A stretch of 42,560 nt of DNA from a virus (lineage: Duplodnaviria; Caudoviricetes), in IMG/VR virus record IMGVR_UViG_3300030330_000262, positions 1-42,560 of that record; one strand, given 5' to 3'. The notes beneath the pieces were generated by a model that saw only the letters and a list, made by a program, of their open reading frames with translations, had not been told where the DNA came from and did not search any database. A program made the translations under genes and the position numbers. Of the stretch, positions 1 to 42,560 are shown piece by piece. Within the stretch, counting starts at the first letter, position 1. Every line of letters begins with the position of its first letter.

Positions 1-2
1 CA

Positions 3-1037
3 GAGGGTGTGGAGGCTGCGACAGGCTTAACGGGCATTAAAAGAGATATCTATGGGTTGGGTCAGGTGGCTGGATTATTGGCAGGGGCAAGCCCTTCAGC
101 GCTGCCTAGTCTAAAATCACCTTCTACTTCGACACGCTCTGGTGCAGAGAAGGCGTTTAAAAGTCCCCCAAAACAAGACGAGATTTCAAAAACCCTTCCG
201 CACGATGATCTAGACACATCAGAACTTCTAACTTCGTACATCATATCTCCAACCAGAAACCCAGAAAGTAAATCAGGAGTTACAAGACAAGAGCTTGTTA
301 ATCGACTTTCATCTGATGCAAATGCTCAAACAAAAACTCAAAAAGCTTTAGATGAGCTTGGATATAAGGATACTGTTCCAGTATTTCGCACAGTAATATT
401 AAAAGATGGCAAAGCTATGGACCCAGAAACGATTACGTCCGTATCTTTAAGGCCAAAAGCTTTTGCTGATACAAATAGCTTTTTAACTCAAGGGAAAATA
501 GGTTTTGGTGATAATGTAATCGCTGTAAGGTATGATGTTCCAAGAGATAAATTTATTGGATATTTCCCAGCTCTTGCTGACGATATTAAGTCAAGCGTTA
601 ATAAAAAAATAAAAGAAAAGGGAATTGGTCAAACTGAAATAGAGGGTTTTAAAACTGTTACCAATCCGTCTGAACATGCAAAGAATTTAATTGAAATGCA
701 GGATGAGGCTATTGTTGACGTTTCTGGCTTAACCGCTAAACCATTAAAAGTGTTTGACAAAGATGAAATACAAAGCATGATTTCTATGAACTCATTTTTA
801 CCAAGAAAAATTGCATCACAAGAGTTAAAGTCAGGACCAGAGGTAAGGGCGGCGTTAGGAGAAAGCTATACGGCTGTAAATCCTTTTAAATTTAAAGGTA
901 CAAAAGAAGAATTTGAACAATTAAATCAAGAGGCCGCGCAAAAAATGTTTGAAAATTATGAGCGTTTTTTTAGAGGTGATTACAAACAAGGTGGTATTGT
1001 GTATAATCCTTTTAACGCAGGCATAGGAGCTTTGTAA
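3..1037 (+). CDS. Hypothetical protein, probably 5'-truncated by the window edge; possible internal virion protein
   Basis: The frame is open to the window start (track start is GTG at 9). The C-terminus carries a YKQGGIV motif like other proteins here. The stop overlaps the portal ATG (TAATG). Confidence 0.6.
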   Translation, partial: EGVEAATGLTGIKRDIYGLGQVAGLLAGASPSALPSLKSPSTSTRSGAEKAFKSPPKQDEISKTLPHDDLDTSELLTSYIISPTRNPESKSGVTRQELVNRLSSDANAQTKTQKALDELGYKDTVPVFRTVILKDGKAMDPETITSVSLRPKAFADTNSFLTQGKIGFGDNVIAVRYDVPRDKFIGYFPALADDIKSSVNKKIKEKGIGQTEIEGFKTVTNPSEHAKNLIEMQDEAIVDVSGLTAKPLKVFDKDEIQSMISMNSFLPRKIASQELKSGPEVRAALGESYTAVNPFKFKGTKEEFEQLNQEAAQKMFENYERFFRGDYKQGGIVYNPFNAGIGAL

Positions 1038-3484
1038 TGGCTATAGAAAAAGGCACAGGTGCTGGCGGTGATAATGTCATCCCTATGAATACACAGGAAC
1101 AGATAGATATTCTTGAAATGCCTGTTGAGCCTGGTCAAGTAACAATGGATGATGGCTCTGTTATTGTTGGCGACATCACTGAAGAAATGATGGCAGCAGA
1201 AGTGCCAGTAGAAATACCCTTTAACTCTAACCTCGTTGATTTTATGGATGAGGCAGAAACCACAGCTATCGCCTCTGACTTGGTTGGTGAGATTGAGGAT
1301 GACTTGTCATCTCGTGAGGATTGGGAAGAAGTTTACAAAAGAGGCATTGATCTTCTTGGTATGAATTATGAAGACAGATCGCAGCCATTTGAAGGCGCAT
1401 CTGGTGTAGTTCATCCTCTTTTAGCCGAATCAGTTACACAGTTTCAGGCGCAGGCTTATCGTGAATTATTGCCTTCTGGCGGACCTGTTCGCACACAGAT
1501 AATTGGTGATCAGAACAAAGAAGTCTTAGCGCAAGCTGAACGTGTTAAAAACTATATGAATTATCAAATTACTTATGAAATGGAGGAGTATGATCCTGAA
1601 CTGGACCAAATGCTTTTCTACCTTCCTATTATAGGCTCTACTTTTAAAAAGATTTACTTTGATCCTCTCTTGCAAAGAGCTGTATCTAAGTTTGTTCATG
1701 CTGAAGACCTCATTGTTCCTTACAGCGCAACTGATTTAGCATCAGCAACACGCATTACGCATGTTGTTAAGATGGATAAAAACGAGATAAGAAAGCTACA
1801 GCTTACAGGCTTTTACGCTGATATAGACCTGCCTGGAGATGGCTATGGAGATGAAGATTACTCTAATGTAAAAGAAACCATAGATGAAATACAGGGCATT
1901 TCTCCATCAGGATCCAGCGAAGAGGTAACATTGTATGAGGTTCATACAAATTTAGACTTGTCTGGGTTTAAAGATGTAGATGCAAATGGTGAAGAGACTG
2001 AGTTAAAGCTTCCATATATCGTAACAATTGTAGAGAAAAGTGGCAAAGTTCTGGCGATTCGCCGTAATTACGATGAAACAGATCCTTTGCGCCGTTCTAA
2101 GCCTTACTTTGTGCATTACAAGTTTTTGCCTGGTTTAGGTTTTTACGGTTTTGGCCTTACACATATGATTGGCGGACTGTCTCAAGCAGCAACTAGCCTG
2201 TTAAGACAGCTAATTGATGCTGGCACCCTGTCCAACCTCCCAGCGGGGTTCAAGGCTCGTGGCGCTCGTATCCGTGACGAGGACGAACCACTAAACCCTG
2301 GTGAGTTTCGTGACATTGACGTTGCGGGTATGGACATCCGCCAATCGCTTATGACGCTGCCATTTAAAGAACCCTCTCAGACGCTATATTCGCTCTTAGG
2401 CACGCTTGTTGATTCTGGTCGTAGATTTGCATCTTTAGCTGATATGAAAGTCGCAGAGATGGGTGGAGAGACACCTGTAGGTACAACTATGGCGATTATG
2501 GAACGCGGCACAAAAGTTATGTCTGCAATTCACAAGCGCTTGCATTATTCACAAAAAGTTGAATTTAAGCTTTTAGCTAACGTGTTTGCTAGATTTATGG
2601 CTCCCATGTACCCATACGCGATACCAGGCGCACCGCCAGAGATTAAGGTTGCAGATTTTGATGATCGTATAGATGTTTTGCCTGTATCAGATCCTAACAT
2701 TTTTTCTATGTCACAGCGGATTGCCTTAGCCCAAACAGAACTACAATTGGTTCAGTCAAACCCAGAGATACATGGAAACGAACAAGGTTTGTACCAAGCT
2801 TATCGCAAAATGTATGAAGCACTAGGAGTTACAAATGTCGATGCGATCTTACCTCCACCTCCTGCTCCTCAACCTACGAATCCAGCTAAGGAAAACCAAG
2901 AGGCAATGCGCGGAAAAGCTCTACAAGCTTTTCCAGAACAAAATCATCAAGCTCATATTGAATCCCATTTGGCGATTATTGCAACGCCTGTGGCGCAAGC
3001 TAACGCAGCGATAGTTATGACCTTGCAGGGCCATGTTCAGGAACATCTTGGATTTATGGCTGAGGCTATGGCGCAAGAAGAGATTATAAATCAATTGTCT
3101 CCTGAAGAGCAAATGCAACTTCAATCTTCACAAGAGGGGATTATGGCATTCCAGACAGAAGTTGCTTCTCGTGCGGCAGAGTTGATTGGCGAGCTTACAG
3201 AGCAATATGCACAGGCTGTCACGCCTCCGCCACAAACAGATCCCCTTGTTGCTATACGTCAACAGGAGCTAGCATTGCGTGAAGCTGACATTCAGCGCAG
3301 ATCTGAAGAGGCGAAAGACAGAGCGCAGCTTGACCGTGAAAAAGAATTGAATGATCAAGTAGAGGCTCAAACACGTTTAGGCATTCAACAAGAGGCTCTT
3401 AATCAAAAAACAAGAGTTGCAGAAGAGCGTATTCAAACTCAAAGAGATATTGCCGCTCTTAATAACATGACGAAAGGTCGATAA
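1037..3484 (+). CDS. Portal protein (P22-like)
   Basis: 815 aa; HPLLAESVTQFQAQAY, FLPGLGFYGFGL and LRQLIDAGTLSNLP motifs typical of marine podovirus portals; coiled-coil C-terminal barrel; heads the morphogenesis operon. Confidence 0.9.
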   Translation: MAIEKGTGAGGDNVIPMNTQEQIDILEMPVEPGQVTMDDGSVIVGDITEEMMAAEVPVEIPFNSNLVDFMDEAETTAIASDLVGEIEDDLSSREDWEEVYKRGIDLLGMNYEDRSQPFEGASGVVHPLLAESVTQFQAQAYRELLPSGGPVRTQIIGDQNKEVLAQAERVKNYMNYQITYEMEEYDPELDQMLFYLPIIGSTFKKIYFDPLLQRAVSKFVHAEDLIVPYSATDLASATRITHVVKMDKNEIRKLQLTGFYADIDLPGDGYGDEDYSNVKETIDEIQGISPSGSSEEVTLYEVHTNLDLSGFKDVDANGEETELKLPYIVTIVEKSGKVLAIRRNYDETDPLRRSKPYFVHYKFLPGLGFYGFGLTHMIGGLSQAATSLLRQLIDAGTLSNLPAGFKARGARIRDEDEPLNPGEFRDIDVAGMDIRQSLMTLPFKEPSQTLYSLLGTLVDSGRRFASLADMKVAEMGGETPVGTTMAIMERGTKVMSAIHKRLHYSQKVEFKLLANVFARFMAPMYPYAIPGAPPEIKVADFDDRIDVLPVSDPNIFSMSQRIALAQTELQLVQSNPEIHGNEQGLYQAYRKMYEALGVTNVDAILPPPPAPQPTNPAKENQEAMRGKALQAFPEQNHQAHIESHLAIIATPVAQANAAIVMTLQGHVQEHLGFMAEAMAQEEIINQLSPEEQMQLQSSQEGIMAFQTEVASRAAELIGELTEQYAQAVTPPPQTDPLVAIRQQELALREADIQRRSEEAKDRAQLDREKELNDQVEAQTRLGIQQEALNQKTRVAEERIQTQRDIAALNNMTKGR

Positions 3485-3485
3485 A

Positions 3486-3776
3486 ATGACAGCAAGTTCA
3501 GTAAGCAGAAAAGTAGCTGAGGCAGAAAAAGCTAAAAAAGTGGAGCGTAGAAATGCCCTTATTGAAAGGCAAAAGCCAAAAGACGATATCGTCAAACATA
3601 TCGAAACTGAGATCAGAGGGATACCCGCAGAAACAAGCAGTAGCGATAGCGTTATCGACAGCGGGGAAATCAAAGCCGTCTCAAAACCAAAAACAAAAGC
3701 TAAAAAAACCAGTGGCGCTAAAAAAGGGGGGAGTAGTAAAAAGGTTCTCTCCAATAGCAAGGCCACAAAGATTTAA
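3486..3776 (+). CDS. Hypothetical basic protein overlapping 3553-3789 in another frame
   Basis: ATG 1 nt after the portal stop with AAGGT upstream; 96 aa. Confidence 0.45.
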
Positions 3777-3789
3777 AGGTGTTTTTTGA
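3553..3789 (+). CDS. Small basic phage protein ([16 protein letters not shown]...QKQAVAIAL family)
   Basis: GGAG RBS upstream; N-terminal motif recurrent in phages; stop overlaps the next ATG. Confidence 0.8.
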
Positions 3790-3995
3790 TGAGTGCAGAA
3801 GACGTAGCAAGAAAGCTATTAGAGCTTAAAATCCTGCCCAGATTTATGATGTTGTGTATGACAGGTGTATATATACGTTGTATTGAGTGGGCATTATCAC
3901 AACCAGACTTAACAACTCAGCAGGCTTCACTAATTTCAGTCGTCACGGGTGCAATGACAGGAAGTCTGGCAGTCTGGTTAAATTCTGAAAAATGA
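3789..3995 (+). CDS. Small two-TM membrane protein (holin-like)
   Basis: Two hydrophobic helices; TGATG coupling to the previous gene. Confidence 0.65.
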   Translation: MSAEDVARKLLELKILPRFMMLCMTGVYIRCIEWALSQPDLTTQQASLISVVTGAMTGSLAVWLNSEK

Positions 3996-4210
3996 AAGAG
4001 TTTGTTCTTGTTATCTCTATGTGGGGTTATACAGGTGTAGAATGGGTATACGTTGGAAACCAAATAGTTTTGCAGCAATCTTTTACGCAAGAACAATGTT
4101 ACCATTTGTTACAAAAAGATATGTGGAAAGCAAATTATAACAACGAGTATTTTAAGATGAATATTCAATGTTTTCCTAAAGATTGTGCTGGGAAAGAAGT
4201 GTGTGATTAA
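3992..4210 (+). CDS. Hypothetical protein
   Basis: ATGA-coupled ORF, 72 aa, hydrophobic N-terminus, Cys residues. Confidence 0.65.
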   Translation: MKEFVLVISMWGYTGVEWVYVGNQIVLQQSFTQEQCYHLLQKDMWKANYNNEYFKMNIQCFPKDCAGKEVCD

Positions 4211-4608
4211 TGCCAGCAAAGTTAAATGAGAACACTGAAGTAGCACTGCCGCTACGCAATATCATATCTATGGTTGCAGCAGCATCTCTAGCTACATGGG
4301 CGTATTTTGGGATTATAGAACGCCTGAATCAGATTGAAACCAACATTACGATGATGGAGTCTAATGTTAATCATAATACAGAGTTTAGAATAAAGTGGCC
4401 GAGAGGAGAGATGGGGAGCCTTCCAGCTGATTCAGAACAATACATGCTAATCGAGCATTTGGCTGGTGAGTTGGAAAAATTGCAAACAGATATAGAATCT
4501 GGTAAGGCTCCCTTTGATCAACAACAAAAGTTGACACTGGATTTTTATGAGCGCCGTATTACAAGTTTAGAAGAAAATTTAGAGAATATGAGAAATGGGG
4601 ATAATTGA
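4210..4608 (+). CDS. Hypothetical membrane-anchored coiled-coil protein
   Basis: N-terminal TM (IISMVAAASLATWAYFGII) followed by coiled coil; coupled start. Confidence 0.7.
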   Translation: MPAKLNENTEVALPLRNIISMVAAASLATWAYFGIIERLNQIETNITMMESNVNHNTEFRIKWPRGEMGSLPADSEQYMLIEHLAGELEKLQTDIESGKAPFDQQQKLTLDFYERRITSLEENLENMRNGDN

Positions 4609-4819
4609 AACCTCAATAATTTTAATATTGTATATGTCAGGGTCTATCGTTGAACATGTAGGCTATGATAACATAGCAGTGTGTTTAAGGGCTAAAAGAC
4701 ACATTGAGCGCACTGGCTGGAAAGACAGTGAATATAAACGATATGCTTGTGAGAAAAGAACTGTAGAACTAAAGGAGGGTGTAGACGGCAAGCCATATGT
4801 GCTGAAAATAGTGGAGTAG
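4595..4819 (+). CDS. Hypothetical protein
   Basis: 74 aa ORF in the operon; hydrophobic N-terminus and two Cys. Confidence 0.65.
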   Translation: MGIIETSIILILYMSGSIVEHVGYDNIAVCLRAKRHIERTGWKDSEYKRYACEKRTVELKEGVDGKPYVLKIVE

Positions 4820-4823
4820 TAAA

Positions 4824-5270
4824 TTGTTAGCCGAACTCGCTGCCGCAAACGCGGCCTTTGCAATTATTAAAAGGGCTGTTCAAAATACAGGTGATATAGC
4901 TAAAGCTGGCAGAGCGATCTCAGATTTCGTAATAGCTAAAGAAGAGCTTCAACGCAAAGGCAACAAAAAGAAAAAATCTGGCATCCGCTCCTCTGACTTA
5001 GAAGAGTTTATGGCTTTAGAAAGCATCCGACAAAAAGAACAACAATTAAAGCAAATAATGATATATACAGGCAGGCCTGGGCTTTGGCAGGATTGGCAAA
5101 GGTTTCAAGCAGAAGCTAGAAAAGAAAGAAGAGTAAGAGAGGAACTTGCAAGGCGCAGAAGAGCTGAGATAATGGATGCCATTGGAATAGGCTCAGTAGT
5201 GTTATTAATAGCGGCTATGGTTGCTGGGTTGGTTGCTTGGGTTGCTTGGCTAAAAGGAATGTTTGATTAA
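4824..5270 (+). CDS. Hypothetical protein with C-terminal TM helix
   Basis: GGAG upstream, TTG start; hydrophobic C-terminus. Confidence 0.7.
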   Translation: MLAELAAANAAFAIIKRAVQNTGDIAKAGRAISDFVIAKEELQRKGNKKKKSGIRSSDLEEFMALESIRQKEQQLKQIMIYTGRPGLWQDWQRFQAEARKERRVREELARRRRAEIMDAIGIGSVVLLIAAMVAGLVAWVAWLKGMFD

Positions 5271-5289
5271 AGGAAAAAGGGAGGGTGTT

Positions 5290-5670
5290 ATGTTTCAAGC
5301 GCTTATTGGGCCTATCGCATCGTTGGCAGGCTCATTTGTTGAGGGGCAAGTTTCCAAGCAAAAGGCGAAAGCAACTCTTGCACAAACTGAGGCAGAGGCA
5401 AAAGCTGAAATAATGAAAACCGCAGCTACCCACGACAGTAAGTGGGAGTTGATTATGGCTGAGTCTACAAAATCGTCCATTAAGGATGAAATAGTCACGG
5501 TGATTATACTCATTCCTTTAATTTTAGTCTTCATTCCTGGGATGGAACAAATTGTTAAAAACGGTTTTGACCGTTTGAATGAGCTTCCTGAGTGGTACAC
5601 ATACCTAGTTTTCCTTACAATATCTGCGGCACTAGGAATCAAAGGTGTGGATAAATTTAGGAAAAAGTAA
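5290..5670 (+). CDS. Putative holin (3TM/GTA-holin-like)
   Basis: Amphipathic N-terminus, SSIKDE, a TM segment, then LPEWYTYL and a second TM; GGAGG-like RBS before the ATG at 5290. Confidence 0.6.
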   Translation: MFQALIGPIASLAGSFVEGQVSKQKAKATLAQTEAEAKAEIMKTAATHDSKWELIMAESTKSSIKDEIVTVIILIPLILVFIPGMEQIVKNGFDRLNELPEWYTYLVFLTISAALGIKGVDKFRKK

Positions 5671-5864
5671 TGGACGTTATTGCCTTAACAGAGCATTTAT
5701 TAAAGAACATACGTCAGCAAAAAGAGGACTACACGACAATGCTGGCGAATGGTGCGGTAGAAGATATGGAAAACTACCGATTTGTGGTGGGTCAAATACG
5801 CGGACTGACTTACTGTGAAGAAGAAATAAGAGCCGCGATGAAAGGTGTCATTGAAGATGGCTAA
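5670..5864 (+). CDS. Conserved hypothetical phage protein
   Basis: 64 aa with YRFVVGQIRGL motif, directly upstream of GroES. Confidence 0.75.
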   Translation: MDVIALTEHLLKNIRQQKEDYTTMLANGAVEDMENYRFVVGQIRGLTYCEEEIRAAMKGVIEDG

Positions 5865-6342
5865 AAAACTATTCGTGCCTGAAAGGGTTGCGGCAAATAT
5901 GAAGTCTGACACGCCACAGACTAAAATCCCAAAGGCGATTGAAAAGGCTTTACCAGAGCAAGAAGAAAACAAAAACACAGAAAATCCAGAAAATATGGAT
6001 GTTTCTGCCCTTGATAGATTGCCAAACCCTGTAGGTTATAGGCTTTTGGTAATCCCATATTACCCCCCAGCCAAGACAAAAGGCGGTATTTATGTGCCAG
6101 ATGCTACTCGTGACAGAGAAGCATTTGCAACAGTTGCAGCGTATGTTGTTAAGGTTGGCCCTGACGCATATAAAGACCAAGACAAGTTCCCCTCTGGCGC
6201 TTGGGCGCATGAGAAATCTTGGGTTCTTATGGGAAGATATGCTGGAAATAGGTTCAAAGTGGAGGGTCTTGAGGTTCGTCTCATAAATGACGATAATATT
6301 ATCGCCACTATACTTGACCCAGCAGATATCTCATATGTATAA
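5857..6342 (+). CDS. groES: GroES-like co-chaperonin (Cpn10) with N-terminal extension
   Basis: PVGYRLLV...KTKGGIYVPD...VVKVGPDAY...YAG..FKVEG.EVRLINDDNIIA match the Cpn10 signature. Confidence 0.85.
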   Translation: MAKKLFVPERVAANMKSDTPQTKIPKAIEKALPEQEENKNTENPENMDVSALDRLPNPVGYRLLVIPYYPPAKTKGGIYVPDATRDREAFATVAAYVVKVGPDAYKDQDKFPSGAWAHEKSWVLMGRYAGNRFKVEGLEVRLINDDNIIATILDPADISYV

Positions 6343-6360
6343 AAAAGGTGGAGGGACATT

Positions 6361-7293
6361 ATGGAAGATGTAATGAATCAAGAAGCGCAAACACCGTCAG
6401 AAGAAAACATCACTGTTGATGTTGAGGATTCTGATCAAAAAGCAGAAGTCAAAGAAGAAAAATCCGAACAAATGTTCGACTCTTCTGATGAGCAAGAAGA
6501 TGATGGCGCTTCTGGTGAAGAGCTTGAAAATTATAGTGGCAACGTACAAAAGCGCATAAATCAATTAACAGCTAAACGCAAACAAGCGCTAGAAGAAGCT
6601 GAGGCGGCTTATCAATACGCTCAACAAGTTCAGCAGCAAAATGAGCAAATGAAGGCTCGTTTACAAGAGCTTGATCAAGGTTATACAAATGAATATGGCG
6701 CTCGTGTTGATTCTCAGCATGAACAAGCAAAGAAGCTTTTAAAAGAAGCTCGTGAGCTTGGGGATTTTGAAAAAGAGGTAGAGGCACAAGACTTAATTGC
6801 TCGTTTAGCTGTAGAAAAAGAGCGTGTTCGTGTTCAAAAGGCTCGTCAGGAACAAGCGCAGCAACAACCTCAAGAAGAACAACAGGCTCAAGCGCCGCAA
6901 CAACAAAGGCCACAAAAAACTGAAGATTTAGACCCAAAGTTACAAACTTGGATGAGCAAGAACGAATCTTGGTTTGGTAAAGATATGGTTATGACTAGAG
7001 GCGCTCAAGCTATTCATGAAATGCTAGTAGGCATGGAAGGCTTTGATCCTACCAGTGATGAGTATTATTCGGAAATAGATAAGAGGATGCGTGTAGAGTT
7101 TCCTCATAAGTTTCAGTCGCAGCGGCAAAACGCCCAAGCAGTTGCGCCTGCGTCCTCTGGACGGTCTGTGAAATCAGGGCGGAAAAAGACGGTGGAATTA
7201 ACACCAGGTCAAGTGGCTTTCGCTAATAAGATGAAGATTCCTCTTGAGCGGTACGCAAAAGAAGTCGCTAAATTAAACTCAAGGAGTGCATAA
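6361..7293 (+). CDS. Putative capsid scaffolding protein
   Basis: Acidic, coiled-coil, VQKRINQLT motif, located upstream of the capsid genes. Confidence 0.7.
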   Translation: MEDVMNQEAQTPSEENITVDVEDSDQKAEVKEEKSEQMFDSSDEQEDDGASGEELENYSGNVQKRINQLTAKRKQALEEAEAAYQYAQQVQQQNEQMKARLQELDQGYTNEYGARVDSQHEQAKKLLKEARELGDFEKEVEAQDLIARLAVEKERVRVQKARQEQAQQQPQEEQQAQAPQQQRPQKTEDLDPKLQTWMSKNESWFGKDMVMTRGAQAIHEMLVGMEGFDPTSDEYYSEIDKRMRVEFPHKFQSQRQNAQAVAPASSGRSVKSGRKKTVELTPGQVAFANKMKIPLERYAKEVAKLNSRSA

Positions 7294-7748
7294 TGGCTGA
7301 TCGCACAAGTAGGGATTCGCAAACCCGTGAAAAAAAAGCGAGAGTGGAAACTTGGCGACCACCATCTACTCTTGAGGCTCCAGAACCGCCAGTTGGTTTT
7401 AAACACCGCTGGATTCGTGAGTCGGTTATGGAATTTGATGACCGAAATAACGTCCATAAGCGCCGCCGCGAAGGTTGGGAGCTTGTAAGGTCGGAAGATT
7501 ACCCTGATTTCGATGCACCTGTCATTGACGAAGGAAAAAACGCTGGCGTAATCGGCGTAGGTGGTTTGGTTCTTGCTCGAATACCTGAAGAGATTGTGGA
7601 ACAACGTGACGCGCATTATCGCAATGTCACAGAAAATCAAATGGATGCTGTAGATAGAGATTGGATGCGTGAGTCTAATGCGGCTATGCCCAAACTCGCT
7701 CCACAGCGCTCAAGTAAAGTAACTTTTGGCTCAAAGGGCCAAAACTAA
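7293..7748 (+). CDS. Conserved hypothetical head-module protein
   Basis: WRPPSTL, HRWIR, REGWELV and IGVGGLVLARIP motifs; coupled start. Confidence 0.75.
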   Translation: MADRTSRDSQTREKKARVETWRPPSTLEAPEPPVGFKHRWIRESVMEFDDRNNVHKRRREGWELVRSEDYPDFDAPVIDEGKNAGVIGVGGLVLARIPEEIVEQRDAHYRNVTENQMDAVDRDWMRESNAAMPKLAPQRSSKVTFGSKGQN

Positions 7749-7768
7749 CCTCATAAGGAGAGTTTAAG

Positions 7769-8356
7769 ATGGCAAATAAAGACGCCTCTTTTGGTCTACG
7801 TCCTGCACGGATGATGAACGGCTCTGCTTTCATGAACCAACAAAACCGTTATCGTATCGCTTCTGGTGATAGCACAGCTATTTTTCAAGGCGATCTCGTA
7901 GAAGCTTTAACTGCTGGCGTTATCGCCCGTATGGCTGCTGGAGATGGTGGATTTGTTCTTGGTGTGTTCAATGGATGCCGTTACACAGACCCCACAACTG
8001 GGAAGGAAACCTTCTCAAACAGCTACCCTGGTTCAATTGCAGCTTCAGACATTGAGGCTTTCATAATTGATTCACCAGATGTAGTTTACGAAATTCAAGG
8101 AGATGAGGCATTCCCTGTGGCTGATCTTTTTGGTAATTTCGACATCGTTGACCAATCACCTGTAGGTGACACAAGTTCAGGGATTTCCCGCATGGAACTT
8201 GATGTTAGCACTGGCGCAACAACTGCAACATTGCCTTTGAAAGCGATTGATATTTCGCAAGACCCAGAGAACAATGATGTAGCAAGCGCAAATACAAATG
8301 TGATGGTCGTTATCAATAACCACTTGCTGTCCGCTGGCACAACTGGCTTGGCATAA
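7769..8356 (+). CDS. Putative capsid cement/decoration protein
   Basis: MANxDAxFGLRP start, beta-rich, immediately upstream of the major capsid gene; AAGGAG RBS. Confidence 0.65.
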   Translation: MANKDASFGLRPARMMNGSAFMNQQNRYRIASGDSTAIFQGDLVEALTAGVIARMAAGDGGFVLGVFNGCRYTDPTTGKETFSNSYPGSIAASDIEAFIIDSPDVVYEIQGDEAFPVADLFGNFDIVDQSPVGDTSSGISRMELDVSTGATTATLPLKAIDISQDPENNDVASANTNVMVVINNHLLSAGTTGLA

Positions 8357-8368
8357 GGAGACTAGATA

Positions 8369-9277
8369 ATGGCTATTTCAAGAGCGCAACTAGTTAAAGA
8401 ACTAGAGCCAGGCCTGAACGCCTTGTTCGGCATGGAATACGACCGCTACGATGCACAACATGCAGAAATCTACGACACTGAATCATCAGACCGTGCGTTT
8501 GAAGAAGAGGTAATGCTCGTAGGTTTTGGTAACGCTCAGACCAAAGCTGAGGGTGCAGGTGTATCTTTCGACAACGCTTCAGAGGCATTTACCGCTCGGT
8601 ACAATCACGAAACGATTGCACTGGCATTTGCTTTAACTGAAGAGGCGATGGAAGATAACTTGTATGATCGCCTTGGCGCTCGTTACACCCGTGCATTAGC
8701 TCGTTCAATGTCACACACAAAGCAAGTTAAAGCTGCTGCCATTCTTAATAATGCGTTTGACAGTAACTTTGCTGGCGGTGATGGCAAAGAGTTGTGTGCT
8801 ACCGATCACCCACTTGCTGGTGGCGGTACGTTCCGCAATGAGTTGGCAACTGCTGCTGATCTCAATGAAACTTCTTTAGAGAACTCTCTCATTGATATCT
8901 CAACTTTTGTTGATGAGCGAAACATGATTATTGCGTTAAGAGGAACCAAGCTTATTGTTCCAACACAACTTCAGTTTGTGGCGGATCGTTTGCTTGAGTC
9001 TACATTACGCACAGGCACAGCCGATAATGATGTAAACGCAATCAACAACATGGGCATGTTGCCAGAGGGTTACGTTGTTAACAACTTCTTAACAGACCCA
9101 GATGCCTTCTTTATCAAAACAGACACTCCAAATGGATTTAAACATTTTGAGCGTACTCCAATGTCTACAGGCATGGAAGCTGACTTTGATTCAGGTAACA
9201 TGAGGTTTAAAGCTCGTGAGCGTTACAGCTTTGGCTTTTCAGACCCTCGTTGTGTATTTGGTTCCCCAGGAGCTTAA
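8369..9277 (+). CDS. Major capsid protein (HK97 fold)
   Basis: MAISRAQLVKELEPGLNALFG...ERYSFGFSDPR typical of this capsid family; strong RBS; followed by a terminator. Confidence 0.9.
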   Translation: MAISRAQLVKELEPGLNALFGMEYDRYDAQHAEIYDTESSDRAFEEEVMLVGFGNAQTKAEGAGVSFDNASEAFTARYNHETIALAFALTEEAMEDNLYDRLGARYTRALARSMSHTKQVKAAAILNNAFDSNFAGGDGKELCATDHPLAGGGTFRNELATAADLNETSLENSLIDISTFVDERNMIIALRGTKLIVPTQLQFVADRLLESTLRTGTADNDVNAINNMGMLPEGYVVNNFLTDPDAFFIKTDTPNGFKHFERTPMSTGMEADFDSGNMRFKARERYSFGFSDPRCVFGSPGA

Positions 9278-9293
9278 TACGAATAATTGTTCT

Positions 9294-9323
9294 AAAAGGG
9301 CGGCTTCCATGTCGCCCTTTTTT
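9294..9323 (+). terminator. Rho-independent terminator after the major capsid gene
   Basis: AAAAGGGCGGC-TTCCAT-GTCGCCCTTTTTT: stem with one G-U pair, then a U-tract. Confidence 0.8.
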
Positions 9324-9390
9324 ATTGTATAGTTAACCATCCCTGACAGTCGTATGGTGCGACTGACACTAGCCACGACAGGAGATTACA

Positions 9391-9873
9391 TTGGCTAACA
9401 CCACTTTTAACGGTCCCGTCCGTTCAGAAAACGGGTTCAAAAACGTCATTAAAAGCGCCACAACTGGTGAACTTACCAGCGAAATGACACTTTCTGTTTA
9501 CACCGCAACTGTAACAGTCGCTAACGGTGCTACGACAGGAAAAGAGTCATCTATTGGCATTCCGTCAAACTTTATCCCTATGGGCGTGATGATTGCTGTA
9601 ACTGGCGCAGCTTCTAATGCTGTCAACCTTGTTGATATTGGCACAGATGCTGATACAGACGGATTTGTTGACGGTATTACTGCCGCAGTAAACTCAACAG
9701 GATTTAAAGGGTTCTTCCCTTGTAATGGTGTGCTAGGTATGTCTGGTGGAGCAACCACCGCTGCTACAGCCACCGCAGATGAGGTTGAGGTTGTAGTTTC
9801 TGGCGATCCAGGTGCTGACACAACAATAGTGATGAAGTTCATAGGCATTTCTAGCTCATCAGACGCTTCGTAG
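9391..9873 (+). CDS. Putative virion structural protein (TTG start)
   Basis: AGGAG RBS before TTG; MANTTFNGPVRS start; beta-rich. Confidence 0.75.
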   Translation: MANTTFNGPVRSENGFKNVIKSATTGELTSEMTLSVYTATVTVANGATTGKESSIGIPSNFIPMGVMIAVTGAASNAVNLVDIGTDADTDGFVDGITAAVNSTGFKGFFPCNGVLGMSGGATTAATATADEVEVVVSGDPGADTTIVMKFIGISSSSDAS

Positions 9874-9882
9874 GAGGCTATT

Positions 9883-10164
9883 ATGGCTGGTCCAGTAAAA
9901 GCCTTTAATCATGCACAAGGAGCATCTGCCGCAGTTGTTGGCCCTGCAAGGTCGAGAATACGTCAGATTGTGATATTTGCTGATGCAGCAGGCGCTTTCA
10001 CAATAAAGAATGGAAGTGCTAGTGGAGAGGTTTTAATTACGCAAACTTTTCCTACAGGACTTCATCATCTAAATATCCCTGATGATGGTATTATAGCTAC
10101 TGACGGCGCATTTGTTGCAGCGTTTACAGGCTCTAGTAATCAGTTGACAATATTCTTGTCATAA
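9883..10164 (+). CDS. Hypothetical virion protein
   Basis: AGGAGG RBS; 93 aa. Confidence 0.75.
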   Translation: MAGPVKAFNHAQGASAAVVGPARSRIRQIVIFADAAGAFTIKNGSASGEVLITQTFPTGLHHLNIPDDGIIATDGAFVAAFTGSSNQLTIFLS

Positions 10165-10174
10165 GGAGTTGGCT

Positions 10175-10459
10175 ATGGCTCGTAAAAGAGACAAGCAGCC
10201 GCCTAAAACTAAAAAGTATTTCCGCTCCACTAAAAGTGGGGCGGGAATGACTAAAGCTGGTGTTGCGCGATATAGGCGTGAAAACCCTGGTTCTAAACTT
10301 AAAACCGCAGTAACTGGTAAGGTTAAAAAAGGATCTGCTGCTGCTAAAAGGCGTAAATCTTTTTGCGCTAGAAGCGCTGGTCAAATGAAAAAGTTTCCAA
10401 AAGCAGCAAAAAATCCTAATAGCCGTTTACGCCAAGCAAGGCGGAGGTGGAAGTGTTAA
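10175..10459 (+). CDS. Small Lys/Arg-rich protein (RRKSFCARS...NSRLRQARRRWKC family)
   Basis: AAGGAG RBS; recurrent phage motif. Confidence 0.8.
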   Translation: MARKRDKQPPKTKKYFRSTKSGAGMTKAGVARYRRENPGSKLKTAVTGKVKKGSAAAKRRKSFCARSAGQMKKFPKAAKNPNSRLRQARRRWKC

Positions 10460-10704
10460 ATTTCAATACTTTAATTAGTGGCGCTACCCTAGCTTTTATC
10501 GGCTGGATAGCTTTTTCTGTTGTTGAGTTAAAAACAGAAACTGCCGTGATATCTGTTAAGGTAGACCAAAATCATAAGCTTTTAGCAGAACTTTGGGATT
10601 TCTATTTACAGGAGAGGGTCAATGCCGATATCGCGTGGGCAACTCGCAAGCCAAATTTCAAAACCTCCACAAAAGAAAAAATGGAGCAAGAAGCGAAAAG
10701 CTAA
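10447..10704 (+). CDS. Hypothetical membrane protein
   Basis: GTG start, N-terminal TM segment. Confidence 0.55.
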   Translation: MEVLNFNTLISGATLAFIGWIAFSVVELKTETAVISVKVDQNHKLLAELWDFYLQERVNADIAWATRKPNFKTSTKEKMEQEAKS

Positions 10705-10777
10705 AATAAACTGCAAACGTCCTAAAGGTTTTAGTCAAAAAGCATATTGTGCTGGCAAGAAAAAGAGAAAGAAATGA
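10622..10777 (+). CDS. 51-aa basic protein (not in the ORF track)
   Basis: MPISRGQLASQISKPPQKKKWSKKRKAKINCKRPKGFSQKAYCAGKKKRKK; GGAG RBS; ATGA-coupled to the next ORF. Confidence 0.7.
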   Translation: MPISRGQLASQISKPPQKKKWSKKRKAKINCKRPKGFSQKAYCAGKKKRKK

Positions 10778-10899
10778 ATAAAAACAAAAAAGCAAAAGTT
10801 AAAAAAGTTATTAAAGGTTTGAAAAAAGCATCTAAACTACATGCTAAACAAGCAAAAAGTTTAAAAGGTGTGTTAAATGGCAAAAAGAAAAGATCCTAA
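10774..10899 (+). CDS. 41-aa Lys-rich protein (not in the ORF track)
   Basis: MNKNKKAKVKKVIKGLKKASKLHAKQAKSLKGVLNGKKKRS; coupled start. Confidence 0.65.
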   Translation: MNKNKKAKVKKVIKGLKKASKLHAKQAKSLKGVLNGKKKRS

Positions 10900-11173
10900 A
10901 GTAGGTACAGGTAAAAAACCAAAAGGAAGCGGGAGAAGACTTTATACCGATGAAAACCCAAAAGACACTGTATCTATAAAGTTTGCCACTCCTACTGATG
11001 CAAGGGCCACAGTTTCTAAGGTTAAAAAGATAAACAAACCATTTGCTAGAAAGATACAAATACTTACAGTTGGTGAGCAAAGGGCCAAAGTTATGGGCAA
11101 AACGCAAGTGGCAAGTATATTTAAAAAAGGCAAAGAAAGTTTAAGAAAGGCTAGAAAAAATGCAAAAACGTAG
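10877..11173 (+). CDS. Small basic protein (GRRLYTDENPKDTV family)
   Basis: AAGGTG RBS; Lys-rich. Confidence 0.75.
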   Translation: MAKRKDPKVGTGKKPKGSGRRLYTDENPKDTVSIKFATPTDARATVSKVKKINKPFARKIQILTVGEQRAKVMGKTQVASIFKKGKESLRKARKNAKT

Positions 11174-11384
11174 CGGAACACCAAAAGGCCTTACTTATTT
11201 TAGGAAAGGTGGTGCGGCTTCTAAAAAGTCAAAAGGTAGTAAAATATGTCCAGAGGGTAAAGCCTGGGCAAAACGTACTTTTGATACATACCCAAGCGCA
11301 TATGCAAACCTTGCTGCATCAAAGTATTGTAAAGACCCTAATTACGCTAAAAAGTCTAAGGGCGGCAAAAGAAAGGGTAAGTAA
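11160..11384 (+). CDS. Small basic protein (YPSAYAN family)
   Basis: Lys-rich; recurrent WAKRTFDTYPSAYAN motif. Confidence 0.75.
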   Translation: MQKRSGTPKGLTYFRKGGAASKKSKGSKICPEGKAWAKRTFDTYPSAYANLAASKYCKDPNYAKKSKGGKRKGK

Positions 11385-11752
11385 TGGGGGAGCTTAAAAA
11401 ATGGCTAAAACAAGATTGGGTTAGGATTGGCACTGATGGAAGTATCAAAGGTAAATGTGGTACATCTAAAGACAAGAAAAACCCAGACCGCTGCCTACCA
11501 GCTTCAAAGGCTAGAAGCCTCTCAAAGGCTGAAAGAGCGTCTACAGCAAGAAAGAAAAAGAGAGCGGGAGCAAAAGGCAAGACAGTGGTATCTAATACAA
11601 AACAAGCCAAAGTCAGAAACCTCGCAAAGGGAGGTCCAGCTAAACGCCCTTTCAAGGGCAAAAAGGTGGCTGGCACGGCTGTTGCTAGGGGATGCGGTGT
11701 GATAATGTCTAACCGTAGAAAACGCACAAAAGGTGCGGTAACTCAGTCATAA
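11384..11752 (+). CDS. Basic protein (LKKWLKQDWV...CLP family)
   Basis: Coupled start; Lys/Arg-rich; C-terminal ARGCG. Confidence 0.75.
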   Translation: MGELKKWLKQDWVRIGTDGSIKGKCGTSKDKKNPDRCLPASKARSLSKAERASTARKKKRAGAKGKTVVSNTKQAKVRNLAKGGPAKRPFKGKKVAGTAVARGCGVIMSNRRKRTKGAVTQS

Positions 11753-11762
11753 GGAGACTTAA

Positions 11763-12032
11763 ATGGCTATGAAGAAAAAAGGCTACCGTGCTGGTGGCAA
11801 AGTTAAAAAAATGGCTAAAGGTGGCGCTGCTGGCGGCAAGAAAATGAGAAGAATGGCTAAAGGTGGTGCTGCTGGTGGCAAAAAGATAAGAAGAATGTCC
11901 AAGGGTGGCGCTATGGGCGGCAAAAAAGTCAGAAGAATGTCTAAAGGTGGAACCGCTGGCGGCAAGAAAATGACTGTTGCACAACTTCGTTCTGCTGCTA
12001 AAAAGCTAGGATACAAAGTATCTAAAGCATAA
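11763..12032 (+). CDS. Basic repeat protein
   Basis: AAGGAG RBS; four copies of a 14-aa M(A/S)KGGxxGGKKxRR repeat. Confidence 0.75.
   Translation: MAMKKKGYRAGGKVKKMAKGGAAGGKKMRRMAKGGAAGGKKIRRMSKGGAMGGKKVRRMSKGGTAGGKKMTVAQLRSAAKKLGYKVSKA
11811..11972 (+). repeat. Coding tandem repeat, 42 nt x about 4
   Basis: Unit starts at 11811, 11853, 11895 and 11937. Confidence 0.85.
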
Positions 12033-12709
12033 TGCCATATTTATATAGCAATGTTCCCTACTTTAAGGCATGGGTGCGGCGCGAGTATACTCATAACCAT
12101 GAGGACTATCATGGTGAGTTTTTGCACGCAATGGTCGTTGGCGTAACGTCCATGCCTAACAGATGTCTAAGTTTCCAAGTTATGTTTACTGGAAGTGAAG
12201 CAGAAGGTGAGGAAGAAGATACGGTACATGGAGGTGCAATGTGGGCTAGAATGCCCATAACCGCTCTAGTTGCTGATATACCTTTAGAGGAATGGCCTGA
12301 ACCAATGAACACATATGATGCTCAACCTTGGGATTGTTCATCACATAATCACGCTGTTTATGTGATAGACCGAGCTACGCCCTGCCCTTGGTTGGCTAAA
12401 ATAGATAGTGAGTTTTTTCCTGCAAAGTATCTTTTTACAGTAGATTACTCCGAGTCTGAGATAGCAGATGATCCAGCACAGCATAAACAAAGTCATGTTT
12501 TGCAACTGCTTGATGCTGGTGAATGGACAGGAAACATTGTTGCCCTGCCTAATAATCGTGTAAGGGTTACACACCCTGCTTGGTTTGAAACAGGCGAAGG
12601 TGCGCCACATTTCAAGCCCTCTCAGCATATACACTATTCAAAAAGTGATTTAGACTATACACTAGATGTAAATAGGATATTTGATAACCTTTACAATGAG
12701 GAAGAGTGA
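12032..12709 (+). CDS. Conserved hypothetical phage protein
   Basis: 225 aa; GGAMWARMPI, QPWDC, QHKQSHV and ALPNNR motifs; coupled at both ends. Confidence 0.8.
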   Translation: MPYLYSNVPYFKAWVRREYTHNHEDYHGEFLHAMVVGVTSMPNRCLSFQVMFTGSEAEGEEEDTVHGGAMWARMPITALVADIPLEEWPEPMNTYDAQPWDCSSHNHAVYVIDRATPCPWLAKIDSEFFPAKYLFTVDYSESEIADDPAQHKQSHVLQLLDAGEWTGNIVALPNNRVRVTHPAWFETGEGAPHFKPSQHIHYSKSDLDYTLDVNRIFDNLYNEEE

Positions 12710-13377
12710 TGGCTGTTTCTGGCTCAACCGATTTTGAATTAGATGTATCTGATTACATTGAAGAGGCCTTCGAGCGTTGTGGTTTAGAGGTTAAAACAGG
12801 TTATGACCTAAAAACAGCCAAGCGCTCGATGAACCTCATGTTTGCGGAGTGGGCAAACAGGGGTCTTAACCAATGGACTATAGTTCAAAGAACAATATCA
12901 CTTACAGCAGGAACTAATAGTTATACGCTTGGATCTGATGTTATTGATGTTTTGTCTGCTGTTGTTCGCAGGAGTAATACAGACATTAGTATGTCTAAAA
13001 TTAGTCGTGATGAATATTTGAACATTCCAGAAAAAACTACTCAAGGCAGGCCAACACAGTTCTTTATTGACAGGCAGGTAACGCCTGCAATCAAAATATG
13101 GCCCGCTCCTGAAAATGCTACTGATGTTATCTACTATGATACTTTAACTAGAATTGATGATGCAGATACTTTCACCAATACCGTTGATGTGCCGTTTAGA
13201 TTTTATCCGTGTTTAGCTGCTGGTTTGGCATACTATTTATCAATAAAACGTGCGCCAGATCGTATTCAAATGTTAAAAGCTGTTTATGAAGAAGAATTTG
13301 ATAGAGCTTTAACAGAAGATAGAGATAGGGCTTCTTTTAACGTAGCTCCTAGTTTAAGTTTTTACAGGGTGTCGTAA
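12709..13377 (+). CDS. Putative head-tail adaptor / tail tubular protein
   Basis: IEEAFERCG...WANRGLN...GRPTQFF..R...IWPAP motifs; position in the tail module. Confidence 0.65.
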   Translation: MAVSGSTDFELDVSDYIEEAFERCGLEVKTGYDLKTAKRSMNLMFAEWANRGLNQWTIVQRTISLTAGTNSYTLGSDVIDVLSAVVRRSNTDISMSKISRDEYLNIPEKTTQGRPTQFFIDRQVTPAIKIWPAPENATDVIYYDTLTRIDDADTFTNTVDVPFRFYPCLAAGLAYYLSIKRAPDRIQMLKAVYEEEFDRALTEDRDRASFNVAPSLSFYRVS

Positions 13378-13832
13378 TGCCTAAATATGCGGCTGGAAAA
13401 TACGCATATGGAATATCAGACCGTTCTGGTTTTCGTTATCGTTTGAAAGATATGCGAAAAGAGTGGAATGGATTTCTTGTGGGCAAAGATGAGTATGAAG
13501 AAAAGCATCCGCAATTAGAGCCTCGTAGACACCCAACAGATGCAGAGGCTTTGAGAGATCCAAGACCAGATACAAATAACATCATTCCAATAACAGCAAA
13601 TATACCTTCTTTTAATTTAGAAACATTACAATTTATTCCTGTGCCTCTTTTGTTAGGAAAAGTTGGAACAGTAACTTTTAGTGATGATGTTGTTACGCCA
13701 GTACAGTTAACAGGCGTTTCTTCTGTTAGCGCACTTGGATCTGTAACAGTATCAGTGCCAACATCAGCATCGACCTTTGATTCAACAAGTGTTACACTCG
13801 ATTCTACAAACAAAACTTTTGACGAGGGTTAA
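13377..13832 (+). CDS. Hypothetical virion protein
   Basis: ISDRSGFRY...KHPQL...RP; C-terminal TGVS beta repeat and FDST motif. Confidence 0.7.
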   Translation: MPKYAAGKYAYGISDRSGFRYRLKDMRKEWNGFLVGKDEYEEKHPQLEPRRHPTDAEALRDPRPDTNNIIPITANIPSFNLETLQFIPVPLLLGKVGTVTFSDDVVTPVQLTGVSSVSALGSVTVSVPTSASTFDSTSVTLDSTNKTFDEG

Positions 13833-14486
13833 ATGGCAAAGCAAACAGTAGGGATTGGGTCAAGCGCAAACGATGGCAGTGGCGATACTCTTCGTGCTGG
13901 TGCGGATAAAATTAACGACAATTTCAATGAAATCTATGCAGCGTTAGGGAATAGCTCTAGCGTTCTAACTGATATCATAGATGCAAACGGTCTTTTTGAC
14001 GTTAGTTCTGGCGCAAACAAAATTGTTTTCTATTATGCTGCTTTAAGTGATTTGCCCAGTGCATCAACTTATCATGGGGCTGTGGCTCATGTTCATGCTA
14101 CGGGCGGCTTGTATTTTGCTCATGGCGGTAACTGGATACGGTTAAACGATGAAACCACTGGTCCTGTAACAAAATACACAACAACATCAGCAAATGGATC
14201 TGCTTATCAATTTTCTGGTCCAGGTGCTACCGCTGGTAACAATCCTAATTTTACCTTTTACAAAGGTCACACATATTTAATCGACAACACCTCCTATGTT
14301 AGCAGTCATCCTTTGCAGATACGAACAGCCTCTGGTGGGTCTGCTTTTACAACAGGGGTTACAGATAATTACAACAGCACTACTGGGCTAACTCAGTTTA
14401 TTGTGCCGCATGAGCCAAGTGACACTTCTTTAGTATATCAATGCACTGTTCATAGCAGTATGGTTGGAAACATAACAATAGTGTAA
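13833..14486 (+). CDS. Tail/baseplate-like fibre protein with C-terminal cupredoxin-like domain
   Basis: N-terminal ANDGSGDTLRAGADKINDNF (T4 gp9/gp10-type anchor); C-terminal HPLQI...YQCTVHSSMVG. Confidence 0.7.
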   Translation: MAKQTVGIGSSANDGSGDTLRAGADKINDNFNEIYAALGNSSSVLTDIIDANGLFDVSSGANKIVFYYAALSDLPSASTYHGAVAHVHATGGLYFAHGGNWIRLNDETTGPVTKYTTTSANGSAYQFSGPGATAGNNPNFTFYKGHTYLIDNTSYVSSHPLQIRTASGGSAFTTGVTDNYNSTTGLTQFIVPHEPSDTSLVYQCTVHSSMVGNITIV

Positions 14487-14489
14487 AAA

Positions 14490-15134
14490 ATGACATATAC
14501 GAACACAACATTAAAACAAGCTATTCAAGACTTTACAGAAAATGACGAAACCACATTCGTAAGTAATTTGAATAACTTTATCATTAATGCGGAAGAACGA
14601 ATCCTTAAGCTTGTTGACCTTGATTACTTTAGAAAGAATGTGACTGCTTCAACAACTTCAGGGAACAAATTTCTAGCATTGCCTGACGATTATCTAGCCA
14701 CATTCTCACTTTCAATCGTTAACAGCGGATCAAATGAGTTTTTACTTCAGAAAGACGTAAACTTCTTGCAGGAATATTCTCCAGACCCAACGGTTACTGG
14801 CGTTCCTAAGTATTACGGTATTTTTGACGTTGATAATCTAATTTTAGCCCCAACGCCTAATCAAGCATATTCTGCTGAACTACATTACTATTATAGGCCG
14901 CAGTCAATCACCGCAACGGCTTCAGGAACATCTTGGTTTGGTGACAACGCTCCAGACACATTGTTGTATGGTTCATTGGTTGAGGCTTACACATTTATGA
15001 AAAGTGAACCGACTTTTATTCAACTATACGAGCAACGGTTTGTAGAAGCCGTTACAAGGTTGAAAGTTTATGCAGAGGGTGTAGAAAACACTGACGCATA
15101 TAGAACGGGATTAACAAGAGTAAGAAAGCAGTAG
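14490..15134 (+). CDS. Putative head-tail adaptor protein
   Basis: FIINAEERI...PKYYG...LAPTP...LLYGSLVEAY motifs. Confidence 0.65.
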   Translation: MTYTNTTLKQAIQDFTENDETTFVSNLNNFIINAEERILKLVDLDYFRKNVTASTTSGNKFLALPDDYLATFSLSIVNSGSNEFLLQKDVNFLQEYSPDPTVTGVPKYYGIFDVDNLILAPTPNQAYSAELHYYYRPQSITATASGTSWFGDNAPDTLLYGSLVEAYTFMKSEPTFIQLYEQRFVEAVTRLKVYAEGVENTDAYRTGLTRVRKQ

Positions 15135-15145
15135 TGGAGGCTTGA

Positions 15146-15436
15146 ATGCTGTCTTTTACAGGCGGTCTAGAAATGGGTTCCGTCAATGTTATGACATCTA
15201 ATAATGGTGGTCATAGCACGGAACAAATTGTAGAACTTGCGATGGACAAAATAATGAAGGTGTCTGATACAGCACCACCAGCCATCCGAGATCAAGCGCA
15301 GACTTTTCAAAATCATCTGCGTGTAGTATTGTATCATTACTTTGAATTGGCAAGGCGCGAAGAACGCTCCAGTATTGCCAATAAAATGCAATCTGCTGGC
15401 AACAGCGAAATGGCTGAACTCGTTAGGAGAATATAA
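15146..15436 (+). CDS. Hypothetical protein
   Basis: GGAGG RBS; 96 aa. Confidence 0.7.
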   Translation: MLSFTGGLEMGSVNVMTSNNGGHSTEQIVELAMDKIMKVSDTAPPAIRDQAQTFQNHLRVVLYHYFELARREERSSIANKMQSAGNSEMAELVRRI

Positions 15437-15868
15437 ATGGCTATTACACAAGCAATGTGTACTTCTTTCAAAAAAGAACTTTTGGAAGCAAAGCACAACT
15501 TTTTAAACTCTGGTGGAAGCGATTTTAAGCTGGCTTTGTACACAAGTTCAGCCTCTCTTGATGCTTCAACTACTGCTTATACTTCGTCAAACGAAGTTAG
15601 TGGCACAGGTTACTCAGCAAAAGGCTCGTCCCTTACAAGAGTTAATCCAACTTCATCTGGTACAACTGCCTTTACTGATTTTGCAGACTTGAGCTTTACA
15701 TCAGCTACAATTACCGCTCGTGGTGCGTTAATCTACAACGAAGACACTTCAGGTGATACGTCTGTGTGTGTACTTGATTTTGGTTCTGATAAGACATCAA
15801 CTGCTGGCACGTTCACAATTCAATTCCCAACTGCGGACTCTAGCAACGCTATTATTCGCATTGCCTAA
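15437..15868 (+). CDS. Putative tail structural protein
   Basis: MAITQAMCTSFKxELL...TARGALIYN...VLDFGSDK family; AGGAG RBS. Confidence 0.75.
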   Translation: MAITQAMCTSFKKELLEAKHNFLNSGGSDFKLALYTSSASLDASTTAYTSSNEVSGTGYSAKGSSLTRVNPTSSGTTAFTDFADLSFTSATITARGALIYNEDTSGDTSVCVLDFGSDKTSTAGTFTIQFPTADSSNAIIRIA

Positions 15869-15878
15869 CGAGTAAGCT

Positions 15879-16445
15879 ATGTCGCTATCGGGTTGGGGCA
15901 GAGGCACTTGGGGCGAAGGTGCTTGGAACGAAGCTCTGCCCGTTGTGGTGACAGGGGTATCTGGAACTGGTGCGATAGGCATACTTGAGTTTTCAGGTGA
16001 TGTTGCCCCCGCTGTTGTCAACACAAACATTCTTGGCACTGGGCAGATTGGCAACGCTCTTGCCGCAGCCGGAGCGATTGTTACTGAAGAAGGCTTAGTA
16101 GGATCTATCGGTTTTGGCGATGAACAAGTGTCCGCTGGGGCTAATGTCTCTCCAACAGGGGTTGCGTCTGGTTTAGGAGCTATTGGCACCGTTTCTTTCA
16201 GTCTTGATTGTGTTTTTGCCGCCTCTGGGGTATCATGCTCTGGAGCGACAGGTACTGTCGAGGTGGACGACTTAGCGTTTGGGGTAACAGGATTGCAAGC
16301 CACTGCAAATGTTGGTATTGTCAATGTGTGGGGACGGGTGGTTCCTGATCAGAACGCAAACCCACAAGAGATTGTGCCATCTACGACTAACACTTGGAGC
16401 GATATAACGCCTAACAGCAATCCAAACTGGAAAGAGGTGGCATAA
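15879..16445 (+). CDS. Virion structural protein with GWGxGTWG and TG(V/L)xATG repeats
   Basis: Gly/Thr/Val-rich repeats. Confidence 0.7.
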   Translation: MSLSGWGRGTWGEGAWNEALPVVVTGVSGTGAIGILEFSGDVAPAVVNTNILGTGQIGNALAAAGAIVTEEGLVGSIGFGDEQVSAGANVSPTGVASGLGAIGTVSFSLDCVFAASGVSCSGATGTVEVDDLAFGVTGLQATANVGIVNVWGRVVPDQNANPQEIVPSTTNTWSDITPNSNPNWKEVA

Positions 16446-16936
16446 TGCCAAGTCAATACACAAGTAACACAGGTATAGAAAAGCCAGCTACTGGCGAACA
16501 GTCAGGCACCTGGGGTGATACCACTAACGATAACTTTGATATTATTGATACTGCGCTAAACGGGAATGTTACGCTTTCATTGTCTGGAACTAGTTCTACC
16601 TTAACTACATCAGATGGCGACAAGACATCAAACGGGCTTAACAAAGTGATTATTTGTTCAGGTTCACCATCTGGCACTCACACTATCACCGTATCTCCAA
16701 ACGGTGCAGAAAAAATTTATTTTGTGACGAATAGTTCAGGACAGTCTGTAATCTTCTCACAAGGTACAGGCGCAAATGTTACGATTGCAAACGGCGAGTC
16801 TCGAATTATCCACTGTGATGGGGCTGGTTCAGGTGCAGCAGTGACTGATTTTTCCTCTACTATGGCGGCAAGTACAACTTTTATTTCCAACACCGCTGAC
16901 GGCAACGCCACCGCGTTAGCGATTGCATTAGGATAG
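16445..16936 (+). CDS. Tail fibre-related protein
   Basis: GEQSGTWGDTTN N-terminal motif; C-terminal ALAIALG. Confidence 0.7.
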   Translation: MPSQYTSNTGIEKPATGEQSGTWGDTTNDNFDIIDTALNGNVTLSLSGTSSTLTTSDGDKTSNGLNKVIICSGSPSGTHTITVSPNGAEKIYFVTNSSGQSVIFSQGTGANVTIANGESRIIHCDGAGSGAAVTDFSSTMAASTTFISNTADGNATALAIALG

Positions 16937-16940
16937 TATC

Positions 16941-17288
16941 ATGGCAAACACTTTTAAAGTCGTAACTAAAGCTGGCGTGACAAGTGAAGATACCATCTAC
17001 ACTGTTGCATCAAGCACAACCACGGTTATCTTGGGACTGGTTCTAGGCAACACAACAAGCAGTCAGACCACTGCTACTGTTACCTTGTCCTCAGACACCG
17101 CCAATCGCGCAGGAGCAAACAACGAAAACAACCAAGATGTAGAGTTAATAACAAATGCGCCGATTCCATCCGGCTCTTCTCTTGAATTACTATCAGGAAA
17201 TAAGGTTGTGTTGGAAACAACAGATGTAATAAAGGTAACGGGAAGCGCAGCTACAGATGTCTGCTTGTCTATTATGGAGATTACCTGA
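16941..17288 (+). CDS. Hypothetical tail protein
   Basis: MANTFK...KVVLETTD...SIMEIT family. Confidence 0.7.
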   Translation: MANTFKVVTKAGVTSEDTIYTVASSTTTVILGLVLGNTTSSQTTATVTLSSDTANRAGANNENNQDVELITNAPIPSGSSLELLSGNKVVLETTDVIKVTGSAATDVCLSIMEIT

Positions 17289-18094
17289 TGGCGTATGTGG
17301 GTAACAACCCTGCGGAAATATACAGTTCTGTTCAGAAGCAGGATTTGACGGGGGGTAGCGGCACTAGTTTTACGTTAAGCTACCCTGCGTCTACAAATGA
17401 TGTTTCTGTTTTTGTTAATAATGTTCGGCAAGAACCTGGTGTAGCTTACACTGTATCAGGTACGTCCATGACCATGACAGGTACAGTGGCTTCGACAGAT
17501 GACTTTTACGTTGTTTTCTCTGGCCTGACGCAAGGCACGATTACGCCGCCTGATGCGAGTGTGACCACAGCAAAAATTGCTAACAATGCTGTAACTTCTG
17601 CAAAACTGGCAAGCGGTGTAGCTCAAGCTCCAATTTCCGTGGCAATTATAGCTGACAAAAAAGCGTATAATACGAATGGTGGAAGCTCTTCGGCAGCCAC
17701 AATAAATGATAGAGATTTAAACACAAAACTACATGACCCAGACAACATTGTAACAATATCATCTAATCAATTTATTTTAGGTGCTGGAACTTACAGTATT
17801 ATTTATAGTTGTCCAGCATATAAAGTTAATAGAAATCAAGCACAGCTTTATGATGTTACAAACTCTACTGTAGTTTCGCATGGCGCAAGTGTTTATGCGG
17901 TAGACACTTATAACGGTCATTCTGTTTCAACAGGCTATGCTGTAGTGACCCCAACATCAAACACAACTTATAAAGTAAGACATTTTACTGAAGATGCTTT
18001 TGCTACTTATGGATTTGGGGTAGCAACCAATAGTCAAGTTTCTGGACTAGATGGCTCTTTTTATACTCAAGTTCAGATAACTAAGCTGGCATAG
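17288..18094 (+). CDS. Tail fibre protein
   Basis: MAYVGNNP start, VNNVRQEP, SVTTAKIANNAVTSAKLA repeat. Confidence 0.7.
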   Translation: MAYVGNNPAEIYSSVQKQDLTGGSGTSFTLSYPASTNDVSVFVNNVRQEPGVAYTVSGTSMTMTGTVASTDDFYVVFSGLTQGTITPPDASVTTAKIANNAVTSAKLASGVAQAPISVAIIADKKAYNTNGGSSSAATINDRDLNTKLHDPDNIVTISSNQFILGAGTYSIIYSCPAYKVNRNQAQLYDVTNSTVVSHGASVYAVDTYNGHSVSTGYAVVTPTSNTTYKVRHFTEDAFATYGFGVATNSQVSGLDGSFYTQVQITKLA

Positions 18095-18103
18095 GAGCAA
18101 GCA

Positions 18104-18676
18104 ATGGCATTATCCAAAATTGACCCTGTTTCTTCTATAGATTTAGCAGATACTGAATACTTTCACGTTGATTTAACAACAGAACAGGGCAGTCTTACTG
18201 ACAATACAACTGTTGTTGTTGATTTTGGCGCAAAAGGCACTGTGAAATATGACACTAAATCAAATGTAGACACTTCAAATGATGCGTATTTATTGGGTAG
18301 CAGCGATGGTGTTTACTTGATCAGTTTTAGTGTCGGAATAAGGTCTTCTACTCTTTCTACTGAAGAACTAATTGATGTTGCTGCGTTTGTAGAAATAGCA
18401 ACAGATGGTTCAACTTTTGCAGCTTTAAATGGTTCAGGTGCAAGCGTTATTGACAGTTCTTCTGATAAAATGGGTAGTATACAACTTAGTGGAACATCTA
18501 TTTATAAATCTACTACAGCAACCACAAAAATTCGTTTAAGTGCGTATGCAAATCCAGTTGGTTCAGGTACTAATACATGGACAGTAGGAGCAGACGTAAA
18601 TGATATAATTCAAGGAAGCCCATCTGCTGCTACAAATTCACGCTGCACCTTTTTGTCTATAGTGAGGATTGCATAA
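18104..18676 (+). CDS. Putative tail fibre tip (C1q-like) protein
   Basis: AGGAG RBS; beta-rich, DGVYLISFSV. Confidence 0.6.
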   Translation: MALSKIDPVSSIDLADTEYFHVDLTTEQGSLTDNTTVVVDFGAKGTVKYDTKSNVDTSNDAYLLGSSDGVYLISFSVGIRSSTLSTEELIDVAAFVEIATDGSTFAALNGSGASVIDSSSDKMGSIQLSGTSIYKSTTATTKIRLSAYANPVGSGTNTWTVGADVNDIIQGSPSAATNSRCTFLSIVRIA

Positions 18677-19218
18677 TGAGTCAAGCAAGAGATTTAGTAG
18701 ATAGCTTGGTCGATACCACTAGATCAGGTAGAATTATTCAAGTGCAACGCACACAGTACACAAGCACAACTAGCACTGCTGTTGCGACTTACACTAACGT
18801 AGAGCTATCACATTTAGCTGTAAATATTACTCCTACAGCTACAAATAGTATTATTATGATTGAAGCTCAAATAGTTGGTGAATGGAATCCTATGTCAATT
18901 ACTTACAATTCTGGTTGGTTTTTTTACAGGGACAGCACAAAATTAGCAGCACCGCTTGACGGTAGTAGAAGTATTACGGTTCTTCCTACCACCCTGATTG
19001 GAATTACCGCTGAAGACCAAGCTAGTACACCTGAAGCAGCACTTTACAGTTATTTTGATACACCTAGCTCAACCTCTCAAATAGCCTACAAAGTGGGAGT
19101 GGTTCAGGGATCAGGCGGTGCAGCTACTTGGTACACTAACAGAACAGTTGCTGACACAAATTCTGGGGACTATGAACGAGGTATTTCATACATCAGTGTA
19201 ACAGAGATAGCGGGGTAA
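18676..19218 (+). CDS. Putative tail fibre protein
   Basis: GRIIQV...ITPTATNSII...DTPSSTSQIAYKV...ISVTEIAG family. Confidence 0.65.
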   Translation: MSQARDLVDSLVDTTRSGRIIQVQRTQYTSTTSTAVATYTNVELSHLAVNITPTATNSIIMIEAQIVGEWNPMSITYNSGWFFYRDSTKLAAPLDGSRSITVLPTTLIGITAEDQASTPEAALYSYFDTPSSTSQIAYKVGVVQGSGGAATWYTNRTVADTNSGDYERGISYISVTEIAG

Positions 19219-19222
19219 TCAG

Positions 19223-19894
19223 ATGCCATACATAGGAAAAGCCCCAAATTTCGGTATTAGAACCCGCTACTATTACACAGCGTCAGGTTCGGAAACCACT
19301 TTGTCTGGTGCGGACGATAACGGCCTAACACTAAAGTTTACTGATGGTCAGTATGTAGATGTAAAGTTGAACGGCGTGTCACTCGTTGCAGGTACAGACT
19401 ATAACACAAACACTGCTAACACCATCAGTGGTCTAGCTGCGTTGACCGCAGGGCAGATAGCTGAGATTGTAGTGTTTGATGCGTTCAGCGTAGCTAATAC
19501 TGTTCCAGTTACGGGCGGCACATATTCAGGCGCAGTTGTGTATGACAGCGATGTTACCTACAACAAAGCGTTGCAGGGGAATACCAGCACGGACACAACC
19601 AACACAGGTAACATTACTCTTGACTTTGATACTTTTCAAAACTTCGTGCTGACATTCACAGGTAACGTCACCTTTGACAATCCTTCAACCGAGGCAGTGG
19701 GTCAGTCTGGCTTTATTGTAATAATCCAAGACTCAACAGGTGGCAGGACCTTATCCCTGGGTACTGATTTTGAAACTGCGGGTGGCGGATCTGTTACGTT
19801 AACTTCAACAGCATCAGCAACCGACATGATCCCGTATATAGTGGTTGCATCTAACCGAATTTTGTTGGGTACTCCGCTACTCGCATTTAGCTAG
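19223..19894 (+). CDS. Tail fibre protein
   Basis: MPYIGKAP start, VKLNGV.L, IIQDSTGGRTL motifs. Confidence 0.7.
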   Translation: MPYIGKAPNFGIRTRYYYTASGSETTLSGADDNGLTLKFTDGQYVDVKLNGVSLVAGTDYNTNTANTISGLAALTAGQIAEIVVFDAFSVANTVPVTGGTYSGAVVYDSDVTYNKALQGNTSTDTTNTGNITLDFDTFQNFVLTFTGNVTFDNPSTEAVGQSGFIVIIQDSTGGRTLSLGTDFETAGGGSVTLTSTASATDMIPYIVVASNRILLGTPLLAFS

Positions 19895-19903
19895 GAGGAA
19901 TAA

Positions 19904-22369
19904 ATGTCTACTCCTCTTGGCTCCTCTCAGCTTTTTGTCTCTAGAAGTTTTTATCCACACCCCATAGACCAATCCCTGCGGTTCGAGGATGGTGATACTG
20001 CATCTATGTCACGCACAAATTCAGGTGCTGGAAATCGTAGAACATGGACATTTAGTGCTTGGATAAAGCGTTCAAATTTGGGCAGTGGCACACAGAATTA
20101 TATACTTGGTGCAACTACAGACAACTATAGCGCAAATTGGGCTATATTCTTTCTTGGAAGTGATGAGTTAACATTTTATTCATATACATCAAGCCAACAA
20201 TATCAAATTAATACTGGAGATAACGGAGTTTTTCGTGACCCTTCAGCCTGGTATCATATTGTGCTTGCTTGGGACACAACACAATCTACAGCCGCTGACA
20301 GAATCAAACTTTATGTAAATGGTTCTCAATTTACAAATTTTGAAACTGCCGTATATCCATCGCTTAATTATGAAGAGGGTTATATAAACAATAATATTCA
20401 GCAGGATATTGGCAGAGCAGCAACTGCCGCCTATGGATATGATGGATATATGGCAGAAGTGCATTTTGTAGACGGCTCTGCATTAGCCCCAACCTCCTTT
20501 GGCGAAACAAAATCTGGAATTTGGATACCTAAAAAATACACTGGCTCTCACGGCACAAATGGTTATCATCTTGATTTTGCTGATGGGTCTGCGTTGGGTG
20601 ATGATGAATCCGGCAACAACAACGACTTTACGCCTACTGGACTTGCGGCAACAGATGTGGTGCTGGACAGCCCTACGAATAACTGGGCTACGATGAACCC
20701 TTTAGACCCGCCTGTAGGCACATCAGTTACACTTTCTGAGGGCAACTTAAAAGCAACAGGTTCAACATCTAGTTATTCGGGTGGTGTTGCGTCTACGTTT
20801 GAGTTTGAAAGCGGTAAATGGTATTGGGAAGTTTACATAAACAATGAGGTTGATGCTGGCAGTAATTACTATAGTTTTGTTGGTGCGGCCACTGGCGAAA
20901 ACAATGAGGTTCACAGAACTAACGTCAGTAATGTGCCATCGGTAGCCACAGGTGTAGATGGATGGTCTTGGGAAGGTGACGGTAAAATAAATCTAATAGG
21001 CACTGGAACGAGAGCGGTGACTTCTGTTTCTGCTCCATCGGCTGGTGATATTCTTGGATTTGCTATGGATTTAGATAATGGCAATGTTTACTTTTACTTA
21101 AATGGCACTGCACAAAACTCTGGTAGTGCAGTAATAACTGGGGTAACTGGATTAAAAACCAATCCTATGGTTGGTGTTTATAATTCAAGTGCTGTTACTT
21201 TTAACTTTGGTCAGGATAGTTCATTTGCTGGCACAAAAACAGCACAGGGCAATACAGATCGCAATGGCAACGGTGACTTCTATTACACTCCCCCCTCTTT
21301 TTATTTAGCTTGCTGTTCAGCCTCATTACCCGACCCTGACATTGACCCTGCCATTGACCAATCACCAACAGATCATTTTAATACGGTGCTTTATAGTGGC
21401 ACAGGCTCAACAAGAACCGTTACAGGCGTAGGCTTTCAACCTGACTTTGTTTGGATTAAGGACAGGACTACTGCCTATGACCACCACTTGTTTGATGTCG
21501 TAAGAGGTGGTGAAAACAGTCTGTATTCTAACGACAGCGTTGCTGAAAACACCTACCCAACAGATATTACTTTTACTTCCGATGGTTTTTCTATTGCTGA
21601 TGGAAGCGCAGTTCCACAAATTTACATAAACAAAAGTTCAGATGCTTTTGTTTCTTGGAACTGGTTGGCTGGCGGCTCTGCGTCAAGCAATAGTAATGGG
21701 TCAATTACATCTTCTGTATCTGCAAATACAGAAGCAGGGTTTAGTATAGTTAGCTATACTGGCAATGGTTCTGCTGGGGCTACGGTGGGTCACGGCCTAA
21801 CTAATGCGCCTGAGTTTTTTGTTACTAAAAGACGAAGCCAAAGTGACCCTTGGCAAACTTATGTTGCATCATTAGGCGCAACTAAAAGACTTGAACTTGA
21901 TGCAACTAGTGGTGCAATAACATCAACCGCATCATTCAATGATACCGAACCTAATTCTTCTGTTTTTACTTTAGGTTCTGGTGGTTATGGCAATGCGTCT
22001 AGTGCTACCTACATAGCCTACTGTTTTCACAGCGTTGATGGTTACAGCAAGGTTGGCTCATACAGCGCAAATAATTCTAGTGATGGGCCTTTTGTTTATT
22101 TAGGTTTTCGTCCTGCGTTTATTTTCATTAAAGGAACTAGCACAACAACTCATTGGGTTATATCAGATAATAAACGTGACGGTGTTAATGTAACAAGCAA
22201 AGCACTTTTTTCAAATTTAAGTAATTCTGAGTCAACAGACAGGCACGTTGATTTTTTATCAAATGGGTTCAAATTACGATTAACTGCTTTAGACCCTAAT
22301 ACTAATGGCACAGATTACATTTACCTCGCCTTTGCAGAACAACCCTTTAAATATTCTAATGCCCGATAG
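19904..22369 (+). CDS. Large receptor-binding/tail protein with LamG (ConA-like) and SPRY-like domains
   Basis: TWTFSAWIKRS, FRDPSAWYHIV, GKWYWEV and VGFQPDFVWIK motifs. Confidence 0.8.
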   Translation: MSTPLGSSQLFVSRSFYPHPIDQSLRFEDGDTASMSRTNSGAGNRRTWTFSAWIKRSNLGSGTQNYILGATTDNYSANWAIFFLGSDELTFYSYTSSQQYQINTGDNGVFRDPSAWYHIVLAWDTTQSTAADRIKLYVNGSQFTNFETAVYPSLNYEEGYINNNIQQDIGRAATAAYGYDGYMAEVHFVDGSALAPTSFGETKSGIWIPKKYTGSHGTNGYHLDFADGSALGDDESGNNNDFTPTGLAATDVVLDSPTNNWATMNPLDPPVGTSVTLSEGNLKATGSTSSYSGGVASTFEFESGKWYWEVYINNEVDAGSNYYSFVGAATGENNEVHRTNVSNVPSVATGVDGWSWEGDGKINLIGTGTRAVTSVSAPSAGDILGFAMDLDNGNVYFYLNGTAQNSGSAVITGVTGLKTNPMVGVYNSSAVTFNFGQDSSFAGTKTAQGNTDRNGNGDFYYTPPSFYLACCSASLPDPDIDPAIDQSPTDHFNTVLYSGTGSTRTVTGVGFQPDFVWIKDRTTAYDHHLFDVVRGGENSLYSNDSVAENTYPTDITFTSDGFSIADGSAVPQIYINKSSDAFVSWNWLAGGSASSNSNGSITSSVSANTEAGFSIVSYTGNGSAGATVGHGLTNAPEFFVTKRRSQSDPWQTYVASLGATKRLELDATSGAITSTASFNDTEPNSSVFTLGSGGYGNASSATYIAYCFHSVDGYSKVGSYSANNSSDGPFVYLGFRPAFIFIKGTSTTTHWVISDNKRDGVNVTSKALFSNLSNSESTDRHVDFLSNGFKLRLTALDPNTNGTDYIYLAFAEQPFKYSNAR

Positions 22370-22378
22370 GAGACAATA

Positions 22379-22876
22379 ATGCCCTGGAAACACAACAATA
22401 AAGTCATACGCGCAGGACGCGGGTGGGTATCTGATAAAGGGATAAAACACCCGACTAACTGGATGTCTTGGTCGGACGAAGAAAAAAAGGCTGCTGGGCT
22501 TGTTTGGGAAGATGACCCCAAACCCTTTGATTCACGTTTTTGGTGGGACGCGACTACACCTAGAGACATTCATAATCAAAAAAACGATGATGGAAGTGTG
22601 ACCCCTGGTCTTAAAACACTCTGGAAGCAAAAAACAAAAGAAACAGCCGCATCTTTGCTTGCGCCTACAGATTGGTATGTAATACGTTTTCAGGAAGATG
22701 ACACAAAAATTATACCTAACAAAATTAAAACCTATCGTGCAGAAGTTCGCAAAAAAAGCGGAGTGATAGAAACAAGTATCGACAACGCTTCAACTCACGC
22801 TAAATTTATGGCACTATTTGATGCCCCAGAAGGAGGCGTTGCGCCAATAGCTAACTGGCCTGATCCTGTGGAGTAA
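22379..22876 (+). CDS. Putative tail fibre assembly chaperone
   Basis: LLAPTDWYV...YRAEVR...WP motif; follows the fibre gene. Confidence 0.65.
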   Translation: MPWKHNNKVIRAGRGWVSDKGIKHPTNWMSWSDEEKKAAGLVWEDDPKPFDSRFWWDATTPRDIHNQKNDDGSVTPGLKTLWKQKTKETAASLLAPTDWYVIRFQEDDTKIIPNKIKTYRAEVRKKSGVIETSIDNASTHAKFMALFDAPEGGVAPIANWPDPVE

Positions 22877-22879
22877 TAA

Positions 22880-23350
22880 ATGCCGTTAACCAAACTACAG
22901 TTCAAGGCAGGAGTTGTAAAAGACACCACAGCTTATTCAAATGAAGGCGGCTGGGTTGATAGTGATAAAGTGCGCTTTCGGTTTGGTTATCCAGAAAAGA
23001 TTGGTGGCTGGGAGTCTCGTACAGACGACACTATTAAGGGTACACCTAGAGCATTACATGCTTGGCAAACGCTAGATTCTCAAAGCCTAACAGGCATTGG
23101 CACAAACACAAAATACTATATTGAAAGTAGCGGTAATGTTTTTAACATAACACCGCCTCGCTTAGGGGTTCTTGTTCCGCAACGTGTATCTGGTCTTGCC
23201 GCAACAGGAGCAATAGGTACAGTAACTACGCAAAGTACATATTCCGTGACAGGTGTTTCTGCAACTGGCACAATGGGTGTAAATGCGGTACAATTTAGTA
23301 GTTTACTTGCAACAGCGAGCGTTGGCACGGTAACGGTGTCTATCTCATAG
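22880..23350 (+). CDS. N-terminal part of a gp10-like tail hub/DNA-stabilisation protein
   Basis: EGGWVDSDKVRFRFGYPEKIGGW is normally the N-terminus of the long hub protein; ends in TGVSATG repeats. Confidence 0.65.
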   Translation: MPLTKLQFKAGVVKDTTAYSNEGGWVDSDKVRFRFGYPEKIGGWESRTDDTIKGTPRALHAWQTLDSQSLTGIGTNTKYYIESSGNVFNITPPRLGVLVPQRVSGLAATGAIGTVTTQSTYSVTGVSATGTMGVNAVQFSSLLATASVGTVTVSIS

Positions 23351-23357
23351 GTGGAAC

Positions 23358-25250
23358 ATGACCAATATTACCGTAAATCTTACTGGTGTTCAGGGTACTA
23401 GCCGACTTCCTCTATACTCAATAGTTACAGCACCTGCTGCCGCAATCCTTACAGGCTTTAATGTTACTGCTAGTCTTGGTAGTATTGACGTTGTTGGCGA
23501 TATTACCACCACAATCCCTGTGACAGGTTTTGCTGGCACAACGAGTCTTGGCACAGTTGTTGTTCCAGTGGTTATTGACACGGGTTTGTCTGCAACGAGC
23601 GGATTAGGTGATGAGACTGTAACAGTTGATGCAAATGTAGCTACAACAGGCGTGTCTAGTACAACCGCACTTGGTACGCCAACGCTTACCATGACAACTG
23701 TGTTTACCAACAATGTGTTGGATTTTGTTCTGACGCAAGGAAGCACTACTGTAACTGTTCGACACGTTGACCACGGCGCACAAACAGGTGAAGACATTCA
23801 AATAAAAGATGTTGATCTTGACGGCGGTAGCGGTGCTTACGATGCAGAAGAAACATCTCTTACAGGTGAGTTTACCGTGACGCGGGTAGATGCAGACAGC
23901 TACACTATTACAATTCCCACGGCTTCGACAATAAACCTTACGGGCGGTGAGGCAACTGTAGTCTACGAAATTAGTGCAGGCTTGGACACTGTTGTCGGTG
24001 GTTATGGATGGGGTGCTGGTACTTGGGGCAGAAACGGTTGGAACCAACCTGCTACAGTGACAGCCAACTCACAGCTTCGACTTTGGAAGCATGACAACTT
24101 TGGTGAAGACCTTATATTTAACATCAAGGGTGGTAAGATATTCTATTGGGATGCTACAGGTGGGTTTGCTGGTAGAGCAAGACCGCTTGATGCGTATTCT
24201 ACAAATATTCCTATTTTAGCTAATCAAATACTTGTATCTGACAGAGACAGGCACGTTATTGCTGTTGGTACAAACGCAATAGGTTCAACTGACTTGGACC
24301 CGTTGCTTGTTCGATTCAGTTCGCAAGAAGATCCGTTTGATTGGAATCCTACAGCAACAAACACAGCTGGTGACCTAAGAGTTGGTAATGGATCAGAAAT
24401 TATCCAAGCGGTAGAAACACGGCGCGAAATACTACTTATTACCGATGCGTCTGTAAACTCAATGCAGTTTATAGGACCCCCGTTCACGTTTGGTATCACA
24501 CAGCTTTCAAGTCAAACGACAATTATTGGGTCTAATGCGGCAGTAGCAGTGGGGGATGCTGTGTTCTGGATGGGTGAGGACAGGTTCTACCTCTACGATG
24601 GTCGCGTTCAACCTTTGCCCTGTACCGTGCGAGACTACATTTTTGATGACTTTGACCTTCAACAGGCAGACAAAGTGTTTGCTGGCTCTAACGCAGCCTT
24701 TGGTGAGGTGTTTTGGTTCTACCCGTCTGAGACAGGCGCGGCAGAAAACGACAGGTACGTTGTCTACAATTATGAGCAAAAAATTTGGTATGTAGGCAAT
24801 CTGGAGCGTACAGCGTGGCTTGATCGTGGTGTTAATCGTTTTCCTCTGGCAACAACATCTGCCAGCAACACATATGCCAGCAAACTGTACGAACATGAAA
24901 AAGGAAGTGACGCAGACGGTGTTGCAATCACATCGTTCATCGAATCTGCACCAATTGACATCGGCGATGGCGACAACTTCTTGTTTATTCGCCGCATGAT
25001 ACCTGATGTAAGTTTTGACAGGTCTGCTTCTACTGCAACAAAAGAAGCAACTATAACGCTCAAGTCGCAACGCTCTCCTGCTGGTGGTTTTACAACCTCA
25101 AAGGCGTTGACAGTTACTGATACAACTGAACAAAATCATACGAGGCTTAGAGGCAGATCCTTTGGGCTTAGGATAGAATCAGACAATCTTGGTGTTGCGT
25201 GGAGACTCGGATCTCCTCGTGTAGAAATACAACAGGATGGTAAACGATGA
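23358..25250 (+). CDS. Tail hub / tubular-B (P22 gp10-like) protein, main part
   Basis: RLWKHDNFGEDL, VRFSSQED, FIGPPFTFG, EVFWFYPS and WRLGSPR motifs. Confidence 0.75.
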   Translation: MTNITVNLTGVQGTSRLPLYSIVTAPAAAILTGFNVTASLGSIDVVGDITTTIPVTGFAGTTSLGTVVVPVVIDTGLSATSGLGDETVTVDANVATTGVSSTTALGTPTLTMTTVFTNNVLDFVLTQGSTTVTVRHVDHGAQTGEDIQIKDVDLDGGSGAYDAEETSLTGEFTVTRVDADSYTITIPTASTINLTGGEATVVYEISAGLDTVVGGYGWGAGTWGRNGWNQPATVTANSQLRLWKHDNFGEDLIFNIKGGKIFYWDATGGFAGRARPLDAYSTNIPILANQILVSDRDRHVIAVGTNAIGSTDLDPLLVRFSSQEDPFDWNPTATNTAGDLRVGNGSEIIQAVETRREILLITDASVNSMQFIGPPFTFGITQLSSQTTIIGSNAAVAVGDAVFWMGEDRFYLYDGRVQPLPCTVRDYIFDDFDLQQADKVFAGSNAAFGEVFWFYPSETGAAENDRYVVYNYEQKIWYVGNLERTAWLDRGVNRFPLATTSASNTYASKLYEHEKGSDADGVAITSFIESAPIDIGDGDNFLFIRRMIPDVSFDRSASTATKEATITLKSQRSPAGGFTTSKALTVTDTTEQNHTRLRGRSFGLRIESDNLGVAWRLGSPRVEIQQDGKR

Positions 25251-25477
25251 GTAGAGAACTAGTACCGCCACAGTTTCCATTAGCTCCTGAAGAGTATGAT
25301 AGGCAGTATTTTGATGAGATGGTTCGCTCTTTAACTCAACTTGTGGTACAGTTACAAAACCCCGGTGAGTTGCGAGGCACAAAAATAACGCTCACAGACT
25401 TACCGACATCTGCCACTGGACTTGAGATAGGGGCATTGTATAATGATGGTGGGACAGTAAAGGTTGTCACGACATGA
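25247..25477 (+). CDS. Hypothetical tail protein
   Basis: Coupled ORF; LPTSATGL..G.LYND motif. Confidence 0.7.
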   Translation: MSRELVPPQFPLAPEEYDRQYFDEMVRSLTQLVVQLQNPGELRGTKITLTDLPTSATGLEIGALYNDGGTVKVVTT

Positions 25478-26466
25478 GTTTAGGAAAATTACTTAAAACA
25501 GCATTACCTGCCGCAGCAGGTGCGTTTTTAGGTCCAGCAGCAGGCGCTGCTTTGTTTCCAGGCGCTACAGGCATCATGGCAAGCCCATTTATACAGCGTG
25601 CTTTAACATCTGGTGCTGTTGGGCTGTTAACAGGCCAAAAACCTAAAGATGCTATTCTAAGCGGTATTATGGGTGGTGTAGGGGGTCAATTTTTAGGTGG
25701 CAACCAAACAGCTATGCAACAAGGAATAGGCGGCACAGGTCTTCCAATTGGTCCAAGCGGACAGGTTAGTTTCGATCAAATGGCTAAAAAAGCTGTTCAA
25801 GATGCTGCAAAAACTTCTGCCAGCGCTCCTGGTGGCGCTGGTTTTGGGGCATTAAGAGGAGCTGCTAAGGCCGCTGATGCAAAAACCATGTCTGGAGACT
25901 TGTTAAAATCTCTTGGTTTCGCTGGTCAAGATGAAGGTAATCTGTTGTTTAAAATCCTCAATACACAATTAGGAGAGGGTGTGGCGGCTGGTCTTATTGC
26001 TCAATTATTAGCTGGTGATGATGATGAAGAAGTTGTGGGTGAGTTTGAGCGTAGACCGTTTGGCGCTGGTGGACCAGGAGGGAAACTTGGAGATATAAAT
26101 TACGCTGAAGGTGGAGAGGCGATGAAGCCAAAACGTCAACCCACTATTATGGACATAATTAATAAGTTTAAAACCATAGAAACTCCATTTGGCTCTGGGG
26201 TTACAAGAGATCAAAGACTAGAGTTATTAAAACGTCTTGGAATGGTTCAAACCGCAGCAAAGGGCGGCGAAATGTCTTTTCCCCGCCGTAATGGTGGTAT
26301 AGATCCAGCGGAGGGTTCTGGCACAAAAGATGATGTACCAGCTATGTTAATGGCTGGTGAATTTGTAATGACCCGTGACGCTGTAAAAGGAATGGGCGAT
26401 GGTAACTTACGCAAGGGTATAGACCGCATGTACGGTATGATGGATAACCTTGAGAGGATGGCATAA
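25474..26466 (+). CDS. Putative ejection/internal virion protein
   Basis: Gly/Ala-rich hydrophobic N-terminus; C-terminal GSGTKDDVPAMLxxGEFV motif. Confidence 0.65.
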   Translation: MSLGKLLKTALPAAAGAFLGPAAGAALFPGATGIMASPFIQRALTSGAVGLLTGQKPKDAILSGIMGGVGGQFLGGNQTAMQQGIGGTGLPIGPSGQVSFDQMAKKAVQDAAKTSASAPGGAGFGALRGAAKAADAKTMSGDLLKSLGFAGQDEGNLLFKILNTQLGEGVAAGLIAQLLAGDDDEEVVGEFERRPFGAGGPGGKLGDINYAEGGEAMKPKRQPTIMDIINKFKTIETPFGSGVTRDQRLELLKRLGMVQTAAKGGEMSFPRRNGGIDPAEGSGTKDDVPAMLMAGEFVMTRDAVKGMGDGNLRKGIDRMYGMMDNLERMA

Positions 26467-27335
26467 TGTCTACCCAAACTGTAGAGCAAATACAAAGATT
26501 AGCACCTTATCTTGAGGGGCTTGAAAAACGCATATTGCAGACAGCGTTTGGTGAATTTGACGGGGATACGCAAACATCCAAAGGCTTGTTAGATACACGT
26601 TTAAACCTTCCGCAACAACAAGTAGCTGGTCTTGACCCACTTCAATTAGCGGCGCAAGAACAAGCGTTGCAGCAGTTTGGCATGTTTCAGCCAATGGTTC
26701 AAACGGCTGGACAATTAGCTGCGTCTGGCATAGGCCAAGGCATGGCAATGCTTGACCCATCACAGGGCATACAAGCATTTATGAATCCATATCAACAAAA
26801 TGTTATTGATGAAATCAATCGTCAAGCAGCTATTGGTCAACAAGGCTTAGATGCAAAAGCAATTCAAAGAGGTGCTTTCGGGGGGTCTAGACAGGGCATA
26901 CAGGCAGCAGAACAAGAGGGTCGCAGGCTTGGTGAAATTGGCAAGTTCTTGTCTTCTGGGTTTGATAAAGCAGTTGGAGCTTCTCAAAAAGCCGCACAAT
27001 TGTTCGGTGGACTTGGGCAGGCTGCGGGAACATTAGGTGATTTGGGCAGGTTGCAATCAGAACTTGGTCGTGCTGACATAGGAATGTTGTCTCAACTTGG
27101 CGGTATTGGTCAAAGACAAACGCAAGCACAGCTTGACGCACAAAGACAAAACCTGCTACAGCAAGCTCAAGAGCCGTTTACTCGCTTGCAACTTGGCAGT
27201 CAGTTGTTAAAAGGCACACCATCAGGAAGTCTTTCATCTACATTTAAGAGCGTGACAGAACCTTCTGCTAACCCATTCTTGCAGGGTGTTGGCGCTTACA
27301 CAGCCCTTCAAGGCGCTGGAATGACATCCGCATAA
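26466..27335 (+). CDS. Putative DNA ejection (pilot-like) protein
   Basis: Gln/Gly/Ala-rich; FMNPYQQNVID and GAFGGSR motifs. Confidence 0.65.
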   Translation: MSTQTVEQIQRLAPYLEGLEKRILQTAFGEFDGDTQTSKGLLDTRLNLPQQQVAGLDPLQLAAQEQALQQFGMFQPMVQTAGQLAASGIGQGMAMLDPSQGIQAFMNPYQQNVIDEINRQAAIGQQGLDAKAIQRGAFGGSRQGIQAAEQEGRRLGEIGKFLSSGFDKAVGASQKAAQLFGGLGQAAGTLGDLGRLQSELGRADIGMLSQLGGIGQRQTQAQLDAQRQNLLQQAQEPFTRLQLGSQLLKGTPSGSLSSTFKSVTEPSANPFLQGVGAYTALQGAGMTSA

Positions 27336-27345
27336 GGAGCTTGGC

Positions 27346-29103
27346 ATGGCGGTTTCTGGAATAAAAGGCACAGGCATAGGTCAGGTTACAATTCCTAGCG
27401 CAGAGGAGGCTTACGAAGCTCAAAAAGAGAGCATTGGTGATATTGCATCCTCTTATTTAGAAGGGCTGACTTCAGGCACTGGCAAAAGAAGCGGCATGTT
27501 TATGGGGGTTCCTGACTTTGCGCCTGAGCCGCAAACTAGATTTGGTCAGTTATTTGATTTACCTGGAATTGCTGAAAGCGCTGCCAGAGGCGCTAGATTT
27601 GTAACTGGATTGCCAGTTGCTGTTGGCGGTACTGTAGCTGAAATTTTAGCCTCTCCTACTGAAGCTGGTATTCAAAGTGAAATACAGAGAATAGAATCTG
27701 AACTTTCTCCTTTTAGAGAGCAGCTTCGCAGAACAGGTGCAGATGTTCCGAAAAGTGGGGTTGATGATTCTGCTGAGTTTATAGGAAATGTAATTGAAGA
27801 AAGCCCTGTTAATGAACCCCAAAAACAAAGTGGAGTTGATGGTTCTGCTGAGTTTACAGGAAATGTAACTGACGAAGGCCTTGAAGACATTACAAAAATG
27901 GCCTTGCAAGATTATCTTGATCAAGCCCGACCAGGCACTCAACCCCAAGATTATAAAGAATATATAAAAGAGTTTGCTGACGCTACAGGGCTTGATGTAT
28001 CTGGCAAGCCTGATAAAAGTACAGCGTTGATGGCGCTTGGCTTATCTCTCATGCAGAACAGGGCTGGCAAAGGCTTTGATGTAGGAAAGATGCTAGGCGC
28101 TGTTGGTGAGGCTGGTGAAGCTGCATTGCCTGCATATCAAAAAGCCAAGTCTGAGGCTCGTGCGCTTCGTGCAAAAGCTGGTGAATATGCGCTTGGCAGG
28201 AGAAAAGAAGACGAAGCAAAAGCTCAACAAAGAAACTTTATGTATGTTGTGCCTAAACAGGGTGAGGGCAAGACAGAGAAAGAGCGTCTTGCTAATAGAG
28301 TGATGCGCGGCAAATACATTAGAGTTAACGCATCAGAACTTAACGCCCTTGACACTAATGAAGATTTTAACAAAAACTATGAATTTTTACCACCAGATGC
28401 CCTTACAAGCATGAAGGATTTGTTTAAAGCTCCAGAAAGCAACTACGGAGAAGGCTTAGAGACTTTAACCTTGTTTGAGGATAAAGATGGCCCCGTTGAA
28501 ATGAAGGTTAGATTTCCAAAAGCTGGATTTGAAAACTTGCCTACCAAAGCGGCTTCTTCTGACCAAATTGAAGGTGCGTTAAGTGGACTTAACGCTCGTA
28601 GAGCAAAACTAGATCAAGTTGAATCTAGATTTCAAGAATTTTCAAATTCTTTTAGCAACACGCCACCTACATTAATTCCGCAAGCAATTACGGCTGTTGG
28701 CGAGCTAACAAGAGCGATAGGGTTTTTGCCAATAACAAACTTCAAACAAGCTGTAGAAGGCGAAGATGACGTTCAAAAGCAGAAAAGATTTTTACAATGG
28801 GTTTCTACATCTTATGCCCCCGAAATTTTGCAAGAAGCTGGGAAAACCATATCTGACGCTGACCGCGTAAGAGTTAATCAACTTGTTGGTGAAATAAAAG
28901 CATTAAGCGACCCCAGAGCTATAGCAGCAAGAGTTAATCAACTTCATGGATTGATTATTCAGTCTTCAAGAGCAAAGCTTTCACAAGGTTACGAAATGTT
29001 AAATAGAGTTGGTGGCGGCGTAGAGTTGCAGCCTTTATCAGAAGAGGATAAAGCAGAACTTGCAGAGCTTAGAAAACAAATTGATTTAGTGACCAACAAA
29101 TGA
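27346..29103 (+). CDS. Putative internal virion/ejection protein
   Basis: AAGGAG RBS; helical; position in the ejection module. Confidence 0.6.
   Translation: MAVSGIKGTGIGQVTIPSAEEAYEAQKESIGDIASSYLEGLTSGTGKRSGMFMGVPDFAPEPQTRFGQLFDLPGIAESAARGARFVTGLPVAVGGTVAEILASPTEAGIQSEIQRIESELSPFREQLRRTGADVPKSGVDDSAEFIGNVIEESPVNEPQKQSGVDGSAEFTGNVTDEGLEDITKMALQDYLDQARPGTQPQDYKEYIKEFADATGLDVSGKPDKSTALMALGLSLMQNRAGKGFDVGKMLGAVGEAGEAALPAYQKAKSEARALRAKAGEYALGRRKEDEAKAQQRNFMYVVPKQGEGKTEKERLANRVMRGKYIRVNASELNALDTNEDFNKNYEFLPPDALTSMKDLFKAPESNYGEGLETLTLFEDKDGPVEMKVRFPKAGFENLPTKAASSDQIEGALSGLNARRAKLDQVESRFQEFSNSFSNTPPTLIPQAITAVGELTRAIGFLPITNFKQAVEGEDDVQKQKRFLQWVSTSYAPEILQEAGKTISDADRVRVNQLVGEIKALSDPRAIAARVNQLHGLIIQSSRAKLSQGYEMLNRVGGGVELQPLSEEDKAELAELRKQIDLVTNK
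27752..27872 (+). repeat. Internal 46-nt direct duplication (period 75 nt)
   Basis: 27752-27797 vs 27827-27872, 42/46 identical; SGVDDSAEFIGNV and SGVDGSAEFTGNV. Confidence 0.8.
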
Positions 29104-32054
29104 ACGAAGCTCAAGAATTTTTAATTTTAAAAGCAATTCAACAAAATTTGTTGACTGATAGAGAGAAAGATATCGCTGCAAAAGCTTTGTCTGGTAGTGA
29201 TATAGATGCACAAAGATTGACCTCTTCTCTGGTAGCTAGACAACAAGCTGGTTATAGCCCTAATACTAATTTTGGTTCTGCTTTTGAATTATCCTCCAGC
29301 GAAGATGAAAACTTTGATTATGAGTCAGGGGCTGATTCTGGTCTTCGCGCTCTTATGTCCTTTGGGGAAACGGCTGGTGAGCGTGAGGGTATATTAAAAG
29401 ATATCGTTGGAGAAGACGGATACATAAGAGATTCTCAAGGAAGACTTGCGCTGACAGAGGCAGGGCAACGTGCTAGAGGAATGGAGCCAATTGGCAAAAA
29501 TCTTGTTATTGAAGATAAAGGATTTTCTTTGGGTGATTTTGCTGATTTAGCTGGTATTGTGCCTGAAACAGTTGGTGCAATCGTAGGCGGTATCTTAGGT
29601 GCGCCAGGACTCGTCACTGGAGCTGTTGGAGCGGGAGTTGGCGCGGCTTTAGGGCAGACGGTGGAAGAAGGCATAGAAAGTTTATTAGGAGTTCAGCAAC
29701 AGACCGCTGGTGAAGTTGCGGCTGACGCTGCAAAAGAAGCTGCATTAGCTGCTGGTTTAGACTATTTAACTGTTGGAACATTTAGATTGGGCAGAGCTGT
29801 TGTTGGTGGTGCCGCATCCAAAGTTGGCGCTAGGGCAGGCGACCCAGTTGCCCCAGAAATGGGCAAAGAGCTTGTTGATAGAGGCTTTAGGCCTAGCTTA
29901 GAGGCGTTGGGTGCGCCCACTCTTTTAGCTAAAGGTGTTAAGTTCGCAAAAGGCGCAACTGGAGATACATCAGATATATTTAGAAATACTGAACTAGCTT
30001 TAGCAGAGAAAAAAGTTTTACTAGAAGAGTTGCAAGCAGCTACACTAGAAAATGCGGGTAAGGCTTTTGAGGATGTTACCAGTGCTAAGTTTAAACAACT
30101 TGAGAAACAGCTAAACTTAGCTCAACGAAAATCATTAGAAGCTGTAGAAAGTAGCTTGGCTCTTGTTGGCAAGTCACTTGATGAAGGTTTTGATATAAAC
30201 CCTGAAGCCCTTAGCGCAATTACCAGAGCGTTTGATTCATTCAACACAGATGCAGTTAGCCGTTTTGAAGTTATGGATAAGCTTCTCGCAAAGCTTGATA
30301 TAGACCCAACTGCCGCAGGGTTAAAAATTGATGGCGGTAGAATAAAGCCTATTGATTTAAGTCCTGAGTCAGCAATTAAAGGTGTAATAAATGACATTAT
30401 TGAAGGCGGGGCTGGCACAAGAACATTGTTAGATCCAAATGTTGCCAGAGTTATAAAAGGTCTTGAGGACTTAGGTGAAGCTGCTACATTTGGCAACATA
30501 TCAGCTCAAAGAAAGCTTATAAACGACATTCTGTTTAGTAATGGAGGGCAAGACGGTCTTAGTACTCTTGGACGAAAAGACCTGTTTAAGATTAGAGAGG
30601 CATTGGACAATGCTTTAAGCGCAGACCAACTTCTTCGTGTAAAAGGTCTGGCTCCAGGTCAAAACAAACAGTTAGCAAAAATAGGCAGATTAAGAAAAGA
30701 AGCCATAGATAATTATAGAGATGGTTTAAAAAGATTTGACGAGTTAGAGCGTTTTGGTGTGATTAAAGATATCCGTGACGCAACAAAAAACCCACAACTG
30801 TATGCTGACCAATTCTTTAACAAAATATTAAGACCAAACTCACCAGAGCGGCTAAAGGCAACTTTAAAGGCAGTTGATAACCCAGAAGAGTTACGTCAGG
30901 CATTAGCTCGTTCATACGCTGATAATGCTATGTTTAAGACGGGCATAGACTTAGATAACCCAGCTAAATTTAGTGGGATTAGGTTCTATAACGAAATAGA
31001 AAAACTTGGCAGCACTGGCAAGGTTTTGTTTGGAAACGAATGGCCTGCTGTAAGGCAACTTGCTAAAACGATAGCTAAGATATCTCCAGATGACATGCCT
31101 GCCGAAGCAATAGAATCGATTATGAGACAAAACCTTGATAGAGGTATTGTTGATTCTATGCGTGAGCTTTCTGAAGCGTCAAAGGCATTAAATGAAGCAT
31201 CCTCTTTAAGCTTTATAAAAAAGTACAACAACGGCAGTTTAACTCCAGAAGAAGCTGTAACTGAACTTTTAAAGCCAACAAACAAGGTTGCTGATTGGAA
31301 AAAGATAGAAGCGTTTTATGGTAAAAACTCACCAGAACTCGCTAAAATAAAAACAAACCTTATCGAAAGAATTTTAAACAAAGTTGATGGAAACGTATTT
31401 ACTTCTCCTAATGCAGCGGCTGAAATGCGTAGAACTATAGACCAATACGACAAAGACTTGTTGCAAACAATTATTGGTAAAGAAGCTTATGACAAATTAA
31501 TAAAGTTTTCTGATGAAATGATTTATTTAGGTGATGTTGGCACCGAGGGTTCTATAGCTGCTGGTGCGGTTTTTGCTCAAGTCTCAACAAGCCCTGTAGC
31601 CGCAGTTCGCAGAGATTTACGACACAAAGCTATGGCTAAAGTTTTCTCTAACCCAACAGTTATAAATTATTATGCGGGCAAGGGCGTAAATAATGCTAGT
31701 AAGAATGTTAATGGCGTTGCAAATGCGGTTGCTACTGCGGCGGGTATAACTGCAAGGGGTGTTGCTGTCGCAAGACAAGGTGGCGTTAGGGCCGCTATGG
31801 AAGAGGGGGACCAACAAGTACAAAGATTTGAGGCACGCGAAGCTGCACGCATGAACTCCCCGCAGCTCACAGAACCGAACAAAAGTTCGTCTTTGGCTGC
31901 TACAAGTCCGATAACACCAGGGCCAGCACAATTTTACGGAATACCACAGCAGGCTTCACAGCCTAGCATCAGACAACAGGCCGCTGCCAACCCTGGCATA
32001 GCACAGGCGTTAGGCATTCGCGGCCCAACAGCAGGATTATTAAATAAGCCATGA
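29100..32054 (+). CDS. Large internal virion/ejection protein
   Basis: 984 aa, helical, Gly/Ala hydrophobic segment; last gene of the structural block. Confidence 0.65.
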   Translation: MNEAQEFLILKAIQQNLLTDREKDIAAKALSGSDIDAQRLTSSLVARQQAGYSPNTNFGSAFELSSSEDENFDYESGADSGLRALMSFGETAGEREGILKDIVGEDGYIRDSQGRLALTEAGQRARGMEPIGKNLVIEDKGFSLGDFADLAGIVPETVGAIVGGILGAPGLVTGAVGAGVGAALGQTVEEGIESLLGVQQQTAGEVAADAAKEAALAAGLDYLTVGTFRLGRAVVGGAASKVGARAGDPVAPEMGKELVDRGFRPSLEALGAPTLLAKGVKFAKGATGDTSDIFRNTELALAEKKVLLEELQAATLENAGKAFEDVTSAKFKQLEKQLNLAQRKSLEAVESSLALVGKSLDEGFDINPEALSAITRAFDSFNTDAVSRFEVMDKLLAKLDIDPTAAGLKIDGGRIKPIDLSPESAIKGVINDIIEGGAGTRTLLDPNVARVIKGLEDLGEAATFGNISAQRKLINDILFSNGGQDGLSTLGRKDLFKIREALDNALSADQLLRVKGLAPGQNKQLAKIGRLRKEAIDNYRDGLKRFDELERFGVIKDIRDATKNPQLYADQFFNKILRPNSPERLKATLKAVDNPEELRQALARSYADNAMFKTGIDLDNPAKFSGIRFYNEIEKLGSTGKVLFGNEWPAVRQLAKTIAKISPDDMPAEAIESIMRQNLDRGIVDSMRELSEASKALNEASSLSFIKKYNNGSLTPEEAVTELLKPTNKVADWKKIEAFYGKNSPELAKIKTNLIERILNKVDGNVFTSPNAAAEMRRTIDQYDKDLLQTIIGKEAYDKLIKFSDEMIYLGDVGTEGSIAAGAVFAQVSTSPVAAVRRDLRHKAMAKVFSNPTVINYYAGKGVNNASKNVNGVANAVATAAGITARGVAVARQGGVRAAMEEGDQQVQRFEAREAARMNSPQLTEPNKSSSLAATSPITPGPAQFYGIPQQASQPSIRQQAAANPGIAQALGIRGPTAGLLNKP

Positions 32055-32497
32055 ACAAAGATAGATTATGTGAAGAGATAGCCGAAGACGAAGGCTGTAA
32101 ATACGAGATTTATTTGGACCATCTTGGTCTGCCAACTTTCGGAATTGGTGCGCTGATTAAACAGGGCGATCCCGAATATGGCAAGCCTGTAGGCACTGTC
32201 ATAGAACAAGAGCGTGTTCAACAAAGGTTTCATTTGGATATGGCTGTAACTCTTGATGAGTGTAAGGTTTTGTATCCAGACTTCGATGACCTACCAGAAG
32301 AGTGCCAACATATCATTGCAAACATGATGTTTAACATGGGTCGGCCTCGATTGAGTAAATTTAAGGGCATGAAAGCTGGCGTTGATGCCAGAGATTGGAA
32401 CAAGGCCGCAGACGAGATGGTTGACTCAAAGTGGTACACACAAGTACCGAATCGCGCACGGCGCTTGGTAGACCGCATGAGAGCGTTAGCTGATTAA
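32051..32497 (+). CDS. Phage lysozyme (GH24, T4-type)
   Basis: EDEGCKYEIYLDHLGLPTFGIG catalytic E-D-T motif; NMMFNMG; AADEMVDSKWYTQVPNRA. Confidence 0.88.
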   Translation: MNKDRLCEEIAEDEGCKYEIYLDHLGLPTFGIGALIKQGDPEYGKPVGTVIEQERVQQRFHLDMAVTLDECKVLYPDFDDLPEECQHIIANMMFNMGRPRLSKFKGMKAGVDARDWNKAADEMVDSKWYTQVPNRARRLVDRMRALAD

Positions 32498-32499
32498 CT

Positions 32500-32703
32500 T
32501 TATTTTAAGGAACCAGCTTCATCAGTTGAATCAAAGCTACATGAAGCTGTCTCTCCTTGACAGCATTCCTCTATAACAAGGTGACAGACAGCGCATTGCA
32601 CATGACCATGTACTTCAATAGGCTGCATCTGTGTCTGACATCGAGGGCATAAGCCATCGCGTATGTTTTTCTGCATTGATCCGTCACCCATAGAAATGTT
32701 CAT
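32500..32703 (-). CDS. Small Zn-finger protein
   Basis: CPRC...VHGHVQCAVC...CC. Confidence 0.7.
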   Translation of the reverse strand: MNISMGDGSMQKNIRDGLCPRCQTQMQPIEVHGHVQCAVCHLVIEECCQGETASCSFDSTDEAGSLK

Positions 32704-32813
32704 TTCTTTTTATTCTTGCTGCCTTTAGGTCTACCTCTACCGCGCTTTTTCTTTTTGGGCTTTTCTTCTTGAATGCAATTTGGGAAGAACGCTCTTAAAA
32801 ATTTAGCAAACAT
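32700..32813 (-). CDS. 37-aa AT-hook peptide (not in the ORF track)
   Basis: AAGGAG RBS; MFAKFLRAFFPNCIQEEKPKKKKRGRGRPKGSKNKKK; ATGA-coupled to the Zn-finger ORF. Confidence 0.7.
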   Translation of the reverse strand: MFAKFLRAFFPNCIQEEKPKKKKRGRGRPKGSKNKKK

Positions 32814-32826
32814 TATAATCTCCTTA

Positions 32827-33408
32827 TTATATCCATTGAATGCTAGGTTGGTCTACGTCTTTTTTAAACCTGTTTATTTTCCAAACAAACCATGCCATAG
32901 CTGTCTTACCGCTACCATACCAAGCTGATTCGTGGTCGCCTCTAATTAAAGTTAGTCTTTTGGTATGGACCAGAACAGTGTCTGGTGGCGTGTGTTGAAA
33001 AATCTCCTCATATCTTTTCTGACCTTCGAGAAAAGCTAGACGAAGTAGAAAAATAAATCCCTCTCCATCTTTGCTTTGTTCTTGCAGTTTATACGCATGT
33101 TTAACAAATTCATTTGCCAACTTGTACGGGGGGTTGGTCACAATCCACGGCGCTAAACTCTTTTGCTCCATTAGAAAGTCTATGTTGCGTAAATCACCAT
33201 AGCCACGGTCCACAAGATCAGTGCTGTATGTTTTTATACTATGATCTTTTAAAACCTCTGATATATGCCCCTCACCACAAGCAGGCTCCCATACATCATA
33301 CGATGTTTGATTATTATTGCATAACAACCACGGGCAGCAATCAATCATCTTCTTGGTTGCGTCAGGCGGGGTTGGATAATAATCGTCTTTTTCTCTGCTG
33401 CTATCCAA
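32827..33408 (-). CDS. DNA amino-methyltransferase (probably N6-adenine)
   Basis: DYYPTP, VWEPACGEG (motif I), IVTNPPY (motif IV), LLRLAFLE. Confidence 0.85.
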   Translation of the reverse strand: MDSSREKDDYYPTPPDATKKMIDCCPWLLCNNNQTSYDVWEPACGEGHISEVLKDHSIKTYSTDLVDRGYGDLRNIDFLMEQKSLAPWIVTNPPYKLANEFVKHAYKLQEQSKDGEGFIFLLRLAFLEGQKRYEEIFQHTPPDTVLVHTKRLTLIRGDHESAWYGSGKTAMAWFVWKINRFKKDVDQPSIQWI

Positions 33409-33586
33409 CTGAACCTATGCCCAAAGAATCATTGTTTTTAAATGTGTCACGGTATTCCCTGTTAACCATTCTTTTTATTTGCTGGCTAATATTTCTATCT
33501 TCTTCTTCGCAAATTTTGCGAAGTTTATTGTATGTGTTAAGGTCTATACCTACCGATTTCCACTGTTTATTATTTTCTTTTTCCAT
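33401..33586 (-). CDS. Ribbon-helix-helix transcription regulator
   Basis: WKSVGID...YNKLRKICEEEDRNISQQI: beta-alpha-alpha Arc/CopG pattern. Confidence 0.65.
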   Translation of the reverse strand: MEKENNKQWKSVGIDLNTYNKLRKICEEEDRNISQQIKRMVNREYRDTFKNNDSLGIGSVG

Positions 33587-33603
33587 ATGAAAGACACCAT
33601 AAA

Positions 33604-33957
33604 ATGCCAAGGTTTAACAAGTTCTATCATAAGAATAAATTTAATGCAAAAAAAACAGAGTGTCTTGGTATTATGTTTGATAGTAAGTGGGAAGCAGAGC
33701 GATATGGACAATTGGTCATGTTGCAAAGAGCGAATCAAATTCGTGATTTAGTTACGCAGGTTAAGTTTGATATTAAAATAAATAATGAAAAAATCTGCAC
33801 ATATATAGCTGATTTCACTTACTACGAAAAAAATAAAGACGGTGTTGAAGAATTTGTCGTTGAGGACGCAAAAGGGCTGGAAACTGCGGTTTTTCGCCTA
33901 AAAAAGAAATTGATGAAAGCTGTAAATAACATAGAAATAAAGATTTCTAAAAAATAA
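33604..33957 (+). CDS. DUF1064-family PD-(D/E)XK nuclease-like protein
   Basis: NKFNAKK...FDSKWEA.RY...YIADFTY...VVEDAKG...FRLKKKLM. Confidence 0.8.
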   Translation: MPRFNKFYHKNKFNAKKTECLGIMFDSKWEAERYGQLVMLQRANQIRDLVTQVKFDIKINNEKICTYIADFTYYEKNKDGVEEFVVEDAKGLETAVFRLKKKLMKAVNNIEIKISKK

Positions 33958-33960
33958 AGC

Positions 33961-33989
33961 TTGCAATTGTGAAAAACTTTTCCCATATT
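33961..33989 (+). promoter_or_regulatory. Putative sigma70 promoter
   Basis: TTGCAA-N17-CATATT upstream of the replication block. Confidence 0.45.
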
Positions 33990-34020
33990 AGTCTTAACGA
34001 CATTTTTGAAGGAGTCTAGT

Positions 34021-34458
34021 ATGACTGATATCGAATCAGTGCGTGAGTCTGATCTGTCTGAACTTTATGTTTTAAAAAAGCAGCTTGAGCAGACAATCTC
34101 TGACGCACAACAAAAAGTTAAAATTATTAAAGATGTTCTTGAGTCCAGGTATCTTGAGAGGGCGCAAAATAAATTGCGTCAAGATGGCAAGGACTTTGGT
34201 AGCGTGGTTTTGCAGGACAAAGATTTTAGGATTAAAATCAACATTCGTAAGAAGGTTGAGTGGGATCCTGATAAAACTATCAGCGTTCTAAACAACATGG
34301 ACGAAGATACTGCAAGGCACTACGCCACAGTTAAGTACACAATTCCTGAAGCTAAGTTTAACAATGCTCCGCCTGATATTAAGGCAGTGCTGAGTGAAGC
34401 TAGAACCGTGCATCTGCAAGGTATTAGCGTTGATTTGGAAAGGGAAGAAGATGCTTAA
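34021..34458 (+). CDS. Conserved hypothetical protein of the recombination module
   Basis: AAGGAG RBS before the ATG at 34021; GKDFG and KKVEWD motifs. Confidence 0.75.
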   Translation: MTDIESVRESDLSELYVLKKQLEQTISDAQQKVKIIKDVLESRYLERAQNKLRQDGKDFGSVVLQDKDFRIKINIRKKVEWDPDKTISVLNNMDEDTARHYATVKYTIPEAKFNNAPPDIKAVLSEARTVHLQGISVDLEREEDA

Positions 34459-35311
34459 CATTATCACCGCTGAACAAAGATTGAACGAAAAGAAGGGCCA
34501 TAAGCTTGTGGTTTGTGGCCCCTCTGGGGTGGGCAAGACTTCTCTTGCCCGAACCCTTGACCCCTCTAAAACATTGTTTATGGATTTAGAGGCTGGTGAT
34601 GCTGCTATCGAGGGCGTGGCTATTGATGTCATTCGCCCACGAACATGGCAAGAGTGCCGTGATTTCGCAGTTTTTCTTGGTGGGCCTAATCCTTCTTTAG
34701 GTGAAGAGGCTACATACAGCCAAGCGCATTATGAATATGTTGTGCAGACTTATGGGGATCCCTCAGAGGTTCTGTCTAAGTATGATACCTTATTCGTTGA
34801 TTCGATTACGGTTGCTGGACGTTTGTGTTTTACATATTGCACTAATCAACCTGAGTGTAAATCAGATCGCACTGGTAAGTTAGATACCAGAGCGGCGTAT
34901 GGTATGCAGGGTAGAGAGATGATGGGCTGGCTATCACATTTACAACATATCAGAGACAAGAATGTCGTATTCGTTGGCATTCTTGACGAAAGAGTTGATG
35001 ATTACGGGCGGCAGATTTATGAACTACAGATTGAAGGTTCAAAGACAGGCCGTGAACTACCTGGAATCGTTGATGAAGTTATTACGATGGCTGTCATGTC
35101 TAGTGACAATGGAAGCCCGTATAGAGCCTTTGTATGTCAAACGCTAAACCAGTGGGGCTATCCTGCCAAGGATAGGTCTGGTAGGCTCGATCTCCTAGAA
35201 GAACCACACCTTGGTAGACTTCTAGAAAAAATGTCAGGGGGTGAGCCACAGGCAGAACGCCCGATGAATTTTGTAAACCCAAATGAAGTAGAGGACGAAA
35301 CCAATGCTTAA
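34451..35311 (+). CDS. Sak4-like AAA_24 ATPase (ssDNA annealing)
   Basis: Walker A GPSGVGKT, Walker B LFVDSIT, YPAKDRSGRL. Confidence 0.8.
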   Translation: MLNIITAEQRLNEKKGHKLVVCGPSGVGKTSLARTLDPSKTLFMDLEAGDAAIEGVAIDVIRPRTWQECRDFAVFLGGPNPSLGEEATYSQAHYEYVVQTYGDPSEVLSKYDTLFVDSITVAGRLCFTYCTNQPECKSDRTGKLDTRAAYGMQGREMMGWLSHLQHIRDKNVVFVGILDERVDDYGRQIYELQIEGSKTGRELPGIVDEVITMAVMSSDNGSPYRAFVCQTLNQWGYPAKDRSGRLDLLEEPHLGRLLEKMSGGEPQAERPMNFVNPNEVEDETNA

Positions 35312-35969
35312 TCTAAATGAAATCCCTGTGTCTGAATCAAGCAATGAACCATTGCCGTTGATTCCAGATGGCACGATTGTTCGTGGTGTTTTAATGTTTG
35401 AAGGGGGTGATCATATCAAACCTGAATTTTCTCAAAGCGCCATGTTTTTTAAAAAATCCCAAAGCACTAGTGCTGAATGGATGCCTATCGCAATGACCAT
35501 TGTTGGTGGTGAGTATGATAGGCGTAAAGTCTGGCAGAATATTTTTGTTCATGGCGATGCCATTGATGAGAAAACTGGTGTGTCAAAAGCAAGGCTTATT
35601 GGGCTGAATACAATTCGTGATATTGTAAACAGCGCACATGGCTTGGATGCAAATGACATGTCACCAGAGGCGCAAGCTAAACGTCAGATCAATGGCGTTG
35701 AAGATTTACAGGGCATGGAAGTGTGTTTTGTAGTTGGTATTGAGAAGTCTAATGATCCTCAATATAAAGACAAAAACCGTGTTAAGTCTTTCTTGCCAGC
35801 AAATAGCCCATCCTTTATTCCGCCAAATGCTTCTGGCGGGGCTTTAGGAGCGCCTACAGCGGCTCCTATGCCTCCAAAGGTTCAACAGGCTATGAACGCA
35901 CAGATGCCTCCTGCAACGGCTCAAAACGCCAGCAATGCGGGTATCACGCCAGCTTGGGCAAAAAGTTAA
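35304..35969 (+). CDS. Putative single-stranded DNA-binding protein
   Basis: Follows Sak4; LIPDGT, GEYDRRKVW and KNRVK motifs; Pro/Ala-rich tail ending PAWAKS. Confidence 0.65.
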   Translation: MLNLNEIPVSESSNEPLPLIPDGTIVRGVLMFEGGDHIKPEFSQSAMFFKKSQSTSAEWMPIAMTIVGGEYDRRKVWQNIFVHGDAIDEKTGVSKARLIGLNTIRDIVNSAHGLDANDMSPEAQAKRQINGVEDLQGMEVCFVVGIEKSNDPQYKDKNRVKSFLPANSPSFIPPNASGGALGAPTAAPMPPKVQQAMNAQMPPATAQNASNAGITPAWAKS

Positions 35970-35975
35970 CTTTAA

Positions 35976-36047
35976 TGGCGTACTAACGGCATCTCCTTCA
36001 TGAGTCGTTAGCTGGTTTGGGTGGCACCAGTGCCGTAAAGCCACCCA
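35976..36047 (+). ncRNA. Candidate structured RNA / pseudoknot in the SSB-RAMP intergenic region
   Basis: Stems CTAACGGC(35983-90)/GTCGTTAG(36004-11) and TGGGTGGC(36018-25)/GCCACCCA(36040-47); CTGGT(36012-16) can pair with ACCAG(36026-30). Confidence 0.45.
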
Positions 36048-36080
36048 CCTTAAATTTTACAGAAATACTGGAGGGTAAAA

Positions 36081-36839
36081 ATGGCTGTAAAGAAAACAAA
36101 TGATTCAATTAGCATTCCTGTGATCAAGCAGGGTACGATTAAATTACGTTTGATTGGTCAAACGCCAATGTACTTTAATAGTATGTCGTCTAAAGCTAAG
36201 AGAGACTTACTCGTTGGCGCAGGTCGTAAGACTGCGGCTGAGAAAAAAGAGATCAAGCATAATCCAGAGCAAGAGTTTATTGACTCTATGCACACGCAAA
36301 TGAAGGGCGATACTTTACTGTGTTTCCCAGCGGCTGGTGTAAAAGGTGCAATGGCTACTGCTGCGCTTGAAACTGCTGGTGTAAATAAAACTAGCGTAAA
36401 TAGACTAATCTTCTTACCGCAAACCAATATTAATATTTGGGGTAAGCCGTACCTTAAAATTGACGTGGTTCGCTCTGCTGATATGAACCGCACACCAGAT
36501 ATGCGTACTCGCGCTTATCTTCCTAATTGGTGTGCGGAAGTAGAGATTAGGTTTGCTACGCCTAACTTTAGTGCGATGTCTATTTCGTCTTTGGTGCAGA
36601 ACGCTGGTCAGTTAGTTGGGCTGGGTGATTTCCGCCAAGAAAAAGGCAGAGGTTCTTTTGGTACGTTCACCATTACAGGATCTGAAGACCTTGGTGATCA
36701 TAAAGACTTCTGGGATGAAATGATGGAGGAAGGTCGCGCAGTGCAAGAATTGTCGCGAGATAATCCAGAATGTGCTGATGAAGAAACAGCAGAACTGATG
36801 CAGTTCTTGCAAGAAGAGCGGTTGCGGAGGGCTGCTTAA
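36081..36839 (+). CDS. Stand-alone Cas7/RAMP-like protein; putative effector of an RNA-guided system
   Basis: N-terminal strand IKLRLIGQTPM; LCFPAAGVKGAM (cf. RAMP IPGSSxKG); C-terminal Gly-rich loop VGLGDFRQEKGRGSFGTF; GGAGG RBS. Confidence 0.75.
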   Translation: MAVKKTNDSISIPVIKQGTIKLRLIGQTPMYFNSMSSKAKRDLLVGAGRKTAAEKKEIKHNPEQEFIDSMHTQMKGDTLLCFPAAGVKGAMATAALETAGVNKTSVNRLIFLPQTNINIWGKPYLKIDVVRSADMNRTPDMRTRAYLPNWCAEVEIRFATPNFSAMSISSLVQNAGQLVGLGDFRQEKGRGSFGTFTITGSEDLGDHKDFWDEMMEEGRAVQELSRDNPECADEETAELMQFLQEERLRRAA

Positions 36840-36846
36840 ACTATTA

Positions 36847-36866
36847 GGCGGGGGTTTCCCCCCGCC
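36847..36866 (+). promoter_or_regulatory. GC hairpin at the 5' end of the array
   Basis: Perfect 8-bp stem GGCGGGGG-TTTC-CCCCCGCC; no U-tract. Confidence 0.6.
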
Positions 36867-36872
36867 ACGGGT

Positions 36873-37260
36873 TGCGGTTATCTATGGATAGGTCTGGCAT
36901 GTCGAGGCGGTTATGGAGAGGCATGGCACGAAAAGTCATGTTTCTTTGTGGTAAGTCTAGGCGGTTGAGTCATGTTGCGTTTCGGTTGGGTCTCGTAAGG
37001 TTCGGTTGGGTAAGTTCTGGCGGTTAAGGCTGGATAGGCAAGGCGGGGTAGGGTCCGTCACGGCACGGCTAGGCGCAGTCAGGTTGGGCTGGGCGAGGCG
37101 GTTGAGTTGAGTTTTGTTATGCCGAGATGCGGCTTGGTGGGTTTAGGCGGTTTTGGTCTGATATGGTCTGTCGCGCTAGGGTTAGGACGGGCTTGGTACG
37201 GCACGGCGGTTTCGGTATGTTCAGGTCTGGTAGGGTTACATGGGGTTGGGCATGGCGGTT
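36873..37260 (+). ncRNA. Non-coding array of GGCGGTT-delimited units made of G(G/T)Y-NN pentamers (putative guide RNAs)
   Basis: GGCGGTT at 36906, 36960, 37019, 37097, 37146, 37205 and 37254 (TGCGGTT at 36873); spacings 33, 54, 59, 78, 49, 59, 49; 5-nt periodicity inside units. Confidence 0.8.
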
Positions 37261-37281
37261 AATTTTTAAAAGGAGAATGTA

Positions 37282-37791
37282 ATGAGTAATTTTGCGAAAA
37301 AAACAAAACAGAGGATCATTGATGGGTATCTGCAAGCTACTGGGCTAAACATTTACAAGCCAGATGAATTTGTTGATTGGTTAGCTGAACAGCCCGACCA
37401 TGAGGCGTATGATGCTTTTTATGGCATGGATGACAGTGTAGCGGCTCGTAACTGGCGCATCGATAAAGCGCGGCAGATGGCAAGCGGCTTACGGATTGTT
37501 GTTAAACAAGAGGATGTAACGCAGAGCGAAGTTATTTCGATTAAGGTCACTGAATATCCGGCCTACATTTCACCTGTTGCTACACGAAAGTCAGGCGGTG
37601 GTTATGAGCGGTTTGACCCTAAAGATGAAGCAGCGCAGCAAGAGTTAAGAAAACAGGCTGGAGTTTATTTAGCGGGATGGCTTGGTCGTTTTAGGGGCGC
37701 GGCTGAAAATGCTGGTTTAGACTTAACGTCAGTTGAATATATTGTTAGGGTTTTAAGAGACGATAAAGATGAGAAGCTAGAGGCTGGATAA
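37282..37791 (+). CDS. Hypothetical protein; candidate accessory of the RAMP/array system
   Basis: AAGGAG RBS directly after the last repeat; HEAYDAFYGMDDSVAARNWRIDKARQM motif. Confidence 0.75.
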   Translation: MSNFAKKTKQRIIDGYLQATGLNIYKPDEFVDWLAEQPDHEAYDAFYGMDDSVAARNWRIDKARQMASGLRIVVKQEDVTQSEVISIKVTEYPAYISPVATRKSGGGYERFDPKDEAAQQELRKQAGVYLAGWLGRFRGAAENAGLDLTSVEYIVRVLRDDKDEKLEAG

Positions 37792-37792
37792 A

Positions 37793-38071
37793 ATGCGCGG
37801 TGAAATAAACGTAGTTATGTTTTTTGCTGATAAAGAGGTGAAGAACATAAAAGCTTTTATCAAATTAAATGAAAACTTTGGTGATGAAGATATAATAGAT
37901 GAAATGTCTAATTTTATTGATTCTGTTATTAAACAGCACAGAGATAAATTTAGGATGGGCATAGCTACTCTAATGGTAGGTGGAGATGAACTTTTCCAGT
38001 TATCTTTCTCTAATAAACGAGGCAGAAGTTTATGGAACCTAACGATACCAGACGAAACAACAGTGCATTAA
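37793..38071 (+). CDS. Hypothetical protein
   Basis: 92 aa AT-rich ORF in the operon. Confidence 0.55.
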   Translation: MRGEINVVMFFADKEVKNIKAFIKLNENFGDEDIIDEMSNFIDSVIKQHRDKFRMGIATLMVGGDELFQLSFSNKRGRSLWNLTIPDETTVH

Positions 38072-38274
38072 AAGAAGTTGCAAATTGTTTTGAGAATATA
38101 GGCTGGGAAAAAAGGTTATGTGATTTACAGGAGCGAGAAGTTCTTGGGCTTATAGCCATCATACAAAAAGCGAGGGATCTAACAGATGACTATACAGAAC
38201 AGGGCGTTCTTGAATTTGAACAGAGTGTCACCCGTGTTGACGAACCCTTCTTTGACGACCCAATTCCATTCTGA
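38032..38274 (+). CDS. Hypothetical protein (DUF6511-like)
   Basis: IGWEKRLCDL motif; C-terminal DDPIPF; precedes the Cas4-like nuclease. Confidence 0.65.
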   Translation: MEPNDTRRNNSALKEVANCFENIGWEKRLCDLQEREVLGLIAIIQKARDLTDDYTEQGVLEFEQSVTRVDEPFFDDPIPF

Positions 38275-38977
38275 TGCCATCGAACTTATTTCCTACGAAA
38301 TAGACAGAGCCATCTGCGAAAAAAACGACACTCAACCACAGAGGACGTATTTAGGTGGCTCTTCTTTAGGCAGCCCGTGTTCACGACAAGTTCAGTATAG
38401 ATATATGCAAGTTAAACCAGATGAAGACAAAATGTTTTCAGCAAGAACTTTGCGTATTTTTGATATGGGTCACTTCATTGAGGACTTACTGGCTAAGTAT
38501 ATTAAAGAAGCAGGTTTTGATTTAAAGACACATGACTCTAATGGCAAACAGTTCGGGTTCTCTGTAGCAAATGAACAGATAAGGGGTCACATTGACGGCG
38601 TTATATGCTCTGGCCCTGTTACCATGTCATACCCAATGCTATGGGAGTGTAAGTCCGCTAACAGCAGGAAGTTTAATGAATTTGTTCGCAAGGGAGTTGC
38701 TGTTGCGAATCCTACTTATGCGGGGCAAATAGCACTGTATCAGGCATATATGGATTTATATGAAAACCCAGCCTTGTTTACTGTTTTAAACAAAGATACA
38801 AGTGAGATTTACTACGAGCTTGTTCCCTTTGACAGAGAGCTTGCCCAGAAGATTAGCGATAAAGGTGTAGAGATTTTAAAGGCAACAAAAGCAAATGAGA
38901 TGTTGCCGCGTGTGGCGGTTAATTCAGATTATTTTACTTGCAAATATTGTGAGTTTCGCCAGACTTGTTGGTCATAG
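38186..38977 (+). CDS. Cas4-like PD-(D/E)XK exonuclease with Fe-S cysteines
   Basis: GSPCSRQ...GHIDG...WECKS...QIALY...CKYCEFRQTC; true start may be the GTG/TTG at 38234/38237. Confidence 0.8.
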   Translation: MTIQNRAFLNLNRVSPVLTNPSLTTQFHSDAIELISYEIDRAICEKNDTQPQRTYLGGSSLGSPCSRQVQYRYMQVKPDEDKMFSARTLRIFDMGHFIEDLLAKYIKEAGFDLKTHDSNGKQFGFSVANEQIRGHIDGVICSGPVTMSYPMLWECKSANSRKFNEFVRKGVAVANPTYAGQIALYQAYMDLYENPALFTVLNKDTSEIYYELVPFDRELAQKISDKGVEILKATKANEMLPRVAVNSDYFTCKYCEFRQTCWS

Positions 38978-39075
38978 AAAAAGGGGCCGCCAGTTAATAC
39001 CTGAGCAGACCCCTTTAGTGTGAGAACGAAATCAGATGTTAAGGAAAACAAAAAACTGAGTTCAGGTACAATATA

Positions 39076-41250
39076 ATGAGTGTTTTACGTTTTGACAATA
39101 CTAAATATGGTAGCGCCCATGAATTAGTTCAGAAGATTAGCGATGAGGTTCCGCGTTCTGTTCAGATAAGCATTTTGCAGGAAACTTATCCTAACGGTAG
39201 GATTCGGGGTCATGATTTCTTTATCGGGTCACTGGCGGGTGAAGCTGGTGAAAGTTTAAAGATAGATATCAACCCCAGTAGTCCACATTTCATGCGTGGG
39301 CAGGACTTTAATGGCGGCGAGGGAATCGGCGGAATCGTTAAGATTTTGATGGAGGCCCGTGGTATGCGGCTGCCTGAAATCAAAGAAATGTTCGGGTCTT
39401 ATTTATCAGATGATGTCAGACCAGTTGTTAATGAACCATCTTGGCGTATGCCTAACGGGGGCATTGATTTAAATAGTTTGCCTGTTCAAGCAGAAGATCA
39501 AAAAGAAAAAGTTCGGATTGATGCTGCAACAGAACATAACGGTCAGTGGGACTATATCAGTCGGGACGGTGAGGTATTAGTAACTGTTCGCCGTTATGAT
39601 ATCGGTGGCAAGAAAGAGTTCCGTCCGTGGATTCCAGGCGTTAACTACCCAAAAGCTCCTGATGTTCGGCCTCTGTATAATATCCCGAACATTTTAGACC
39701 AGCAGCGGGTTGTCTGGGTAGAAGGCGAGAAGTGCGCCCAAGCTTTAATTGATGCTGGTATTACAGCTACATGCACACTGGGAGGTGCTGGTGCTTTAAC
39801 CAGAAAGAACGCAGATAAGTTTGATTTCACACCTCTTCGGGGCAAAGAATTAATTATATGGCCTGATAACGATGACGCGGGTAGAAGGCTTGCTGAAATT
39901 GTTCGGGAAGTGGCGCTCGATGCTGATGCTGACAGCGTTACTATACTACATCCGCCTGCTGGCAAGCCGCCCAAATGGGATGCTGCTGATGCGATAGCAG
40001 AGGGTTTGGACATAGATGAGTTTATCAACAACGGTGTTGGGCATACGCACAAAGCTATTAATCTTCTTAACGATAGCCTTCTTATATCTAGGTTTACAGG
40101 TAGTGCGCCTGTTCAAAACTTCTTAATTGACGGGACTTTTCCGTTGGGTGTGCCAATCATATTCGCTGCCGCAGGTGACGCAGGTAAGGGCATGATGACC
40201 CTTGATCTATCTATGAAGGTGGCATCTGGAAAGCCGTTGCAGAACGCTTTCGGGGGTACAGTAAAAGAGTTCGGGGATGTGGTTATCTTCACTGCTGAAG
40301 ATGATGAGGCGGAGATGCACAGACGTATTGAGAGATTGGATGAAGCAGGCGAGAGGTTTGATTACCCGAACAAATTACATGTTGTGCCGCTGCCAAATGT
40401 CGGTGGCGTGTTTCCTATCTTACGCGATAACATGGGTGATTACTCAGAAACAGATGAGTTTAAAAAGATTTACGAACAAATTTTACAGCTTAGTAATTTA
40501 AAGCTTATTGTATTTGACCCGTTGGCATCTTTCGTTCATGCGGATGTAAATGCTGATCCTGCCGCAGGTGCAGCTTTAACCGGATTACTGTCTAGGGTGG
40601 CAACAGAAACAGGTTCATCTGTTATTGTATGTCATCATATGACCAAGGTGCAGGGTGATAAGGTTATATCAAAGCCTGAAGAGGCTCGTAATTTGATTCG
40701 GGGTACGTCAGCTTTAGTTGATGGTGTTCGTTCTGCTTTTGCGCTATGGCAAGTAGATGAAAAGACTTCAGTTGGTCGATGCAACGACTTAGGGGTTACC
40801 TATGAGCGTAATCGGTGTTTTGATGGTGCTGTTGTTAAATCTAATGGCCCTGCCAGCAGGCACATAAGACATTTTGTTCGGGATATGCTCACAGGTCTAC
40901 TTGAGGACAGGACCGAACAAATTAGAAACTTGGGCCAAAGCAATCAGGCACACTTACGCAAAGATGCGATGTTTAACTGGATTGCTGACTGTGAACGTAA
41001 CGGTCGGGCTTTGTGTCAGCAGGGTGGAGCAGATGGCATAATAAACAGGCTCACCGACCCAGAAACACCAGAGATATTAAGAGGTCTAGGTCAATCGACC
41101 ATAGACAGAATTGTTCGGGATTTAATCAACGAGCGGCGTGTTGAGAAGTATTCGTTCAGCACGGCTGGTGGTCGCAAGTGGCTTGGAACTACAAACGGCG
41201 TGATGAGTCGGGGTGAATATGAAGCGGTTACAGCGAGGGATAATGTATAA
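39076..41250 (+). CDS. Primase-helicase (TOPRIM + AAA_25/RepA-like helicase)
   Basis: VWVEGEKCA, IWPDNDDAG and WDAAD (TOPRIM); AAAGDAGKG Walker A, LIVFDP Walker B, HHMTK, RGTSAL. Confidence 0.85.
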   Translation: MSVLRFDNTKYGSAHELVQKISDEVPRSVQISILQETYPNGRIRGHDFFIGSLAGEAGESLKIDINPSSPHFMRGQDFNGGEGIGGIVKILMEARGMRLPEIKEMFGSYLSDDVRPVVNEPSWRMPNGGIDLNSLPVQAEDQKEKVRIDAATEHNGQWDYISRDGEVLVTVRRYDIGGKKEFRPWIPGVNYPKAPDVRPLYNIPNILDQQRVVWVEGEKCAQALIDAGITATCTLGGAGALTRKNADKFDFTPLRGKELIIWPDNDDAGRRLAEIVREVALDADADSVTILHPPAGKPPKWDAADAIAEGLDIDEFINNGVGHTHKAINLLNDSLLISRFTGSAPVQNFLIDGTFPLGVPIIFAAAGDAGKGMMTLDLSMKVASGKPLQNAFGGTVKEFGDVVIFTAEDDEAEMHRRIERLDEAGERFDYPNKLHVVPLPNVGGVFPILRDNMGDYSETDEFKKIYEQILQLSNLKLIVFDPLASFVHADVNADPAAGAALTGLLSRVATETGSSVIVCHHMTKVQGDKVISKPEEARNLIRGTSALVDGVRSAFALWQVDEKTSVGRCNDLGVTYERNRCFDGAVVKSNGPASRHIRHFVRDMLTGLLEDRTEQIRNLGQSNQAHLRKDAMFNWIADCERNGRALCQQGGADGIINRLTDPETPEILRGLGQSTIDRIVRDLINERRVEKYSFSTAGGRKWLGTTNGVMSRGEYEAVTARDNV

Positions 41251-41514
41251 ATGAACAGAAAAGAGATACTGAAAGACGCTAACAACAAGATTAGCCAGGA
41301 AAGAGCAGCGGAATATGGGGATGCTTTTCAAACACATGTTCGGGTTGCGAAGATGTGGTCGGCTATACTCGGACATGAAGTAACGGTCCCGCAGGTGTAT
41401 CAGTGTATGATTGCCGTTAAGTTAGGTCGATTGAGTTTCTCGCCAGAGCATATTGATTCATGGGTGGACATTGCGGGTTACGCAGCTTTAGGAGGAGAAG
41501 CGCCGCAGAAATAA
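41251..41514 (+). CDS. DUF6378-like phage protein
   Basis: R..EYGD....HVRVAKMWS...VKLGR...HIDSWVDIAGYAALG. Confidence 0.75.
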   Translation: MNRKEILKDANNKISQERAAEYGDAFQTHVRVAKMWSAILGHEVTVPQVYQCMIAVKLGRLSFSPEHIDSWVDIAGYAALGGEAPQK

Positions 41515-41515
41515 A

Positions 41516-41560
41516 AAAGCAGACAAGTTGTTCGGGGTTGCCCGCTTGCCTGCTTTCTTT
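41516..41560 (+). terminator. Possible terminator hairpin
   Basis: AAAGCAGACAAG(41516-27)/CTTGCCTGCTTT(41545-56) followed by CTTT. Confidence 0.4.
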
Positions 41561-41647
41561 CATGGTGACTATATATTGTAAACCGCGCTGTTTTACAAAA
41601 CGCGGCTACGGTCTACCCGAACAATTCGGGCAGAAGGATAGAATAAC

Positions 41648-41866
41648 ATGAGCAGCAAGACAGAAAAACAAAAAAAGCAGGAACAAGAATATAAAAAATG
41701 GAAGCGCAGCCAGGGCAAACCCGAAGAATTGTTCGGATCTAAACCCGCGCAGCCTGGAAGAAAAAACTTGTTCGAGAGAAAATGTTCGGTTTGTGGCAGC
41801 TCGCAGGCCTGGAGATCATCAGACTTTGGGAGAACGTGGCAATGTTTCGCGCACGCAAAAGATTGA
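41648..41866 (+). CDS. Small protein with C-terminal Zn-binding motif
   Basis: CSVC...WQCFAH. Confidence 0.55.
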   Translation: MSSKTEKQKKQEQEYKKWKRSQGKPEELFGSKPAQPGRKNLFERKCSVCGSSQAWRSSDFGRTWQCFAHAKD

Positions 41867-41994
41867 AGCGTTGGTTTGATTTTAATCGACTGAGAAACAA
41901 GAGGCGAATCTTTAAGTATAAGTCGCCTGTAGTTAAATTTTAAATTTTTTATTTTTTTACTCGCCAGAAGATCAATTCTGGTTATGGGTTGTGA

Positions 41995-42065
41995 TATACT
42001 AAGTATAATAATAATGAGAAATGTTTTTCCAAAATTTACCCGTTAAATATTTCTCATGTTATAAT
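41995..42065 (+). promoter_or_regulatory. AT-rich promoter region with inverted repeat
   Basis: TATACT 41995, TATAAT 42004 and 42060; ATGAGAAAT(42014-22)/ATTTCTCAT(42049-57). Confidence 0.45.
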
Positions 42066-42109
42066 ACTAAAGTAGAGAACGAACGCTCATAGAGCAGAAA
42101 GATAAAAAA

Positions 42110-42560
42110 ATGATTAACTTAGTTCAATTACAGCCAGAATATCGTTTTGACACTAAAGATATGGATCCGTATTGCGATATGGATTTAGAGGAATGCGGCT
42201 GGCATGTCAGAAAAGAGATCAAAACAATTATCGAAAAATGGCAAGTGCAGCCGAATCCAGAACGTGATGCAAAAGGTAAAGTGCCACGCGACAGACAAAC
42301 TCCTTACTGGTGTTCTTACAGAGATGTATTTATCCGTAATGGTTTTCAGGCTGACGACATTGCAATTTTACAGCATGAGGTAAACCAAGCTTTGGGGAGA
42401 CGCATCGGAGAAAAGAGAGATGCTATCAAAGAATTAGAGAAAATGCCGCAAGTGGATAATTTAAATTGCATCATTGCATCACCGCCAAAGGTGATTAGGT
42501 TTCTTGAAGAACTTATGGAACAGCTTGAGCGTGACCAAGATTATGTTAATCAACATCTGG
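42110..42560 (+). CDS. Hypothetical protein, 3'-truncated by the window edge
   Basis: MINLVQLQPEYRFDTKDMDPYCDMD... open to the window end. Confidence 0.65.
   Translation, partial: MINLVQLQPEYRFDTKDMDPYCDMDLEECGWHVRKEIKTIIEKWQVQPNPERDAKGKVPRDRQTPYWCSYRDVFIRNGFQADDIAILQHEVNQALGRRIGEKRDAIKELEKMPQVDNLNCIIASPPKVIRFLEELMEQLERDQDYVNQHL

Follow-up and report, generated by a model that had tools for sequence, protein, structure and literature searches.

The DNA analysed here, called the window in the following, is a stretch of 42,560 nucleotides from a phage genome that is estimated to be 74% complete. The phage is a marine one, and profile scans of its open reading frames identify the portal as SU10-like and also give Sak4, a primase-helicase and a Cas4-domain exonuclease. 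The portal shares 40-51% identity with the portals of Pelagibacter HTVC023P/027P, DSL-LC04 and Roseobacter CRP-901/902, by which the host is not fixed. A replication block at 34394-41250 contains a Sak4-like annealase, a phrog_2300 protein, DUF6511, the Cas4-domain exonuclease and a Toprim/AAA_25 primase-helicase, and within it sits a cassette that we assign to VIPR, an RNA-guided DNA silencer related to CRISPR and first described in 2026 (10.64898/2026.04.26.720920). The features of the cassette (all on the + strand) and further genes of the window are listed below, where NN stands for the two free bases of each pentamer and the named sites are the candidate targets.

36081..36839, +, vipr gene for a stand-alone RAMP/Cas7-fold protein of 252 aa, assigned by fold and kinship to SUSP1 Vipr
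36847..36866, +, GC-rich hairpin between the vipr stop and the array, from folding
36877..36909, +, unit 1, short and guide-like, 6-7 NN; no target found
36910..36963, +, guide 2, 10 NN; sense; MDMTNISVNY motif of class II ribonucleotide reductase (RNR)
36964..37022, +, guide 3, 11 NN; antisense; LRFHDLRHEAI catalytic motif of tyrosine integrases
37023..37100, +, guide 4, 15 NN with one 4-nt repeat; sense; KLYKGSPTTYAQWCE of T7-like endonuclease I
37101..37149, +, guide 5, 9 NN; sense; DDFIDALGY nuclease motif of the terminase large subunit; weaker
37150..37208, +, guide 6, 11 NN; antisense; VNRYLASISK of a 288-aa tyrosine integrase of T7-like temperate phages
37209..37257, +, guide 7, 9 NN; antisense; positions about -2 to 24 of tRNA-Arg genes
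37271..37275, +, AGGAG, ribosome-binding site of the accessory gene, read from the sequence about 10 nt past the last repeat
37282..37791, +, accessory (vap-like) gene, 169 aa; 3' of the array in every one of the 67 informative loci
5845-6342, GroES-like gene
12032-12709, PHROG 'ferredoxin' auxiliary gene
32827-33408, DNA methyltransferase
38186-38977, Cas4-domain phage exonuclease, 400 bp 3' of the cassette, from a profile scan

The first-pass annotation had stated that the window holds neither a canonical CRISPR nor cas1/2/3/5/6/8/10. This agrees with our results, as Tandem Repeats Finder gave no CRISPR-like array and no match to these genes occurred among the scanned selection of open reading frames of the 74% complete genome; a Cas4-domain exonuclease is present, though. 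An Rfam match or an outstanding sigma-70 promoter was not found in the window either. The RNA data comprise two runs with a word share of 0.06 and three short contigs of relatives at a depth of about 3. A 42-nt tandem repeat of 3.9 copies at 11789-11973 resembles a coding repeat rich in Lys, Met, Gly and Ala.

The Vipr-like protein and the accessory protein

The open reading frame of 252 residues and the RAMP hallmark motifs described earlier are both present, and the structural comparison proposed at that time was carried out. Our AlphaFold model (pLDDT 79.5) finds its best Foldseek matches in Csm3/Cas7 (E 5e-6), and the VIA structural alignment to Csm3/Cas7 subunits covers 156 residues with a Z of 9.3 and an rmsd of 3.8. 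The top PDB sequence match, and the sole one of note, is the Vipr protein of Escherichia phage SUSP1 (profile E 4.9e-4). Both proteins belong to PHROG 4652, and hhalign gives 94% across the thumb and the G-loop. In SUSP1 Vipr the residues R138, D177, W178 and R179 are reported to hold the scaffold bases (10.64898/2026.04.26.720927). Their counterparts in the alignment are R144, D183, F184 and R185, three of which are invariant in 64 homologues while F184 is nearly so. Judged by sequence and model, the product of 36081-36839 is a Vipr relative with a RAMP fold.

The Vipr family is large, with 1292 matches in one search and 2970 clusters at 50% identity in another. A close Vipr was not found in cultured phages, where the best match has 30% identity. 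Distant homologues with about 28-30% identity occur in the Gordonia phages UmaThurman, Ecliptus, Pipp and ODay (H1-H5).

The accessory protein is predicted to be mostly helical with one beta-hairpin (pLDDT 85.6). Pfam, NCBIfam, the ESM Atlas, Foldseek against the PDB and VIA gave neither a family nor a fold, and BFVD gave one unnamed match (E 1.8e-4). Compared with Vap1 of SUSP1, the hhalign probability is 0.2% and the PHROG is a different one; a remote kinship is possible.

Organization of the array

A GC hairpin had been noticed behind the RAMP gene, and it is indeed found there. The 41-nt stretch around it folds with -19.7 kcal/mol (z -2.05), and a hairpin of differing sequence occurs at the same place in the 11 related leaders examined, which were every fourth distinct leader. 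A T-run terminator was not called at the hairpin, which is predicted to be an RNA-end or a processing/stability element. Three related loci (L014, L018 and L035) have a longer structured leader (ACATGGGGCAACGC...) instead of a GC hairpin directly after the vipr stop, and several related arrays start with a ACGGAAAGACGG element.

The array extends from about 36870 to 37261. Its identity at a lag of five nucleotides is 0.437 compared to 0.295 +/- 0.022, a value that none of 2000 dinucleotide shuffles reached. It contains 49 G[GT]Y-NN-G[GT]Y pairs, whereas the shuffles contain 8.3 on average (maximum 18) and the rest of the window, on either strand, not more than six per 400-nt stretch. The pentamer consists of G (95%), G or T (66% and 27%, together 93%), a pyrimidine (95%) and the two free bases. 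The non-coding array of about 390 nt with five-nucleotide periodicity which the first-pass annotation had described is thus well founded. One refinement is that the array is made up of seven separate guides and not of one periodic RNA.

These are separated by eight GCGGTT junctions, seven of which read GGCGGTT, into units of 33, 54, 59, 78, 49, 59 and 49 nt. Five of the seven are of length 5n-1, and so are 288 out of 343 distinct units between strict junctions in the clade. The units adjoin at the 7-nt junction, and no invariant structured 3' tail follows the guides. Cutting at the GGCGGTT junctions, or close to them, would presumably release the individual guides. As the start and the end of a guide are fixed in this array, its processing is directly testable. 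Shared and chimeric units occur in different orders, which suggests recombination at the junctions as a possible source of guides.

A length of 5n-2, meaning one 4-nt repeat each, is seen in 42 of the 343 distinct clade units, and the short repeat of guide 4 seems to be short of one scaffold base rather than of an N. Guides 2-7 carry 9-15 NN each. In guide 2, only three of the ten scaffolds are GGY. Long hairpins are predicted for guide 2 (36910-36963) and for guide 7 together with the following leader (37209-37281), with z -3.4 and -3.6; the odd scaffolds of guide 2 (TTT, GAA, GTC) are located in the hairpin stem.

Decoded guides and controls

For the decoding the NN letters were joined by one free base, according to the published rule (10.64898/2026.04.26.720920). 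Some guide positions were left out of the search pattern and checked afterwards in the matches; we refer to them as withheld bases. In this way six of the seven guides decode from their sequence under the 1-nt-skip code, guide 5 being the weaker case. The idea that the NN letters form a non-contiguous recognition code had been put forward before, and the published skip gives it a concrete shape.

All 99 matches of guide 2 are sense, in codon phase and located in phage class II RNR, and 36 of them agree in 20 out of 20 bases. Of the 99, 36 have TC and 62 have AG at the withheld codon. These are two spellings of serine, and both are borne by guide 2 variants of the window and its relatives. The closest cultured carriers of one guide 2 target protein are the Roseobacter phages CRP-3 and CRP-212 with 19/20 each. 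The targets can thereby be named in a cultured marine phage, CRP-3, which is HMO-2011-type; phages of this type are reported to rank with the most abundant ones of marine viromes (PMC6918029).

Of the 25 IMG/VR matches of guide 3, 24 read the HxLRH motif of tyrosine integrases in antisense, and eight of the 25 are complete (22/22), four withheld bases included. For guide 4, 85 of 120 among the matches listed (about 240 are estimated) fall into one cluster, T7-like endonuclease I; the withheld positions TA, TG and GA occur in 85, 95 and 82 of the 120, respectively. The best match (in L467) is 30/30. The first NN of this guide was parsed across the 4-nt repeat after the targets had been seen, and the remaining 14 share one register. 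Guide 5 has 79 out of 90 matches in one terminase cluster, mostly of one phage family, and was searched without withheld bases.

The six metagenome matches of guide 6 all agree in 20 out of 22 bases with the 288-aa integrase, and in each of them it is the last NN that fails to match; a T7-like RNA polymerase gene lies near in three of the six. Guide 6 had no match in viral contigs (18 bases) or bacterial genomes (22 bases). The matched loci (L547-L552) are marine elements in which two tyrosine integrase genes lie in tandem. Guide 7 points to tRNA-Arg in 120 of 120 viral matches listed, 103 of them UCU, and in 117 of 121 bacterial matches listed (about 4000 stretches are estimated), many from Alphaproteobacteria. 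An exact guide 7 site is also present in the tRNA-Arg(ACG) gene of E. coli (L627). Variants of this guide are found in carriers down to about 70% Vipr identity.

In unit 1 the NN letters are kept and the scaffold letters drift across 14 related units. When the unit is parsed in a way that the analyst chose, one 14/14 match lies where CRP-3 gp60 begins; the 12-nt core is present in only one of 50 competitor genomes, and no target is assigned to unit 1.

In all five guides against protein genes, the skipped base is the wobble position. Because this holds on both strands, with three sense and two antisense guides, the guides point to a DNA target.

It must be kept in mind that gapped patterns of 18 bases give chance matches. 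A shuffled guide 2, the only shuffled pattern scanned on the full collection, gave eight matches in four unrelated contexts compared to 99 for the real guide; the counts themselves are non-independent, being clustered in phage families. In an out-of-sample test, 207 guides of the clade were compared with the target loci, the sites already searched being masked, and matches of at least 90% were counted. A skip of one gave ten matches, skips of zero, two and three gave one, none and one, and the shuffled guides gave one. One of the ten is a guide 7 variant on another tRNA and non-independent. The clade guides thus meet neighbouring T7-like replication genes mostly with a skip of one. The best matches are in codon phase and lie in genes for endonuclease I, RNR and a gp2.5-type SSB; at a primase zinc-finger site 23 of 26 bases agree. 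On CRP-3, four of 258 clade guides match with a skip of one, none with other skips and 0.2 when shuffled. The guide 4 site is present within two mismatches in 4 of 27 contigs with an RNR target (reversed control: 0). Within the window, in a genome 74% complete, the best self matches of guides 2-7 reach 75% or less. The 218 clade guides compared with the vipr flanks of relatives and the window show no excess under any skip, and therefore the guides are not aimed at close kin there.

We also considered that the array is decayed or a structural repeat and that its matches are chance hits on abundant conserved motifs. The degenerate scaffolds and the eight matches of the shuffled control would fit this. 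It is nevertheless extremely unlikely and largely ruled out: the withheld bases are recovered (22/22, 30/30), the codon phase is kept, the out-of-sample signal is specific for the skip, and guides persist in carriers whose backbones differ.

Related loci and the function of the cassette

We collected 80 related viral loci, 67 of which have at least 900 nt downstream and form the informative set. The first-pass annotation had asked whether homologues are followed by a periodic array and a similar accessory gene, and both are present in all 67; in the window, the gene of 169 aa also has the expected ribosome-binding site near the last repeat. The gene upstream of the cassette is common to only 8 out of 61 related loci and a close downstream Cas4-like gene to only 7 out of 49, and PHROG scans of six loci gave several different replication modules. 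Since the array and the accessory gene are constant and their neighbours differ, the cassette likely moves between phage backbones. Guide families, too, are common to carriers with different backbones. The repertoire of the clade comprises 258 distinct guide segments in 166 families and represents a readable record of the phages that compete in the ocean. The NN letters change at a rate of 5-10% and scaffold positions 2-3 at 18-20%, in pairs chosen by NN identity, so that this difference is not evidence.

The likeness to VIPR that the first-pass annotation had pointed out is correct, as fold, SUSP1 kinship, layout and code agree. All VIPR features open to a computational test are found in the locus: a stand-alone RAMP protein related to Vipr, adjacent pentamers of the GGY/NN type (9-16 per guide in VIPR, 9-15 NN in guides 2-7), a minimal locus with an accessory gene and without a CRISPR array (67/67 loci), and the NN code with a skip of one, read on either strand and mostly at the wobble base (by computation only). 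The kind of system is already published. Closest to it are the published staggered VIPR arrays (10.64898/2026.04.26.720920), which have the same lone RAMP protein and accessory gene, are phage-borne and carry tail-less guides that overlap by one nucleotide, as do the 5n-1 units found here. The text of that report contains no target search and no experiment on staggered arrays, whereas six of the seven guides are decoded here, so that there is now evidence, at the level of sequence, for the same 1-nt-skip code in VIPR arrays of the staggered, tail-less kind. New are the decoded target set and the tRNA guide; VIPR and staggered arrays are not.

The type II VIPR of SUSP1 likewise belongs to PHROG 4652, has conserved thumb and G-loop residues in common with the window protein and skips one wobble nucleotide, and in both systems a recombinase active site is among the decoded targets. 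The cassette differs from it by the array lying between vipr and the accessory gene, by the absence of the pseudoknot tail typical of type II, and by a Vipr about 55 aa longer with extra C-terminal helices. Its accessory gene is not detectably Vap1, whereas SUSP1 carries vap1, and its units adjoin directly, whereas long spacers separate the SUSP1 guides. Its scaffold is G(G/T)Y, often non-canonical with 27% T at the second position, whereas silencing by SUSP1 needed GGY; non-canonical VIPR scaffolds have already been noted (10.64898/2026.10.21.760802). Finally, its decoded targets are several unrelated phage groups and a tRNA gene, whereas SUSP1 targets one satellite. With Cas7/Csm3 of class 1 CRISPR systems the protein shares the RRM core, the thumb and the glycine-rich loop. 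Unlike these systems with their repeats, spacers and cas effectors, the cassette has a five-nucleotide step and a non-contiguous code, and no repeat-spacer array with cas5/6/8/10 was found among the selected open reading frames of the 74% complete genome.

We therefore propose, with high confidence, that this is a VIPR cassette with 1-nt-skip guides on sites of rival phages and tRNA-Arg, whose Vipr polymerises, binds DNA and represses during co-infection. The kinship to SUSP1 Vipr lets us transfer silencing and binding mode by analogy. As in SUSP1, Vipr would coat each guide with one protomer per pentamer, and the complex would bind double-stranded DNA on either strand without a PAM and block transcription of the target, with the accessory protein helping the silencing. 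The cassette is presumably transcribed together with the early/replication block. A T7-like or HMO-2011-type phage that enters the same cell would be stalled by the guides against RNR and endonuclease I, and in relatives by those against genes for SSB, primase, helicase and polymerase. With the two integrase guides, resident prophages would be prevented from excising, in analogy to what is reported for the satellite recombinase in the SUSP1 system (10.64898/2026.10.15.759431). The system thus likely silences rival temperate and T7-like marine phages, with which the carrier presumably shares a cell.

The same recognition could have a destructive output: once the site is bound, the rival DNA would be cut or degraded, either by the accessory protein or by the nearby Cas4-like exonuclease. 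VIPR types III-V carry predicted nucleases or helicases (10.64898/2026.04.26.720920), the accessory protein is without an assigned fold, and the exonuclease gene lies only 400 bp downstream. We nevertheless regard this output as improbable, given that searches with the accessory protein yielded no nuclease family, that the Cas4-like gene is rarely close to related cassettes and likely belongs to a Sak4/SSB/Cas4 replication block, and that cutting a host tRNA gene would be costly. Still less probable is a complex that acts mainly on RNA in the manner of Csm3 and pairs with mRNA or tRNA. Type III Csm3/Cmr subunits are indeed the closest folds, and guides 3, 6 and 7 are complementary to the transcript; guides 2, 4 and 5, however, read like mRNA and pair only with the template DNA strand, and SUSP1 Vipr is reported to bind double-stranded DNA (10.64898/2026.04.26.720920; 10.64898/2026.04.26.720927).

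Within the proposed silencing of DNA, guide 7 may act on the host chromosome. It can be read as directed against the tRNA gene of another phage group, against a host tRNA gene as integration site, or towards control of host translation. In 50 contigs matched by other guides the exact site is absent, and three have it with two mismatches. This speaks for a target on the host chromosome or in a distinct group of phages, without being decisive. The 120 viral matches listed are all whole tRNA genes, with an integrase detectable within the fetched flank in only one, and no tRNA was found beside the integrases of guide 3 or guide 6. An attP fragment of competitor phages is therefore unsupported as the target. 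A host attB site is a possible target; T7-like pelagiphages are reported to use tRNA genes as integration sites, in one case tRNA-Arg (10.1101/410191). The portions of the VIPR preprints that were searched, as distinct from their supplementary target tables, contain no mention of a tRNA-gene target.

More tentatively, and as a possibility we hold to be rather doubtful, the cassette common to unrelated marine backbones could represent a family-wide antiviral immunity, to which a conserved guide on the host tRNA-Arg gene is added. Its guides would then be fixed on motifs that phage groups such as the HMO-2011-type and the T7-like temperate phages cannot change, and the tRNA-Arg guide would occupy the integration/excision site or throttle host translation. 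If true, a phage would here control a tRNA gene of its host by means of an RNA guide.

A second guide family (GT GT CC GG GG GG TT/CT GA) is found in four related loci (L009, L014, L016 and L028) and is possibly an attP/attB guide; it is too short to be sure. It matches the 3' end of tRNA-Leu(TAA) at 13-14 of 16 bases, and it agrees in 13 of 16 with a remnant resembling a tRNA 3' end that lies close to the integrase in CRP-3 (position 3170) and in CRP-212.

Follow-up and report, generated by a model that had tools for sequence, protein, structure and literature searches.

VIPR is a CRISPR-related, RNA-guided DNA-binding system first described in 2026 (10.64898/2026.04.26.720920). In the type II VIPR of Escherichia phage SUSP1 (PDB 36pp), the Vipr residues R138, D177, W178, and R179 are described as reading GGY (10.64898/2026.04.26.720927), and a recombinase is reported to be silenced through its active-site codons (10.64898/2026.10.15.759431). 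Staggered vrRNA arrays appear in the legend of fig. S18 of the first report (10.64898/2026.04.26.720920), the text of which lists natural targets only for types II, III, and V and for no staggered array; from metagenomes, 99 clusters of VIPR-like arrays are reported (10.64898/2026.10.21.760802). VIPR and staggered arrays are therefore already in print; the target map of the locus described here is unusually complete. This locus lies in a 42,560-base virus record (the whole stretch of DNA analyzed, hereafter the window) and is very probably a phage VIPR with a staggered array, the variable dinucleotides (NN) of which, read with a skip of one nucleotide, match replication and integration motifs of temperate T7-like marine phages, so that the system likely silences rival phages via RNA-guided DNA binding.

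The window carries portal, capsid, tail, lysozyme, Sak4, Cas4-domain exonuclease, and primase genes, and its portal protein shares 39–51% identity with the portals of HTVC023P-type and CRP-901-type phages. The subset of ORFs scanned in this possibly incomplete record contained no integrase. Unlike class 1 CRISPR-Cas loci, the window showed no repeat-spacer array and no multi-gene cas operon, and its Cas4-domain gene sits in the Sak4/SSB/primase replication module. Two other genes were noted elsewhere in the window, a DNA methyltransferase gene (phrog_799; 32827-33408, minus strand) on the opposite strand to the rest of the genome, and an 89-a.a. ORF (11763-12032) with about four 42-nt Lys/Gly/Ala-rich repeats and no PHROG match, which is possibly a small basic DNA-binding protein.

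The system comprises the vipr gene, the array, and an accessory gene, all on the forward strand. The preliminary description had located the array correctly, with coordinates that left out these two flanking genes. The layout recurs in related IMG/VR loci (65–100% identity), with units present in 74 of 80; five of the six loci without units end within 200 bases of vipr. An accessory gene follows downstream in all 63 loci having at least 1.3 kb available, and the locus thus contains the minimal VIPR set, vipr and an accessory gene in a phage. By contrast with SUSP1, the window array is placed between these two genes. In some relatives (L645, L646, L648, and L650-L652), the accessory gene was seen directly after vipr, with the array elsewhere or absent, and L643 and L645 represent two systems on one contig.

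The vipr gene (36081..36839) encodes a 252-a.a. stand-alone protein with a predicted RAMP (Cas7/Csm3-like) fold, a thumb Arg144, and a G-loop Asp183-Phe184-Arg185. The structure model (pLDDT 74.8) gave 72 Foldseek matches at E < 0.001 (best E 1.2e-5), those listed being CRISPR RAMP complexes, and a best VIA match to 6s6b_I (Z 9.1, rmsd 3.5, 156 residues aligned). The Vipr entry 36pp was absent from the results of both fold searches (the Foldseek library ends in April 2026), and it was the best PDB sequence match of a 73-sequence Vipr profile (E 4.2e-4). Direct alignment of the window and SUSP1 Vipr proteins by hhalign (probability 94.3, E 1e-7) covered the C-terminal 52 columns only and placed SUSP1 R138/D177/W178/R179 on window R144/D183/F184/R185 (numbering checked); SUSP1 H17 and K33, in the N-terminal half, fall outside this alignment. 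Among the 73 homologues, R144, D183, and R185 are invariant and F184 occurs in at least 90%, and homologues account for 1,292 of 1,797 candidates overall. Judged by sequence, the window gene is a Vipr homologue keeping the GGY-reading residues of SUSP1, with the thumb Arg and the G-loop Asp-aromatic-Arg conserved between the two. The model thus predicts a RAMP fold with thumb and G-loop, as in the Cas7/Csm3/Cmr4 backbone of class 1 systems, standing alone outside a CRISPR locus as expected of VIPR. At 252 a.a., including a helical C-terminal extension, the protein is to be compared with the about 20 kDa typical for VIPR.

The accessory (vap-like) gene (37282..37791) encodes a 169-a.a. protein modeled (pLDDT 85.8) as helical with a long beta-hairpin. 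It has 255 homologues and many invariant Arg, Glu, and aromatic residues, and its atlas neighbors are unnamed viral clusters. No Foldseek match was found at E < 0.001, the best VIA score (Z 5.0) fell on the helical hairpin, and no Pfam family was assigned at cut-off; these searches demonstrate neither a new fold nor a function. It showed no similarity to Vap1, the accessory protein of SUSP1 (hhalign probability 0.3, one Vap1 sequence compared).

The array itself is marked by GGCGGTT junctions at 36906, 36960, 37019, 37097, 37146, 37205, and 37254, with a variant (TGCGGTT) at 36873, delimiting units of 54, 59, 78, 49, 59, and 49 nt. There, pentamers of the forms GGC-GG and GTY-NN overlap by one G. 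The preliminary description had parsed these units as pentamers of a fixed triplet followed by a variable dinucleotide, the 78-nt unit containing a single 4-nt module (which proved to be GATA), and its hand counts over 64 pentamers proved exact (60 starting with G, 61 with a pyrimidine at position 3, 53 fitting G(G/T)Y, and 33 exactly GGY). Variation is concentrated in positions 4 and 5 as it had stated, with entropies of 0.43, 1.39, 1.14, 1.93, and 1.98 bits at positions 1–5 of the window array and 0.34, 1.30, 1.19, 1.94, and 1.96 bits in the units of relatives. The period of five is borne out by 48 lag-5 G(G/T)Y pairs versus 8.0±2.7 (maximum 19) in 2,000 dinucleotide-preserving shuffles; elsewhere in the genome, the score per 400-nt window is at most 7 (median 1). 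Among the related IMG/VR loci, 288 of 339 distinct units are 5n+4 long and share a G at GGCGGTY. The tract thus has the form expected of VIPR, an adjacent non-coding run of 9–16 pentamers with a constant GGY-like triplet and hypervariable NN, the degenerate GTY triplets being also found in SUSP1 guides. Successive guides overlap by 1 nt with no predicted tail or ribozyme between units, as expected of a staggered array.

Directly 3′ of the vipr stop codon lies a G+C hairpin without a U-tract (36847..36866; identified from sequence and folding), of a kind also present in the leaders of relatives. Terminator prediction did not call a terminator at this hairpin, which may form a 5′ boundary or stabilizer of the array RNA. 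It is followed by a short, nearly constant leader unit of six modules, one of 4 nt (36873..36905), kept in L003, L005, L006, L007, L017, L029, and L031 (86–99% Vipr identity). The array closes on a terminal GGCGGTT junction (37254..37260), 28 nt upstream of the accessory gene start. Units abut directly and, unlike SUSP1 type II guides, the window guides have no conserved 3′ pseudoknot tail or other per-guide structured tail; the array gave no Rfam match at E up to 1, and its whole-array folding z was -2.0. A promoter scan stayed at chance level, and ORFs across the array reach at most 72 a.a. RNA runs contained 6% of words, and two RNA libraries gave three short contigs at a depth of about 3, which may be DNA and were given no weight in judging expression or habitat. 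In one 156-nt contig from RNA-library run X2 (window 36960-37021), the unit preceding guide 2 differs from that of the window and is of a kind found in L003, L005, and L006, consistent with unit reshuffling.

We decoded the guides by scanning the NN string of each unit with one wildcard between pairs. The preliminary description had proposed that the NN pairs carry targeting information and had suggested contiguous and gapped (NN.NN.NN) searches against shuffled controls; the former idea is upheld, and among the searches only that with a 1-nt gap succeeds, the other skips (0, 2, and 3) giving background, as do shuffled guides. This non-contiguous code, in which skip 0 equals background, distinguishes the array from class 1 CRISPR-Cas. 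In the protein-gene targets, the skipped base is the codon wobble position. Guide 1 (36906..36959, 10 NN) reads the class II ribonucleotide reductase motif MDMTNISVNY in the sense orientation; about 160 stretches were hit, 80 of the 120 fetched falling in one ribonucleotide-reductase cluster with 26 sites at 20/20, and the closest cultured proteins to these reductases come from Roseobacter phages CRP-3 and CRP-212. Guide 2 (36960..37018, 11 NN) reads, in antisense, the tyrosine-integrase catalytic motif RFHDLRHEAIS; about 190 stretches were hit, 119 of 120 fetched carry the motif FHD(L/F)RH(E/D)AI, and seven sites match at 22/22, including four bases omitted from the scan pattern. A recombinase active site is accordingly targeted in both this system and that of SUSP1.

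Unit 3 (37019..37096) starts with three non-matching modules, with no match to the target bases upstream of its site, followed by a second 1-nt register shift and a 12-NN guide (guide 3, 37037-37096). The 12 pairs after the 4-nt module read, in sense and with the skip on wobble, the T7-type endonuclease I motif KGSPTTYAQWCD/E, with 35 of 45 hits in one T7 endonuclease I cluster and six sites at 24/24. Guide 4 (37097..37145, 9 NN) gave 90 hits in seven clusters, 79 of them in one terminase-large-subunit-like cluster matched at 18/18 on the motif DDFIDALGY, and 15/18 on the HDD..DA motif in the phages G004 and G011. Since no second window guide matches the terminase-like loci, this assignment is tentative. 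Guide 5 (37146..37204, 11 NN) is directed in antisense, again with the skip on wobble, at the motif VNRYLASISK of a second integrase. Its first 18-base pattern found no exact match in viral contigs and a relaxed pattern found two, at 19/22 in the phages G003 and G343; in metagenomes, all six hits lie in the second integrase at 20/22, and five of these six loci adjoin the first integrase, matched by guide 2 or its variants. Guides 2 and 5 thus point at tandem integrase genes in L656-L660. In the target contexts printed for the guides, GG does not follow the last paired bases, and the junction pentamer thus seems to go unread. For most guides of the clade, no target was identified.

We assessed the code with guides that had played no part in selecting the targets, namely the 240 of 265 clade guide strings unrelated to the five selecting patterns. 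On 17 podovirus genomes or stretches (625 kb), 21 of these guides gave 37 sites under skip 1, versus 4, 2, and 4 for skips 0, 2, and 3 and 4, 1, and 7 for three shuffles. The 37 sites are not independent events and reduce to about 14 motifs, along with two hits that are probably due to chance; 33 are in wobble phase (by longest ORF), 30 are sense with the mRNA, and the motifs lie in RNA polymerase, ssDNA-binding protein, endonuclease, DNA polymerase, exonuclease, helicase, reductase, and integrase. Held-out guides showed no excess on integrase-selected genomes (3 sites versus 1–11) or tRNA-selected genomes (1 site versus 0–5), and hits there thus name motifs rather than the actual rival. On a 3.34-Mb set that includes the selecting families, 28 of 153 guides of at least 10 NN reached 90% with skip 1, a level that none of them attained under skip 0, under skip 2, or when shuffled. 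As for self-targeting, none of the 265 guides reached 85% in the window under skip 1, and 272 units run on 833 kb of the clade's own neighborhoods gave no skip-1 excess (14 versus 5–12 at 85%).

The best-mapped target is G343 (41 kb, 98% complete), with 9 sites versus 0, 1, and 1 in controls; three window guides match it at 18/20, 21/24, and 19/22, and G345 likewise had 9 sites versus 0, 1, and 0. In G003, which is almost the same as G343, the genes present include two integrases, a T7-like replication module, a reductase, a thymidylate synthase, and its own head genes, and this gene content identifies both as a temperate T7-like phage. We considered whether they could be satellites, given two virion protein families in common with the window, and rejected this reading since they encode their own terminase, portal, scaffold, and capsid and are therefore full phages, a difference from the SUSP1 case. 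Integrases are reportedly common in marine Autographiviridae (625 of 1,143 populations; PMC12361551). Two tyrosine integrases in tandem, together with a tRNA-Pro attP-like piece, characterize the temperate phages G003/G343 (L584, L661) and L655-L660; in G003/G343, the head module joined to the T7-like replication module has the window's portal family, phrog_1216. Another record, the 57-kb G001 (L579-L581), has two sets of terminase, portal, and scaffold genes and may be two joined phages. Relatives in cellular genomes comprise 14 loci, 12 of them in Alphaproteobacteria by record title, which suggests a marine alphaproteobacterium as the probable host; in a Rhodobacteraceae-level test, guide 2 at up to two mismatches matched none of 301 genomes of G039's family.

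Guide 6 (37205..37253, 9 NN) departs from the protein-gene pattern and matches, in antisense, tRNA-Arg genes at their 5′ end and D-arm together with two bases upstream. About 310 stretches were hit, and 117 of 121 fetched matches overlap tRNA-Arg (103 UCU, 9 CCG, and 5 other), 78 of them at 18/18. Ten variants persist down to 69% Vipr identity. Chromosomal tRNA-Arg is matched in all four genomes carrying relatives (16–18 of 18), and exact sites occur in 5/41 and 5/41 sampled genomes of two alphaproteobacterial groups (0 with reversed-pattern controls), most of them in intact tRNA-Arg(CCG or ACG) genes. Three of 11 regions show a duplicated tRNA 5′ half, as at an attachment site, with a spacing of 166–185 bp and no integrase-like gene within 5 kb; in the viral locus L270, an integrase adjoins the tRNA. 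Four loci from different alphaproteobacterial genomes (L665, L666, L674, and L675) share a common flank before tRNA-Arg(CCG), and the 5′-half duplications in three of them resemble remnants of small integrating elements.

Several candidate links between guide 6 and the rival phages were rejected. The tRNA-Arg is not the attachment site of G343, the attP-like piece of which is tRNA-Pro; the tRNA-Arg(UCU) of the reductase-bearing phages G002, G004, G010, and G011 matches at only 12–14 of 18; and the phages carrying an exactly matched tRNA-Arg(UCU) have hardly any proteins in common with the other targets and are therefore probably not real rivals. An attachment-site lock seems to us slightly the likeliest role, though short of even odds, with silencing of the host tRNA and action on a rival-phage tRNA each a little less likely.

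Units of the array turn over, with phages of 98–99% identical Vipr holding two to four of the window's six units. Common units mostly keep a conserved order (293 concordant versus 34 discordant pairs) and, unlike class 1 CRISPR-Cas, there is no leader-end polarity of new units, common and unique units having the same mean position (p 0.77). Conserved order without end polarity suggests exchange at junctions rather than polar addition. Homologous units differ at 414/6,674 NN and 1,379/10,011 scaffold positions, counts which carry no weight as the pairs were chosen by NN likeness. The preliminary description had held identical NN strings in diverged relatives to speak against information in the NN; such identity was seen in part, some guides being kept at 69–91% Vipr identity. 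We attribute this persistence to conserved targets, since several variants follow synonymous codon alternatives. Guide variants track the six-codon Ser/Arg/Leu alternatives, switching codon families with the encoded motif kept, while other variants change or break the residue.

By analogy with SUSP1, we propose that vipr, the array, and the accessory gene would be co-transcribed and that one Vipr subunit would bind each pentamer, with G(G/T)Y buried and NN presented. The filament would then pair with double-stranded DNA, every third target base being flipped out and a triplex formed, and once bound would block transcription without cutting. The array anatomy suggests that the 1-nt register shift at GGCGGTT would end one filament and start the next; with one G common to both pentamers, a filament would be unable to stay in register there, and single guides would thereby be delimited. 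Such guides would comprise 9–12 pairs, giving 18–24 read bases over 27–36 bp, and the accessory protein may aid silencing or processing. As the bases that are read encode catalytic motifs and the wobble bases are passed over, a rival could presumably escape only via a residue change or the six-codon Ser/Arg/Leu alternatives. Silencing of the integrases would hold a resident prophage in place, and shutting off the endonuclease, reductase, and replication genes would arrest a rival that is co-infecting or has been induced.

The step from binding to repression is where the best surviving alternative enters, namely that the same parts and code operate, with the accessory protein converting binding into destruction of the target, which has been proposed for the nuclease-bearing VIPR types III and V. 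The lack of similarity to SUSP1 Vap1, the invariant Arg, Glu, and aromatic residues, the constant placement of the accessory gene after the array, and the location of most targets inside genes rather than promoters would all suit this reading, and since the protein is unlike Vap1, repression rather than cleavage is itself borrowed from another type. However, the accessory protein belongs to no Pfam family at cut-off, SUSP1 guides are reported to repress from inside coding sequence as well (10.64898/2026.10.15.759431), and the sites of guide 6 on alphaproteobacterial chromosomal tRNA-Arg genes fit binding as easily as cutting. We therefore consider target destruction improbable. Pairing of the guides with RNA (messenger or tRNA) rather than DNA, a reading invited by closest solved folds that are type III and VII RNA-targeting RAMPs and by guides 2, 5, and 6 being antisense to their transcripts, is very unlikely, given that guides 1 and 3 and 30 of the 37 held-out sites are in mRNA sense and so cannot pair with mRNA, and that SUSP1 VIPR is reported to bind double-stranded DNA (10.64898/2026.04.26.720920; 10.64898/2026.04.26.720927). 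Finally, we dismiss the reading that the array is a low-complexity satellite in drift or a misinterpreted short ORF and that its matches arose by chance, given the great size of the databases searched. Although 18-base gapped patterns do match unrelated sequences (as in the seven clusters of guide 4) and about one third of the fetched guide 1 hits lie outside the reductase cluster, this reading is refuted by the 22/22 and 24/24 matches in catalytic motifs in wobble phase, the held-out excess under skip 1 only, and the G343 controls, with the short array ORFs, a period of 5 that does not fit codons, and the constant linkage to a RAMP gene also standing against it.

Silencing through RNA-guided DNA binding thus remains our preferred reading, and the locus agrees closely with the published staggered VIPR, as far as its text and legend allow comparison (10.64898/2026.04.26.720920). 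Both have a stand-alone RAMP and an accessory gene in a phage, pentamers of a fixed triplet plus variable NN, 9–12 repeats per guide, and a 1-nt overlap; the 1-nt skip on wobble, targets on both strands in rival phages, and absence of self-targets are likewise predicted here by computation. Another staggered GGY/NN array was noted in the Gordonia phage UmaThurman (NC_031249.1; L680:2109-2450), annotated as hypothetical protein gp40 and following gp39, a 30%-identical Vipr homologue; homologues of the protein occur in other Gordonia and in Mycobacterium phages as well. The UmaThurman system could serve as a cultured test bed.

Of the six units in this single staggered array, four decode to named gene motifs over 20–24 read bases, one decodes to tRNA-Arg, and one, tentatively, to a terminase. 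This decoding shows that the 1-nt skip code also holds for tail-less units, the first and last NN included, and the compact multi-guide array with its 252-a.a. effector is a candidate multiplex silencing tool. The words "tRNA" and "marine" are absent from the main text of the two preprints analyzing VIPR targets, the data files of which may contain cases; a guide against tRNA-Arg would be a target class absent from that main text and comes as a surprise. The 49 distinct arrays provide a dated series in which guides are gained, lost, reordered, and substituted in step with codons, and through it VIPR guide acquisition becomes testable. On the speculative reading that follows, the turnover of a codon-phased motif repertoire between phages with 99%-identical Vipr would imply a route for writing target sequence into the NN. 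It is possible, though we hold this with low confidence, that this marine phage clade is widespread and that its staggered array is a rapidly rewritten, broad-spectrum blacklist of catalytic motifs (integrase, endonuclease I, polymerases, and reductase) that disables an entire lineage of temperate T7-like rivals, accompanied by a long-kept guide against the 5′ half of chromosomal host tRNA-Arg acting as an integration-hotspot lock or a tRNA switch-off.
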